64,000 bases of DNA from contig CAKQTG010000001.1 in NCBI GenBank assembly GCA_934276735.1, positions 224,455 through 288,454 on the forward strand. Direction: 5' to 3'. This document shows, piece by piece, positions 1 to 64,000 of this stretch (position 1 is its first letter; each line of letters starts with the position of its first letter). The stretch is from an uncultured Alphaproteobacteria bacterium. GTDB taxonomy: Bacteria; Pseudomonadota; Alphaproteobacteria; Rs-D84. Both the position numbers and the translations under genes were made by a program. The notes beneath the pieces were generated by a model. The model was not told the DNA's origin. It ran no database searches and worked only from the letters and a program-made list of their open reading frames with translations.

Positions 1-185
1 GCTGAATTTTTATGGGCGCGATTGTGTTGATGTGACTGACAACCACGGAATAATCAAAACCCGGGCAAAGATATAAATTCAGGGTGGCACCGCGCGGATT
101 CCGCGCCCCTGTGAAAATCATTTGGGTGCCGAATTCAATCAATCATTATTTTGGCACCTGGGGAATAAAACAAAAAGGGACCAAA

Positions 186-1955
186 ATGGTATCATTAAAA
201 TCTAAATACAGAACGCACACGTGTGGCGAATTAAATGCGTCCAATGTCGGGCAAACTGTTGTGCTGTCGGGCTGGGTTCATCGCAAGCGTGACCACGGGT
301 CATTGCTGTTTATTGACCTGCGCGATAATTATGGAATTACACAATGCGTGTTTGACGGTGGGGACGAGGCACTGGAACGTGTGCGTCCAGAATCTGTGAT
401 TCAAATTACTGGCACGGTTGTTGCGCGTGACGCGTCTGCGGTAAATGATAAAATTCCAACCGGCGCCATTGAAATTCAGGCCACAAAATGGGACGTGTTG
501 ACCAGTGCAAATGTTTTGCCGTTCCAGGTGTTTGGCGACGATGATACTGTGGCCGAAGATTTGCGTTTAAAATACCGCTATATTGATTTGCGTCGTGAAT
601 CATTGCACCAAAATATTTTGTTCCGCAATCGTATGATTAAATTTATGCGCGACAAAATGTGGGAAATGGGATTTTCTGAATTCCAGACGCCGATTTTGAC
701 CGTATCCAGTCCAGAAGGTGCACGTGACTTTATTGTGCCGTCACGTAATCATCACGGTATGTTCTATGCATTGCCCCAGGCACCGCAACAGTTTAAACAG
801 TTGATTCAGATTTCCGGATTTGACCGCTATTTCCAAATTGCGCCGTGTTTCCGTGACGAAGATTTGCGTGCAGACCGTTTGCTGGAATTTTACCAGTTGG
901 ATATGGAAATGTCGTTTGTTGACCTGCCGGATATCCAGGCTGTGGGTAATGAATTGATGCCGGCGATTATTCGCGAATTCGTCCCAGGTGCAAATGTATG
1001 TCCGGATATTCCGCATATCCCATTTGATGAAGCGATGTTGAAATATGGTTCGGATAAACCGGATTTACGTAACCCTATTATTATTTCAGACGTGACGGAC
1101 ATTTTCCGTGGCTCTGATTTTGGAATTTTTGCAAATGCGATTGAAGGCGGCGCAGTTGTTCGCGCGATTCCGGCACCGAATTCGGCGGATAAATCACGTA
1201 GTTGGTTTGACAAACTAGGTGATTATGCGGTCAAAGAACTGGGATTGGGCGGACTGGGTTATATCGTCTTTGCGGGCGAGGCCAAAGGCCCCGTTGCCAA
1301 GAAACTGGACGCAGATCGGATTGCAAAACTGCATGAAATCGCGGGCGACAACGCATCGTTGTTCTTTGTCTGTGACGTGGCAGATAATGCAGCCAAGGCG
1401 GCGGGCAAATTGCGCAACAAATTGGGCGAAGATTTAGGCTTGATTGACCCGAACGATTTCCGTCTGTGCTGGATAGAAGAATTCCCGTTCTTTGAAGCAG
1501 ACCCAGAATCACCGACAGGAATCGCGTTTACACATAATCCGTTCTCGTTCCCGATGGCGACATTGGACGAATTGAATACACGCGACCCATTGTCAATCAA
1601 GGCAGCTCAGTTTGACATGGTATTAAATGGTGCCGAAATTTGCAGTGGTGGTTTGCGTAACTTTAATCCAGAGATTATGGTTAAATGTTTCGACATTACG
1701 GGATACGACGAAGAAACGGTTAAAGAAAAGTTCGGTGGAATGTATACCGCGTTCCAATACGGTGCGCCACCGCACGGTGGGTGTGCGTTCGGTATTGACC
1801 GATTGGTTCAGATTATGCGTCGCGAACCGAATTTGCGCGAGGTTGTGTTGTTCCCAACCAACCAGCGTGGCCAGGATTTAATGATGGGGTCACCATCGCC
1901 GGTCACAGAACAACAACTGCGCGAAGACCATATCCAGGTTCGCAAGAAAAACTAA
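186..1955 (+). CDS. aspS: aspartate--tRNA ligase (AspRS); ATG at 186 within longer ORF 84..1955
   Basis: Translation MVSLKSKYRTHTCGELNASNVGQTVVLSGWVHRKRDHGSLLFIDLRDNYG matches the bacterial AspRS N-terminal anticodon-binding domain and class II core motifs (FRDEDLRADR, GGCAFGIDRLV). Confidence 0.93.
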   Translation: MVSLKSKYRTHTCGELNASNVGQTVVLSGWVHRKRDHGSLLFIDLRDNYGITQCVFDGGDEALERVRPESVIQITGTVVARDASAVNDKIPTGAIEIQATKWDVLTSANVLPFQVFGDDDTVAEDLRLKYRYIDLRRESLHQNILFRNRMIKFMRDKMWEMGFSEFQTPILTVSSPEGARDFIVPSRNHHGMFYALPQAPQQFKQLIQISGFDRYFQIAPCFRDEDLRADRLLEFYQLDMEMSFVDLPDIQAVGNELMPAIIREFVPGANVCPDIPHIPFDEAMLKYGSDKPDLRNPIIISDVTDIFRGSDFGIFANAIEGGAVVRAIPAPNSADKSRSWFDKLGDYAVKELGLGGLGYIVFAGEAKGPVAKKLDADRIAKLHEIAGDNASLFFVCDVADNAAKAAGKLRNKLGEDLGLIDPNDFRLCWIEEFPFFEADPESPTGIAFTHNPFSFPMATLDELNTRDPLSIKAAQFDMVLNGAEICSGGLRNFNPEIMVKCFDITGYDEETVKEKFGGMYTAFQYGAPPHGGCAFGIDRLVQIMRREPNLREVVLFPTNQRGQDLMMGSPSPVTEQQLREDHIQVRKKN

Positions 1956-1974
1956 ATAATTGTTTGTGTTTATT

Positions 1975-2002
1975 CAGTCCGCGTTTGCGGGCTGATTTTT
2001 TG
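1975..2002 (+). terminator. Rho-independent terminator after aspS
   Basis: Hairpin cagtccgc-gttt-gcgggctg followed by the T-run attttttg. Confidence 0.6.
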
Positions 2003-2003
2003 T

Positions 2004-2444
2004 ATGAAATCAAACCTATTAAAATCTGTGGTTCAGACATGTATAATCCTTTCACAGGAACGGTGGGAAAAAATGCAGGCGGATATAGATAAACTGGTCG
2101 CAACATTGAATTTAACGGAATACCAGGCGCACGTCTTGCGTACGCGACGTCATCAATATGATATGACTGGATTGGTAAAACGGGGCGGGGTTTTGTATGT
2201 GCCACGCAGCGCGTCTGATGGGCCAGGTATTGTCCATTATGTTCGCCGCATATTATTCGGGCGACGTGCTGATTTGATTGGGCGCGATAAAATCTTGTTA
2301 CAAGCGGTGCGTCGCATAAAATTTATGGCCGATGGATTGCACTGCGTTCGGGTTGGACAATATCAATACTGGGCTGATAAAAATGGACAATCGGTTTCTG
2401 CTGAATATGTTCGGCGTCATTTGACCCAGAAAAATCGACACTAA
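2004..2444 (+). CDS. hypothetical protein (146 aa), questionable
   Basis: Open frame with a basic, Arg-rich globular-looking product. It starts directly after the aspS terminator and overlaps the convergent asmA stop by 4 nt. No recognisable family. Confidence 0.3.
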   Translation: MKSNLLKSVVQTCIILSQERWEKMQADIDKLVATLNLTEYQAHVLRTRRHQYDMTGLVKRGGVLYVPRSASDGPGIVHYVRRILFGRRADLIGRDKILLQAVRRIKFMADGLHCVRVGQYQYWADKNGQSVSAEYVRRHLTQKNRH

Positions 2445-4915
2445 AATTTATCGTGTGTTTTTATAAATTGGCGCATAAAACTGGAATCGAAATTTGTCAT
2501 AATTTCAGTCAATGAATAATTACGTGTGCCGTCTGGCGATATAGTCAGGCGAACGGGTGCAGGGGTTGGCGCCGTTCCCCGCATTGTCATATTTAACATG
2601 ACAGTCATATGCGCGTTTTCAATATCAAATTCACCATACGCATCAACGTGGCGCATTTGCAACGTAAATGGTTGCGCAGTTATAAAATTACCATTGGTGT
2701 ATTTACCAACAATACGCATTTTCTTTATTGCGGTTTCGCCACCGGTCAATGCGTCGGCTAATGCATATTCGGCATTAAAGGTGTTTATCTGGTCTGCGGA
2801 CGCATAGAATTCATCAAACCCTAATCCAATAATATATCCGCCGTAAAACGACAAATCCATGTCTCCGTCCAGGTTATACCATATATCGTGTGCGATGTGA
2901 CCATTGGTCTGTAATGAAATTTCAGCTGTAATCATTGTGTCACGGATATTCAGTGGCATTATGCGTGATAACAGATATCCATTGATTACAAATTTATTTA
3001 ATTGAATATCGATGTCGTATTTTGATGCGTCCTTGCGCAATGTGGCCAACAGATTTCCACGTGCCGCGTCTGTGATAGAAAATGTCTGGGTATTAGATTT
3101 CAGGGCGTATATAAAATTCTTGTATTCATTACCGTTGTAAATCAGTGTGTCTGCGGTCAAAGAAATATCAACCGGTAATTCAAATGGCAATGTTATTGGT
3201 GCGGCTGTCAGAAATTCTAATTCATCATAATTATCAATATAATTCTGGTTCGCAAATGCGTCGGCGTTTAATAATGCAGTGCGCAGGGTAACATTGCGGC
3301 CACTGAGGCTGCCACTAAATTTTTGGGTGCCGATTGTGACGTCCATATTTGATATGTTGCGGCCGCTGTATGTGCCGGATACTGTATATGGCGCGTTGTT
3401 CAATGATTGCAGGTCAACATTCGGTATTACGTCCTTGAAATTATCGCCAGAGAGCAGAAATGTTTTATCCGTCATAGATATTTTCCATTTCGCACCACGT
3501 GGTATGAACGCCATCGCACCGTCAGACCATTTCATGTCGCCTGTGGTATTCAGCATAAAATCAGGCAAGAATTTAAAGTCTGGCACCGCCCAACGCAATG
3601 TTTGATTACGCGCAAATGAATATGAAGCATTGACAGATTTTGGTGTTATGTTAAATACGCCGGCAATGTCATTGAATTGAAATTCCAGTTTTCCGTTTTT
3701 GCCCAGACGTCGCACCGCGCGGACTAATTTGTCAGCGTTTGGCATTTTGCCTGGTGCGCGAATTGATGCGTTAAATGTCCCGTTATCTACTGACAATGTT
3801 CCGGAAATATCGCCATATGAAAACTTTGAGCATTGCCATTTTTCCGGTGTGCCAGAAAATAAGCACATTGTCTGGATTCCGTCCACAGGCATTGTTACCA
3901 GAACATTATATGCGCCACTTGCATCAATTGTGCCACCTGTGACTGCAACATCATCAGCAATAATGTTTGATATTTGAACCAGTTTTTTATCGCCAATCGC
4001 ATTTATTTTCAGATGTTGGAATTCGTGCCCGGCAAGTTTTAATTTTCCGTGTAAGTCTAAATTAAATGTTGTGCGATAAAATATATTTGATGGGTTAGTT
4101 AAAAATGTAAAATCATAATCCAGGTCATTGGCCGTCAAATTGATTTCACGTGCACCATCAGGCAAAATTTTTATATCACCAGAAAAGTGGTCTGATTTTA
4201 TATCGGTAAATTCAAAACCGTATTCGCCGTCCCATGCGAAATTCATACTCAATTTTACAGGCACGTCAATACGTGGGTATGAGAATTCAAACCACTTGTT
4301 TATGTTTGGTGTGTCTATGTCCAGATGGCCACGCGCCGTTCCGTCTGAAAATAACATACCCGTAATTTCCAGTTTGTTATTATGATTTTTTATTACAAAT
4401 TCGTCGTCTAAAAATTCAAAATCATATTTGTGATCATTTGTGCGGACAGTTCCCGTCAGACCACCATTGGTCAAACGTGCACGCACAATATCATAATCCT
4501 TGTCATGAAACGTCACGACGGAATTATATATATCAACGGCGTTGTTAAAATCGGGGGCCGCTAACGATTCTATATTCAGTTTTGCGCCATGAATCCCAAT
4601 TCGCCCCTGTAATGACGCATTGTCTAAGTTAAATATGTCTGTTATTGGCACAGAAAACATAACCGCGTCAATATGCCCCATTGGAATACTGACGTTATGT
4701 GCAACAATCGTTGCGCGCCCCAGCAGGCTGAAATGAATATTGCCGTCAATTTGGGCGGTGATGCCAGTTTGTTGGTATATTGCCTGGGCAATCTTTGGGC
4801 GCATGTTGTTTATCGTTATCATTGGCGGAACAATGACCAACGCCAATGCCCCAGCCGTTGTGATAAATACAGCTGTCCATAAAATTCTGCGTTTATATCT
4901 GGGTTTTAATGCCAT
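2441..4915 (-). CDS. AsmA-family outer-membrane assembly protein (824 aa)
   Basis: N-terminal basic segment plus TM helix (KRRILWTAVFITTAGALALVIV), then a long beta-rich periplasmic region typical of AsmA/TamB-like proteins. Confidence 0.7.
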   Translation of the reverse strand: MALKPRYKRRILWTAVFITTAGALALVIVPPMITINNMRPKIAQAIYQQTGITAQIDGNIHFSLLGRATIVAHNVSIPMGHIDAVMFSVPITDIFNLDNASLQGRIGIHGAKLNIESLAAPDFNNAVDIYNSVVTFHDKDYDIVRARLTNGGLTGTVRTNDHKYDFEFLDDEFVIKNHNNKLEITGMLFSDGTARGHLDIDTPNINKWFEFSYPRIDVPVKLSMNFAWDGEYGFEFTDIKSDHFSGDIKILPDGAREINLTANDLDYDFTFLTNPSNIFYRTTFNLDLHGKLKLAGHEFQHLKINAIGDKKLVQISNIIADDVAVTGGTIDASGAYNVLVTMPVDGIQTMCLFSGTPEKWQCSKFSYGDISGTLSVDNGTFNASIRAPGKMPNADKLVRAVRRLGKNGKLEFQFNDIAGVFNITPKSVNASYSFARNQTLRWAVPDFKFLPDFMLNTTGDMKWSDGAMAFIPRGAKWKISMTDKTFLLSGDNFKDVIPNVDLQSLNNAPYTVSGTYSGRNISNMDVTIGTQKFSGSLSGRNVTLRTALLNADAFANQNYIDNYDELEFLTAAPITLPFELPVDISLTADTLIYNGNEYKNFIYALKSNTQTFSITDAARGNLLATLRKDASKYDIDIQLNKFVINGYLLSRIMPLNIRDTMITAEISLQTNGHIAHDIWYNLDGDMDLSFYGGYIIGLGFDEFYASADQINTFNAEYALADALTGGETAIKKMRIVGKYTNGNFITAQPFTLQMRHVDAYGEFDIENAHMTVMLNMTMRGTAPTPAPVRLTISPDGTRNYSLTEIMTNFDSSFMRQFIKTHDKF

Positions 4916-4961
4916 TTCTCTCTGCCCTTGTAATTTGATTATAATGGATTAGAATAATAGT

Positions 4962-6956
4962 GTGAACAAAAAAAGTATATTTTCACTGGAAAGCAATTAT
5001 GCCCCCATGGGGGACCAGCCCGCGGCTATATCTGAATTGGTGGCCGGTGTTCGTGATGGGCGACGTTCCCAGGTATTGCTGGGGGTGACGGGTTCTGGCA
5101 AAACGTTCACGATGGCAAATGTTATCGCAGAATTGTCGCGACCGGCGTTGATTATGGCACCGAATAAAATCTTGGCGGCGCAATTGTATACAGAAATGAA
5201 ATCATTTTTTCCGCACAATCACGTTGAATACTTTGTGTCGTATTATGATTATTACCAGCCAGAGGCATATATGCCAACTACCGATACATATATTGACAAG
5301 GATGCGTCTATCAATGAACAATTGGACCGTATGCGGCACAGTGCGACGCGTGCTATGCTGGAAGAACGCGATGTTATTGTTGTATCGTCTGTATCGTCAA
5401 TTTATGGTATGGGGTCACCAGAACAGTATTCTGGTATGAAACTGGTCTTGCGCACAGGTGACAAGATAGGCCAATCGGACGTCATGCGTGCCTTGGTGGA
5501 TATTCAATATAAACGTAATGACATGGCGTTTGAACGTGGTAATTTTCGCGTCCGTGGCGATACGTTGGACGTGTTTCCGTCGCATTCTCAAGACCGTGCA
5601 TGGAAACTGTCGTTTTGGGGCGATGAAATCGAAGAGATTTGGGAATTTGATACACTGACAGGTGCAAAGTTGCATAAACTGGACAGAATTGCGATTTATC
5701 CAAATACGCATTATGCAACACCTATGCCCAGCGTGTTACAGGCAATCACTCAAATCAGGACAGATTTAGAAGAACGTCTGAAATATTTTCATGAAAATAT
5801 GAAGTATATAGAAGAACAGCGGCTGCGCGAAAGGGTGAATTTTGACATTGAAATGATGGAATCAACCGGGACGTGTCGTGGAATTGAAAACTATTCGCGT
5901 TACTTATCTGGGCGTGCGCCTGGTATGCCGCCACCAACACTGTTTGAATATCTGCCACGTGATGCCGTTTTATTTATTGACGAAAGTCACGTTACTGTGC
6001 CACAGATTTCGGCGATGTCACGTGGTGACCGCGCACGCAAAGAAACGTTGTCACAGTATGGTTTCCGGCTGCCGGCATGTATTGATAACCGGCCGTTGAC
6101 ATTTGACGAGTGGGACGTGTTGCGGCCGCAAACGATATTTGTTTCGGCGACGCCAGCCGAATGGGAATTAAACCAATCTGGTGGCATCGTGGCCGAGCAG
6201 GTTATTCGTCCAACGGGACTGCTTGATCCAGTCTGTGATGTGCGCCCGACGGCAAACCAGGTTGATGATTTATTGGACCAGATAAAGAAAACATCGGGGC
6301 GTGTGTTGGTCACAACACTGACCAAGAAAATGGCCGAACAATTGACCGATTACCTGAATGAAAATGGCGTGCGGGCCAAATATCTGCACAGCGATATTGA
6401 GACACTGGAACGTATTGAATTGTTGCGTGATTTGCGATTGGGTAAATATGATGTCTTGGTTGGTATCAATTTGTTGCGCGAAGGGTTGGACGTGCCAGAA
6501 TGTGAGTTGGTTGCGATTATGGATGCGGATAAAGAGGGTTTCTTGCGTTCAACGCGTTCACTGATTCAGACAATTGGTCGTGCGGCGCGTAATGCAAATG
6601 GTCGTGTGATTCTGTATGCTGATAAAATTACGGATTCAATGAATGCGGCGTTGACCGAAACGGCGCGTCGTCGGGAAAAGCAGATGGCATATAACACCGC
6701 ACATGGCATTACACCAACTACTGTGTCCAAGGCTATATTTGCCCAGGTTGGCGACAAGACTGACAAAACAGACAAGGCGCGTCGGTTTGTATATGATAAA
6801 TCGGGCGGCGTTATGGATGCAGACAGTATTCGCAAACAGATAAAAGATTTGAACAAGAAAATGCGCACGGCGGCAGAAAATCTGGAATTTGAAGATGCGG
6901 CTGAATTGCGTGATGCAATCCATAAACTGGAAGATGATTTGTTATTAGTGGAGTAA
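4962..6956 (+). CDS. uvrB: excinuclease ABC subunit B (UvrB); GTG start
   Basis: Walker [10 protein letters not shown], helicase motifs, C-terminal UvrB/UvrC interaction helix ([18 protein letters not shown]). Confidence 0.95.
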
Positions 6957-6958
6957 GT

Positions 6959-7459
6959 GTGAATAAAAAAATATTAAAAGAAAAGACCACCCCGGCCGTT
7001 GGCCACCCCTCCACCGGAGGGGAACTTGCTGTGTTCCCGTCGCGGACCAAGTTCTCCTCCTGTGGAGGAGTACCTGCAGGGGGAGGTGGTCTTGCTAGCA
7101 AGTCTGTTGTTTCATTTAATTTGCCGTATAACAAAAAGTTAGTTCAGCGTGCCAAGGATTTACGAAAATCTGGCAGTCTGCCCGAAGCGTTGTTATGGCG
7201 TGAAATTAAATCAAAGAAAATAAATGGTCTGGATTTTGACCGGCAAAAAGTTATCGGGAATTACATCGTTGATTTCTTTTGTGCAAAAATAAAAACAGTC
7301 ATAGAAATTGATGACAAGACGCACGAGTTAAAAGAGCGACATGATACCATACGAAATAAATATTTACAGGATTTGGGACTGAGAATAATTCATATACCTG
7401 CAAAAGATGTGTTGAAAAATCCATCATCTGTGGCAGAATTGCTGATAGGTATTTTATAG
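6959..7459 (+). CDS. DUF559 endonuclease-domain protein (Vsr-like fold); true start uncertain, possibly downstream of the palindromic element
   Basis: C-terminal 110 aa (LVQRAKDLRKSGSLPEALLWREIK...GNYIVDFFCAKIKTVIEIDDKTHE) matches the DUF559 pattern. The N-terminal 45 aa are Gly/Pro-rich low complexity encoded by a GC-rich palindromic element. Confidence 0.6.
   Translation: MNKKILKEKTTPAVGHPSTGGELAVFPSRTKFSSCGGVPAGGGGLASKSVVSFNLPYNKKLVQRAKDLRKSGSLPEALLWREIKSKKINGLDFDRQKVIGNYIVDFFCAKIKTVIEIDDKTHELKERHDTIRNKYLQDLGLRIIHIPAKDVLKNPSSVAELLIGIL
7001..7102. repeat. GC-rich nest of palindromes/hairpins (RPE/REP-like element)
   Basis: Hairpins cccctcc-acc-ggagggg (7006-7022), ggaac/gttcc (7021-7037) and ctcctcc-tgt-ggaggag (7054-7070). 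Also the 8-bp palindrome cctgcagg (7073-7080) and the 12-bp perfect palindrome cttgctagcaag (7091-7102). ggaacttg (7021-7028) is complementary to caagttcc (7048-7055). Confidence 0.55.
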
Positions 7460-7468
7460 GTAAAATAA

Positions 7469-7867
7469 ATGAAAGAATATTTGTTGAACAGTGTGGAAGA
7501 AACGCGCGACTGGGCGCGGGAATTTGCGAAAACCTTGCGTGCGCCGGTATGTGTGGCGTTGCACGGCGACCTGGGAATGGGCAAGAGTGAGATTGCCCGC
7601 ACAATAATTCAGACCCTGCGTGGGGCGGATACTGTTGTGCCCAGTCCGACATTTACCATTGTGCAAAACTATGATGGAATATCACACTTTGACCTGTATC
7701 GCATAAATGATGCGTCAGAATTGGTGGAAATTGGGTTGCCATATGCAATTGCAAATGATATTACGTTGATAGAATGGCCCGATGTCGCAACGGATGTTTT
7801 GCCAACGGATACAATTCATATTTATCTGACAGAATACGGGGCAGGGCGCAGATTGGTTATAAAATAG
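7469..7867 (+). CDS. tsaE: tRNA threonylcarbamoyladenosine biosynthesis ATPase TsaE
   Basis: P-loop ALHGDLGMGKSEIARTI and overall YjeE/TsaE pattern, 132 aa. Confidence 0.85.
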   Translation: MKEYLLNSVEETRDWAREFAKTLRAPVCVALHGDLGMGKSEIARTIIQTLRGADTVVPSPTFTIVQNYDGISHFDLYRINDASELVEIGLPYAIANDITLIEWPDVATDVLPTDTIHIYLTEYGAGRRLVIK

Positions 7868-8023
7868 GAAATGTCGCCTATGGTAATCGTAGACATGGCG
7901 CGTAATAATAAAAATGCGTATGGAAACATTCGCACAAGAGCACACGCGCGGACTTTTGCATAAAGGTCCCGAACCACATCCCTAAGAAAGTGGATTCGTC
8001 AAGAATTCATGAAACGCGGTGTT

Positions 8024-8052
8024 CAAAAAACGGGGCGTTTGCCCCGTTTTTA
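8024..8052. terminator. bidirectional Rho-independent terminator (tsaE / ftsA-rpe convergent)
   Basis: aaaaaacggggc-gttt-gccccgttttt. The stop codon of the minus-strand gene lies in the T-run. Confidence 0.7.
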
Positions 8053-9819
8053 TCGCTTTAATAAACTCTGAACTGCCAGGGGAAAATCCGGACTGCGTGC
8101 CAAATATGAGCCGCTGACCAATAAATCTGCGCCGGCGTCCCAGCACATTTGTGCTGTTTTATCATTTATTCCACCATCTACTGAAATTATAAATTTCAGT
8201 CCGTATTTTTTACGTGTTGCGGCCAAAACAGAAATCTTTTTCAGGCAATCTGTTTGGAATTCTTGGCCGGCGGCACCTGGGGCGACGGTCATAACCATAA
8301 CTTCGTCCACATCACGCAGAATTGGCTTTAATATCGCAGGTGATGATTCTGGGTTCAGGGCAACGCCTGCACGACGCCCTGCCGCGTGAACGCTGGCAAT
8401 AGCCGCACGCAGACCAGACGTATTTGTTGACATGATAACCGTGTCGGCACCGGCGGCAACACTGTCGGTGGCCCAGACGGACGGACTCTCGGTCATCAGG
8501 TGTACGTGCAGGTGTGCGTCAGTGTGGGCACGTATCATCTTTAATTCTGGAATACCACCCGCCACGCGGTCAACATAGAATCCGTCCATAATATCAACGT
8601 GTATCATTGATATTCCGCCCGCACGAAACATTGAATATGTTGATGCACGACGCATATTAAAACACAGTGTGCTGGGCATAATTGGAATAAAACGACGGCG
8701 GTGTGCTGGGCGTTTGCGGAACAGTTTTGTTATAAAAGCAATGCGACGCTGTATACGATCACGACGCGCCAGGTACGCGCCACGATGAGTCGCCTCGGCA
8801 TTCCAGACGTGCGCACATGCCGCCCGAACAATTGCGTCATTGGAAATATATTCGGTCGGAATTGAAAATGTGTTTTCAATGAACTCGGTCGCCCCCTCGG
8901 CCAGTGCGCCACCACCGGTCAATATAATCTTGGTTGGGCGATATTTGATAATCGCGTCATGAGCCGCAGTCGTTATTTCGGCGGTAATATCAACGCATGC
9001 TGGCATAAATATATCGATGACATCGCCACGTGAAAATTCGTATGCGGTATCGGCGGGGGTAAATCTATCCATTTCTTTGGGGATAAAACTGGCTACTGCA
9101 CGCTTTATCCGTTCAGCGTCATCAAAACCTATGTGCAATTTTGCAGAAATGTCGTTTGTTATTTTTGTTCCACCCAGTGGAATTTTATAGTGCCAGACTG
9201 GGCCACGGTCGGTCCAAATGGACGCTGATGAAAATTCCCCGCCCAGGTCAATGAACATGACTGTTTGTTTCTTTTGTCGCAATGTTGTATTCAGTAAAAA
9301 TTGCGGGTCATAAAATGCACAGGGTGTGATATGGGCGCGACGCAGAAAACCCAATACTTCGTTCAATCGCGATTTCGTATAAAATATTGCGCCAAACGCC
9401 GATATCAGCTGTCGGTCGGTATAGCCAATTGGACTAATCATATTGCGTGCGGTTGGCGTATCGTATCGCAGTGGCACGATATGCATTGGAAAGTATCCGT
9501 CAGGCGCGTTTATCTGGGCAATCTGGGCACGGACATCGGCAGTTGTGATTTTGTGTTCGCCGCCCCAAGCGGTGCTTTTTGCAGTCATTTCAAAAATAGA
9601 CGTGCCAAAATTCCCCGTGATATATGCGGTGTCAAAACTGGTTCCGATTTGATGTTCCAGATCGTCAATTACATACCGCAGTGCAAACACGGTATCAAAA
9701 CAATCCGATGTTGAAATTGCAGATTTTACAATCTTGGCCCCACGGACACGGTGTGCCATTCCGCGCACACCGGTCGATCCAATGTCCAGACATAAAAAAG
9801 CCGAATCAAACAGGTTCAT
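8050..9819 (-). CDS. ftsA: FtsA (actin-like cell-division ATPase) fused in frame to ribulose-phosphate 3-epimerase (Rpe); single 589-aa ORF
   Basis: N-terminal ~370 aa carry the FtsA motifs LCLDIGSTGVRG, FIDLGGEFSSASIW and ILTGGGALAEG, plus a C-terminal amphipathic segment IAFITKLFRKRPAHRRRF. Translation continues without a stop into a complete Rpe barrel (HVDIMDGFYV ... ISVDGGINDKT ... LLVSGSYL). Confidence 0.7.
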   Translation of the reverse strand: MNLFDSAFLCLDIGSTGVRGMAHRVRGAKIVKSAISTSDCFDTVFALRYVIDDLEHQIGTSFDTAYITGNFGTSIFEMTAKSTAWGGEHKITTADVRAQIAQINAPDGYFPMHIVPLRYDTPTARNMISPIGYTDRQLISAFGAIFYTKSRLNEVLGFLRRAHITPCAFYDPQFLLNTTLRQKKQTVMFIDLGGEFSSASIWTDRGPVWHYKIPLGGTKITNDISAKLHIGFDDAERIKRAVASFIPKEMDRFTPADTAYEFSRGDVIDIFMPACVDITAEITTAAHDAIIKYRPTKIILTGGGALAEGATEFIENTFSIPTEYISNDAIVRAACAHVWNAEATHRGAYLARRDRIQRRIAFITKLFRKRPAHRRRFIPIMPSTLCFNMRRASTYSMFRAGGISMIHVDIMDGFYVDRVAGGIPELKMIRAHTDAHLHVHLMTESPSVWATDSVAAGADTVIMSTNTSGLRAAIASVHAAGRRAGVALNPESSPAILKPILRDVDEVMVMTVAPGAAGQEFQTDCLKKISVLAATRKKYGLKFIISVDGGINDKTAQMCWDAGADLLVSGSYLARSPDFPLAVQSLLKR

Positions 9820-9824
9820 TTCGT

Positions 9825-10505
9825 CTATTTTACCAATATTCGCGCCGTGTCGCGCATATCAATCGTTTTTATATCACGGGATAAAATTTTGTGATTTTTA
9901 TCCAGAACAATCAATTGTGCAATTGCGTCATTGGGTGTCTTTTCAGGTAACATGACCGTAATTCCACCTGTTGTAACTAAATTCCAGCGACGATTTTCAA
10001 TCCATTCCATGTAATCCAGGTCGCCAATCAAATTATGCGCCACGTCAGTTATTTCGCCAACTTCTGATGGTAATGGGCCACGAAATAATACTGTTCCGGA
10101 TTTACGTTCGGTGTCCGGTTGGTTCACGATTGTGCCATCGGCCGACAATGGAAAGTAATTCTGACCATCAGTCCACAGGGCAACGGCCCGGTATAACTTT
10201 ACACGCACGACCAAATTGCCGTCGGCGCGGCGATTAACAGCCGATGCACGCACGCCCGGCACCGCACCAACGCGGGCGTTCAGTGCGTCCAGGTTAACGG
10301 AAAAAGTGTCTGTTCCTGGTGCAACTGCGGCGGCCGCGACCAGGGCGGATAAATCCTTGTCCCGGATATCCGCAGATATAGAAATATTGCGCACACGCGA
10401 CAATGTTGTATGTCCCATTGTCGTCATGATAATTCGCACAGAAAAGTATATCGCCAGCAAAATTGCGACAATAAAATACAGCCAAAACCAGATTGTTCGT
10501 TTCAT
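9825..10505 (-). CDS. ftsQ: cell division protein FtsQ (POTRA); ATG at 10505 within longer ORF
   Basis: N-terminal TM helix (WFWLYFIVAILLAIYFSV), POTRA-like region, position immediately upstream of ftsA. Confidence 0.75.
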   Translation of the reverse strand: MKRTIWFWLYFIVAILLAIYFSVRIIMTTMGHTTLSRVRNISISADIRDKDLSALVAAAAVAPGTDTFSVNLDALNARVGAVPGVRASAVNRRADGNLVVRVKLYRAVALWTDGQNYFPLSADGTIVNQPDTERKSGTVLFRGPLPSEVGEITDVAHNLIGDLDYMEWIENRRWNLVTTGGITVMLPEKTPNDAIAQLIVLDKNHKILSRDIKTIDMRDTARILVK

Positions 10506-10564
10506 GGCTATAATTATATCACAAAAAGCCCCGCGATAAAAGCGGGGGTAAATAAAAATTAAAA

Positions 10565-10945
10565 TCAACTGGCGCGTAGCAAATAACCGCGTCTAAACAT
10601 ACACCTGCGGTATGCGCCGACAGTTTTAGATGTTGTATTTCGTGGCACCGACATCAGGGCCCGCTGACCCGCGTCGGTATATTCATTGGATTGAAATGTC
10701 ACCCACAGACCGTCCCAGTCCGGCATTTGGCCACTCTGGTTCGGGGCCAACAGTTTGGCAATACGGCTGCGTGGCATATATGACGGCTTGGTTATCCCCA
10801 GGCATGCCTTGTGGTCACGAACAAATTGTTCCATGGTGACGGATTCATTTTCCCAATTCAAAACCGTGGCATCGTCAATGTTGCCACGATTTGGGGACGC
10901 ACATGCCGCCAGTGCCATTATTAATGCCAGATATTTTATTCTCAT
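10565..10945 (-). CDS. small lipoprotein, hypothetical (126 aa)
   Basis: Signal peptide with lipobox LAAC-A (MRIKYLALIMALAACASP). Confidence 0.55.
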   Translation of the reverse strand: MRIKYLALIMALAACASPNRGNIDDATVLNWENESVTMEQFVRDHKACLGITKPSYMPRSRIAKLLAPNQSGQMPDWDGLWVTFQSNEYTDAGQRALMSVPRNTTSKTVGAYRRCMFRRGYLLRAS

Positions 10946-11021
10946 GTTTTATATTATAATTTATTTGCCTTTGGGGGGCAATAGTTTTTATAATAGGCAT
11001 AACAAGGAGAAAGAGAATATC

Positions 11022-11348
11022 ATGGCAATAACAGTTGCTAATTTTATAAAGATGGCAAACTTCTATAACCAGATGGCAAAAATGATGTCAGCAATCTGTG
11101 TAGAAAAGGGTGGCATAGCGATGGAAAATTATGTCGGGCGTTTCTTTGCGGCCGATACGTTGGAATTCGTTGCCGAATACGGACGTCGCCTGGTGGCGCA
11201 GCGGCCCAGTGACCTGACACCGGAAATTGTTGGGGTGATTGAACGCTTTGAAGAAAGTTACAAACGGGTCAAGGATTTAACGACACCAACACAGAAACCA
11301 ATTTATGAAATGACATTGGCAGAATTTGAAAAAATTATGAACATATAA
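11022..11348 (+). CDS. hypothetical protein (108 aa)
   Basis: ATG preceded by aaggagaaagag RBS; the upstream part of ORF 10755..11348 is antisense to the lipoprotein gene. Confidence 0.45.
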   Translation: MAITVANFIKMANFYNQMAKMMSAICVEKGGIAMENYVGRFFAADTLEFVAEYGRRLVAQRPSDLTPEIVGVIERFEESYKRVKDLTTPTQKPIYEMTLAEFEKIMNI

Positions 11349-11352
11349 AAAC

Positions 11353-12723
11353 GTGGCAAAGGAGATGTGGCGGATGAAAACAATGAAAAAAATATTTGGT
11401 GGGGCCATGGCAATAACGCTGGTGGTGGCGTTGCTGGCGGCGTGCACCCAGAAAAATGCCGCGACCGATATGCCCCAGTATGATACGGTGACGGTTGTAG
11501 ATAACCTGGTCATTGATGAAAATTCGGTGCCGATTTTCCCGAAAAAGGCGGCACTGACCACAGATACAGCACGTCGCTTTTCCCTGGATTTGCCAAAGCG
11601 GTGCGAGGTAAATTGGGATAACCAGGCGGTTGTTTCCGTTGTTCCCGAAGAAAAAATTGAAATTATTCGTCTGAATACCGGTGACGCGTTGCCAGAATTA
11701 CAGGTGTCGGACTATGAATTCAAGAAATTGACGGTAAAACGTGCATTGGATAAATTGCTGGACGGAACAGATATATCGGTCATAGAAGACGAAGAAATGA
11801 TTGAAACTGTATCTGGCTCAATCAATTCTGGTAAATTGTCTGATGCGGTTGAACTGATGGCCAAGATGGGGCGTGCGTATTATTCCTATGATGCCGACGC
11901 CGGCGAAATTCATTTGACGCATCGTGCAAAATGGTTGGTAAAAATGCCACACGACCAATCTATTATTATGGCGTTGATTGACGCAATGCGTGGCGCAGAT
12001 GTGCGAAATCTGTTGGTGGACTGGAACGACAAGACGTTGGTGTTTGAAGGAAATTACCAGACCGAGCGCGAGGTTTCCAGAATCATTGCTGATGTCGCGT
12101 CCAAGAAATATATGCTGGCGTGGGACATTGATGTGTATCGCGTGTACCCACGCACAGACAATCCGATTGTTTGGATGAATATGTTGCCGGCATTTGGGGA
12201 CAAAAATATTAAAATGTCTATCCCAGGCGTGGTGGGGCGTGCGCTGGTTGTGGGACCGGAAATTAATACCAAGACGTTGCAAGAATTCTTGTCGCAACAG
12301 GCAAACGTAGTTTTGATATCCCAGGGTCAGTTTGTAATTCCAAACGGTTGGCAATCGCGTTTTGATATCGGGCAATGCAGCAAGGAAGAACGCCTGGAAA
12401 CAGATTTGATTATTGGTGCAACGGGCAAGTATGGCGATTTTGGCGGCCGTGATAAAATTGATGCGAAAATCGTTTTGCGAACCAGTAATGGCGAATTGTC
12501 ATCGTTTAACATTCCGTCAAGCATTGGTGATAACTATGTGATTATCGGTATTCCGACGCATTCGTTCGTGACAACACCTGAAACGCTGATATCACCGTTT
12601 GCAGAATTAGTTGTGTTTATGTCACCGCGTGTGATTTCCATTGTTGATGCACACGCTGCACCAAGTGGCGCGTCTGCGCCACTGGTTGGTGACGCATTAC
12701 GTAAATTTTTACGCCAAGAATAA
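11353..12723 (+). CDS. secretin-like outer-membrane lipoprotein (lipobox LLAAC; start may be 11386)
   Basis: Lipoprotein signal MKKIFGGAMAITLVVALLAACTQ. The C-terminal third resembles the secretin domain (VVLISQGQFVIPNGWQSRFDIG ... DNYVIIGIP ... AELVVFMSPRVI, cf. secretin terminus ELLIFITPRIV) but lacks the canonical GGL/PxLGxIPxLGxLF segment. Confidence 0.5.
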   Translation: MAKEMWRMKTMKKIFGGAMAITLVVALLAACTQKNAATDMPQYDTVTVVDNLVIDENSVPIFPKKAALTTDTARRFSLDLPKRCEVNWDNQAVVSVVPEEKIEIIRLNTGDALPELQVSDYEFKKLTVKRALDKLLDGTDISVIEDEEMIETVSGSINSGKLSDAVELMAKMGRAYYSYDADAGEIHLTHRAKWLVKMPHDQSIIMALIDAMRGADVRNLLVDWNDKTLVFEGNYQTEREVSRIIADVASKKYMLAWDIDVYRVYPRTDNPIVWMNMLPAFGDKNIKMSIPGVVGRALVVGPEINTKTLQEFLSQQANVVLISQGQFVIPNGWQSRFDIGQCSKEERLETDLIIGATGKYGDFGGRDKIDAKIVLRTSNGELSSFNIPSSIGDNYVIIGIPTHSFVTTPETLISPFAELVVFMSPRVISIVDAHAAPSGASAPLVGDALRKFLRQE

Positions 12724-12742
12724 AGCAAGGGATATTATTTAA

Positions 12743-13999
12743 ATGTTATTTTCAAGACTAGAAAGAAAAATCGCATTCAGATACCTGGCCGCAAAAAAGC
12801 GCGGATTCGGTTCTGTTATTTCATGGGTGTCGCTGATTGGCATTACGCTGGGGGTTGCAACACTGATTGTTGTTATGTCAGTTATGGGCGGATTTCACGA
12901 AACGTTGTTATCGCGTATTGTTGGTATGAACGGTCACGTTGTTGTTTATCATCAGGACGGCGCAATCAGTGATTTTGATTATCTGATTGATAAAATGAAA
13001 CAGAACAAGGTTGTGTCAGCAAATGCAACTGGTATCGTTCCTATTGCCGAGGGGCAGGTTATGGCCACTGCCGGTGGTAATAATACAGGGGCGATGGTGC
13101 GCGGAATTCGTATGACAGACCTGACTGCCAAGACCCAGGCAGGAACAAAAATTTATGGCAAGAAATTATCCGAAATCCGTGATGGTGAATTGATTGCGGG
13201 GGCGTCACTGGCGCGCAGTCTGCGTATCGGTATGGGGGACAAGGTATCGTTGGTATCTGCCAATGGGGCGACGCCAACACCATTTGGTTCAATGCCACGC
13301 ATAATGTCATATCCGGTTATGTCATCGTTCTTTATGGGTATGTATGAATATGATTCTGGATATATATTTATGCCACTGGAAACCGCCCAGAAATATTTAA
13401 ACATCGGTAATGCCGTAACGCATATTGATTTGTTCCTGCGCAATCCCGAAGATACGACCGCCGTGCGCGATGCGTTGGTGCGTCTGTTGCCAGATGGTTT
13501 TGTCGTGCGTGATTGGCGCGAATTAAATCGTGGCTTTGTCGGTGCGTTACAGGTTGAATCAAATGTGATGTTCTTGATTTTAATGCTGATTGTCATTGTG
13601 GCAGCATTTAATATTGTGTCGTCGTTGGTAATGCTGGTCAAGGACAAGAACAAGGATATAGCCGTCCTGCGCACGTTTGGGGTATCGCGTAAATCGATGA
13701 TGAAAATATTTATTTTGTCTGGCACCAGTATCGGTGTTATTGGCGCGTTCTTTGGCACGGTGTTGGGTGTTATTGTCGCGATTTATATCGAGCCTATACG
13801 CCAGTTTTTCCAGTGGGCAACGGGGCGCGACCTGTTTCCGGCAGAATTGTATTATCTGTCTGAACTGCCATCTAAATTGGTGCCGGGGACTGTGATTGGG
13901 ATTGCGGTGCTGGCGATTGCATTGGCGTTTCTGGCGACAATTTATCCGGCATGGAAGGCTGCATCAACCGACCCGGTCGATGTGCTGCGAAATGAATAA
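12743..13999 (+). CDS. lolC: lipoprotein-releasing ABC transporter permease LolC/LolE (single-permease type)
   Basis: MLFSRLERKIAFRYLAAKKRGFGSVISWVSLIGITLGVATLIVVMSVMGGF is the LolC/E N-terminus; FtsX-like C-terminal TM bundle. Confidence 0.85.
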   Translation: MLFSRLERKIAFRYLAAKKRGFGSVISWVSLIGITLGVATLIVVMSVMGGFHETLLSRIVGMNGHVVVYHQDGAISDFDYLIDKMKQNKVVSANATGIVPIAEGQVMATAGGNNTGAMVRGIRMTDLTAKTQAGTKIYGKKLSEIRDGELIAGASLARSLRIGMGDKVSLVSANGATPTPFGSMPRIMSYPVMSSFFMGMYEYDSGYIFMPLETAQKYLNIGNAVTHIDLFLRNPEDTTAVRDALVRLLPDGFVVRDWRELNRGFVGALQVESNVMFLILMLIVIVAAFNIVSSLVMLVKDKNKDIAVLRTFGVSRKSMMKIFILSGTSIGVIGAFFGTVLGVIVAIYIEPIRQFFQWATGRDLFPAELYYLSELPSKLVPGTVIGIAVLAIALAFLATIYPAWKAASTDPVDVLRNE

Positions 14000-14018
14000 T
14001 GGTGTGGGGGCAAATCAT

Positions 14019-14729
14019 ATGGCAAATATTTTAAATTCTTTATCGCGTGTGAAAAAAGGTGACGTTGTCCTGTCTGTGCGCGATATTAAAAAGACATTTA
14101 TCGAAGGTGGACAGCCCTTGCACATTTTGCGCGGTGGCGGTTTTGATTTGCACCGTGGTGAAATTATCGCATTGGTTGGACAATCGGGATCTGGAAAATC
14201 TACGCTGTTACAGTGCGTCGGATTGTTGGATAAACCCACCAGTGGCAGCATTTTGCTGGACGGGGCGGCAACGAACCGCATGGACGAAGACACTCGCACA
14301 ATGATGCGTCGTAACAAAATCGGATTTGTGTACCAGCGGCATAATCTGTTATCTGATTTTACGGCATTAGAAAATGTTGTTTTACCAATGTTGGCGGCGG
14401 GCACAGACGAAATCACGGCAAACGGCCGCGCGATGAAATTATTACAATTGGCCAGTGTTGCACATCGTGCATCGCACCTGCCCGGGGAAATGTCCGGGGG
14501 CGAGCAGCAGCGCACCGCGGTTGCGCGTGCGTTGGCCAATAATCCGGAAATTTTACTGGCCGACGAACCGACTGGCAGTTTGGATCCAGCACATGCAACT
14601 GCGGTGTTTGATTTGCTGTTGGAATTGGTGCGCAAGAATAAAATGGCAATGTTATTTGTGACACACGATATGAATCTGGCCGCACGTGCCGACCGAACAA
14701 TCACAATTCGTGATGGAATTGTAAAGTAA
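14019..14729 (+). CDS. lolD: lipoprotein-releasing ABC transporter ATP-binding protein LolD (alternative overlapping start at 13992)
   Basis: Walker A GQSGSGKST, ABC signature LSGGEQQRTAVARAL, Walker B LLADEPTGSLD. Confidence 0.85.
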   Translation: MANILNSLSRVKKGDVVLSVRDIKKTFIEGGQPLHILRGGGFDLHRGEIIALVGQSGSGKSTLLQCVGLLDKPTSGSILLDGAATNRMDEDTRTMMRRNKIGFVYQRHNLLSDFTALENVVLPMLAAGTDEITANGRAMKLLQLASVAHRASHLPGEMSGGEQQRTAVARALANNPEILLADEPTGSLDPAHATAVFDLLLELVRKNKMAMLFVTHDMNLAARADRTITIRDGIVK

Positions 14730-14758
14730 TAACCAGAGCAACCAAGAGGAGAGAGCCC

Positions 14759-15610
14759 ATGAAAAAAATATCAACCACAAAATATGAAACCACCGTCCCC
14801 ACATCGCGCAAGGTTTGGGGTGTGCTGGCACTGGCCGGGTTATTTACATGCGGTGTATTTATCGGAACAACATTGAATAATAATCGCACGCCTGATACAG
14901 AATTTTCCGATGACGCATGTCGCGAATTGGCGGATAAAATTGCCGGCGAAACAGACGAGGCCACATTAGAACAACTGGGTGAAACATATTCCGAACATTG
15001 CACTGTGGACGCATCAGATCAGAATACAACCAGCCTGTCACGGTGCCAGTGGTTCGAGAAAATACTTTCTGCGCGCTTGTGTCCAGACGATAATCTGATG
15101 AATGATAGCTATTGCCTTAAACAAAATATTGATATTTATAAAAAATTGGTGACATACGGTTGCCCAGAAAATCGTGATAAATATGTTGAAATGGCGAGTA
15201 ATCAAGACACCTTATTGAATGCTGTGTTTGGTGAATACAACTTTGTAACCAAGGAAGTTTCAACATGTGAACGTATTGAACAATTGTTGAAGGGAAGATT
15301 GAACCCAAAAGATGTTGATAACTTTAATTATCATTTGGAAAATGCGGAAATCTATGCACGTCTGGCAGAACGTGGATGCCCAGAAAACGCCGATAAATAT
15401 CGTGCATTGGCCGCCAGTGAAATAGAAATCACAACGGCATTACAACCGGTTGAAGCTATGTCTGATATTGACGTGGCAGAGGTTGTTGATGTCTATAAAA
15501 AGGTGAAAATGCAGGCCGCCGCGCAACAGGTAATTGATACCCTGCAAAAGGTTTCTGAACCAACCATAGATTTTATTTTGAAACTGGAAAAAATTGTAAA
15601 TGAAGAATAG
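14759..15610 (+). CDS. membrane-anchored periplasmic repeat protein, hypothetical (283 aa)
   Basis: aggaga RBS; N-terminal signal-anchor WGVLALAGLFTCGVFIGTTL; internal repeats YKKLVTYGCPENRDKYVEMA and YARLAERGCPENADKYRALA. Confidence 0.55.
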   Translation: MKKISTTKYETTVPTSRKVWGVLALAGLFTCGVFIGTTLNNNRTPDTEFSDDACRELADKIAGETDEATLEQLGETYSEHCTVDASDQNTTSLSRCQWFEKILSARLCPDDNLMNDSYCLKQNIDIYKKLVTYGCPENRDKYVEMASNQDTLLNAVFGEYNFVTKEVSTCERIEQLLKGRLNPKDVDNFNYHLENAEIYARLAERGCPENADKYRALAASEIEITTALQPVEAMSDIDVAEVVDVYKKVKMQAAAQQVIDTLQKVSEPTIDFILKLEKIVNEE

Positions 15611-15620
15611 GGGGCGCGTT

Positions 15621-16265
15621 ATGAAACGTTTGTTTGTTGCGATTTCGGCACTGGTGTGTGTTGGGTGGACGGCGGCGCATGCGGCTGATGTTGCACCGCG
15701 TATGTCGTGCGCAGATATTAAAACCCAGATGGATACATTGTTCGCGCGTGATGATTTAACCGATGATGAATCAAAACAATTGACCGATATGCGCACAAAG
15801 TATCGTCGTGATTGTGTTAAACGTGCGGCGGGTGGTCGTGGTGCGCAAACTATTGCGGCCGCACGCGCACCGGTTGCAACCGATGATGCGAAAAATTCGG
15901 ACGCCGCCGCGGCCACACCTGGCGCACCATGTGATACCCCGGACGAACATGGTTGCTGTCCGGGTGAAACGTATACCGATATGGGTGACCAGGGATTTAA
16001 TTGTTGCCCGTCTGATGGCGGCATGTGCTTTACGCCAATGGTGCTGAAATCGGTTGAAAATACCGAAGTTCAAGACGATGCACCTGTCAAGACAGACGAA
16101 GAAATCGCGGCGGAAATAAATGCGAATATTGCGGCAGGTCTGTGCGCCGATGGCACCAAGCCGAATAAGTATGGTTGTTGTGCCGATGAATTGTTCCGCG
16201 ATATGGGCGGAACGTTCGCGTGCTGTCCAAAAACGGGCGGTGACTGTTTCCCGCCGATGAATTAA
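15621..16265 (+). CDS. secreted cysteine-rich tandem-repeat protein, hypothetical
   Basis: Signal peptide MKRLFVAISALVCVGWTAAHA. Two copies of the module GCCPGETYTDMGDQGFNCCPSDGGMCFTPM / GCCADELFRDMGGTFACCPKTGGDCFPPM. Confidence 0.55.
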   Translation: MKRLFVAISALVCVGWTAAHAADVAPRMSCADIKTQMDTLFARDDLTDDESKQLTDMRTKYRRDCVKRAAGGRGAQTIAAARAPVATDDAKNSDAAAATPGAPCDTPDEHGCCPGETYTDMGDQGFNCCPSDGGMCFTPMVLKSVENTEVQDDAPVKTDEEIAAEINANIAAGLCADGTKPNKYGCCADELFRDMGGTFACCPKTGGDCFPPMN

Positions 16266-16282
16266 GATAATGGGAAGTTGAA

Positions 16283-17902
16283 ATGAAAAAAATAACATTT
16301 ATAACAAGTGCATTATTGCTTTCGGCATGTGGTGGTGGAAGTGGCACCGGCACAATTGACAATCCTGGGGCAGATGTTGTTGTCCCAGAATACGCAGATT
16401 TTTTGACAACAAGTTTGGCTGAGACCCAGGATAATTCAGTTGAGCTGAACACGTATGTTGAGTCCGTTTTGGGCTCGGATGGTGAAGTTGTGTCAGAATC
16501 AACCGGGAGACGGTCTGGCACCCGAAAAGTTAAAAATCATCATCACGATGCTCAATATAATAGCAAGCAACTTGATGACATGAAAGATTTTTTTGATAAA
16601 GATGATGAGTATAAAAAAGAATTTATATCAAGAAATCGTGATTTGGTGAAACGGTATGCCAAACTTGCATGTGGTTGTGATATGAAGGATTTTGATTTTG
16701 ATGGAAGATCAGATGATGACGTTTTTCATCATTTAAAGAGTGATGCTTTTAGACCCAATGAAGTGTGGAAAAAATATCACTATCGTCAGGAACAACTGGC
16801 AAACCAGAAATTATATTCTGGCAGTGGTAGCCGTGATTGGGGTAATGGGTATGTAAAAATCACAAAGTTGCAAAATGGAAAAATAGCGAATATAAAGTTG
16901 TATGACGATTGGTATGAGCGCGAATTTAATTTTGATAAAGGCTCAGACAATAAATTTTACGCGACACCTTATTCTTATGCTATTCTATGTGGTGCAGGCT
17001 GTATTATTCAATATAACACAGACAATACAAACGAGAGTTTTGAAAGCATTAAGGCCGGATTGCAATACACGTTGGATTCATTCGTGTATCCGCTTACAGA
17101 GGAACAAAGACAGATAGCACAGGACGCTATTGATTCATTAACATCTGAAACTGCACCAATAATATTAAGTCAAACAGAAATGGAAGGTGGTTCGTATACG
17201 TCTGGTTTCTTTAAGATACCAAATCATTTTGCGGTGGATGTTCGTGCCTATGGCAAGCAGGTTGGGTTGCAATATGCTGATTTTGGTTCTGTCGTTGGTA
17301 GTCAATGGCTTGATGGAAAACGGAGCGAAACAGATAATGGCATTGGATATGTGTTCGCGGGTGGTTATGGTATAAAAAACATAAATAAACAAAATATCCA
17401 AGGTAGTATGAATTTCAAGGGGCAGGCTGTCGGTCATGTTATGTACCATGAAGAAAATGCAAATGGGGTTGCCACTGATGATTATATGTTTGTTAAATCA
17501 AACGCAAATTTGACATTCCAGGCCGATGGTACAGAAAAATTGTTTATGAATTTTTCTGACAATGCCGATGTAAACAAAAGGTGGTACGATGTTGAATATA
17601 CGAAAAAGGGTGATGACGTTAGCGTAACACTATCAAATGGCGACAGGATTGCCGCAGAAAATGCAAAATATAAGTTCAAAGATACTGAATATAGTGGAAA
17701 ATTTACACAAGAAATTGTTGATGAAAAGTATAATCGAATGATCTCGTGTGATTTTGATTCAAAATATTATGGCGATAATGAAAAACCGTCAGAAGCAACA
17801 GGTGTTGTAAACTTACTTGATCAAACGTGGGCCAAAGATAGTGCTGAAGATAAAGAATTATTTTTTACGGCGGCGTTTGGGGCTAAAAAAGATAAACGGT
17901 AG
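16283..17902 (+). CDS. surface lipoprotein, TbpB/fHbp-like C-terminal beta-barrel family (539 aa)
   Basis: Lipobox LLLSAC followed by a GGGSGTG linker. C-terminus ...LFFTAAFGAKKDKR matches the conserved FGAK ending of TbpB_B_D/lipoprotein_5 barrels. Clearly more AT-rich codon usage than flanking genes. Confidence 0.6.
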   Translation: MKKITFITSALLLSACGGGSGTGTIDNPGADVVVPEYADFLTTSLAETQDNSVELNTYVESVLGSDGEVVSESTGRRSGTRKVKNHHHDAQYNSKQLDDMKDFFDKDDEYKKEFISRNRDLVKRYAKLACGCDMKDFDFDGRSDDDVFHHLKSDAFRPNEVWKKYHYRQEQLANQKLYSGSGSRDWGNGYVKITKLQNGKIANIKLYDDWYEREFNFDKGSDNKFYATPYSYAILCGAGCIIQYNTDNTNESFESIKAGLQYTLDSFVYPLTEEQRQIAQDAIDSLTSETAPIILSQTEMEGGSYTSGFFKIPNHFAVDVRAYGKQVGLQYADFGSVVGSQWLDGKRSETDNGIGYVFAGGYGIKNINKQNIQGSMNFKGQAVGHVMYHEENANGVATDDYMFVKSNANLTFQADGTEKLFMNFSDNADVNKRWYDVEYTKKGDDVSVTLSNGDRIAAENAKYKFKDTEYSGKFTQEIVDEKYNRMISCDFDSKYYGDNEKPSEATGVVNLLDQTWAKDSAEDKELFFTAAFGAKKDKR

Positions 17903-17919
17903 GGCGAGTAATAAAGGGC

Positions 17920-17947
17920 TTGCGTTTTAGGAAAATTGATTTATAAT
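17920..17947 (+). promoter_or_regulatory. sigma70-like promoter for the tRNA-Gly/tRNA-Tyr pair
   Basis: TTGCGT (17920-17925), 16 nt spacer, TATAAT (17942-17947), about 20 nt upstream of tRNA-Gly. Confidence 0.45.
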
Positions 17948-17967
17948 AGGCAGGCTTTCAATTTGTT

Positions 17968-18042
17968 GCGGGCATAGTACAAAGGCTAGTATGCAAGCCT
18001 TCCAAGCTTGAAATGCGGGTTCGATTCCCGCTGCCCGCACCA
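17968..18042 (+). tRNA. tRNA-Gly (anticodon TCC), CCA encoded
   Basis: Manual cloverleaf: acceptor gcgggca/tgcccgc, D-stem gtac/gtat, anticodon stem caagc/gcttg with loop cttCCAa (anticodon UCC), T-arm gcggg-ttcgatt-cccgc, discriminator A, CCA. Confidence 0.85.
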
Positions 18043-18049
18043 AGAGATT

Positions 18050-18136
18050 GGGCGTGCGCCGGAGTTGGAGAGCCGGGGCAGACTGTAAATCTGTTGGCTT
18101 AAGCCTGAGCTGGTTCGAATCCAGCCACTCCCACCA
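18050..18136 (+). tRNA. tRNA-Tyr (anticodon GTA), class II long variable arm, CCA encoded
   Basis: Manual fold: D-stem ccgg/ccgg, anticodon stem gcaga/tctgt with loop ctGTAaa, variable arm tggcttaagcctga, T-arm gctgg-ttcgaat-ccagc. Acceptor gggcgtg/cactccc has one C4:U69 mismatch. Confidence 0.78.
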
Positions 18137-18139
18137 AAA

Positions 18140-18175
18140 TAAAACCACCCACGAACGTGGGTGGTTTTGTTTTGG
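18140..18175 (+). terminator. Rho-independent terminator after tRNA-Tyr
   Basis: Perfect stem ccacccacg/cgtgggtgg followed by ttttgttttgg. Confidence 0.75.
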
Positions 18176-18359
18176 CGAAATGTGGTATTGGATTTGAATC
18201 ACGCAATCATTTGATTGCCGGTTTGACTATGAGTTGTTGTGTGACGCGGTGCGCGTGGCACACAACATACGAATGCACCGCAGTCCCACGCCACCAGCGT
18301 GGGCGAGGGAAGCAGCCACACAGCAAGTTACATGCGAGTATTCTGTTATGTATGTCAAA

Positions 18360-18394
18360 AATAAAAACACCCGCGTGCCGGGTGGTTTTATTTT
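18360..18394. terminator. bidirectional terminator at the 3' end of lpoA-like gene
   Basis: A-run, hairpin cacccg-cgtgc-cgggtg, T-run ttttatttt; contains the lpoA stop codon. Confidence 0.6.
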
Positions 18395-19979
18395 ACTCTT
18401 CGATTTCCACGCTGTCGATATAGGTGCGGTTAACGCTTTCCAGGCTGGACGGTTGAAAGTCTGGATTTTCAATTGGGTCACTGTCATCTTCGGGCAGGAC
18501 TGTTATATTTTCAACCGGTGGCGTCACGGTTGTGTTGCGTGTCATGTTCGCACCAAACGTTTTGGATTTATATTTCCCGTTCAGGCGTTCTGGAATACGG
18601 ATATAGTTCATCGGATTTATACCGTCTGTTTCCAGTGCCATTTCAGATGCCGGGATAATGTGGCGTTGTTCAATGTTATAAATTGGCGTCATAAAGTTTT
18701 GTGGTGCCGCCCGCACGGTGCGTGGGGTGCCACTGGCGTCCAGTTCCAATATGCGCAATGCGCGTTGGCTGTCCCCGTTTGGACGCAGGCGGACCAGGCC
18801 ACTGGCCCCGATATAACCGCTGGGGTCCAACAGGTATGCGGCGTCTGATTTATCAGAATAAATCATGCCTATTGCCATATTTGCAGCATCATATCCAAAT
18901 GCCGCCAGATGTGACGGTGCAGTACCAGATATCTGGGAATAAAGGTTAGCAAAATTTTCATTTATTTCAGGCAAGGCTGCATACTTTGCCCCAGACATTG
19001 TAAAATCAGATGTTATGTTTGAACCGTCCCACATTGTGGTGCCATAAAAACGTGCGTCACGCGCCGATACGTTGTAATAGCGCAAGAAAGATGCTAATGC
19101 CATTGAATCATCGCCTGTGCCCAGGAATAAAACCGCATCATACGGCGCCGCGCCCAGTGTGTCTGATTTTGATATTTTATCCAGTTGCATTGACAGTGAT
19201 GATTTTTCAATCGCGGTCAGGCGTTCCTTGGTCAAAATGTCGGACAATATTTCGCGTGCGCGTGTGTTTGCCGCGGTGCGCGCCGCGTTCATTGATGCGC
19301 GCATTGATGCGTTCTTGATTGATTCAGAATTGCCCGGTGTGTAATAGATTATGCCGACCAATTTTATGCCGTAAATTGACGCCGCATTTTTCGCTGTACC
19401 CGCCATTAGACGTCCGGATTCTGTGTCTGGTGCCAGAATTACAAATTTAGTCACGTTGTCAGATGACATTTCTTTGGTAATAGCCTCGACACTGTTGGTG
19501 GGCATCAGGTTCATTGTCATAATTCCGTCGCCAACTGCTGTTGCATCAGATGTGAACGACAGGGCAGGTGTGTCGACGGATTTTATCGCGTTTAACATAC
19601 GTGCGTCGCCTGCAAAAACGGGGCCAATTATAACATCTGGTTTTTCAGATGCGGCGTTTTCAAATGCGTCGCTGCGTGCGGTATCAAAAAATGTTACTGA
19701 CAGATTCTGTGGTGCACTTTGCAGAACGGCCATTTCAACCGATGTGCGGATTGTTTTGCCGGCACTTGCGTTTTGCCCACTGAGTGGTAATAACACTGCC
19801 ACGCGATGCATGTTGCCGTCGGTCGCGGAAAAATTCCCGTATTGCATTGATGACGGCGTACCGGCAACGTCATTGCCGTATTCAGCCCCCCAGTTGTTGG
19901 AACTGGTAATGCCACCGCCACCACACCCGGCCAGAATTGTTGCAATTGCGCAAAAACTAAAAAATCTGTTCATAAACAT
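18393..19979 (-). CDS. lpoA: LpoA-like lipoprotein (penicillin-binding protein activator; periplasmic-binding-protein type I fold)
   Basis: Lipobox ILAGC. Long type-I PBP-like domain; divergent arrangement with rsmI as for E. coli lpoA(yraM)/rsmI(yraL). Confidence 0.6.
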   Translation of the reverse strand: MFMNRFFSFCAIATILAGCGGGGITSSNNWGAEYGNDVAGTPSSMQYGNFSATDGNMHRVAVLLPLSGQNASAGKTIRTSVEMAVLQSAPQNLSVTFFDTARSDAFENAASEKPDVIIGPVFAGDARMLNAIKSVDTPALSFTSDATAVGDGIMTMNLMPTNSVEAITKEMSSDNVTKFVILAPDTESGRLMAGTAKNAASIYGIKLVGIIYYTPGNSESIKNASMRASMNAARTAANTRAREILSDILTKERLTAIEKSSLSMQLDKISKSDTLGAAPYDAVLFLGTGDDSMALASFLRYYNVSARDARFYGTTMWDGSNITSDFTMSGAKYAALPEINENFANLYSQISGTAPSHLAAFGYDAANMAIGMIYSDKSDAAYLLDPSGYIGASGLVRLRPNGDSQRALRILELDASGTPRTVRAAPQNFMTPIYNIEQRHIIPASEMALETDGINPMNYIRIPERLNGKYKSKTFGANMTRNTTVTPPVENITVLPEDDSDPIENPDFQPSSLESVNRTYIDSVEIEE

Positions 19980-20028
19980 TGAAAATCCCGTTCGTATTCT
20001 GTATCATTTTACTATAAAAGGATTACGA

Positions 20029-20829
20029 ATGCAATCAGGGCTTTATATTGTTGGAACGCCAATTGGAAATTTGTCCGATATGTCGCCACGTGCGATTGAA
20101 ACACTGAAAAATGCGGATTTAATTGCGGCCGAAGATACACGCGTTTTTGCAAAACTGGCATCGCATTTTGATATTAAAACCCCACGGGTTGCCTGTCACG
20201 ACCATAATGAACGCGATGTTGTGCCAGAATTGGTTGAAAAATTACAAAATGGTATGACGATTGCGACCGTGTCTGATGCGGGTATGCCCGCAGTATCAGA
20301 TCCAGGCTTTCGTTTGGTGCGTGCGGCGCGAACGGCCGGGGTGCCAGTGTTTGTTGTGCCGGGGCCTACGGCTGGGGTGGCGGCATTGGTGCTGTCTGGA
20401 TTCCCGACAGACCGATTTACGTTTTGCGGATTTTTTGATGAAAAGAAATTACGTGATGATAACAAAATCCGTCATACGATTATTTATTACGAGAGTCCGA
20501 ACCGTATCATGGCGACGATTGCCGCGCTGGCGCGGGTAATGCCTGATCGCCAAATTGCCATTGTGCGCGAAATAACCAAGATTCACGAAGAGGCGATAAT
20601 TGGATATCCTGCGGAACTGGTGAATATCGAGCCGCCACGCGGTGAAATTGTAATTGTGGTTGCACCTGCACAAGACCACAAAATGAGTGATGATGAAATC
20701 ACAGATATTGTAAATGACATTGTTGCTAATTCTACGAAATCGGCAGCGTCTGCATTGGCGGCGCGTGCCGGCATTTCCAAGAAAGAGGCGTATCGTCGTA
20801 TGCTGGCCAAGGGGGACGCAAATGATTAA
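20029..20829 (+). CDS. rsmI: 16S rRNA (cytidine1402-2'-O)-methyltransferase RsmI (266 aa; the 5' extension of ORF 19423.. is an artefact)
   Basis: MQSGLYIVGTPIGNLSDMSPRAIETLKNADLIAAEDTR is the RsmI/tetrapyrrole-methylase N-terminus. Confidence 0.85.
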   Translation: MQSGLYIVGTPIGNLSDMSPRAIETLKNADLIAAEDTRVFAKLASHFDIKTPRVACHDHNERDVVPELVEKLQNGMTIATVSDAGMPAVSDPGFRLVRAARTAGVPVFVVPGPTAGVAALVLSGFPTDRFTFCGFFDEKKLRDDNKIRHTIIYYESPNRIMATIAALARVMPDRQIAIVREITKIHEEAIIGYPAELVNIEPPRGEIVIVVAPAQDHKMSDDEITDIVNDIVANSTKSAASALAARAGISKKEAYRRMLAKGDAND

Positions 20830-21373
20830 ATTCGTGGGCAGTTTTGAAACCGTTGCGTCTTTGCCACGGACGCGCTTTGTCGAATATGCATTTATTGGGC
20901 GCAGTAATGTTGGCAAGTCATCACTGATAAACGCAATTGTTGGCCAGGCAGTGGCACGCACATCAAATACACCGGGACGCACGCAATCGATAAATATGTT
21001 TAATTTGGACGACCGGGTGATGATTGTTGATTTGCCGGGATATGGTTATGCGCGGGCGTCACGCACAGATACTGTGCGCTGGTTGCGCCGATTAGAGGAA
21101 TATTTGATGACGCGACATCTGGCACGGTTATATATTTTGATTGATTCGCGTATTGGTGCGCGACCGTCGGATATAGAACTGATGGAATTTTGTGATGCGC
21201 ACGGTGTCGCATATCAAATCGTTTTGACCAAAAAAGACAAGCGTGTACGCGAAGCAAATCAGTCTTCTTTGTCGCATGAAAATCACCCTGCAATGATGGC
21301 AGAGATTTTGGAAACATCGGCAGAAAAGAAAACAGGGCTGGAACCAATAAGGGCGCAAATTGGCATCAAATAA
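20822..21373 (+). CDS. engB: ribosome biogenesis GTPase EngB/YihA
   Basis: G1 motif FIGRSNVGKSS; family start MIKFVGSFETV; 8-nt overlap with rsmI stop. Confidence 0.85.
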   Translation: MIKFVGSFETVASLPRTRFVEYAFIGRSNVGKSSLINAIVGQAVARTSNTPGRTQSINMFNLDDRVMIVDLPGYGYARASRTDTVRWLRRLEEYLMTRHLARLYILIDSRIGARPSDIELMEFCDAHGVAYQIVLTKKDKRVREANQSSLSHENHPAMMAEILETSAEKKTGLEPIRAQIGIK

Positions 21374-23876
21374 AAATATATTTTATGCAACTAATCCGGC
21401 AAAAATGTCAGACGCGTTGTGGGATTTGCTGGCGTCGTCGGGCGCGGAATTGTCACGTACATTGATATTCTTGCCCAGCCGTCGCGCTGTGCGAACGGTT
21501 GAAAAAGCTCTGGCACAGAAATCTGGGGGGGCTGTAATTTTACCACATTTGGTTGCGTTGGGCGAAGGGCTTGATGACCCGGAATTTATTTCAGATACAG
21601 ATGTTGATGCGGTGCCAAATATGGCGCGTTATGTTATGCTGGCTAAATTATTGTCAGCCGACGCCAGTATCGGAAGTGTGGCCGCGGCTTTGCCAGTTGC
21701 GCACGATTTGGTGCGTATGACAGATTACCTGGAAAACGAAGGGGTGGACGCCAGTGCGATTGATTGGAATGCGTTGGTTGGTGACGCGTATGCGCGACAT
21801 TTTCAGCGCAAGGCAAATTTACTGAATATTTTAACGCGCACGTTGCCGGCATGTTTTGCCGCGCGTCCGACCCAGACTGCGGCGCGGAATGCTGATATTC
21901 GCGGGTGGGGTGACGCGCTGGATAAATATGAATTGGTTGTTGTTTGTGCTTCAACGGCCAGTGTGCCTGCAACTGCGGATTTAATGCGTGCGGTGGCAGT
22001 GCGTGAAAATGGTCGTGTGATTCTGTCTGGTAAAATTATGGGTGCGCCGGACGATTTATCGCGTGACACAAATCCATACAATGCAGAATATAAATTTTTG
22101 TTGTCGTTGGGAATGACACCTGGAGATGTGCAACCGATTGATGTTGGTCCATCACCAATTGACTTTTTAAATTACACGTTTGGAAATAATCCCGCACGCC
22201 CAGATGATGGCACGGCGGTTCGTCATTGTCATTTAATTGAATGCGCCCGCGAAAGCGAAGAGGCTGCCGTTATCGCAGAAATTGCGGCGCGCGCGGTATC
22301 AGAAAATAAATCTGTATTGGTGATAACGCCGGACGCCGCCGGAAATCAGCGTGTGGCCCAGGCACTGGCGACGCGTGGGATTGATGCGGATTTTTCCGGG
22401 GGCGTGCCCGGTTCTATGACGCCAGCGGGGCGTGCGATATTAAACGTGTTTGATGATTGGATTGAACGCGGCGATGGCGCAACGTTTGATAAAATGTATG
22501 CGGCGTCGCATGGCGATTTGATGGAAACGATTATTCGTATGGTTGATGAAAATCGTGATATGTTTGCGCCGATGTTCGATGTGTCAGATGCGGCGTCATT
22601 GCAAATTTGGTCGGCAATACAGAACATTTCGGCGTGTATGCGTGATGCAGAGATTGTGCCAACAGTTGCCGATGCGCGGGCGTTCTTGGCTGATGCGATT
22701 TCATCGGTTACGGTGCGCGGTGCGGCGAATGACACTGCACGCGTCGTCGTGTTGGGGACGATTGAGTCACGTATGCAGACCGCCGATGTTGTTATTTTGT
22801 CCGCGTTGAACGAGGGTATGTTTCCTGCGCGTGGATATGAAAACGCGTGGTTACCAACGAGAATTGCACGCCAAATTGGGTTGCCGTCGGCCGACAGAAA
22901 AGTATCGTTGCAATCTTTGGACTTTATGAATTTGTCGTGTGGATCAGATGTTTATTGGACGCGCAGCCGCGTATCCGGTGGTGTCCAAACGACAGAATCA
23001 CGTTTCTTGTCGCGTGTGGCGGTGCGTGGTGGCGCGTTTGACCGGACGGCGGCCGATGATATATTGAACGCTGTGCGTGGGCTTGATGTTGTGCCGGCGC
23101 GGCCACTGGATTATCGCGCACCGATGCCACCGGCTGATTGGTCAGATGTGTATGTGACCGAATTAGAAACATTGATACATAATCCGTATGCGTTCTATGC
23201 GCGGCATATCTTGCGTTTGCAGCCGTGTGATGATTATTGGTTGCCACCTGACGCACGCGCGTTTGGAATGTTGGTGCATGCGGCACTGGAAAATATAAAA
23301 CCTGGCAAAACCGTCGCAGCATTGGTTGCCGATATGGATGCGCGGGCACGTGCCGTGCTGGGCGGGGACAGTATAATATTTCATTTCTGGCATAAACGTT
23401 TTATGGAAATCGCGCCTGTGGCGATTGAATATTTGATGGCCTGCCCAGATGCAGAAATAGAAACAGGCGGCGTGGTAAATATCGCCGGTCGTAACGTTCG
23501 TGCGCGCGCAGACCGAATTTGGGACGGGGGCGTTCTGGATATAAAGACTGGGACGGCACCGAATAAATCACAACTGGCCCAGGGTAATATGCCACAATTA
23601 CCGCTAGAGGCATATATGCTGCAATCTGGGGAATTCAAGATTCGCACAACAGAAAAATCAAAAACACCTGTGATGGTGTTCTTGCAATTAAAAAATGGCG
23701 ATGTGCGTCCGATTGAATATGATGCAGCAACCACTGCGGAAATGATAGCGGCGGCAGTTGAAAAAACGACGGATTTGGTGAATATGTATTCAGCGGGCGG
23801 TGCGCCATATGAATATCGCGAAACAGGCGATAAAAAATACCAGGCCTGGGACGACCTGGCACGTAAAAATGATTGA
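21360..23876 (+). CDS. addB: double-strand break repair protein AddB-like (alphaproteobacterial type, PD-(D/E)XK nuclease C-terminus)
   Basis: Degenerate UvrD-like N-terminal region and C-terminal nuclease motif ADRIWDGGVLDIKTG; 838 aa. Confidence 0.7.
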   Translation: MASNKNIFYATNPAKMSDALWDLLASSGAELSRTLIFLPSRRAVRTVEKALAQKSGGAVILPHLVALGEGLDDPEFISDTDVDAVPNMARYVMLAKLLSADASIGSVAAALPVAHDLVRMTDYLENEGVDASAIDWNALVGDAYARHFQRKANLLNILTRTLPACFAARPTQTAARNADIRGWGDALDKYELVVVCASTASVPATADLMRAVAVRENGRVILSGKIMGAPDDLSRDTNPYNAEYKFLLSLGMTPGDVQPIDVGPSPIDFLNYTFGNNPARPDDGTAVRHCHLIECARESEEAAVIAEIAARAVSENKSVLVITPDAAGNQRVAQALATRGIDADFSGGVPGSMTPAGRAILNVFDDWIERGDGATFDKMYAASHGDLMETIIRMVDENRDMFAPMFDVSDAASLQIWSAIQNISACMRDAEIVPTVADARAFLADAISSVTVRGAANDTARVVVLGTIESRMQTADVVILSALNEGMFPARGYENAWLPTRIARQIGLPSADRKVSLQSLDFMNLSCGSDVYWTRSRVSGGVQTTESRFLSRVAVRGGAFDRTAADDILNAVRGLDVVPARPLDYRAPMPPADWSDVYVTELETLIHNPYAFYARHILRLQPCDDYWLPPDARAFGMLVHAALENIKPGKTVAALVADMDARARAVLGGDSIIFHFWHKRFMEIAPVAIEYLMACPDAEIETGGVVNIAGRNVRARADRIWDGGVLDIKTGTAPNKSQLAQGNMPQLPLEAYMLQSGEFKIRTTEKSKTPVMVFLQLKNGDVRPIEYDAATTAEMIAAAVEKTTDLVNMYSAGGAPYEYRETGDKKYQAWDDLARKND

Positions 23877-23885
23877 TGTCGTTTT

Positions 23886-24656
23886 TTATTTCAGCGACAA
23901 CATTAAACCACAATGATCGGTTGGCTTGGCGGCCATACGTGGTGCGATGTCTATTTCGCAATGTTTAATCAATTGCATTGCTGCGGGGTTCGCCAAAAAA
24001 TAATCTAATCGCAATCCCATATTTTTACCAACGGTGTCGCCACCGCGGTATCCGAACCATGTAAAGCCGACGGTACCAGGATGTTGCACGCGCCAAACAT
24101 CGGTCCAGCCGCTGTCAATCCATGCCTGCATCGCAGCGCGTGCGGCGGGTGCGGCAATTGCAATATCAACATAGTTTGCCGGTTTCCATACGTCAATGTC
24201 GGCCAGTGCAACGTTAAAGTCGCCGCCGATAATAACGGGTTCTGGCGAATTCAAATATTGAGAGATATATTTTGTAAATGCCGCCATCCATTCCAGTTTA
24301 TACGGAAACTTTGGCGAAGACACCGTGTCGCCATTGGGCATATACACGTTTATCAATCGCACGCGCCCATCAACCACACATTCCAAAAATCGTGCGTTCA
24401 TATCTGGATACGTGGGCAGCCCCATTGTCACATCTTCGATGGAATATTTCGAAAATGTTGCGACACCGTTCCAGCTTTTTTGACCAAAAACTTTGACGTT
24501 ATATCCGTATTCATCAAATAGGTTATGTGGAAAGCCAGCGGTTTCAACCTTTAATTCCTGGACCAGGATTGTGTCGTATTCGCCCGCACGCAGGATGTCA
24601 ATAAAACTCTCGGCGTGGGCGCGAATAGAGTTTATATTCAGTGTTAGAATTTTCAT
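23886..24656 (-). CDS. xth: exodeoxyribonuclease III (Xth); ATG at 24656
   Basis: MKILTLNINSIRAHAESF ... characteristic ExoIII/AP endonuclease motifs; C-terminal SLK. Confidence 0.9.
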   Translation of the reverse strand: MKILTLNINSIRAHAESFIDILRAGEYDTILVQELKVETAGFPHNLFDEYGYNVKVFGQKSWNGVATFSKYSIEDVTMGLPTYPDMNARFLECVVDGRVRLINVYMPNGDTVSSPKFPYKLEWMAAFTKYISQYLNSPEPVIIGGDFNVALADIDVWKPANYVDIAIAAPAARAAMQAWIDSGWTDVWRVQHPGTVGFTWFGYRGGDTVGKNMGLRLDYFLANPAAMQLIKHCEIDIAPRMAAKPTDHCGLMLSLK

Positions 24657-24658
24657 AT

Positions 24659-24686
24659 TTGCAATCTTTTCCTTTGGATATATAAT
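24659..24686 (+). promoter_or_regulatory. sigma70-like promoter for acyl-CoA synthetase gene
   Basis: TTGCAA, 16 nt spacer, TATAAT, about 40 nt upstream of ATG 24727. Confidence 0.45.
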
Positions 24687-24726
24687 ACTGTCAGTCCAAT
24701 ATAAAAAAAACAAGGAATTTTTTACG

Positions 24727-26307
24727 ATGAATATGTATCAATTGCTAGAAAGGGCGGTTGCAACATGGCCTGATTATCTGATTTTGGTGCGCGAAAACAT
24801 CACGTTTTCTGAATTTTCAGAAATGGTACGTGCGCGTGCAGCCTCATTGAACGCGACGGGAATCGGACGCGGTGATGTTGTCGGTGTTTTGGCACACAAT
24901 ATCCCCCAGTTTCCAATTACTATGTTTGCAATTTGGTATCTGGGTGGTCGCGTATTGCTGCTGGATACAAATCTGACACCGTTTGAATATGACAATATGG
25001 CGGAAATCACAAAATGCAAAATGATTTGCGCGGAAAAATCATTTTTCTATAAAACGGACAAGTTCAAGTTTTATGACATTACGAAAAAAGACGGCAAACC
25101 GAATCCAGAGCTGACCGCGGCACCGGTTGAATCAACCGAGATTGCAACGCTGTCATTTACATCGGGGTCAACTGGCACGCCCAAGGTGGTGCCATTGACA
25201 CACTTTAACCTGATTGAATGCGCAAATTCATTGCAAGATATGCACGAATGGATTGACGCGGGTGACATTATGTATGGTTTCCTGCCGATGTATCACATAT
25301 TTGGTTTCGCGGTTGAAATTCTGGCGACATTGCATTATGGGTCGGGTATGCTGTTGCAACCGACCGTCAATCCAAAGGAAATTATGGCGGATTTCAAGAA
25401 ATACAAACCACAGATTATTCCGGCCGTTCCCAGATTATTTGAGGTTATCAGAAACCGTATCATTGATGCGTTAAAGGAAAAGAAAATGTGGTGGATGGCG
25501 TCGTTCGTATTGAAATACGGCAAGACGTTGGAAAAAATTGGTCTGGGATTCCTGGTGCGCAAGGTTCAAGAACCGGTTCTGGCGATATTCGGGGGACGCG
25601 CACGACTGTTGGTTGCAGGTGGTGCCGCCACCAAGCCCGAGGTGGAAAAGTTCTATGAACGCCTGGGGCTGACATTTATCCAGGGATACGGACTTACCGA
25701 AACCGTTGGGCCAATATGTATTTCCAAACCGACCAAGCGTCGTTTCCCGTTTGCGTTTGGTGCGCCAACATCAAATAACGAATGTGAAATTCGCGATAAA
25801 AACGAAGATGGCGTTGGCGTTTTGTGGTTGCGCGGTCACCAGGTGTTTGGTGGATACCTGGATAATCCGACCGTCAACGAACAGGTGTTTGACGAGCGTG
25901 GATTCTTTAACACAGGCGATATGGTATCTATGGATAAAAATGGCGAATTGCATTTCGCCGGCCGCAAAAAACAAGTGATTGTTTTGGACAGCGGTAAAAA
26001 CGTTTATCCTGATGAACTGGAAGGATTGTTTATAAAAATCCCAGGCGTGAAAAACGTTGCCGTGTTTGAACACCGCGTCAAGGATAAAACGGTGACTTAT
26101 GGCGTATTCAGTGTGGACAAAGATATGACGCTGGAAAAATTGGCTGCGGCGGTTGCCTTGGCGAATAAAAAGGTTGCGTCATATAAATGGGTAACGCACT
26201 TTGCCATGACAACGGATGAATTGCCGATGACCAGCACACAGAAAGTGAAACATCATGTGGTGCGGCAGAATTTGATTGATGGCAAATACCCAATCCGCAA
26301 GGAGTAA
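24727..26307 (+). CDS. AMP-dependent synthetase/ligase (long-chain acyl-CoA synthetase-like)
   Basis: AMP-binding motif LSFTSGSTGTPKVV; TGD and GRKK(Q) C-terminal motifs (FNTGDMV, AGRKKQVIV). Confidence 0.8.
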   Translation: MNMYQLLERAVATWPDYLILVRENITFSEFSEMVRARAASLNATGIGRGDVVGVLAHNIPQFPITMFAIWYLGGRVLLLDTNLTPFEYDNMAEITKCKMICAEKSFFYKTDKFKFYDITKKDGKPNPELTAAPVESTEIATLSFTSGSTGTPKVVPLTHFNLIECANSLQDMHEWIDAGDIMYGFLPMYHIFGFAVEILATLHYGSGMLLQPTVNPKEIMADFKKYKPQIIPAVPRLFEVIRNRIIDALKEKKMWWMASFVLKYGKTLEKIGLGFLVRKVQEPVLAIFGGRARLLVAGGAATKPEVEKFYERLGLTFIQGYGLTETVGPICISKPTKRRFPFAFGAPTSNNECEIRDKNEDGVGVLWLRGHQVFGGYLDNPTVNEQVFDERGFFNTGDMVSMDKNGELHFAGRKKQVIVLDSGKNVYPDELEGLFIKIPGVKNVAVFEHRVKDKTVTYGVFSVDKDMTLEKLAAAVALANKKVASYKWVTHFAMTTDELPMTSTQKVKHHVVRQNLIDGKYPIRKE

Positions 26308-26317
26308 ATCGTCATCG

Positions 26318-26395
26318 GTCCGCATTGCGCGGGTTTAATGTGGCTCATGTACGTCTTGTACACTACGCCGCATTAAACCCACGCAGTCGGCACAA
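26318..26395. repeat. long imperfect inverted repeat / hairpin in mnmE-acs intergenic region
   Basis: gcgcgggtttaatgtggc pairs with gccgcattaaacccacgc, an 18-bp stem with one mismatch and one G.U. The 22-nt interior contains tgtac...gtaca. Confidence 0.4.
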
Positions 26396-26407
26396 TGAAC
26401 CGTTTGC

Positions 26408-26437
26408 TTTATATTTAGACCGCCCGCTGGGCGGTTT
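26408..26437 (+). terminator. Rho-independent terminator after acyl-CoA synthetase gene
   Basis: ccgccc-gctg-ggcgg followed by tttttattt. Confidence 0.65.
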
Positions 26438-27742
26438 TTATTTCCCCAGACACAGTTGTGAAAATGTGGCGTCCATAACATCGGCAGCACTGATTGTGCC
26501 CAAGATTTTGCCGATTGCGTCGGCGGCGCGGCGAACGTGTTCTGAAAATATATCATAATTATCACCCGCGGTGATTGCATCGTGCAATTCGTTTTGTGCG
26601 TCCATCATCAGGGTGCGCGTGCGTGCATTGACCGTGATTTGTGATTCTGAATTTCCAACCAATTCATCAATCTTTTTACGGATTGCAATCATCAGGTTAT
26701 CAATTCCGTCGCCCGTCTTGGCCGATACATAAATCGCATTGCTTTTATTTTTGCAATCGCACAGGTCAGATTTATTTACAACGATAATTTCATTATTTGA
26801 ACTTTGAACTTTGAACTCTGAACTTTGACCGTCAATTACATGCAAAACCAAATCGGCGTTTTTAATTTCGTCATTTGTGCGCTGAATCCCGATCTGTTCA
26901 ATTTCGTCGTCTGTGTCGCGCAGGCCGGCGGTATCAGAAATGTTTACCATGTATCCGTCAATATCCAGGGTACACGACACAACATCGCGTGTGGTGCCGG
27001 GCGTGTCAGATACAATCGCACGATTTTCCCCAACCAGGCGATTAAACAATGATGATTTCCCCGCGTTTGTGTTGCCTGCCAATGTGATGTTGAATCCGCT
27101 GCGGATAGCGCGTGACGCCGCATAGCGCGAAATTGCATTGTCAATTTCGTTATATAAAACCTGGGCCTTGTCACGGATTTTTTTACCGATATTTGTTGGT
27201 AATTCGTCGTCTGCGTAATCCAAAATCGCGGCAGCGTATGCGGCGATTTCAATCATCTGGGACCGCCAGGCGTCATAAATCCGACTGTCGCGACCCATCA
27301 TAGATTTCAGTGCGGCGCGACGTTGACGTTCGGTCTGGGCGTCCAGCAATGCGGCCAGACCATCAATATCTGTTAAATCCATTTTGCCATTATAAAACGC
27401 GCGACGTGAAAATTCGCCACGTGATGCCATACGCGCACCGGTTGTGGCCAGAAAATCAAATATTTTATTTATCACCGCTGGCGCACCGTGCGAGTGGATT
27501 TCAATAACATCTGTGCCGGTGAACGAATGCGGGGCTGCAAAGAAAACTAAAATTACCTGGTCAATCAGGTCGCTCGCATTATCGGCCAGATTTGCAAAAT
27601 ACGCGTGCCGCACATCAAAATTATTGCGCCCCAACAATCGCGCAAACAAATCGCGCAGATTGTCGCCTGCAATTCGCACAACGGCAACGCCACTTTTCCC
27701 GTGCCCCGACGACAGGGCAAAAATTGTATCGTTATTATTCAT
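26438..27742 (-). CDS. mnmE: tRNA modification GTPase MnmE (TrmE)
   Basis: N-terminus MNNNDTIFALSSGHGKSGVAVVRIAG, G-domain GNTNAGKSSL, C-terminal CLGK. Confidence 0.92.
   Translation of the reverse strand: MNNNDTIFALSSGHGKSGVAVVRIAGDNLRDLFARLLGRNNFDVRHAYFANLADNASDLIDQVILVFFAAPHSFTGTDVIEIHSHGAPAVINKIFDFLATTGARMASRGEFSRRAFYNGKMDLTDIDGLAALLDAQTERQRRAALKSMMGRDSRIYDAWRSQMIEIAAYAAAILDYADDELPTNIGKKIRDKAQVLYNEIDNAISRYAASRAIRSGFNITLAGNTNAGKSSLFNRLVGENRAIVSDTPGTTRDVVSCTLDIDGYMVNISDTAGLRDTDDEIEQIGIQRTNDEIKNADLVLHVIDGQSSEFKVQSSNNEIIVVNKSDLCDCKNKSNAIYVSAKTGDGIDNLMIAIRKKIDELVGNSESQITVNARTRTLMMDAQNELHDAITAGDNYDIFSEHVRRAADAIGKILGTISAADVMDATFSQLCLGK
26798..26828. repeat. heptanucleotide tandem repeat (tgaactt x3 plus tgaactc) inside mnmE coding sequence
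   Basis: tgaactt tgaactt tgaactc tgaactt tga; encodes QSSEFKVQSS in the MnmE G-domain variable loop. Confidence 0.8.
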
Positions 27743-28326
27743 TATTTATTTCCAGATATTTCTTTCAGTGCCAATGGGACCAGGCGCGCAACATCGGCAC
27801 CAGGATTCGCGGCAACCAGTTTTTGCGCCATTTCAACAATGTCCAGACGGCGATAGCCCAATGATTCCAACGCCGCCAGTAAATCTGGCAGGGCAGAGCC
27901 GCCCGCGCCACCATCGGTTGTGGTAAAATCAAATGCAGAATTAGCAACCTTGCTTTTTAGTTCAATGATGATTTTTTCGGCCACCTTTTTCCCGACGCCG
28001 GGCGCGGCGGTAATTGTTTTTGCGTCCCCCGTTGCAATGGCGGACATCAGCGCGTCGGTTGGCAATGTGTTCAGTATGGACAGCGCACCCTTGGGCCCGA
28101 CACCAGATACGCCCGTCAGTTGCACGAACAGGTTTTGCGCCGCCAGCGTTTTGAACCCGAACAGGCGAATTGAATCTTCGCGTACGACGGTTTCAATCCA
28201 TAACGCGACTGTTTCGCGTGGGGACAGCGCATCTGGGGTAAAAACCTTGTATCCGACAGGACCCGCCATCAAAATCACGAAGCCGTCGCCAATATAATCA
28301 ACAACCCCTTGCAATTTGCCAATCAT
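27742..28326 (-). CDS. ruvA: Holliday junction DNA helicase RuvA
   Basis: MIGKLQGVVDYIGDGFVILMAGPVGYKVF; HhH motifs; stop overlaps mnmE start (ATGA). Confidence 0.9.
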   Translation of the reverse strand: MIGKLQGVVDYIGDGFVILMAGPVGYKVFTPDALSPRETVALWIETVVREDSIRLFGFKTLAAQNLFVQLTGVSGVGPKGALSILNTLPTDALMSAIATGDAKTITAAPGVGKKVAEKIIIELKSKVANSAFDFTTTDGGAGGSALPDLLAALESLGYRRLDIVEMAQKLVAANPGADVARLVPLALKEISGNK

Positions 28327-28376
28327 TTGTTATCCTTTTGGGGTAATTCTAATCTAATTAAAGTAAAAGGTCAAAT

Positions 28377-29093
28377 ATGAGTGGACACAGCAAATGGCAC
28401 AATATTCAGCATAAAAAGGGTGCCGTGGACGCCGCACGCAGCGGTTTGTTCACAAAACTGGCGCGTGAAATAACGATGGCGGCCAAACTGGGCGATAAAA
28501 ATCCGGACAATAATCCGCGTTTGCGTTTGGCTATATTACAAGCACGCAAGAATTCTATGCCGAACGATAACATTAAACGCGCGATTGACAAGGCGTCGGG
28601 CAGCAATACTGAAAACTATGTTGCCGTGCGCTATGAAGGCTATGGCCCGAATGCGGTTCCCGTTATTGTAGAGGCGTTGACCGACAACCCGCGTCGCACT
28701 GTGCCGGAAATCCGCAACATATTTGCGAAAAACGGCGGCAATATGGGCGAAGAGGGTTCTGTTGTGTTTATGTTCACACGCGCAGGTCAGATTATGTATC
28801 CGGCATCCATCGGAAAAACCGAAGATGAAATGATGGAAATTATCATGGATACGGGTGCGGACAACCTGGAAACGTCGGACGAAGGATTTATTATAACAAC
28901 AAAACCTGATGATTTTATCGCCGTGCAAAAGGCGTTAAATGATGCGCTGGGCGAACCAGATAATGCAGAATTGACCTGGGTTCCGAATATGCCGGTTGAC
29001 CTGGACGACGAAGCGTATGCCAAACTGGAAAAATTGGTGGACGCGTTGGACGACAATGACGACGTTCAAAAAGTGTTCACTGCGGCGGCATAA
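28377..29093 (+). CDS. yebC: YebC/PmpR family DNA-binding transcriptional regulator
   Basis: MSGHSKWHNIQHKKGAVDAARSGLFTKLAREI. Confidence 0.9.
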   Translation: MSGHSKWHNIQHKKGAVDAARSGLFTKLAREITMAAKLGDKNPDNNPRLRLAILQARKNSMPNDNIKRAIDKASGSNTENYVAVRYEGYGPNAVPVIVEALTDNPRRTVPEIRNIFAKNGGNMGEEGSVVFMFTRAGQIMYPASIGKTEDEMMEIIMDTGADNLETSDEGFIITTKPDDFIAVQKALNDALGEPDNAELTWVPNMPVDLDDEAYAKLEKLVDALDDNDDVQKVFTAAA

Positions 29094-29112
29094 CGCAGCG
29101 CGTAAAAAATAT

Positions 29113-29144
29113 AAAAAAGACCGGCGAAAACCGGTCTTTTTTAT
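29113..29144 (+). terminator. Rho-independent terminator after yebC
   Basis: aaaaaagaccgg-cgaaaa-ccggtctttttt. Confidence 0.7.
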
Positions 29145-29151
29145 GGTATAA
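29143..29151 (+). promoter_or_regulatory. extended -10 element (TGgTATAAT) upstream of ruvC
   Basis: tggtataat 25 nt upstream of ruvC ATG, overlapping the yebC terminator T-run. Confidence 0.3.
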
Positions 29152-29175
29152 TTATTACACAAAGGGACGTTTAAT

Positions 29176-29655
29176 ATGACACGAATTTTGGGAATTGACC
29201 CAGGACTGTTGCATACCGGGTGGGCCATAATTGATACCCAGGGGCAAAACCGAAAATATATTGCCAGCGGGGTTATTCTGCCGCCGACGCGTGACGCAAT
29301 GCCGATGCGATTGGCAAATATTTTTCGTGGTGTTTCGAAATTGGTGGATACATTTACCCCAGATGTGTGCAGCATTGAAATTACATTTGTGAATAAAAAC
29401 CCACAAACAACACTTGCGCTGGGGCATGCACGTGCGGCGGCAATTGTCGCGGTGGCGTCGCGTGATATTCCGATATACGAATACGAACCGAACAAGATTA
29501 AAAAGGCACTGACATCGGCCGGGCATGCCGACAAAGACCAGGTGTATAAAATGGTGCGTATCTTGTTGCCGGCGGCGCGTCCCAAAACCCCAGACGAGAG
29601 TGACGCCATCGCTATTGCACTGGCTCATGCGAATATGATTAAATTCAGTTTTTGA
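29176..29655 (+). CDS. ruvC: crossover junction endodeoxyribonuclease RuvC
   Basis: MTRILGIDPGLLHTGWAIID ... catalytic acidic residues (DESDAIAIA). Confidence 0.9.
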   Translation: MTRILGIDPGLLHTGWAIIDTQGQNRKYIASGVILPPTRDAMPMRLANIFRGVSKLVDTFTPDVCSIEITFVNKNPQTTLALGHARAAAIVAVASRDIPIYEYEPNKIKKALTSAGHADKDQVYKMVRILLPAARPKTPDESDAIAIALAHANMIKFSF

Positions 29656-29702
29656 AATTATGCATAATATGATAGAATAAATAAACACACAAGGGGAATA
29701 AT

Positions 29703-29981
29703 ATGAAACAAGAAGTTTATGAAATCCAAGATATGAAATTATATGTGCGCCAGGCGACATTGTTTCGTTCATTTTTGATAAATGTAATTTTAGGGCTGGT
29801 GGTTGGTGCGTTGGCATTGTTTGTGCCGGGGTTCCTGTTTGCACTGGTTGTGGTGACGGGCGTTTCGCCGATGATGATGTTCTTTTCAATGATAAGCGGG
29901 ATTGCGCTGTGGCAAATGCTGGGGGTTGTATTTTTCTTGGTGCCGGCATTGGCAATCTGGTGGCAACGTTATTCAAAATAA
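29703..29981 (+). CDS. small two-TM membrane protein, hypothetical (92 aa)
   Basis: aagggga RBS; two hydrophobic helices; followed by a terminator. Confidence 0.5.
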   Translation: MKQEVYEIQDMKLYVRQATLFRSFLINVILGLVVGALALFVPGFLFALVVVTGVSPMMMFFSMISGIALWQMLGVVFFLVPALAIWWQRYSK

Positions 29982-30010
29982 AAATGCGCCGATTTGGCGC
30001 ATTTTTTTAT
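29980..30010. terminator. bidirectional terminator (small membrane protein / secB convergent)
   Basis: aaaaatgcgcc-gattt-ggcgcattttttt. Confidence 0.7.
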
Positions 30011-30023
30011 GAATCAAGGTAGA

Positions 30024-30470
30024 TTATTTCGCATTTGCTGCAGCGTTTTGTGCCTGTTTCTGGGCATACAGTTCGGCGAAATCAACCGGCTGCATCGCAA
30101 ATGTTGGGAAACCAGATTCAGATGTCAGGCGAACAATCAGACTGCGAACCGCCGGGAATAACAGGGTCGGAACATCAATCAGCAATGTGCGCTTTTTCGT
30201 TTCTTCATCATTTTCTTCGTCCATTTGAACCAGGCCAGAATATGTAGATTCAATCAAGAATATTGATTTATCGCCCGCGTCCAGTTTTGAATGAACCTTG
30301 GTCACCAGGTCGACCATAAACAGGTTGTTTTCTGCGCCTTTTATCTGAATATCAATGTTGATTTCCAATTTTGCTTGGCCGTTGTCTTGTTTAAAGAACA
30401 ATTCTGGGACGTTTGGACTCTCGAACGAGATGTCTTTTAAAAACTGGGAAATGATTTTAAATTTTGCCAT
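30024..30470 (-). CDS. secB: protein-export chaperone SecB
   Basis: MAKFKIISQFLKDISFESPNVPELFF ... typical SecB length and acidic C-terminus. Confidence 0.85.
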   Translation of the reverse strand: MAKFKIISQFLKDISFESPNVPELFFKQDNGQAKLEINIDIQIKGAENNLFMVDLVTKVHSKLDAGDKSIFLIESTYSGLVQMDEENDEETKKRTLLIDVPTLLFPAVRSLIVRLTSESGFPTFAMQPVDFAELYAQKQAQNAAANAK

Positions 30471-30583
30471 TGTGTTTTACTCCTGTGATACTGTGGGGGT
30501 AAAACCCGTTCTGGACTTGACCCCTGGTTTTATGATAATATAGCATCATAAAAATATTTTACAAGTGGGAGAGGCAACAAAAA

Positions 30584-31687
30584 ATGGCGGATGGGAAAAT
30601 TTTCAGCATAACAAAGTGGTTGGCTGTTGTGTGTGGCGTGGTTGCATTGGCGGCGTGTGATTTGTCAACGCCGACACATACCGGCGATAATTCTGTTGTG
30701 CCATCAAACCTGCGCCGGGTGTCGTATAATGATTTGCCGGGCTGGCGTGATGATGATGTTCGTTACGCTTTGCAGGCGTTCCGTAATTCGTGCAAGGCGA
30801 AGATTCAATACACGGGTCGTGTAATTCCAGACCGCGAACTGTTCGCAGAAAAGTGCAGAATGTTGCCGTCGGCATCGGCGGATACAGCAACTGTGCGTGC
30901 ATGGTTTGAATCTAATTTCCAACCGTATAAGGTTTATAATGATAATGGCACAGACCGCGGGACATACACGGGATACTATTCCCCGATTATTCCGGGTTGC
31001 CGGACCAAGACCGCTGCGTGCAATGAACCGTTGATGGGCGTGCCAACCGATGGTCGCGCCTACAAGGGCGTTGCCAAAAAAGACATTGTAGAAAAGCAAA
31101 TTGGTCGCGTTCTGTATTGGGCAAATATTGTTGATGTCCAAAATATTCAGATTCAGGGCAGCGGCATGTTGCAACTGGACGATGGAAAAATGGTGAAATT
31201 AAACTTTGCTGCGGTCAATGATATGCCGTTTAAATCTATTGGCGAAGAATTGCGCAGTCGTGGTATTCGTCCAGATAATGGGTATTCGGCTGATGCGGTT
31301 TGGTCGTATTTGAAAAAGAACCCGACGCTGGCGCGTGATGTGATTTATAAAAATCCACGCTATGTGTATTTCTATGAATCTGTACCACCAGATGTAATTG
31401 GAAAATTGGGCACACCACTGTCCAAGATTCGTTCAATCGCCATGGACGACAGTATTTATACATTAGGAATGCCGGTGTATATCAGCACGAACTTGTCTGA
31501 TGGACGACGTTTCCGTCGGTTGATGATTGCCCAGGATACAGGCAGTGCAATTCGTGGTTGGATTCGTGCTGACATATTCTTTGGCAAAGGGGACGAGGCC
31601 TATAAGTTTGCTCATGGTCAACATGCCCAAGGCGAAATGTTTATCTTGATGCCCAAAGAATATACGTATGTCAAACCAACCAGATAA
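30584..31687 (+). CDS. mltA: membrane-bound lytic murein transglycosylase A (MltA)
   Basis: Signal peptide; MltA and 3D domain features (QIQGSGMLQLDDGKMVKLNFAAVND ... DTGSAIRG). Confidence 0.85.
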   Translation: MADGKIFSITKWLAVVCGVVALAACDLSTPTHTGDNSVVPSNLRRVSYNDLPGWRDDDVRYALQAFRNSCKAKIQYTGRVIPDRELFAEKCRMLPSASADTATVRAWFESNFQPYKVYNDNGTDRGTYTGYYSPIIPGCRTKTAACNEPLMGVPTDGRAYKGVAKKDIVEKQIGRVLYWANIVDVQNIQIQGSGMLQLDDGKMVKLNFAAVNDMPFKSIGEELRSRGIRPDNGYSADAVWSYLKKNPTLARDVIYKNPRYVYFYESVPPDVIGKLGTPLSKIRSIAMDDSIYTLGMPVYISTNLSDGRRFRRLMIAQDTGSAIRGWIRADIFFGKGDEAYKFAHGQHAQGEMFILMPKEYTYVKPTR

Positions 31688-31997
31688 ATTTTCAAAACGC
31701 GTGTGTCGTCCGCAAACTATTGCGGGCGCACTTGGTGGTCTGATGCGAAATTTTGGCGTGCGTGCATCTGATGCTGATTTAGTTGCACATTGGTCGGAAA
31801 TTATGGGGCCGGAAATTTCATCTGTGGCGCAGGTTGCAGCAATAAAAAAAATGCGTGACGGACGTTATAACGTTGCAATCCGCCCAATCAGTCCGGCATT
31901 TACATTACAGTTGTCATATATGACTGCCGAAATCACAGAAAAATTGAATAATTATTTTGGTCGCGACGCTATTGGAAAAATAAGTTTCAGAAAATAA
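31668..31997 (+). CDS. DUF721 (DciA-like) protein
   Basis: 109 aa; ...LVAHWSEIMGPEISSVAQVAAIKKMRDGRYNVAI... pattern of the DUF721/DciA family; conserved position after mltA in alphaproteobacteria; 20-nt overlap with mltA. Confidence 0.6.
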   Translation: MSNQPDKFSKRVCRPQTIAGALGGLMRNFGVRASDADLVAHWSEIMGPEISSVAQVAAIKKMRDGRYNVAIRPISPAFTLQLSYMTAEITEKLNNYFGRDAIGKISFRK

Positions 31998-32046
31998 GCC
32001 TGTGGCATTTTGAATTTTTACCTTTTTATGATAAAATCTGTCCGTT

Positions 32047-33231
32047 ATGGCCAAAGATAAATATTTATCAGTTAGAAATTCTGTCAGTGGTTTTTCTTTT
32101 GCAAACCTGGGGTTGTTCACAGGGTTTGCTGATGGTATTTATAATGCGGTATATTCGCTGGTCTTGTTGGAAATATTTCGTTCATCGGCCGTTGTCGGTG
32201 TGTATGTCGCGCTGTATGCGGCATTTTGTATGGTTGTTGGGCTGTTCGCAAATGAACTGTTTCGCCAGTTTTCCAAGGTGCGTGTATTTTATTTTGCAAT
32301 GCTGATGTTGGCGGTGTGCTATGCGATGATGAGTTTTTCTATACGCCCCGGCACGTTTATTATACTAGACTATACAACCGGGATTGCGATTACGCTGACG
32401 ACGATGCTGATACCGCTGTTTATGTCGGATTTTTCGCGTGGGATTGGTATGGCGCGGTTGAATTCGCGGTATCATCTGTGGCTGAATATAGGGGCGTTTT
32501 TTGCGCCAATGGTTGCGGTCGCCATATCAAGTGCCGCAGGAAATCGGGCCGCGTTCTTTGCGTCTGCGGTAATATATCTGGCCGGATGGGCGACGTTTAA
32601 ATATTTTCGTGTTGTGCAACAAGATAAACAGATAAAACCAGTCAGTCCGCGTCGCACGGCACGCGCGTTGATGCGCAACACAATTGCATTTTTCAAAAAG
32701 ACAGGAATGACGCGCGCCTATATTGTAAATTTTGGATATTATTCATTGCGTGCGATGCGATATTTGTATGTACCTATCGTCGTTATTGAAAATGGTTTCA
32801 CGAACGAGGCACTGGGGTGGGTTTTGACCCTGGGAATTATACCGTATCTGTTATTGTCCGAGATTATGGGGCGTTTGGTGCGTCGATTTGGAAAGCAAAT
32901 TTGGTTGTTGGCCGGATTTTTATCGTTTGCGGCGTTGTCTGCGTTGGCAACATTTGTTACAGGATACCCGTTGCTGGTTATATTTATCGCATGGCAAATT
33001 TCGGGCGCATTGATGGAATCGGTGCACGATTTATTGTTCTTTGATAATACCAAGAAATCAGAACAGACGCGTTTCTATGGTGTATTTCGCACCAGTGTGA
33101 ATTTACCAAACGTTGTTGCGCCTATGCTGGGGGCGATTTGTATTACCGTGTTTGGCGGAACATCTGCAGTTTGGGTTGTGACTGCGCTGATTGGCGTGTT
33201 GTCTGCGATGATGCTGATTGCCAAAAAATAA
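32047..33231 (+). CDS. MFS transporter (12 TM)
   Basis: Hydropathy pattern and MFS loop motifs; 394 aa. Confidence 0.75.
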   Translation: MAKDKYLSVRNSVSGFSFANLGLFTGFADGIYNAVYSLVLLEIFRSSAVVGVYVALYAAFCMVVGLFANELFRQFSKVRVFYFAMLMLAVCYAMMSFSIRPGTFIILDYTTGIAITLTTMLIPLFMSDFSRGIGMARLNSRYHLWLNIGAFFAPMVAVAISSAAGNRAAFFASAVIYLAGWATFKYFRVVQQDKQIKPVSPRRTARALMRNTIAFFKKTGMTRAYIVNFGYYSLRAMRYLYVPIVVIENGFTNEALGWVLTLGIIPYLLLSEIMGRLVRRFGKQIWLLAGFLSFAALSALATFVTGYPLLVIFIAWQISGALMESVHDLLFFDNTKKSEQTRFYGVFRTSVNLPNVVAPMLGAICITVFGGTSAVWVVTALIGVLSAMMLIAKK

Positions 33232-33309
33232 TCTTTGTCACTGTTTTATTTTCATTGCGCCACATCATAATTCCGTGTATGATTTTACTATAAGAAAAGG
33301 GGATTTTGT

Positions 33310-34386
33310 ATGGCAAAGAAAGAAGCAGTAAAAGACGCGAGCGCACCGGCAAAAAATCCGGCATTGGAATCTGCGCTGGCACAAATTCAAAAACAGTTTG
33401 GCAAAGAAGCCATTATGAAAATGGGCGACGGTTCGCAACAGAATATAGAGGCGATTTCGTCTGGTTCATTGGGACTGGATATTGCATTGGGAATCGGCGG
33501 TTATCCACGTGGACGTATCGTTGAAATATATGGCCCAGAAAGTTCTGGTAAAACAACGTTGGCATTGCACGCTGTGGCAGAGGCGCAAAAGAAAGGCGGC
33601 ACGTGTGCGTATATTGATGCAGAAAATGCGCTGGACCCATCGTATGCAAAAAAGTTAGGCGTTGATGTTGCAAACCTGATTATATCTCAGCCTGATTCGG
33701 GCGAACAGGCATTGGAAATCGCAGATACACTGATTAAATCTGGGGCGGTCGATGTTGTTGTTATTGATTCGGTCGCGGCCCTGGTGCCCAAGGCAGAATT
33801 AGAGGGCAACATTGGTGATTCCTTTGTTGGCACGACGGCGCGTTTAATGTCACAGAGTTTGAAAAAACTGGCTGGTTCGGTTTCGCGCAGTAATACATTG
33901 CTGATATTCATCAACCAGATTCGTATGAAAATTGGTGTTATGTTCGGTAATCCAGAAACGACATCAGGCGGTAATGCGTTAAAGTTCTATGCGTCGGTTC
34001 GTTTGGATATTCGCCGCACGGGGCAAATCAAAGATAAAGAAAACGTTATCGGTAATGAAACCCGGGTCAAAGTCGTGAAAAACAAGGTTGCACCACCGTT
34101 CCGCACAGTTGATTTCAAAATTATGTATGGCGAAGGGATTTCGCGCATCAGTGAAATCTTGGATATGGGTGTGAAATATGACCTGATTGAAAAGGCGGGC
34201 AGTTTCTATTCATACAACAATGAACGCATGGGCCAGGGCGAGGCAAATGCCCGTCAGTGGCTGAAAGATCACCCAGATGCCCAAAAAGATTTGTTGGACA
34301 AGATTATGTCGCGAGCGTCTGGCATTGCCGAAGAAATGACAACTGGACCTGTTGATGATGATATGGACGTGCCGGCAACAGAATAA
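33310..34386 (+). CDS. recA: recombinase RecA
   Basis: GPESSGKTT Walker [24 protein letters not shown]; 358 aa. Confidence 0.97.
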
Positions 34387-34410
34387 ATTAATTAAAATCA
34401 GGGGTGTGTA

Positions 34411-35322
34411 ATGAAATTATCCAGAACGTTTGCATTGGCTGATATTGTGTTGCGTGCGCACGTGTTAAATCCGCTGTGGCGGTCGCGTGACGTGCGCCGT
34501 CAGCATCGTTGTGATGTTGCAGCGACGGCGATTCCGCGGTATATGGCACGGTATGTGCCAGCACCGGGAACGATTCCAGAAACTGCGCCAATTCACGATG
34601 ACAAAAATGAAAAAATTTGGACATTGTGGTTGCAGGGCGAAGACAAAGCGCCACCGTTGGTCAAGGCGTGTTTCCGCAGTATTCGTAAAAACTGCAAACA
34701 AGAATTGGTTGTGTTGGATGAAAACACAATTTGGGATTACATCACGTTGCCCCCAGAAATTGTTGCAAAACGCAAAGCGGGCCAGATAAAGCATGCGCAC
34801 TTTGCTGATATTTGTCGTGTGGAATTATTATATGAGCATGGTGGTATTTGGTTGGATTCAACAGCCTTTGCAACCGCCCCAATTCCAAAAAATATCATAG
34901 ACCAGGATTTCTTTGTCTATATGGCCGGGCATAACGTTGGCAGTCCATACAGTTTTATTCAGAACTGTTTTATTCGTGCGCGTCGTGGGGCATATCTGTT
35001 GGCCGCCTGGCGACAAACGATATTAAATTTCTGGCTGGCCGAACCACGCGAATTTGACTATTTTATGCACCAGTTGATGTTCAAGGCATTGGTTCAGCAT
35101 GACCCGATTGCAAAAAAATATTTTGATGCAATGCCACATATTGACCAAGACCCAACGCACGCACTGTGGTGGTCAATCGCAAACGAACCATACAGTAAAA
35201 AACTGTTTGATAAATATACATCGGGTGCGTTTTTTCAGAAAACTGCATATAACAGCCCATGGGCCAAAAATCCTATCCCGGGCAGTGTTGCCGATGAAAT
35301 GATAAATCACATGAATAAATAA
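34411..35322 (+). CDS. Caps_synth/GT32-like glycosyltransferase (DXD sugar-binding region); start possibly internal (about 34543)
   Basis: IWTLWLQGEDKAPPLVKACFRSIRKNC ... HFADICRVELLYEHGGIWLDSTAF matches the capsular polysaccharide synthesis / Gly_transf_sug pattern. Confidence 0.6.
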   Translation: MKLSRTFALADIVLRAHVLNPLWRSRDVRRQHRCDVAATAIPRYMARYVPAPGTIPETAPIHDDKNEKIWTLWLQGEDKAPPLVKACFRSIRKNCKQELVVLDENTIWDYITLPPEIVAKRKAGQIKHAHFADICRVELLYEHGGIWLDSTAFATAPIPKNIIDQDFFVYMAGHNVGSPYSFIQNCFIRARRGAYLLAAWRQTILNFWLAEPREFDYFMHQLMFKALVQHDPIAKKYFDAMPHIDQDPTHALWWSIANEPYSKKLFDKYTSGAFFQKTAYNSPWAKNPIPGSVADEMINHMNK

Positions 35323-35336
35323 AAATAAAGGAATAT

Positions 35337-36374
35337 TTGATGCCTGCAATTTCTGTAATAATACCGGTATACAATGTAGAAAAGTATTTACGCAGATGTC
35401 TGGACAGTGTTTTAAATCAGACATTTCAAGATTGGGAAGCGATTTGTGTCAATGACGGCAGTCCAGATGGTTCTGCCGTCATTTTGTCTGAATACGCTGC
35501 GCGTGATTCCAGATTTAAAATTGTGAACAAGGAAAATGGTGGCCTGTCTGATGCGCGTAATGCCGGCATGGCGGTCGCCACAGGTAAATATATTTTGTAT
35601 CTGGACAGTGATGATTTTATTCATCCCCAGACAATGGAAATTACTCACTATTTGGCAATGCGTGATGGTTCGGATATTGTGTCATTTACATATGACCGAA
35701 TTTATCGACCCCAGTTGATGGTGCGACATATGTTGCGTATGGATACAGATTCTGTGGTGCCAGAACGTATGCATAAAAAATATGATGTGGCGCGTATAAA
35801 AACACTGGTAACTGATGATGTATACAGATATGCAACTGAACGTGCGCACAACGCGTTTAACCCGAAACGCAAGTGGTTGATTAAACATTGCCAGGTATGG
35901 AAAAATCTGTATCGTCGTGAATTGATTGCAGATACGCCGTTTATCAAGGGAATATTGTTTGAAGATTTTCCGTGGTGGTCCGAAGTGATGTTGAAAAACC
36001 CGCGTGTGACTATCGCGCCATTGCCGTTATATTTCTATGTCCCGAATTTTGGCGGAATTGTTTTGTCGTCCAAACAGTTGAAGATTATGCAAAGTCTGTG
36101 CACCGGTATTCGCGCGTCGTATGAATTATACAGGGACAAGGCCACCCCATACCAGATGGATATGTGGTCGCGCAAATTCCGTTGGTATTTCATTAAATGG
36201 GCATACCGCAAAATTAAATATTTGGACAATATTTCAGACGTTGAAACGGCCCAGAAATACTTTGTTGAATTGCGTGCATGTGGCGCACTGGACAATCCGC
36301 CATTTGCATGGGCGCATAAAATAAAGTGTAAAATTGCAAAATTTATAAAATGTGGGTGTTGCAATGCAAAATAA
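35337..36374 (+). CDS. family 2 glycosyltransferase (GT-A), copy 1
   Basis: ISVIIPVYNVEKYLRRCLDSVLNQTFQDWEAICVNDGSPDGS ... YLDSDDF. Confidence 0.8.
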   Translation: MMPAISVIIPVYNVEKYLRRCLDSVLNQTFQDWEAICVNDGSPDGSAVILSEYAARDSRFKIVNKENGGLSDARNAGMAVATGKYILYLDSDDFIHPQTMEITHYLAMRDGSDIVSFTYDRIYRPQLMVRHMLRMDTDSVVPERMHKKYDVARIKTLVTDDVYRYATERAHNAFNPKRKWLIKHCQVWKNLYRRELIADTPFIKGILFEDFPWWSEVMLKNPRVTIAPLPLYFYVPNFGGIVLSSKQLKIMQSLCTGIRASYELYRDKATPYQMDMWSRKFRWYFIKWAYRKIKYLDNISDVETAQKYFVELRACGALDNPPFAWAHKIKCKIAKFIKCGCCNAK

Positions 36375-46387: not shown

Positions 46388-47256
46388 TTTATATCGTCCA
46401 TTGATTTTGCATGTCCCAGTGGGTGATGCATAACGACCGTTTCGCGTAATTGTTCAGGCATTACGTGGGTGTAAATTTGTGTTGTTGAAATATCTTCGTG
46501 GCCCAGCATTGTTTGTATCGCGCGCAGGTTTGCACCACCGGCCAACAAATGCGACGCAAACGAATGTCTTAATACGTGTGGTGATACGCGTCGCGCATCA
46601 ATGCCGGCCAAAACAGCACATTTTTTCAGTATCTTGAAAAATCCATCACGGGTTATGTGGCCGGATGCGCCACCACCAGGAAACACATATTTTGATTTTT
46701 CATCATCGCGCACGGCCAGCCATTTGTTTAATGCCGCGATTGCGCCCGCATGCATTGGGACAATGCGTTCCTTTGCCCCCTTGCCATGAATCAGTAATTT
46801 GTCACCCAGTATTCCTGTCATTGGTAATTCACATAATTCCGAGACACGCAGCCCTGACGCATAGACCAATTCAATCATCGCACGCAGGCGGGTCGCGTTT
46901 TTTATATCGCCCGCCGATGAAATCAGTAATTCTATTTCGTCCACAGATAAAAATTTCGGTAATGGGCGTGACCGTTTCGGCAGTTCCAGATTTGCGGTTG
47001 GGTTTTCGCTGATAATTTTTTCCAGCATTAAAAATTTATAAAATCCACGCAGTGCACTGGCATGACGCGCAACCGACGAGGCGCAATCAGGCAGGGACGC
47101 CAAATAGTTTTGTATGTCATCACCCGTCGCCGTCATCAGGCCACCCGGCAATGCAGCGTCGGCGGCACGCAAATCAAAGCCATAACTTTCTAGTGTTTTG
47201 GCACTGCGCCCTTTTTCTGCGGCCAGGGCTTCTAAAAAAATCTCTATATAATTCAT
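46384..47256 (-). CDS. xerD: site-specific tyrosine recombinase XerC/XerD
   Basis: Catalytic residues in ...HVLRHSFASHLL...GHEDISTTQIYTH; XerD-like N-terminal core-binding domain. Confidence 0.85.
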   Translation of the reverse strand: MNYIEIFLEALAAEKGRSAKTLESYGFDLRAADAALPGGLMTATGDDIQNYLASLPDCASSVARHASALRGFYKFLMLEKIISENPTANLELPKRSRPLPKFLSVDEIELLISSAGDIKNATRLRAMIELVYASGLRVSELCELPMTGILGDKLLIHGKGAKERIVPMHAGAIAALNKWLAVRDDEKSKYVFPGGGASGHITRDGFFKILKKCAVLAGIDARRVSPHVLRHSFASHLLAGGANLRAIQTMLGHEDISTTQIYTHVMPEQLRETVVMHHPLGHAKSMDDIK

Positions 47257-47409
47257 GGATATAATACGATTTCGGTCACATTTTGTGGGGCAGGAAACGA
47301 TATTATCATCAGCACCACCAGGACAATTATCAATGCCCAGATTATAATTTTATTACGTGTTGAATTCTTGCGTCGATTGTTCAGTGGCATGTGTAAATTC
47401 CCCCTTGGG

Positions 47410-48468
47410 TTAAATGGTATCAAAACTGGCGATAAATGTGGCCGCGGCGGCAATGATAATCAGTTGTGGCGCGACAATTGCCAGCATTGCAGGTAATGCA
47501 CCGGTTGACCCCAATGCATTAAACATATTGGTCAGAAAATACAATGCAAAGCATGTGACAATTCCCAGGGCAAATTTTGTCCCAAAACTGTAATTACGGC
47601 GTTGGCGTGTCTGGGAAAATGCGACGCCCAGTGTTGCCATCGCAATCAGCGATAACGGCAAGAATAACAGTGTCCAAAACTGGACCAAATGACCGCGCAC
47701 TGGTGCGCCAATCGCGTCCATTTTATGGATAAACGTCGGTAATTGCCAAAATGAAATCTGGTCCGGTTGCAGATATCGGTCCAATACCGTGCGCGGGGTC
47801 AGACGTGTTTCCGCCGACCAATTGCGCGTTTTCATAATGCCGTTTGCGTCCCATACGCGCGCAGATTTCGCAGACATACCGTCATCGTCCAGGGTGACTG
47901 TTTTCGCCTCTATCCGGTTGGTCAGTTTAAATGACGCGTCCTGGACATAAATCGTTGCGTTTTCAAAATCCAATGCGTCACCAGACTTGTGCATTGTTTT
48001 TGCGTTCATTGTGATGTATCCGGCCTCTGATGCCTCGCGCAGCCAGATTGCGTCATCAATCAATTTCAGGTGGTCTGATGTAATGTTTCGATTGCTCAAT
48101 TCAACCGAATATGGATTTACGACCGTCGTTGCAAACACGCCAATCAGTGCCGCACCGACCAAGAATGGGCGCGCCATCTGGTATGGGGATAGGCCCGCGC
48201 TGGCCACAATAATACTCTCGCTGGATTTGGTCAGGTTATATGACGCCAGTAATGTTCCCATAAACACCGCCAGCGGCAAGAACAGTGGCACATATTCCAG
48301 CAATCGCATCCATGATTCCGCCATTGCCGCCACCGCCGTTGGATTTGACGGCAGACGCTCCACAAATGTCACCGCGAAAATAATCCCACACACGACCAGC
48401 ATAACAAGCCCAACGCCAGAAAAAAAACGGCGCATCAGGAATCTGGTCAAAATACTTGTTCGTAACAT
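47410..48468 (-). CDS. LptF/LptG family LPS export permease (YjgP/YjgQ)
   Basis: Six-TM topology with large periplasmic loop; N-terminus MLRTSILTRFLMRRFF... Confidence 0.75.
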   Translation of the reverse strand: MLRTSILTRFLMRRFFSGVGLVMLVVCGIIFAVTFVERLPSNPTAVAAMAESWMRLLEYVPLFLPLAVFMGTLLASYNLTKSSESIIVASAGLSPYQMARPFLVGAALIGVFATTVVNPYSVELSNRNITSDHLKLIDDAIWLREASEAGYITMNAKTMHKSGDALDFENATIYVQDASFKLTNRIEAKTVTLDDDGMSAKSARVWDANGIMKTRNWSAETRLTPRTVLDRYLQPDQISFWQLPTFIHKMDAIGAPVRGHLVQFWTLLFLPLSLIAMATLGVAFSQTRQRRNYSFGTKFALGIVTCFALYFLTNMFNALGSTGALPAMLAIVAPQLIIIAAAATFIASFDTI

Positions 48469-48563
48469 AACCTAAAAATTATAACCTGTTGATTTGATAA
48501 TTGCAAAATTAAAATGAATGCGTATAATTTCGGATACTATTACAGATGTAAGGAACATGCAAA

Positions 48564-49034
48564 ATGGAAAAAAGACCAATTTCACGCGCTGGGTTTGACG
48601 CGCTGTTAAAAGAGTTAAAAGATTTAAAAGAGGTTCAACGTCCGGAAATCTTGAAAACGGTCCAGTGGGCGCGTTCGCTGGGGGATTTGTCGGAAAACGC
48701 GGATTACAGTGCAGCCAAGGAAAAACAACGCCAGATTGATAAACGTATCCAGTTTATTGAAGGGGTAATTGAAAATGCGGCGATTATTGATATTGACTCT
48801 TTGTCAGGTAATCGCGTTGTGTTTGGTGCGCGCGTTGTTGCCGAAGACGAAGATGGTAACCGTATGCAATGTCGAATTTTATCGGATATTGAATCTGATG
48901 GCCGACAGGTCATTTCGTGCACATCGCCGGTTGGACGCGCAATGATTGGGCGTTGCGTTGGCGATACGTGCATTGTTAAATTACCGTCTGGTGAAAAAGA
49001 ATACGAAATTTTGGAAGTAAAATTCAAGGACTGA
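48564..49034 (+). CDS. greA: transcription elongation factor GreA
   Basis: MEKRPISRAGFDALLKELKDLKEVQRPEI...GDLSENADYSAAKEKQ. Confidence 0.9.
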   Translation: MEKRPISRAGFDALLKELKDLKEVQRPEILKTVQWARSLGDLSENADYSAAKEKQRQIDKRIQFIEGVIENAAIIDIDSLSGNRVVFGARVVAEDEDGNRMQCRILSDIESDGRQVISCTSPVGRAMIGRCVGDTCIVKLPSGEKEYEILEVKFKD

Positions 49035-49043
49035 GGTCTGGGA

Positions 49044-50807
49044 ATGCCGGTTCGTTTGTTGCCTGATTTTTTGATAAACCAAATTGCCGCTGGCGAGGTT
49101 GTTGAACGTCCCGCCAGTGTGGTCAAAGAATTGGTTGAAAACGCGCTGGACGCGGGCGCAGACCAAATTATGGTTGACGTTGCCGATGGCGGTCGAACAA
49201 TGATTTCTGTTATAGATAATGGTTCGGGTATGTCGCGCGATGACCTGGGGCGGGCGATACAGCGGCATGCGACATCAAAATTGCCAGATGATGATTTATT
49301 AAATATCAACTTTATGGGATTCCGGGGCGAGGCATTGCCATCAATCGCATCTGTGTCTGATATGACGATTGATACATGCAATGGCGCGGACCCCAATGGT
49401 TGGCAATTAAATGCCACGACGGGTGATGTGCGACCGTCTGATTGGGAATCTGGGACGCGAATTCGGGTGTTGAATTTGTTTGCCCGGACGCCTGCGCGTC
49501 TGAAATTCTTGCGTACAGACAGGGCAGAAATGATGTCTGTGTTGGACGTTGTGCGTCGTTTGGCAATGGCAAGACCAGATGTTGGATTTGTATTAAACAA
49601 TAAATGGCGTTTCCCACGTGGACAAGATTTACGTGACCGTATTGTCGCTGTGATGGGCGATGATGTTGCCGGTCGTATGATTGCCGTTGATGCGCACAGC
49701 ACGACAACCACTGGTTTGGAATTACATGGATTTATTTCAGAGCCCACATTGCGTCGTGCATCGTCGGTTGATCAATATCTGTTTGTAAATGGTCGTCCTG
49801 TCCGGGACAAGGTTTTGGTTGGTGCGTTGCGTGCGGCATATATGGATGTTATGCATGCACGCGAATTTCCACTATGTGCACTGTATCTAACGGTCCCACC
49901 GCGCAGTGTGGACGTAAATGTATCGCCCGCCAAGACCGAAGTGCATTTTCTAGAACCGTCGCATATTCGCAGTTTTATTATAAAAACATTGCGTTCGGCA
50001 TTATCGAAAACGATGAATGTTGCGCCATCAATTGATGTGACCCATCACACACCAATGGAATTTGCGAAGGCGGTGGCGCAAAAAATAAACTTTGGATTGC
50101 CGCCCGCCGGCGCGCGCGTGTGCGAACCGTCGACACTGTCTGAATTATCAGAAATGAACGAAATATTTTCGGCGTCCGCGGCTGCCCCCGCGATGACGCC
50201 CGCATCCGCGCCCGTGGCGACGACGGGTGGCGCGGACCCTGATATGCCACTGGGGCGCGTAATTGGCCAGATTGGCAATAAATACATTTTGGCGGCATCT
50301 GGCGATAATCTGGTGGTGGTGGACCAGCATGCGGCGCATGAACGTATTACGTATGAACGCCTGCGTCGGCATGCGATAAAATCGCAGCCATTGCTGACAC
50401 CGATAGTTGTACACATGCGTGATACAGATGTCGCGGCGATTATGACGATTGCGGATGAAATGCGGGTGTCAGGCCTGCACATTGATGCGTTTGGCGATGA
50501 CGCGATTGCTATATTCGAGAAGCCTGCCGATTGGGATTTGAATTGGGCAAATCTGTTTCATGATATTGCAGACGAAGTGCGTGCGAATGGCCATTCGTGC
50601 CAATTGGACGAAAAGTTACATTTAAAATTGGCAAATTACGCATGTCACCACAGTGTGCGTGCTGGTCAACGCTTGGATATGCAATCTTGTGATGCGTTAT
50701 TGCGAGAGATAGAACGAACCGAACGTGGTGCGCAATGTAATCATGGGCGACCGGTGTATAAATTTATCCCGATTACAGATATGGACGCATGGTTTGAACG
50801 CGTCTAG
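49044..50807 (+). CDS. mutL: DNA mismatch repair protein MutL
   Basis: GHKL ATPase N-terminus INQIAAGEVVERPASVVKELVENALDAGA; C-terminal dimerisation domain. Confidence 0.9.
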   Translation: MPVRLLPDFLINQIAAGEVVERPASVVKELVENALDAGADQIMVDVADGGRTMISVIDNGSGMSRDDLGRAIQRHATSKLPDDDLLNINFMGFRGEALPSIASVSDMTIDTCNGADPNGWQLNATTGDVRPSDWESGTRIRVLNLFARTPARLKFLRTDRAEMMSVLDVVRRLAMARPDVGFVLNNKWRFPRGQDLRDRIVAVMGDDVAGRMIAVDAHSTTTTGLELHGFISEPTLRRASSVDQYLFVNGRPVRDKVLVGALRAAYMDVMHAREFPLCALYLTVPPRSVDVNVSPAKTEVHFLEPSHIRSFIIKTLRSALSKTMNVAPSIDVTHHTPMEFAKAVAQKINFGLPPAGARVCEPSTLSELSEMNEIFSASAAAPAMTPASAPVATTGGADPDMPLGRVIGQIGNKYILAASGDNLVVVDQHAAHERITYERLRRHAIKSQPLLTPIVVHMRDTDVAAIMTIADEMRVSGLHIDAFGDDAIAIFEKPADWDLNWANLFHDIADEVRANGHSCQLDEKLHLKLANYACHHSVRAGQRLDMQSCDALLREIERTERGAQCNHGRPVYKFIPITDMDAWFERV

Positions 50808-50906
50808 AATTATACCCAGAACCCATTGTTTTTTGCCTGGACACTGGGGCTTTTTTTTACTATTCTGATACCATAAAATAACAAAGTCACACTAAGGAGA
50901 AATATC

Positions 50907-51215
50907 ATGGAAGAAACCACGGTTGTTGTTCAAGAAGGTGCAAACGCGGCCCAAGCTACCACTGGTAACTGGTGGGGAATGCTGCTGTATTGCATTGTTG
51001 TGTTTGGAATCATTTATCTGTTTATGGTGCGCCCGAACAAGCGTCGTATGGCCGAATATCAGAAAATGTTGGATTCTTTAAAGGTTGGTAATCGCGTAAT
51101 GGCGGCCGGCATTTACGGGACAATCAAAAAGATTGGCGACAAAACCATTGAAATGGAAGTGGCCAAGGGCGTCGTTATAGAAGTCAACAAAAACGCCGTG
51201 GCCAGCGTTGAATAA
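50907..51215 (+). CDS. yajC: preprotein translocase subunit YajC
   Basis: Single TM then ...PNKRRMAEYQKMLDSLKVGNRVMAAGIYGTI... Confidence 0.85.
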   Translation: MEETTVVVQEGANAAQATTGNWWGMLLYCIVVFGIIYLFMVRPNKRRMAEYQKMLDSLKVGNRVMAAGIYGTIKKIGDKTIEMEVAKGVVIEVNKNAVASVE

Positions 51216-51233
51216 GCGAGAAAGGGTAATCAG

Positions 51234-52793
51234 ATGTTTAAAAAACTGGCAATAATTTTTGTTGCGGTGTTTGGTGTGTTACTGGCGGTGCCAACAATGT
51301 CGCCACGCCTGGCACCGTATTTCCCGTCGTGGGCACAACCAATCCCATTGGGCTTGGACTTAAAGGGTGGGGCCCAGTTGTTATTGGAAGTGGACACAAA
51401 CACCATGTTCCAGGAAAAGGCGGCCCAACTGTATGACGAGGTGCGCACAGCCCTGATTGATCGCGACAAGGGTGTTATTCGTTTTTCAAACCTGCGTAAC
51501 AATGATGGTGTTGTGTCGTTGGTTGTTCGCGATGATGCCGATGTATCACGTGCCAAGGGCCGGTTAAAGAGCGTTCTGGGCAATACTGTTGATATTGAAT
51601 CATCGGGTCGGACAATTACATTGTCATATTCGGAAAAACAGAAAAACGAAATGACCCAGGACGCGTTGGCGCGCAGTATTGAAATTGTGCGTCGTCGTAT
51701 TGATGCGCTGGGGACCAAAGAACCGTCTATCCAGTCCCAGGGGGGCAAGTATATCTTGATTCAGTTGCCGGGTGTTGATAACCCAGAACACATCAAGGAA
51801 TTGATTGGTCAAACGGCCAAGATGACGTTCCATTTGGTAAATGAAAATGTGTCGGCCGAACAAATTGCGTCTGGTCGTGCGCCCAGTGGCACACAATTCT
51901 TGCCAATGATGGAAGCACCAAATCAATTGGTGCCGATATATTCGCGTGTCGAGGTGTCGGGTGAATCATTAAAAGATTCCCAGGCAGATTTTGACCAGAA
52001 TAATATGCCGGTTGTAACAACTGCGTTTGATGCAACGGGTGCACGCAAATTTGCAAAATTGACCACTGAACACGTGAACGAACGTTTTGCAATTGTGCTG
52101 GACGGACGCGTGCTGTCGGCACCGACAATTCGTGAACCAATTCCAGGTGGTCGTGGCCAGATTTCTGGTGGATTTACATTACAGGGTGCAAAAGACCTGG
52201 CCGTGCTGTTGCGTTCGGGCGCATTGCCGGCACCGTTACAGGTTATCGAAGAACGCACGGTTGGTGCGGGACTGGGGGCCGATACGATTGAAGCAGGTAA
52301 AATCGGTTCCGCGGTTGGTGTGTTGTTCGTAATAATCTTTATGTTGGTTGCATATCGCGGATTTGGTTTGATTGCAGATATCGTATTGCTGGTCAATTTG
52401 GCGATGATTATCGGTATATCGGCATTTCTGGGTGCAACGCTGACGTTGCCAGGAATTGCGGGTATCGTATTGACTCTGGGTATGGCGGTGGACGCGAACA
52501 TTCTGCCGTTTGAACGTATCCGTGACGAGGTTCGTGAAGGTGTTCCGACCCTGCGTGCGGTAGAATTAGGATTTCATCGTTCGACCAAGACTGTTATGGA
52601 CGGAAATCTGACCAACTTGATTTGCAGTTTGATTCTGTTCCAGTTTGGTGCAGGCCCAATTCGTGGGTTTGCGGTAACGCTGTCCATTGGTGTTATTACA
52701 ACATTGTTCACGTGCCTGTTGTTGTCCAAGGTTTTGATTGACTGGTATATGAACGGCAAAAACAAGAAAATCAGTTACATCAGAAATAAATAA
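51234..52793 (+). CDS. secD: protein translocase subunit SecD
   Basis: LGLDLKGGAQLLLEVD and C-terminal six-TM SecD core. Confidence 0.9.
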   Translation: MFKKLAIIFVAVFGVLLAVPTMSPRLAPYFPSWAQPIPLGLDLKGGAQLLLEVDTNTMFQEKAAQLYDEVRTALIDRDKGVIRFSNLRNNDGVVSLVVRDDADVSRAKGRLKSVLGNTVDIESSGRTITLSYSEKQKNEMTQDALARSIEIVRRRIDALGTKEPSIQSQGGKYILIQLPGVDNPEHIKELIGQTAKMTFHLVNENVSAEQIASGRAPSGTQFLPMMEAPNQLVPIYSRVEVSGESLKDSQADFDQNNMPVVTTAFDATGARKFAKLTTEHVNERFAIVLDGRVLSAPTIREPIPGGRGQISGGFTLQGAKDLAVLLRSGALPAPLQVIEERTVGAGLGADTIEAGKIGSAVGVLFVIIFMLVAYRGFGLIADIVLLVNLAMIIGISAFLGATLTLPGIAGIVLTLGMAVDANILPFERIRDEVREGVPTLRAVELGFHRSTKTVMDGNLTNLICSLILFQFGAGPIRGFAVTLSIGVITTLFTCLLLSKVLIDWYMNGKNKKISYIRNK

Positions 52794-52805
52794 GGAATAA
52801 ATACT

Positions 52806-53669
52806 ATGAAACTGCATTTTATGAAATATCGGAAACTGTCATACTGGGTTTCTGGAATATTGGTTGCGTTGTCGATTGTATCACTGGCGTTTCATGGCCT
52901 GAATTATGGTATTGATTTCGCGGGTGGCATTTCGATGGAGGTTAAACCCATCGCGGCCAATTATACAATTGACAAAATGCGCAGTGACCTGGCCGAATTC
53001 AGCCCGGAATTGCAATCGGTTGATAATGACGCGATTTTGGTGCGTGTCGGTTTGCCCAAGGGCGCAACCGATGCCCAGCAAAACGCACGCGTTGCCGACA
53101 TTAAACAAATCTTGGGCGACAAGGTGCAATATTCCCAGGTGCAAATCGTCGGTCCAAAAATTGGTGGTGAATTGGTGCGCGGTGGTATATTGGCGATATT
53201 GGTATCGTTCGTGCTGATGAGTGTGTATATCTGGATTCGCTATCGTGGTGGATATGCCGTCGGTTCGTTTGTGTCATTGGTGTTGGACTTTATTTTGATG
53301 TTTGGATTCTTTTCCATCACTGGGCTGGAATTCAACCAGACATCAATTGCGGTTATCTTGATGGGAATTGGTTATTCTATCAATGACAAGGTTGTGAACT
53401 ATGACCGTATTGATGAAAATATTAAAAAGTATCACAAGATGCCGATGACTGAATTGATTGACCTGTCGGTAAACGAAATGTTCCACCGAACAATTATGAC
53501 CAGTGTTTCAACAATATTGGCAATGGTTGGATTGTATTTCTTTGGTGGCATTATGTTGCAAGATTTCGCGGTCGCGATGACATTTTCGGTCGTGATGGGA
53601 ACACTGACCAGTATTTATATCTCGAACGTAATCTTGTATCACTTTAATTTGCGTGACACCAAGTATTGA
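52806..53669 (+). CDS. secF: protein translocase subunit SecF
   Basis: LNYGIDFAGGISMEV; six TM. Confidence 0.9.
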   Translation: MKLHFMKYRKLSYWVSGILVALSIVSLAFHGLNYGIDFAGGISMEVKPIAANYTIDKMRSDLAEFSPELQSVDNDAILVRVGLPKGATDAQQNARVADIKQILGDKVQYSQVQIVGPKIGGELVRGGILAILVSFVLMSVYIWIRYRGGYAVGSFVSLVLDFILMFGFFSITGLEFNQTSIAVILMGIGYSINDKVVNYDRIDENIKKYHKMPMTELIDLSVNEMFHRTIMTSVSTILAMVGLYFFGGIMLQDFAVAMTFSVVMGTLTSIYISNVILYHFNLRDTKY

Positions 53670-53722
53670 TATTGATGCCGCACCGCCACCCATGGGGGAC
53701 ACACAGAGAGGGGAAAAATAAT

Positions 53723-55237
53723 ATGAGATTAAAAAAATTATTTTTAATGTTGTGTTTTTGTCTGGCGGTGCGGCCGGCGTATTCAGACAGCTTGTTTTTC
53801 GAAGATGAACCAATCCAGGACGGCGTGCCTGTTTTTGAAATGTCAAAAACATTTGCCGATATTTATGAAAAACTGGACGGGGTAAAGTGGGGCGGTAAAA
53901 GCATAAATGTCGCGATTGAAAGTTTGGAAAATCTGAACAAAAATGCACATATCGCCGCAACAGATGAACGTGTTGTTTTGGTGTGGGGGGATAATATTAT
54001 TGCAAATTATCCGCGCCCACGCAGTGGTGATTGGAACGGCTTTGGTGAAATAACCACCGCATTGATGTTAAAGTTGCGTGAAAAAGATTCTGATTTACAT
54101 CGCGCCAGTCCGTCTGAAATGTATCAAATGGTCGTGGACAGTTTGATGCGCGGTATTGATGAAAATGGCCGCTATATATATTCTCGTGCGGCCGAGGTTA
54201 CCGAAGACGGCCGTATCCTGACCAGTGTGGGATTGACCGGGGTGCGTGATGCGCGCGGAAATTGGCGTGTGCATGGTGTGTTCAAGGGCGCGCCCGCGGA
54301 TGCGGCGGGAATTCGTGCGGGTGATTTGATATCTGAGATAAATGGCCGCGCGGTTGCCGATATGTCGGATGATGAATTGGAATCTGTGCTGGCGGGATTT
54401 AATTCTGGCACATCCAAGATAAAATTACTGTCGCCATCGGGGACGCGTGATGTTGTGCTGCGTCGTGCAACGATTGTTTTAGCCGATGCCGATGTTGTTC
54501 ATCGGACGGCCAGTGGTGAAAATTCGGGCGACGTTTTGGAAATTGTTGTGCACCAGGCATCAAATAACGCCGTATCCATTGTGAACGAGGCACTGGCGAC
54601 GTATCCGAAACTGGGCGGAATTGTGTTGGATTTGCGCGCGGCGTCGGGTGATGACGCGGTTGCAGCGGCAAAGTTGGCGGGACTGTTTATTGGCGCGCGG
54701 CCCGTAATGCGTATCCAGGAAACTGCGGCTGAACAGGTAGAGGTTGTTCCCGGCGGTAATGCGGTGACAAATGTGCCAGTTGTGGTTTTGATATCGGATC
54801 AAACACGTGGCACGGCCGAGGCACTGGCCGCTGCATTCTATGAATATGGGCGTGGGGTTCTGGTTGGAACGCCAACGGCAGGAAATGCGCGTATTGCAAC
54901 CCGTCTGGATTTAAATGATGGTGGTGCGCTGGAACTGTTGAATAAATCAATTCAGACTGGTACCGGGCGCAGCATTGATGGGCGCGGGGTGTTTCCGATT
55001 GTGTGTCTGTCTAATATTCGCAGCACAACGCAACAAAATGCGTTTTTCTTGAATGTATTAAATAATGATTTTAATGCACGTGATTTTAATAGTGCGGAAA
55101 ATATCAATGTTGATGATGTGCGTCGTGGCTGTCCGGTTATTACCAGTGGCACCGATGAAGACGCGGTCGCGGCGGCCGTTTCGGCCAAAATATTGACCGA
55201 TAAAAGTGTTTATAACAAATTGATTGCCAAAGAATAG
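53723..55237 (+). CDS. S41-family C-terminal processing peptidase-like protein with PDZ domain; ATG at 53723
   Basis: Signal peptide MRLKKLFLMLCFCLAVRPAYS; PDZ (GVFKGAPADAAGIRAGDLISEINGRAV); peptidase block VVVLISDQTRGTAEALAAAFYEYGRGVLVGTPTAGN. Confidence 0.65.
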   Translation: MRLKKLFLMLCFCLAVRPAYSDSLFFEDEPIQDGVPVFEMSKTFADIYEKLDGVKWGGKSINVAIESLENLNKNAHIAATDERVVLVWGDNIIANYPRPRSGDWNGFGEITTALMLKLREKDSDLHRASPSEMYQMVVDSLMRGIDENGRYIYSRAAEVTEDGRILTSVGLTGVRDARGNWRVHGVFKGAPADAAGIRAGDLISEINGRAVADMSDDELESVLAGFNSGTSKIKLLSPSGTRDVVLRRATIVLADADVVHRTASGENSGDVLEIVVHQASNNAVSIVNEALATYPKLGGIVLDLRAASGDDAVAAAKLAGLFIGARPVMRIQETAAEQVEVVPGGNAVTNVPVVVLISDQTRGTAEALAAAFYEYGRGVLVGTPTAGNARIATRLDLNDGGALELLNKSIQTGTGRSIDGRGVFPIVCLSNIRSTTQQNAFFLNVLNNDFNARDFNSAENINVDDVRRGCPVITSGTDEDAVAAAVSAKILTDKSVYNKLIAKE

Positions 55238-55253
55238 GAGGCAAGGGCGGATA

Positions 55254-55949
55254 ATGTTTTTAGCAGAAAATAATAAAATTAAATGGAAATTATTAGGTAT
55301 AGCAACTGTCGTGGTTGCGGCACTGGTGGCGTTGGGAATTGCGTGGTTTGATAAACCGTTGTATCTGTTTATGCGCAATTTTGACTGTGTTGCATGGGGG
55401 TGGTTTGATAAAATTTTTGACGCGAAAATGTGGGTTGGGGCATCGTTCGTTTTGATGTGTGCTTTTTATGGAAAAAAGATTGTTGAAACAAAGCCTTGTT
55501 TTAAAAATTCGAAAAATCGGTTTAGTGTTTTCGCTTTTTTTCGTGATTTTTTTGTAAAGACAAAGAATAGTTATGCGTTTTTTATATTTTGCTCTGTCTT
55601 GTCTGCATCCGTTTTTGCCAAGGCGTTAAAGATTATGATTGGCCGTGCCCGCCCAATATTTTTCGAGGCATTGGATATGACCGGATTTTTCCCGTGGTCA
55701 AATGAGTGGGCATTTAATTCAATGCCATCGGGACATACGGTTGCGACGTTTGCAGGACTGGTTATGTTGGGAATGTTGGCACCACGGGTAAAATGGTTCA
55801 CATGGACATTGGCAATTGTCGTTGGGGCGTCACGAGTTGCGTATGGGGCGCATTGGCCAACGGATGTTCTGCTGGGGGCTTTTATTGGTATGGTAATGGC
55901 AGATTTTGCAAAGTCATTGCTGAAACGTTGGCAATCAAAATTTGAATAA
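55254..55949 (+). CDS. PAP2-family phosphatase (undecaprenyl/phosphatidate phosphatase-like)
   Basis: PAP2 motifs KALKIMIGRARP, PSGH, RVAYGAHWPTD. Confidence 0.75.
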   Translation: MFLAENNKIKWKLLGIATVVVAALVALGIAWFDKPLYLFMRNFDCVAWGWFDKIFDAKMWVGASFVLMCAFYGKKIVETKPCFKNSKNRFSVFAFFRDFFVKTKNSYAFFIFCSVLSASVFAKALKIMIGRARPIFFEALDMTGFFPWSNEWAFNSMPSGHTVATFAGLVMLGMLAPRVKWFTWTLAIVVGASRVAYGAHWPTDVLLGAFIGMVMADFAKSLLKRWQSKFE

Positions 55950-55951
55950 AT

Positions 55952-55980
55952 ATCGCGCCAAGTGGCGCGTTTTTTTTAAC
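55952..55980 (+). terminator. Rho-independent terminator after PAP2 gene
   Basis: cgcgccaagtggcgcg followed by T8. Confidence 0.7.
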
Positions 55981-56012
55981 ATTTTTGTTTAATTTGTGAT
56001 AAAATACCGAAT

Positions 56013-58271
56013 ATGGAAGGACAATCGAAATTTTTACCAGAACGCGTTACTGGCGCGTTAAAGAGTTTTGCGCGTCGCATTGTTGGTGGCGCAGTGGCAG
56101 CGTTGGGACTGTGGGCAATATTTGCATTGTTGTTTTTAAATCCATATCTGGACGGTTTTTCTACGGCCAGCACGCTGGGGACGCAAACGTTGATGGGAAA
56201 TGTGGCGGCATTTTTACTTTATGCGATTGGTGTGGTGCCAGCATTGTTTTTATTACTGTGTATCGTGCGTGCTGGTGTGGCACGTGTCGCAAACTGGAAT
56301 GAAACGGTTGCACCCGAATACAATCTGGTGCGTGTGTTTGTGACGCTATGCCTGGGGGTAGCGGCGTTTGGGTTGATTTTCCCTCGGGGTGTGTTTGGTG
56401 GACTGGCCGGGGCGATTGTGGCGACCGATGTTACTTCACTGGTTGATGGCTGGGGCATATTGGTTGGTATTTTGTGCCTGGCGGGATTTTTGTTGCTTGG
56501 TGGCATGATTTTACATGTTCGTTGGTCACACGTGCGTGCAACGTTGCGTATGGTGCGTCGCGTTGTTGGTTGGATTATGACAGCGTTCCATCTGGCGCGA
56601 CCAGCTGTGGCTGATGAAAATGTAGATGATGATGAATCAGAGTCAGATGGGGACACTGACGAAGAGGAATACGCAGACGAAGATGTCGAGCCAGATGAAA
56701 AGCCTGTGCGTACGTCGCGTACCAATCGCAACGTGGCGAAAAAGCCGTCGCGTCGCAATACGTCTGGGCACATAGATGCTGCACATCAATACGAATTACC
56801 AGACCCGGCGTTCGTAGAAAAATCAAATTTTGGTAAAAATGTTGTGACGCCTGAATTAAAACGAAATGCCGCCGCGATGGAGGTGCACTTTGCTGAATAT
56901 GGCGTCCACGGCAAGGTGGTTGGTATTCGGCCAGGGCCGATTGTTACGCTGTATGAATTTATGCCAGACAGTGGGACGCGTATGGTTGATGTCAGCAAGA
57001 CGGTCAAGGATATGACACGTGCCATGGCAACGGAAAATATCCGTATCGCGCATATCCCAGGAACACAATTGATTGGTGTTGAGATGGTGAATCTAAAACG
57101 CCAGATGGTGCGTTTCCGCGGGCTGATTGATAATGATACTTTCCGGACATCAAAGTATAAAATACCGCTGGCATTGGGTGTGGATATTGGTGGTAACCCA
57201 ATGTATTTTGATTTGGCAAAAATGCCCCATGTATTGATTGCTGGGCGCACGGGGTCTGGAAAATCTGTGTTTGTGCAATCAATTATCATGTCAATTTTAT
57301 ACCGTTATACGCCAGATAAATGCAAATTGATGATAGTTGATCCAAAGGGTGTTGACTTTACACTGTGGGATGATATTCCCCATTTGGTCACGCCTGTGAT
57401 GAAGGACGCGAACGAGGCTGTAAATGGTCTGAAATGGTCGGTGCGCGAAATGGAAGAACGTTATAAACGTTTGCAAATGTTGGGTGTCCAGAATATAGAA
57501 GGTTATAACGATGTGGTTGCGAAAAAGCGTGCGGCGGGCGAAAAACTGACGCGCCAGGTTGTTGTTGGCACTGACGAAGAAACAGGCGAAATGTTGTTTG
57601 AGACACAAGAAGTGGATTTGTCTGATATGCCGTATCTGGTTATCATCGTGGACGAGGTGGCCGACCTGATGACGGTTGCGCGCAAGGATGTAGAACTGTG
57701 TTTGCAACGTATTGCACAAAAGGCACGTGCGGCAGGTATTCATCTGGTTATGGCGACCCAGCGTCCAGACGCAACGACAATCACTGGTGTCATCAAGGCG
57801 AATTTCCCAATGCGTATTTCGTTCCAGGCGCGTAGTAACATTGACTCTATGACAACATTGGGTGAAAAGGGCGCAGAAAATCTGTTGGCGTGTGGCGATA
57901 TGTTATTCAGCGAGGCTGGACGTCCCCCAGTGCGTATCCATGGTGCATTTATTGAAAATACCGAAATCAATCGCGTGGCTGATTTCCTGCGCAGTCAGGG
58001 CGCACCAGAATATGTCGCGGGCATAACAGATTCCACAGATGACAGTGGTATGTCTGGAATTCCGGGGGCGGCCCCGTCGCGTGCGGACAAGGACTCTGAC
58101 CTGTATACCCAGGCCAAGGAATGTGTCCTGCGGGATAAAAAACCGACGATTTCATATATCCAGCGCAGATTGCAAATCGGATATAACAAGGCCGCCGGAT
58201 TTATGGAACGGATGGAGCAAGAAGGCATCGTCAGCCCACCAGACGCCAATAATAAACGGCATATTTTATAG
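56013..58271 (+). CDS. ftsK: DNA translocase FtsK
   Basis: N-terminal TM region, acidic linker, motor domain LIAGRTGSGKSVFVQSII...IVDEVADLM, C-terminal gamma domain. Confidence 0.9.
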   Translation: MEGQSKFLPERVTGALKSFARRIVGGAVAALGLWAIFALLFLNPYLDGFSTASTLGTQTLMGNVAAFLLYAIGVVPALFLLLCIVRAGVARVANWNETVAPEYNLVRVFVTLCLGVAAFGLIFPRGVFGGLAGAIVATDVTSLVDGWGILVGILCLAGFLLLGGMILHVRWSHVRATLRMVRRVVGWIMTAFHLARPAVADENVDDDESESDGDTDEEEYADEDVEPDEKPVRTSRTNRNVAKKPSRRNTSGHIDAAHQYELPDPAFVEKSNFGKNVVTPELKRNAAAMEVHFAEYGVHGKVVGIRPGPIVTLYEFMPDSGTRMVDVSKTVKDMTRAMATENIRIAHIPGTQLIGVEMVNLKRQMVRFRGLIDNDTFRTSKYKIPLALGVDIGGNPMYFDLAKMPHVLIAGRTGSGKSVFVQSIIMSILYRYTPDKCKLMIVDPKGVDFTLWDDIPHLVTPVMKDANEAVNGLKWSVREMEERYKRLQMLGVQNIEGYNDVVAKKRAAGEKLTRQVVVGTDEETGEMLFETQEVDLSDMPYLVIIVDEVADLMTVARKDVELCLQRIAQKARAAGIHLVMATQRPDATTITGVIKANFPMRISFQARSNIDSMTTLGEKGAENLLACGDMLFSEAGRPPVRIHGAFIENTEINRVADFLRSQGAPEYVAGITDSTDDSGMSGIPGAAPSRADKDSDLYTQAKECVLRDKKPTISYIQRRLQIGYNKAAGFMERMEQEGIVSPPDANNKRHIL

Positions 58272-58277
58272 TAAAAA

Positions 58278-58304
58278 ATACCGGCATTTGCCGGTGTTTT
58301 TTAT
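58278..58304 (+). terminator. Rho-independent terminator after ftsK
   Basis: accggcatttgccggt followed by gttttttat. Confidence 0.7.
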
Positions 58305-58361
58305 GCTTTTTTATAGGCGCGTTTTGTGGTATAATTTACGTAACGAAAAAGGAGTTTTTTT

Positions 58362-59591
58362 ATGAAAAAGCAAATGTCTTTGTTTATTTGGGCGGTTGCC
58401 ATGTTGGGTATGAATCCCGTGCTGGCCGCGACAAACACGGGTGCACGCGCGGCATCCAGTGTTGATTTTTCGAACCAGCCGGCGACGCGTGCACGCACAA
58501 ATGTAAATTATCAAAAGTACCAGACACGCACAACCACGAGAACATATGATGCCAAGGACGCAAAGAATACTTATTACACCCAGCCACAGAATCGCAGCGC
58601 GCTGTATAAACAGTATGACGCGGGTCGCACAACAAAAACTACAACTGTTCGCACAACACGTGCGGATACATATCGCAGTGAATTAAAACGCAAATATTTC
58701 TTGGCGCATCCGTTCTTTCAGCCGTTGGGTGGCAAGTTTGGTTCGATAACCGATTTGTCATATGGTATGAATTCGTATGATATTAAACTGACACCATTGT
58801 CTGGGTATGATATTTCTGATACCAAGGCCAAGTGGGACGGCAAACAGTTTTCAATCAAGGAAGATTTCAGTTATGGTATCACCGACCGTATCGCGGTGTT
58901 GGGTATGTTGCAGTATGATTTTGCAAAATATAAATTTGATTGGTCAACCGCACCAGATGATAAAATGGATAACAATGATTTGAATCTGTTCGGGCTGGGC
59001 GGCCAGTGGCGTTTTATCGATAACGACAAATGGATTGCAACCGCATCTGCGTATTACCAGCACCAGAAAGATATTTCCAATAACTTTATTTTGGATGTCA
59101 AGGCCGGATACAAGATTTTGTCATCGACAATCTATGGTTTGGTGCGCGGTTGGTATGTTGACTTTGACGGTAATTCATATGGTAATGGGATAGAGGGAAA
59201 AACCGCCGAAGGCAATGATTCCAGCATCTTTATCGCATACAAGACCGATGTTGACAGCGCGTTCTATGTCGAAGGCGGACTGGGTGTGTTCAGCGTCCTG
59301 GATCAGGATTGGACATTTAACCTGGAAGCGTTGTTCGGCAACTATGACTGGCACAACCAGGCATCGTTAAAAGCGGCAATTGGGTGGCAACCAAATGATT
59401 GGTTCGCATTAAACCTGTATGGCAAAACATCAATTTATGACAGTGCCGATGACAAGACATTGGGTTACTGGGCATATGGTGCGTTGAATGCGTCGGGTGT
59501 TCCTGTGTATCAATGGCAGCAGCATGGTAATGCCAAAATCAGCAGTTATTCAGAAACAACTGTGGGATTGCAGGCGATATTCCAATTCTAG
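58362..59591 (+). CDS. outer-membrane beta-barrel protein, hypothetical (409 aa) with Thr/Arg-rich N-terminal extension
   Basis: Signal peptide ...NPVLAAT; alternating amphipathic strands; C-terminal aromatic residue (QAIFQF). Confidence 0.6.
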   Translation: MKKQMSLFIWAVAMLGMNPVLAATNTGARAASSVDFSNQPATRARTNVNYQKYQTRTTTRTYDAKDAKNTYYTQPQNRSALYKQYDAGRTTKTTTVRTTRADTYRSELKRKYFLAHPFFQPLGGKFGSITDLSYGMNSYDIKLTPLSGYDISDTKAKWDGKQFSIKEDFSYGITDRIAVLGMLQYDFAKYKFDWSTAPDDKMDNNDLNLFGLGGQWRFIDNDKWIATASAYYQHQKDISNNFILDVKAGYKILSSTIYGLVRGWYVDFDGNSYGNGIEGKTAEGNDSSIFIAYKTDVDSAFYVEGGLGVFSVLDQDWTFNLEALFGNYDWHNQASLKAAIGWQPNDWFALNLYGKTSIYDSADDKTLGYWAYGALNASGVPVYQWQQHGNAKISSYSETTVGLQAIFQF

Positions 59592-59646
59592 AGAAATTGG
59601 ATAAATATGGTCGGTGCACGCGTGGCGCGCCCGACCGTGATTTTAT

Positions 59647-60384
59647 GTGGGGATGATGGTGATGCGTAAAATTTTATCGTGTATTTTTATTTTGTCGTGC
59701 ATATTTGTGGGCGCGCCGGCGGTTGCAGATGACGCGATTTCGCGCGATACGTCGGATCCGCTGTATATGCAGGGACACAAGGAAATTTTATCAAAATCAA
59801 CATTGACATTTTGGGACAATATTTTACGTGCCGGTCAGGATTTGTCATATGGTATAAATGACCGTCTGGCATTGGGTGCGAATATTCATTACCAATTGGA
59901 TTTTGATGGCGATGAAGATGGGTTTTCGGCGGCAGATTTTGGCGGTGTGTATCGTTTGGCGCGCGCCGATGACAATGATGCGCGTATGGTGACGGACGCG
60001 CTGTTTGGTTTGCGGTTGGGAGGTTCGTCACATGTGCGCACACCATATTTCGCAGATTCAACATATTACGCCGGATTGCGATTTGGTCGCCAGTGGGAAC
60101 AGTTCACATTGGCAGGCACAATAAAATCCAGTTGGATTTTTGATGATACGCGCGGGATGTCATACATTGACATGACGCCCGAGGCATATTTTCGTATTGC
60201 GCCCGATATGCGTATCGGCATGGACTTTACATGGCGCAAGGCAACAAACCCAGATTATAACCAGGAATGGTTGGGGGGTAAATTTGTTCGTCAATACGGC
60301 CGCACGCAATACGTTGGACACATTGACTATGAATTCGAAAGTGATGATTTCCAGGTTGGTGCCCAGGTAAATATTTTATTCTGA
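59647..60384 (+). CDS. outer-membrane beta-barrel protein, paralog of upstream OMP (245 aa)
   Basis: Signal peptide; shared block SYGI(T/N)DR(I/L)A(V/L)G; terminal ...VNILF. Confidence 0.55.
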   Translation: MGMMVMRKILSCIFILSCIFVGAPAVADDAISRDTSDPLYMQGHKEILSKSTLTFWDNILRAGQDLSYGINDRLALGANIHYQLDFDGDEDGFSAADFGGVYRLARADDNDARMVTDALFGLRLGGSSHVRTPYFADSTYYAGLRFGRQWEQFTLAGTIKSSWIFDDTRGMSYIDMTPEAYFRIAPDMRIGMDFTWRKATNPDYNQEWLGGKFVRQYGRTQYVGHIDYEFESDDFQVGAQVNILF

Positions 60385-60387
60385 TAT

Positions 60388-61668
60388 TTACTTTTTTGCG
60401 TTTAATTTTTCGCGCAGTGCGTCCCAGTATTCCAAACGCTTTTTAATTTCGCGTTCAAATCCGCGTTCAACCGGGGTATAGAATTTTTGTCGTGGCATTG
60501 ATTCTGGGAAACAGTTTTGTCCGGAAAATCCAGATGCGGTATCCGGCTCGTAAATATACCCGGCGCCATATCCCATGTTTTTCATCATTTTTGTTGGTGC
60601 GTTTAAAATATTCTTTGGTGGCATCAGGCTGCCCGTGGCACGGGCCGCGGCATACGCCGCATTTTGTGCACGATAATTTCCAATACTTTTTGGCGCGGTG
60701 CCCAGATAGATTACCAATTCGGTCAGGGCCAGGTCGCCTTCGGGACTGCCCATGCGTTCATATAATTGCCATGCTGTCAGCGCAATTTGCATTGCGTTCG
60801 GGTCGGCCAGACCGACATCTTCCATTGCAAAACGCGCCAGACGTCGAAACAGATACATTGGGTCTTGGCCTGATGTCATCATGCGTGCCGTCCAATACAG
60901 GGCCGCATCGGTGTCCGATGCACGTAGTGATTTATGCACAGCAGAAATCAAATTATAGTGTTCGTCGCCTGATTTGTCGGATAATGGTGCACGCTTTTGA
61001 ACGGCGGCGTCCAGACCATCTGAATCCAGAACGTGCTTGAAATTTGCGTTGATTAAATATTCAATTGTGTTCAGCAAGAATCGCGCATCGCCATCGGCAA
61101 TGTCGGACAAGTGGGCACGTGCATCTTCGTTCAGGGGGAGTTTTTTGCCCGTAAATTTTTCAGCGCGATTTATCAATTCCATTAAATCATCATGCGACAA
61201 TCCTGACAGAATCCCAACGTGACATCGTGACAATAGCGCATTGTTCAAATTAAAACTGGGGTTTTCGGTGGTTGCGCCCATGAACACAACCGTGCCATCT
61301 TCCAGATAGGGCAGCAATGTATCCTGTTGCGTTTTGTTAAAACGGTGTATTTCGTCAATAAACAATAATGTGTTACGCCCCAGGTTTCGATTTAATTTCG
61401 CGGTTTCCATTGCCTTTTTTATATCGGCGGTGCCCGAAAACACCGCAGACATTGGCACAAAATCCATATCAACCGAATTTGCCAGTGCGCGTGCAATTGT
61501 GGTTTTCCCACATCCCGGTGGCCCCCATAAAATCAGATTTGATAATTTTCGATTATCAACCATGCGACGTACCAGACCGTTTTCACCCAATAGTTGTGCC
61601 TGGCCGATGACGTCGTCAATGGTTTGGGGGCGCATTAAATCGGCAAGAGGTCTGGTATCGTTTGGCAT
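60388..61668 (-). CDS. rarA: replication-associated recombination protein A (RarA/MgsA)
   Basis: IDDVIGQAQLL...LILWGPPGCGKTTIARALA; AAA+ plus MgsA C-terminal domain. Confidence 0.9.
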   Translation of the reverse strand: MPNDTRPLADLMRPQTIDDVIGQAQLLGENGLVRRMVDNRKLSNLILWGPPGCGKTTIARALANSVDMDFVPMSAVFSGTADIKKAMETAKLNRNLGRNTLLFIDEIHRFNKTQQDTLLPYLEDGTVVFMGATTENPSFNLNNALLSRCHVGILSGLSHDDLMELINRAEKFTGKKLPLNEDARAHLSDIADGDARFLLNTIEYLINANFKHVLDSDGLDAAVQKRAPLSDKSGDEHYNLISAVHKSLRASDTDAALYWTARMMTSGQDPMYLFRRLARFAMEDVGLADPNAMQIALTAWQLYERMGSPEGDLALTELVIYLGTAPKSIGNYRAQNAAYAAARATGSLMPPKNILNAPTKMMKNMGYGAGYIYEPDTASGFSGQNCFPESMPRQKFYTPVERGFEREIKKRLEYWDALREKLNAKK

Positions 61669-61749
61669 TTTATATTTATTTTACTTTAATTTTATTTATT
61701 GTTTATTTTGTGATATAATAACTGTATTAAATATCCAAGGGATTATCAA

Positions 61750-62124
61750 TTGATAAATAACGATAAAAATTCTGACTTTACATTGGCGGTCGCCAATCTG
61801 GCGGCGGCGGCGATTGCGGCGAATCCGGGGTTGACGATGACGGCGGCGGTTGCGGCGGCGCGTGAAACATTGCGCGGGGCGTCGGCAACACCGGCCCAGA
61901 TTGCGGCATCGGTCCGACCGGATAAAATTCAATGTCTGGAAGATGGCACCTGGCACATAATGCTGCGCCGGTATATTCGTCGCAAATTTAATATGACACC
62001 GGACGCGTATCGTGAAAAGTGGGGACTGCCGGCGGACTATCCATTTGTTGCGCCGAACTATGCATTACATCGGTCCAAGATTGCCAAGAAATCAGGCCTG
62101 GGAAAAACAAAGCGGGGAAAATAA
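61750..62124 (+). CDS. MucR/Ros-family transcriptional regulator-like protein (zinc ligands partly substituted)
   Basis: C-terminal FNMTPDAYREKWGLPADYPFVAPNYALHRSKIAKKSGLG matches the Ros/MucR conserved tail; CLED in place of the CxxC. Confidence 0.6.
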   Translation: MINNDKNSDFTLAVANLAAAAIAANPGLTMTAAVAAARETLRGASATPAQIAASVRPDKIQCLEDGTWHIMLRRYIRRKFNMTPDAYREKWGLPADYPFVAPNYALHRSKIAKKSGLGKTKRGK

Positions 62125-62126
62125 AA

Positions 62127-63990
62127 ATGTCTGAAAAATTTAGAAAGGTTGTAAATGCACCGCATCGCGCGATGGGCGAACTGAACAAGAAAATTGCCCA
62201 ATCAGATGTGAATACATTTGTGCGCGCCACCGGAATGACAGTGACGGCATTGTTTCAATTCTTGTTGTGGGCGACGAAATACGCGACGCTGGACAACCAT
62301 CTGTTGCGCGCGATGGAACGCAGAAATGCGAACAAGAAAATTGCAAAAAACAAAAACGGGGAAAATAAAAAGATGTCTGAATTTTCAAAAAAATATCCAA
62401 ATTTATCGGCGCATTTATTGTATTACCTGATGTTTGCAATGACACTGGGTGGCGTCAAGACGGCGCGTGATAACATGAATAGCGTTGCCCATGTCGAGCC
62501 CCAAGAAATTCATATTGCACAGCCCGTCACGCGCGCACAACCAAATACGTATGGCGCGTATCTGGAGCGTATGCGTCCAATTACGCCTTTTTTGATTGCA
62601 GATTTGCTGGCCAAAGAAGGGGTCAAGGTTGATGAAAAAACAGGTCTGCATATCCCATACAAGGACAGCCGTGGTGTTTGGACGATTGGATTTGGGTCGA
62701 CAATGTTGTCTGATGGTACCAGGGTGACCAAGGATACCAAACCAATCACAACGCAACAGGCATATGATTTGGCAAAGTGGCACCTGGAACACGGCGAAAC
62801 ATATTTTACAATGTATTGTTATGATGTTGCGATGGGTGGTGTCAACATCAACACCACGACCGAGGCACTGGCCATGGCGTCGGTTATATATAATGCCGGG
62901 ACCAAGGTTATCGAGAATCCGCGTGACAGAAGCCATCGCGAACGTTTCGAACTGTTACGTCAAGATTTTAAAAAGTATGGAACAAATATGCCAGACAGCC
63001 TGGTGCGCCAGCGTTTTGCAGAACACCCGATAGTGGCAGAAACCAGTCTGGGGCGCGCGTGGTTGCATGGCAAAAGCCCCAAGGTTGTTGCGGGTCGTAT
63101 TGGAAATTTCCTGGCGGGTGGGGCGGGCCTGCGTTGGCGTCGCTGGTTAGAGGCGGGGGTGTTGACCGGGGACGTGACGCCCGAAATGTTGATGAATTGC
63201 CCGATGGGCGGAATGCCTGAATTCTATTATCTGGTTGGTGGTGACAAGGCAAAGTTTTTTACCGGTGACGAAGAGCATCGCACGGTAAATCGCCAGCTGT
63301 TCAAGGAATGGCATAAATGGTTAAAAAATCCTGTCAATCGCCATGGAAACTCTATGGCCAATGCGCCCAAGGTCAAGGATTTCTTGCCCCAAGATGTTCA
63401 GTTGCTGTGCCAGAACAATAAATGCGAATTGGGGACGGATATAAATATGTATGCCCAACAACAGGCCCCTCGCGAAACAAATCCTGCGCCGGTTATGCGT
63501 GATGCCGCGCCAGCACCGGTAAATTATGATGACATGCGCGCCAGTGCAGACGCCGCATACAGAAATGGTAATTACCAGGACGCATCCCAGAAATATTTGT
63601 CATTGATTGAAGCGTCACCAAATGATGCAAGTCTGCGTAACGATATTGCCGCGACATATAATAAAATGGCACAGTATGATATGGCGATATCACAATCGCG
63701 CGATGTGATAACACGTATCAAGGATAAACGGCAATTTGGTGCCGCGTATTACAACGCTGGGTTTGCCTATGAACAAAAGGGCGATTTACAGCGGGCGTTG
63801 GCTAACTATAAATTAGCGGTGGTCAATGGCAACAAACGGGTGCAACGTGATGTTACGCGTGTTACACAACTGACCCAGAGAAGAGACGCGGTAAAAAATA
63901 CGCGTGGTAAAAATTTGGCATTTAATTCTGGGGCGGAAAAAGTTAAAAAATCTGCCACCATAAAAATGCGCAATGTGCACGATTTGGCCG
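62127..63990 (+). CDS. GH24 lysozyme-domain protein with C-terminal TPR repeats; 3' end truncated by window; alternative in-frame start at 62373
   Basis: No stop from 62127 to window end. ...LAKEGVKVDEKTGLHIPYKDSRGVWTIGFGST... is the phage-type lysozyme E-D-T catalytic block. C-terminal ...YNKMAQYDMAISQSRDVITRIKDKRQFGAAYYNAGFAYEQKGDLQRALANY is TPR-like. Confidence 0.6.
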
Positions 63991-64000
63991 CACGCGACGA

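Follow-up and report, generated by a model that had tools for sequence, protein, structure and literature searches.

The window, i.e., the complete stretch of 64,000 nucleotides that was analyzed from an uncultured gut alphaproteobacterium, carries mnmE on its minus strand with a short heptanucleotide array inside the coding sequence. The features at this locus are as follows.

26438–27742, minus strand: mnmE, encoding the 434 aa tRNA U34 carboxymethylaminomethyl-modification GTPase (NCBIfam and Pfam)
26765–26776, minus strand: motif G4, NKSD, residues 323–326, directly after the linker and strand β5 (NNEIIVV)
26796–26828, minus strand: heptanucleotide array of 4.7 units (TRF period 7 and reading of the sequence)
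26798–26827, minus strand: linker codons Q306–S315, QSSEFKVQSS (translation and alignment to MnmE structures)
26924–26935, minus strand: motif G3, DTAG, residues 270–273, at the upstream edge of the linker-bearing segment (translation)
27742–28326, minus strand: ruvA, directly upstream of mnmE and translationally coupled to it, the mnmE start codon and the ruvA stop overlapping by 1 nt

The MnmE product scored 459.1 bits against NF003661 of NCBIfam (cut-off 380) and 319.4 bits against TIGR00450 (cut-off 252.6); it contains the Pfam domains TrmE_N (PF10396), MnmE_helical (PF12631), and MMR_HSR1 (PF01926), and its translation shows GNTNAGKS, DTAG, NKSD, and the C-terminal CLGK. Structures 1XZP and 9HIP align to it over its full length. 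Judged by the equivalog cut-off and the three-part architecture, 26438–27742 is a genuine MnmE gene. An earlier note on this DNA had placed the array in the MnmE G domain, and correctly so: it encodes QSSEFKVQSS, which sits between HVIDG (strand β4) and NKSD (motif G4), in the linker that leads from strand β4 to strand β5 and G4 and where other MnmE proteins have helix α3. An AlphaFold2 model built with 30 close homologs had a mean pLDDT of 34.7, and both the position and the surface exposure of the linker are predicted solely from the alignment to solved MnmE structures.

The tandem repeat itself is real and exceeds chance. TRF delimits it as 26796–26828 with a period of 7, 4.7 copies, 92% matches, and a score of 59, the top tandem-repeat score of the window. 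Its plus strand from 26798 to 26828 reads TGAACTT, TGAACTT, TGAACTC, TGAACTT, and TGA; the earlier note was thus right in counting three T-type units and one C-type unit, but the C-type unit is the third and not the last. The coding strand correspondingly reads CAAAGTT, CAGAGTT, CAAAGTT, CAAAGTT, and CAAA, and the plus strand can alternatively be parsed as three copies of TTTGAAC, a T, and then CTGAACTTTGA. The period of 7 persists perfectly for at most 22 nt (3.1 units), the G of CAGAGTT being what breaks it. The lag-7 self-match score was 18, as against a maximum of 16 in 200 simulated Markov-1 windows over periods 4–15; allowing up to two mismatches, TGAACTYTGAACTY matched the window eight times, with 1.09 matches expected and none of 100 shuffles reaching eight.

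A second array lies 19 kb from the first, as the earlier note had also reported.

45863–45891, minus strand: second array of the same family (TRF), intergenic, between the convergent trxB and J-domain genes
45890–46387, minus strand: gene for a J-domain (DnaJ) protein of 165 aa, with the second array adjoining its stop codon

Its plus strand reads TGAACTC, TGCACTC, TGAACTC, TGCACTC, and T, which TRF reports over 45863–45891 as 2.1 copies of a period of 14 with 100% matches. The two arrays share the 9-mer CAGAGTTCA, present three times in the window against 0.08 expected, and both fit (TGMWCTY)n. The first unit overlaps the stop codon with which the J-domain gene ends (TAG, 45890–45892), and the array, if read on in frame from that gene, would encode SAEFRVQSS. 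Look-ups of the J-domain protein and TrxB for this array across strains returned the same scaffold family only.

The earlier note saw in the mnmE array the architecture of a slipped-strand phase-variable gene, in which frequent gain and loss of units would switch MnmE, and with it the modification of the tRNA wobble uridine, ON and OFF. The premise about the reading frame holds: a unit of 7 nt is not divisible by three, and in silico changes of 7 or 14 nt in either direction yield products of 311–326 aa, without G4 and the C-terminal domain, whereas a 21-nt change keeps the frame. Three uninterrupted units also reach the permissive detection threshold used for heptanucleotides in H. influenzae (PMC2651432), and a heptanucleotide switch within a coding region does exist in neuO (PMC13001214). 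However, neuO has 3–53 units and is OFF in 65.6% of genomes, whereas the mnmE tract is interrupted, with only 1.9–3.1 perfect units across the variants of the genus, and point polymorphisms within species, some of them synonymous, break the repeat further.

No variant emerged when copy number was compared between strains and relatives, as the earlier note had proposed. Array-type loops were compared at the DNA level in the window and in species representatives, contigs from metagenomes, and contigs anchored on ruvA, altogether 24 copies with 13 sequence variants from several species. Read from assembly consensus sequences, in which minority length variants in a population are invisible, the number of units was identical in every copy. 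The copies differ by point substitutions (TTC/TTT, GAG/GAT, AGT/AAT, and CAA/CAC) and, as one further type, by one complete additional Gly codon that lies beyond the array. At the protein level, the best 120 clusters (89–100% identity) all have a loop of 10–11 aa, which is of the QSS type in 119 of them; among the cluster members listed, 57 are 434 or 435 aa long and one is 429 aa. A metagenome scan that allowed gaps of 17–47 nt gave four matches, with wild-type spacing only (31 or 34 nt). A profile search of protein databases for the hypothetical frameshift products (−7 and +7 tails) returned no candidates, and normal MnmE was not recovered by it either.

Anchoring on ruvA allowed mnmE alleles to be sampled without bias toward an intact mnmE. 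The first anchors (P0182, P0170, and P0187) led to a sister species without the repeat, whose loop GTQNAPIASGAPN provides an equal-length control, and the repeat-bearing lineages were reached via the cluster members P0280, P0294, and P0295, with 24, 23, and 24 contigs, respectively. No split mnmE was found in these 71 contigs, for which 10 distinct places were displayed and the other 61 were grouped as having the same neighbors; a complete downstream mnmE always encoded 434 or 435 aa. By the rule of three for 71 contigs, OFF alleles would be rarer than about 4%, provided that the grouped contigs are intact.

Of the hallmarks of a contingency locus, the locus thus shows a change of frame upon a change of unit number, in silico; it shows no long uninterrupted tract (3.1 perfect units at most), no difference in copy number between strains (24 copies and the metagenome scan), and no OFF alleles at the assembly level (71 contigs). 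Copy number is the same in all sampled assemblies and the peptide is conserved in relatives, which is, at the level of assemblies, the outcome that the earlier note had named as refuting its reading; in addition, MnmE is a cytoplasmic housekeeping enzyme with neither a surface nor a restriction-modification function. A perfect array in the mnmE loop of a distant relative (L025, described below) suggests that slippage or homogenization has acted over evolutionary time, but phase variation of mnmE is not supported, and we consider it extremely improbable. Two further candidates were rejected: programmed frameshifting, for which there was no evidence and against which the full-length frame is conserved, and an assembly artefact, the same sequence being present in many independent assemblies.

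Nor did the description of the array as an insertion into the loop survive comparison with other MnmE proteins. The linker is 13 aa long in the window MnmE versus ~22 aa in that of Thermotoga and ~27 aa in that of E. coli; it aligns to the α3 region of 1XZP and 9HIP and is 9–14 aa shorter than there. Sister species carry cassettes of identical length, AQNxPTTTTxP or TQNAPIASGAP, which are unrelated in sequence to the array loop, and the flanks around array and non-array cassettes are 88–99% identical. In the gene tree, an array-bearing sequence (L007) and a non-array sequence (L009) group together with 100% bootstrap support, and another non-array sequence (L005) is nested within an array clade with 89.5%. 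This incongruence between loop type and gene tree argues that the history of the loop has probably been more active than simple decay, by recombination or cassette exchange.

The array could even have been placed or exchanged as a block, by short-patch recombination or ectopic conversion, and the dimorphism would then stem from recombination and not from slippage at the site itself. In favor of this are the equal length of two unrelated cassettes within flanks of 88–99% identity and the conflict of loop type with a well-supported tree; growth in place from 1–2 to 4.7 units would require frameshifted intermediates, and the 16-mer CAGAGTGCAGAGTTCA of the L007 array is also present in the window array at 45863. 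However, the mnmE loop and the 45863 locus share no flanking homology to guide conversion, gene trees over 1.3 kb at 86–96% identity can be mosaic themselves, and neither a donor nor a mechanism was identified. We judge block exchange very unlikely; it concerns the origin of the array and is compatible with one that is fixed and does not switch today.

Judging from unit sequence, both window arrays are members of a family of short (TGMWCTY)n arrays, usually of 4–5 units, that extends across the lineage. In 626 kb of the lineage there are 23 tandem TGMWCTY runs, eight of them outside mnmE, where 0.12 are expected; in 678 kb of the clade, TRF at a score of at least 45 reports 25 arrays of period 7 as against 0–5 for periods 6, 8, 9, and 12. 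The units are TGAACTT/C, TGCACTT/C, and TGCTCTT/C, with CACTAAC and AAATCAG in other branches; unit sequence varies by lineage, and a single genome may have several units (L023). The sites are intergenic DNA and tolerant protein loops, the coding sites comprising three loops of MnmE, the C-terminus of RuvC, and the signal peptide of a lipoprotein. Beside the terminator hairpin downstream of ruvC, CACTAAC arrays range from ~2 to 4.9 units (L042, L057, L065, L066, L069, and L074), and because the site is orthologous and intergenic, this variation shows that unconstrained heptamer arrays do change in length. A bias of arrays toward sites just upstream of start codons was not seen in this small, mnmE-centered sample.

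The same loop retains the heptamer periodicity and the Ser codons AGT and TCA in relatives at only 62–69% identity (L010, L012, L025, and L032), and the L025 mnmE loop has a perfect array of 4.6 CAAAGTG units. Such distant conservation hints at something beyond a purely neutral relic, perhaps occasional slippage or conversion, or selection on DNA or RNA. A function at the nucleic-acid level would make the array a putative site for a DNA- or RNA-binding protein (tandem CARAG-NN) or an arm of a regulatory hairpin, and the family a regulatory or architectural motif that the linker tolerates by chance. Related units occur at separate loci of one genome far above chance, several arrays directly follow a stop codon or stand between one and a terminator, and L025 and L032 have an inverted array in the next mnmE loop, the L025 pair folding at −30.1 kcal/mol (z = −4.9); moreover, a role in translational regulation was proposed for the TAACTGA repeats of Beggiatoaceae (PMC4679880). 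In the window, by contrast, the mnmE array has no inverted partner, promoter-like site, or terminator, its RNA folding is not significant (z = +0.32), and an Rfam scan of the window found two tRNAs only. The closest sister species have swapped the array for an unrelated cassette with no visible loss, synonymous polymorphisms break the repeat within species, and the units differ between and even within genomes. Four tandem TGMACTY units were also found in 31 unrelated viral contigs, compared with 6 and 10 contigs for two control heptamers of matched composition; the arrays are therefore generic simple-sequence repeats whose sequence preference is modest at most, and no lineage-specific reader protein is needed. 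Taken together, we regard a nucleic-acid-level function as quite unlikely. Nothing in the viral-contig scans pointed to an origin from phages or mobile elements.

A broader proposal sees the mnmE array as belonging to a lineage-wide family of ~30-nt heptamer arrays, (TGMWCTY)4–5 and its sister units, that is actively maintained. A specific mechanism (short-patch conversion, exchange of cassettes, or selection, be it for an RNA structure or for a reader protein) would spread or homogenize the family, which would colonize tolerant loops of housekeeping proteins and also create trans-species cassette dimorphisms. We hold this to be unlikely; if true, the family would parallel, in miniature and without palindromes, the Rickettsia palindromic elements or the STRRs of cyanobacteria.

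The mnmE array is instead, probably, a frozen simple-sequence repeat, fixed in frame and belonging to a family typical for this lineage of gut Alphaproteobacteria. Behind this reading stand the direct observations of a constant unit number, conservation at the protein level, an alternative cassette of equal length, and membership of a dispersed family. The array fills the β4–G4 linker of the GTPase domain, the place of helix α3 in others, and in this lineage the linker is short, held at ~13–15 residues, and almost free in sequence. Because three heptamers are 21 nt, or seven codons, all three phases of the unit are read, giving QSS-(E/D)FK-V-QSS. A change of one or two units would cut MnmE before G4 and would presumably be removed by selection; with the tract short and interrupted, its evolution would now proceed by point substitution and not by slippage, synonymous changes taking many strains below 3.1 perfect units. 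The array may have arisen by replication slippage or tandem duplication, and the peptide probably acts as a spacer only.

There is, then, no evidence for phase-varied tRNA modification in this gut bacterium, and a false lead is removed; the repeat is stable low-complexity coding sequence. More generally, a non-triplet repeat in an essential-type gene need not denote a contingency locus if it is short, interrupted, and invariant between strains. The heptamer family specific to uncultured gut Alphaproteobacteria and the cassette-like dimorphic MnmE linker may be modestly useful: they could provide strain or lineage markers and illustrate, on a small scale and in nature, how protein loops accommodate simple repeats.

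Among known systems, the Rickettsia palindromic elements are mobile palindromes of ~100–150 bp that occur in frame in housekeeping genes and add length to them. Like the mnmE array, they are repeats that conserved alphaproteobacterial proteins tolerate in frame at their surface. An insertion of this kind was nevertheless rejected for mnmE: the array is 33 nt long and is not palindromic, as its folding and the lack of an inverted partner attest, and the loop is not lengthened.

Phase-variable heptanucleotide loci are likewise similar in part only. E. coli K1 neuO is a coding contingency locus of (AAGACTC)n, commonly with ~20 units (PMC13001214), and, like mnmE, it has its repeat within the coding sequence and yields a full-length protein only when the frame is kept; however, neuO is variable both among strains and within them, and the enzyme it encodes is phage-borne and modifies the capsule, whereas the mnmE tract has at most 3.1 perfect units, in invariant number in the sampled copies, and lies in a core housekeeping gene. 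The hmw1A and hmw2A genes of H. influenzae have heptanucleotide tracts of 13–38 units, located in promoters and variable between strains, with one 14-unit tract within the ORF accompanied by a frameshift (PMC2651432). They share with mnmE gene-associated 7-nt tandem units, but long tracts, a promoter location, and strain variation are all absent from the mnmE array.

The closest likeness is to the dispersed heptamer repeats of prokaryotes. The cyanobacterial STRR heptamers are dispersed heptanucleotide repeats, and units of described families include CCCCAGT, TTGGTCA, and CAACAGT. As in such families, the arrays described here are short tandem runs of 7-nt units with many related copies per genome, far above chance, mostly intergenic and with occasional copies at tolerant positions in ORFs, and intergenic copy number varies (CACTAAC). 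In dispersed heptamers, one orientation has stops in all three frames, and copies in ORFs are therefore confined to the reverse orientation or to modified units; three TGAACTY units have TGA in every frame, and the rule holds here. Heptanucleotides are reported to be the most abundant class among prokaryotic long simple-sequence repeats with units of 5–11 nt (Mrazek et al. 2007, as cited in PMC4679880; PMC4692102), and TAACTGA direct repeats, typically of 2–6 units, occur in Beggiatoaceae, Cyanobacteria, and Bacteroidetes (PMC4679880). The present arrays differ in their unit, TGMWCTY or, in other branches, CACTAAC, in their host lineage and habitat, uncultured Alphaproteobacteria of the gut, and in having several copies at sites of conserved housekeeping enzymes, i.e., the MnmE loops and the RuvC C-terminus. 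The unit matches neither TAACTGA nor CCCCAGT, TTGGTCA, or CAACAGT, and TGMWCTY is, by its sequence, a new unit family outside the named ones.

Read directly, window positions 26798-26828 consist of two tgaactt units, tgaactC, a further tgaactt and a closing tga; the earlier note had correctly counted three T-type units and one C-type, but the C-type unit is third and not last. TRF places the array at 26796-26828 (period 7, 4.7 copies, 92% matches, score 59) and ranks it as the top tandem repeat of the whole 64-kb window. The array is more than chance: its lag-7 score is 18 versus a maximum of 16 over 200 simulated Markov-1 windows (periods 4-15), and a two-unit pattern with at most two mismatches occurs 8 times in the window versus 1.09 expected. 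The features concerned are as follows.

Features of the window carrying heptamer arrays
26438-27742, minus strand: mnmE, 434 aa, NF003661 459 bits versus a cut-off of 380
26796-26828: mnmE array, on the coding strand CAAAGTT, CAGAGTT, CAAAGTT, CAAAGTT, CAAA, encoding Q306-S315 (QSSEFKVQSS)
45863-45891: second array, TGAACTC TGCACTC x2, intergenic between the convergent trxB and J-domain genes

The MnmE ORF has the TrmE_N, MMR_HSR1 G and MnmE helical domains of Pfam, and QSSEFKVQSS is flanked by HVIDG (beta4) and NNEIIVVNKSD (beta5 and G4). A promoter scan, an inverted-repeat search and an Rfam scan of the window found nothing at the mnmE array; the only Rfam/ARAGORN matches in the window are the adjacent tRNA-Gly(TCC) and tRNA-Tyr(GTA) at 17968-18136. 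ORF 48564-49034 contains, close to its start, a 9-nt tandem repeat, GTTAAAAGA x3.1 (48605-48632; score 49 in TRF).

Comparisons drew on 80 species-representative loci, the best 120 protein clusters (89-100% identity), 4 relevant metagenome contigs and 40 ruvA-anchored loci (L-numbered handles denote loci, with coordinates within each locus). The nearest genomes belong to uncultured Alphaproteobacteria of the human gut and were deposited under the name 'uncultured Rickettsiales' as UMGS MAGs, and the remoter relatives are Candidatus Enterousia and rumen MAGs. An AlphaFold2 model was unusable (mean pLDDT 34.7), but the array segment aligns to the helix-alpha3 region, beta4 to G4, of solved MnmE structures. 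The linker there has 13 residues in the window, versus ~22 in Thermotoga maritima (1XZP) and ~27 in E. coli (9HIP), and is thus not the loop insertion first supposed. Throughout the lineage the beta4-to-G4 link is only 13-15 aa and replaces the helix-alpha3 segment of Thermotoga and E. coli MnmE (window 26765-26830, residues 305-326); by sequence alignment, the lineage MnmE has a reduced G domain.

Across the 80 relatives, the linker measures ~12-16 residues and its sequence is almost free. In sister species of the same genus, the array's place is taken by an AQNxPTTTTxP or TQNAPIASGAP cassette of exactly equal length between flanks that are 88-99% identical; these unrelated cassettes and the stable linker size indicate that length is constrained and sequence is not. 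The dimorphism, QSSEFKVQSS versus the unrelated A/C-rich AQNxPTTTTxP, spans codons 305-317 (window 26792-26830; around 3915-3955 in the locus pairs L004/L005, L007/L009 and L002/L008). Loop type conflicts with the gene tree, in which L007 (array) groups with L009 (non-array) at 100% bootstrap and L005 (non-array) is nested among array-type sequences at 89.5%, and this conflict suggests short-patch recombination or trans-species polymorphism. It also favors an origin of the array by cassette exchange or conversion, which we nevertheless regard as distinctly improbable; the array presumably arose by slippage.

The earlier note's frame argument holds, in that an in-silico change of 7 or 14 nt truncates MnmE at 311-326 aa and one of 21 nt keeps the frame, but the slipped-strand phase variation that it proposed for mnmE is very improbable indeed. 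Loop length is 10-11 residues in all 120 protein clusters, and the loop is of the QSS(E/D)FKVQ(S/N)S kind in 119, with variation confined to single-residue exchanges or an added Gly; the members listed for ten clusters (n=57) have 434/435 aa, apart from one of 429 aa. Among the 24 DNA copies of the array-type loop there were 13 sequence variants, which differ by point changes (TTC/TTT, GAG/GAT, AGT/AAT, CAA/CAC) and by whole-codon indels outside the array, and the number of heptamer units was identical throughout. No length change of 7, 14 or 21 nt was seen at the array among the assembled copies compared, and when JGI metagenome contigs were scanned for the conserved flanks at any spacing of 17-47 nt, only 31 or 34 nt occurred. 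Constant copy number among the assembled copies and a conserved peptide are thus the outcome that the earlier note had named as counting against its proposal. A profile search for frameshift tails gave zero matches of any kind and carries no weight either way.

Because full-length protein matches favor intact genes, the upstream neighbor, ruvA, served as a second anchor for collecting alleles. Three initial look-ups landed in a species without the repeat; three RuvA sequences from repeat-bearing lineages were then found on 24, 23, and 24 contigs. In all ten distinct neighborhoods displayed, mnmE encodes 434/435 aa with 4.7 units, and the other 61 contigs have the same neighbors by the tool's grouping; if 71 of 71 are intact, OFF alleles lie below ~4% (rule of three). 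The established coding-region heptanucleotide switch, neuO, has 3-53 units and is OFF in 65.6% of 64 genomes (PMC13001214), whereas the mnmE array is constant in unit number and forms a weak tract, with 3.1 perfect units in the window and 1.9-3.1 across the genus.

The ruvA stop and mnmE start overlap by one base (window 27740-27744), which implies that translation of the two genes is coupled. The gene after ruvA is mnmE and not ruvB; ruvC is located separately, on the opposite strand and past a YebC-family gene. In the sister-species loci L111 and L113, positions 1-1155 are rearranged upstream of the YebC gene, the order being DciA-RuvC-93-aa gene on the plus strand versus SecB/92-aa gene/RuvC in others. 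L101 and L102, loci from different samples, both break at 3820-3822, inside mnmE codon 412 and away from the linker, possibly at a strain-variable site that halted assembly.

The link that the earlier note drew to the array at 45863 is the informative part of the finding, and it stands: both arrays share the 9-mer CAGAGTTCA, present 3 times in the window versus 0.08 expected. In the second array (45863-45892), the first unit overlaps the TAG with which the J-domain gene ends (minus strand, 45890-46387), and in-frame readthrough would yield SAEFRVQSS, nearly the MnmE linker peptide. In 678 kb of the clade, TRF arrays scoring at least 45 number 25 at period 7, mostly of 4.0-5.3 units, and 0, 0, 1, and 5 at periods 6, 8, 9, and 12. 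Many of the former belong to TGMWCTY (TGAACTT/C, TGCACTT/C, TGCTCTT/C), of which there are 23 tandem runs in 626 kb versus 0.12 expected, 8 of them outside mnmE. The family occupies the same mnmE loop in relatives only 62-69% identical (L010, L012, L025, L032), as a perfect (CAAAGTG)x4.6 in L025; in L032 a member also follows closely after the mnmE stop. L025, L032, L033, L045, and L078 have an inverted array encoding SELCTLNS in the next loop, after G4 (the two L025 arrays are at 3922-3953 and 3999-4023; those of the others lie around 3984-4023). In the forward orientation, TGAACTY x3 has a TGA in each of the three frames, and for this reason loop-1 arrays are always reverse-oriented and loop-2 arrays alternate with TGC units.

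L023 has six heptamer arrays in 7.3 kb (3104-3140, 3926-3956, 3997-4028, 5590-5605, 6480-6509, 6582-6610), three of which fall within mnmE, in the N-domain loop, in loop 1 and in loop 2; one arm of an inverted pair further on encodes the lipoprotein signal peptide FCSLLFALCS, and the family also occurs in the upstream DNA. In L021, TTTGAAC/TTTGCAC arrays bracket ruvC, one just upstream of the start (1089-1119) and one encoding the last residues, AKFSVQSAKFN (1599-1632). Such arrays are not unique to the lineage, as unrelated viral contigs show: 31 contain (TGMACTY)x4, and two control heptamers of matched composition are found in 6 and in 10.

Other branches use a CACTAAC unit, which in L048 forms an inverted pair shortly past the mnmE stop and which also occurs downstream of ruvC in L042, L057, L065, L066, L069, and L074 (around 1600-1660). 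In these last six loci the arrays adjoin a GC-rich terminator hairpin and fill the space that separates the hairpin from the convergent gene's 3' end. At this orthologous intergenic site, copy number ranges from ~2 to 4.9 units between species, and heptamer arrays thus change length where unconstrained.

A nucleic-acid-level function of the mnmE array would accord with the periodicity conserved in distant relatives and with the L025 inverted arrays, which flank the beta5/G4 coding segment and fold together as a -30.1 kcal/mol stem (z = -4.9). We judge it improbable, however, because the array is replaced in sister species, synonymous polymorphisms break the repeat, and the window offers no partner or structure at the array. 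There is a fairly small chance that the array family is actively maintained, colonizing protein loops and producing the cassette dimorphisms. Very probably, the mnmE array is a frozen in-frame member of a heptamer SSR family, seated in a linker of constrained length and tolerant sequence. Its constant unit number, the conserved peptide, the alternative cassettes of equal size and the membership of the family are established by the comparisons above. Seven codons correspond to three units (21 nt), giving QSS-(E/D)FK-V-QSS; selection on mnmE would purge changes of one or two units, the interruption and synonymous changes would hold slippage low, and the peptide would serve only as a spacer.

Among prokaryotic long SSRs whose units span 5-11 nt, heptanucleotides reportedly form the most frequent class (PMC4679880, summarizing Mrazek et al. 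2007; PMC4692102). The G-rich heptamer pair GTCTGGG GTCTGGGG in the relative locus L007 (1153-1167) may recall the G-rich, quadruplex-forming heptamer repeats of Xanthomonas and Nostoc reported in PMC4692102. Beggiatoaceae carry dispersed TAACTGA heptamers in runs of 2-6 units, and occasionally a copy falls within an ORF, at the periphery of the protein (PMC4679880). The mnmE array family resembles these and other long SSRs in its dispersed heptanucleotide units, and the mnmE array matches this already described kind of repeat, the dispersed heptanucleotide SSR.
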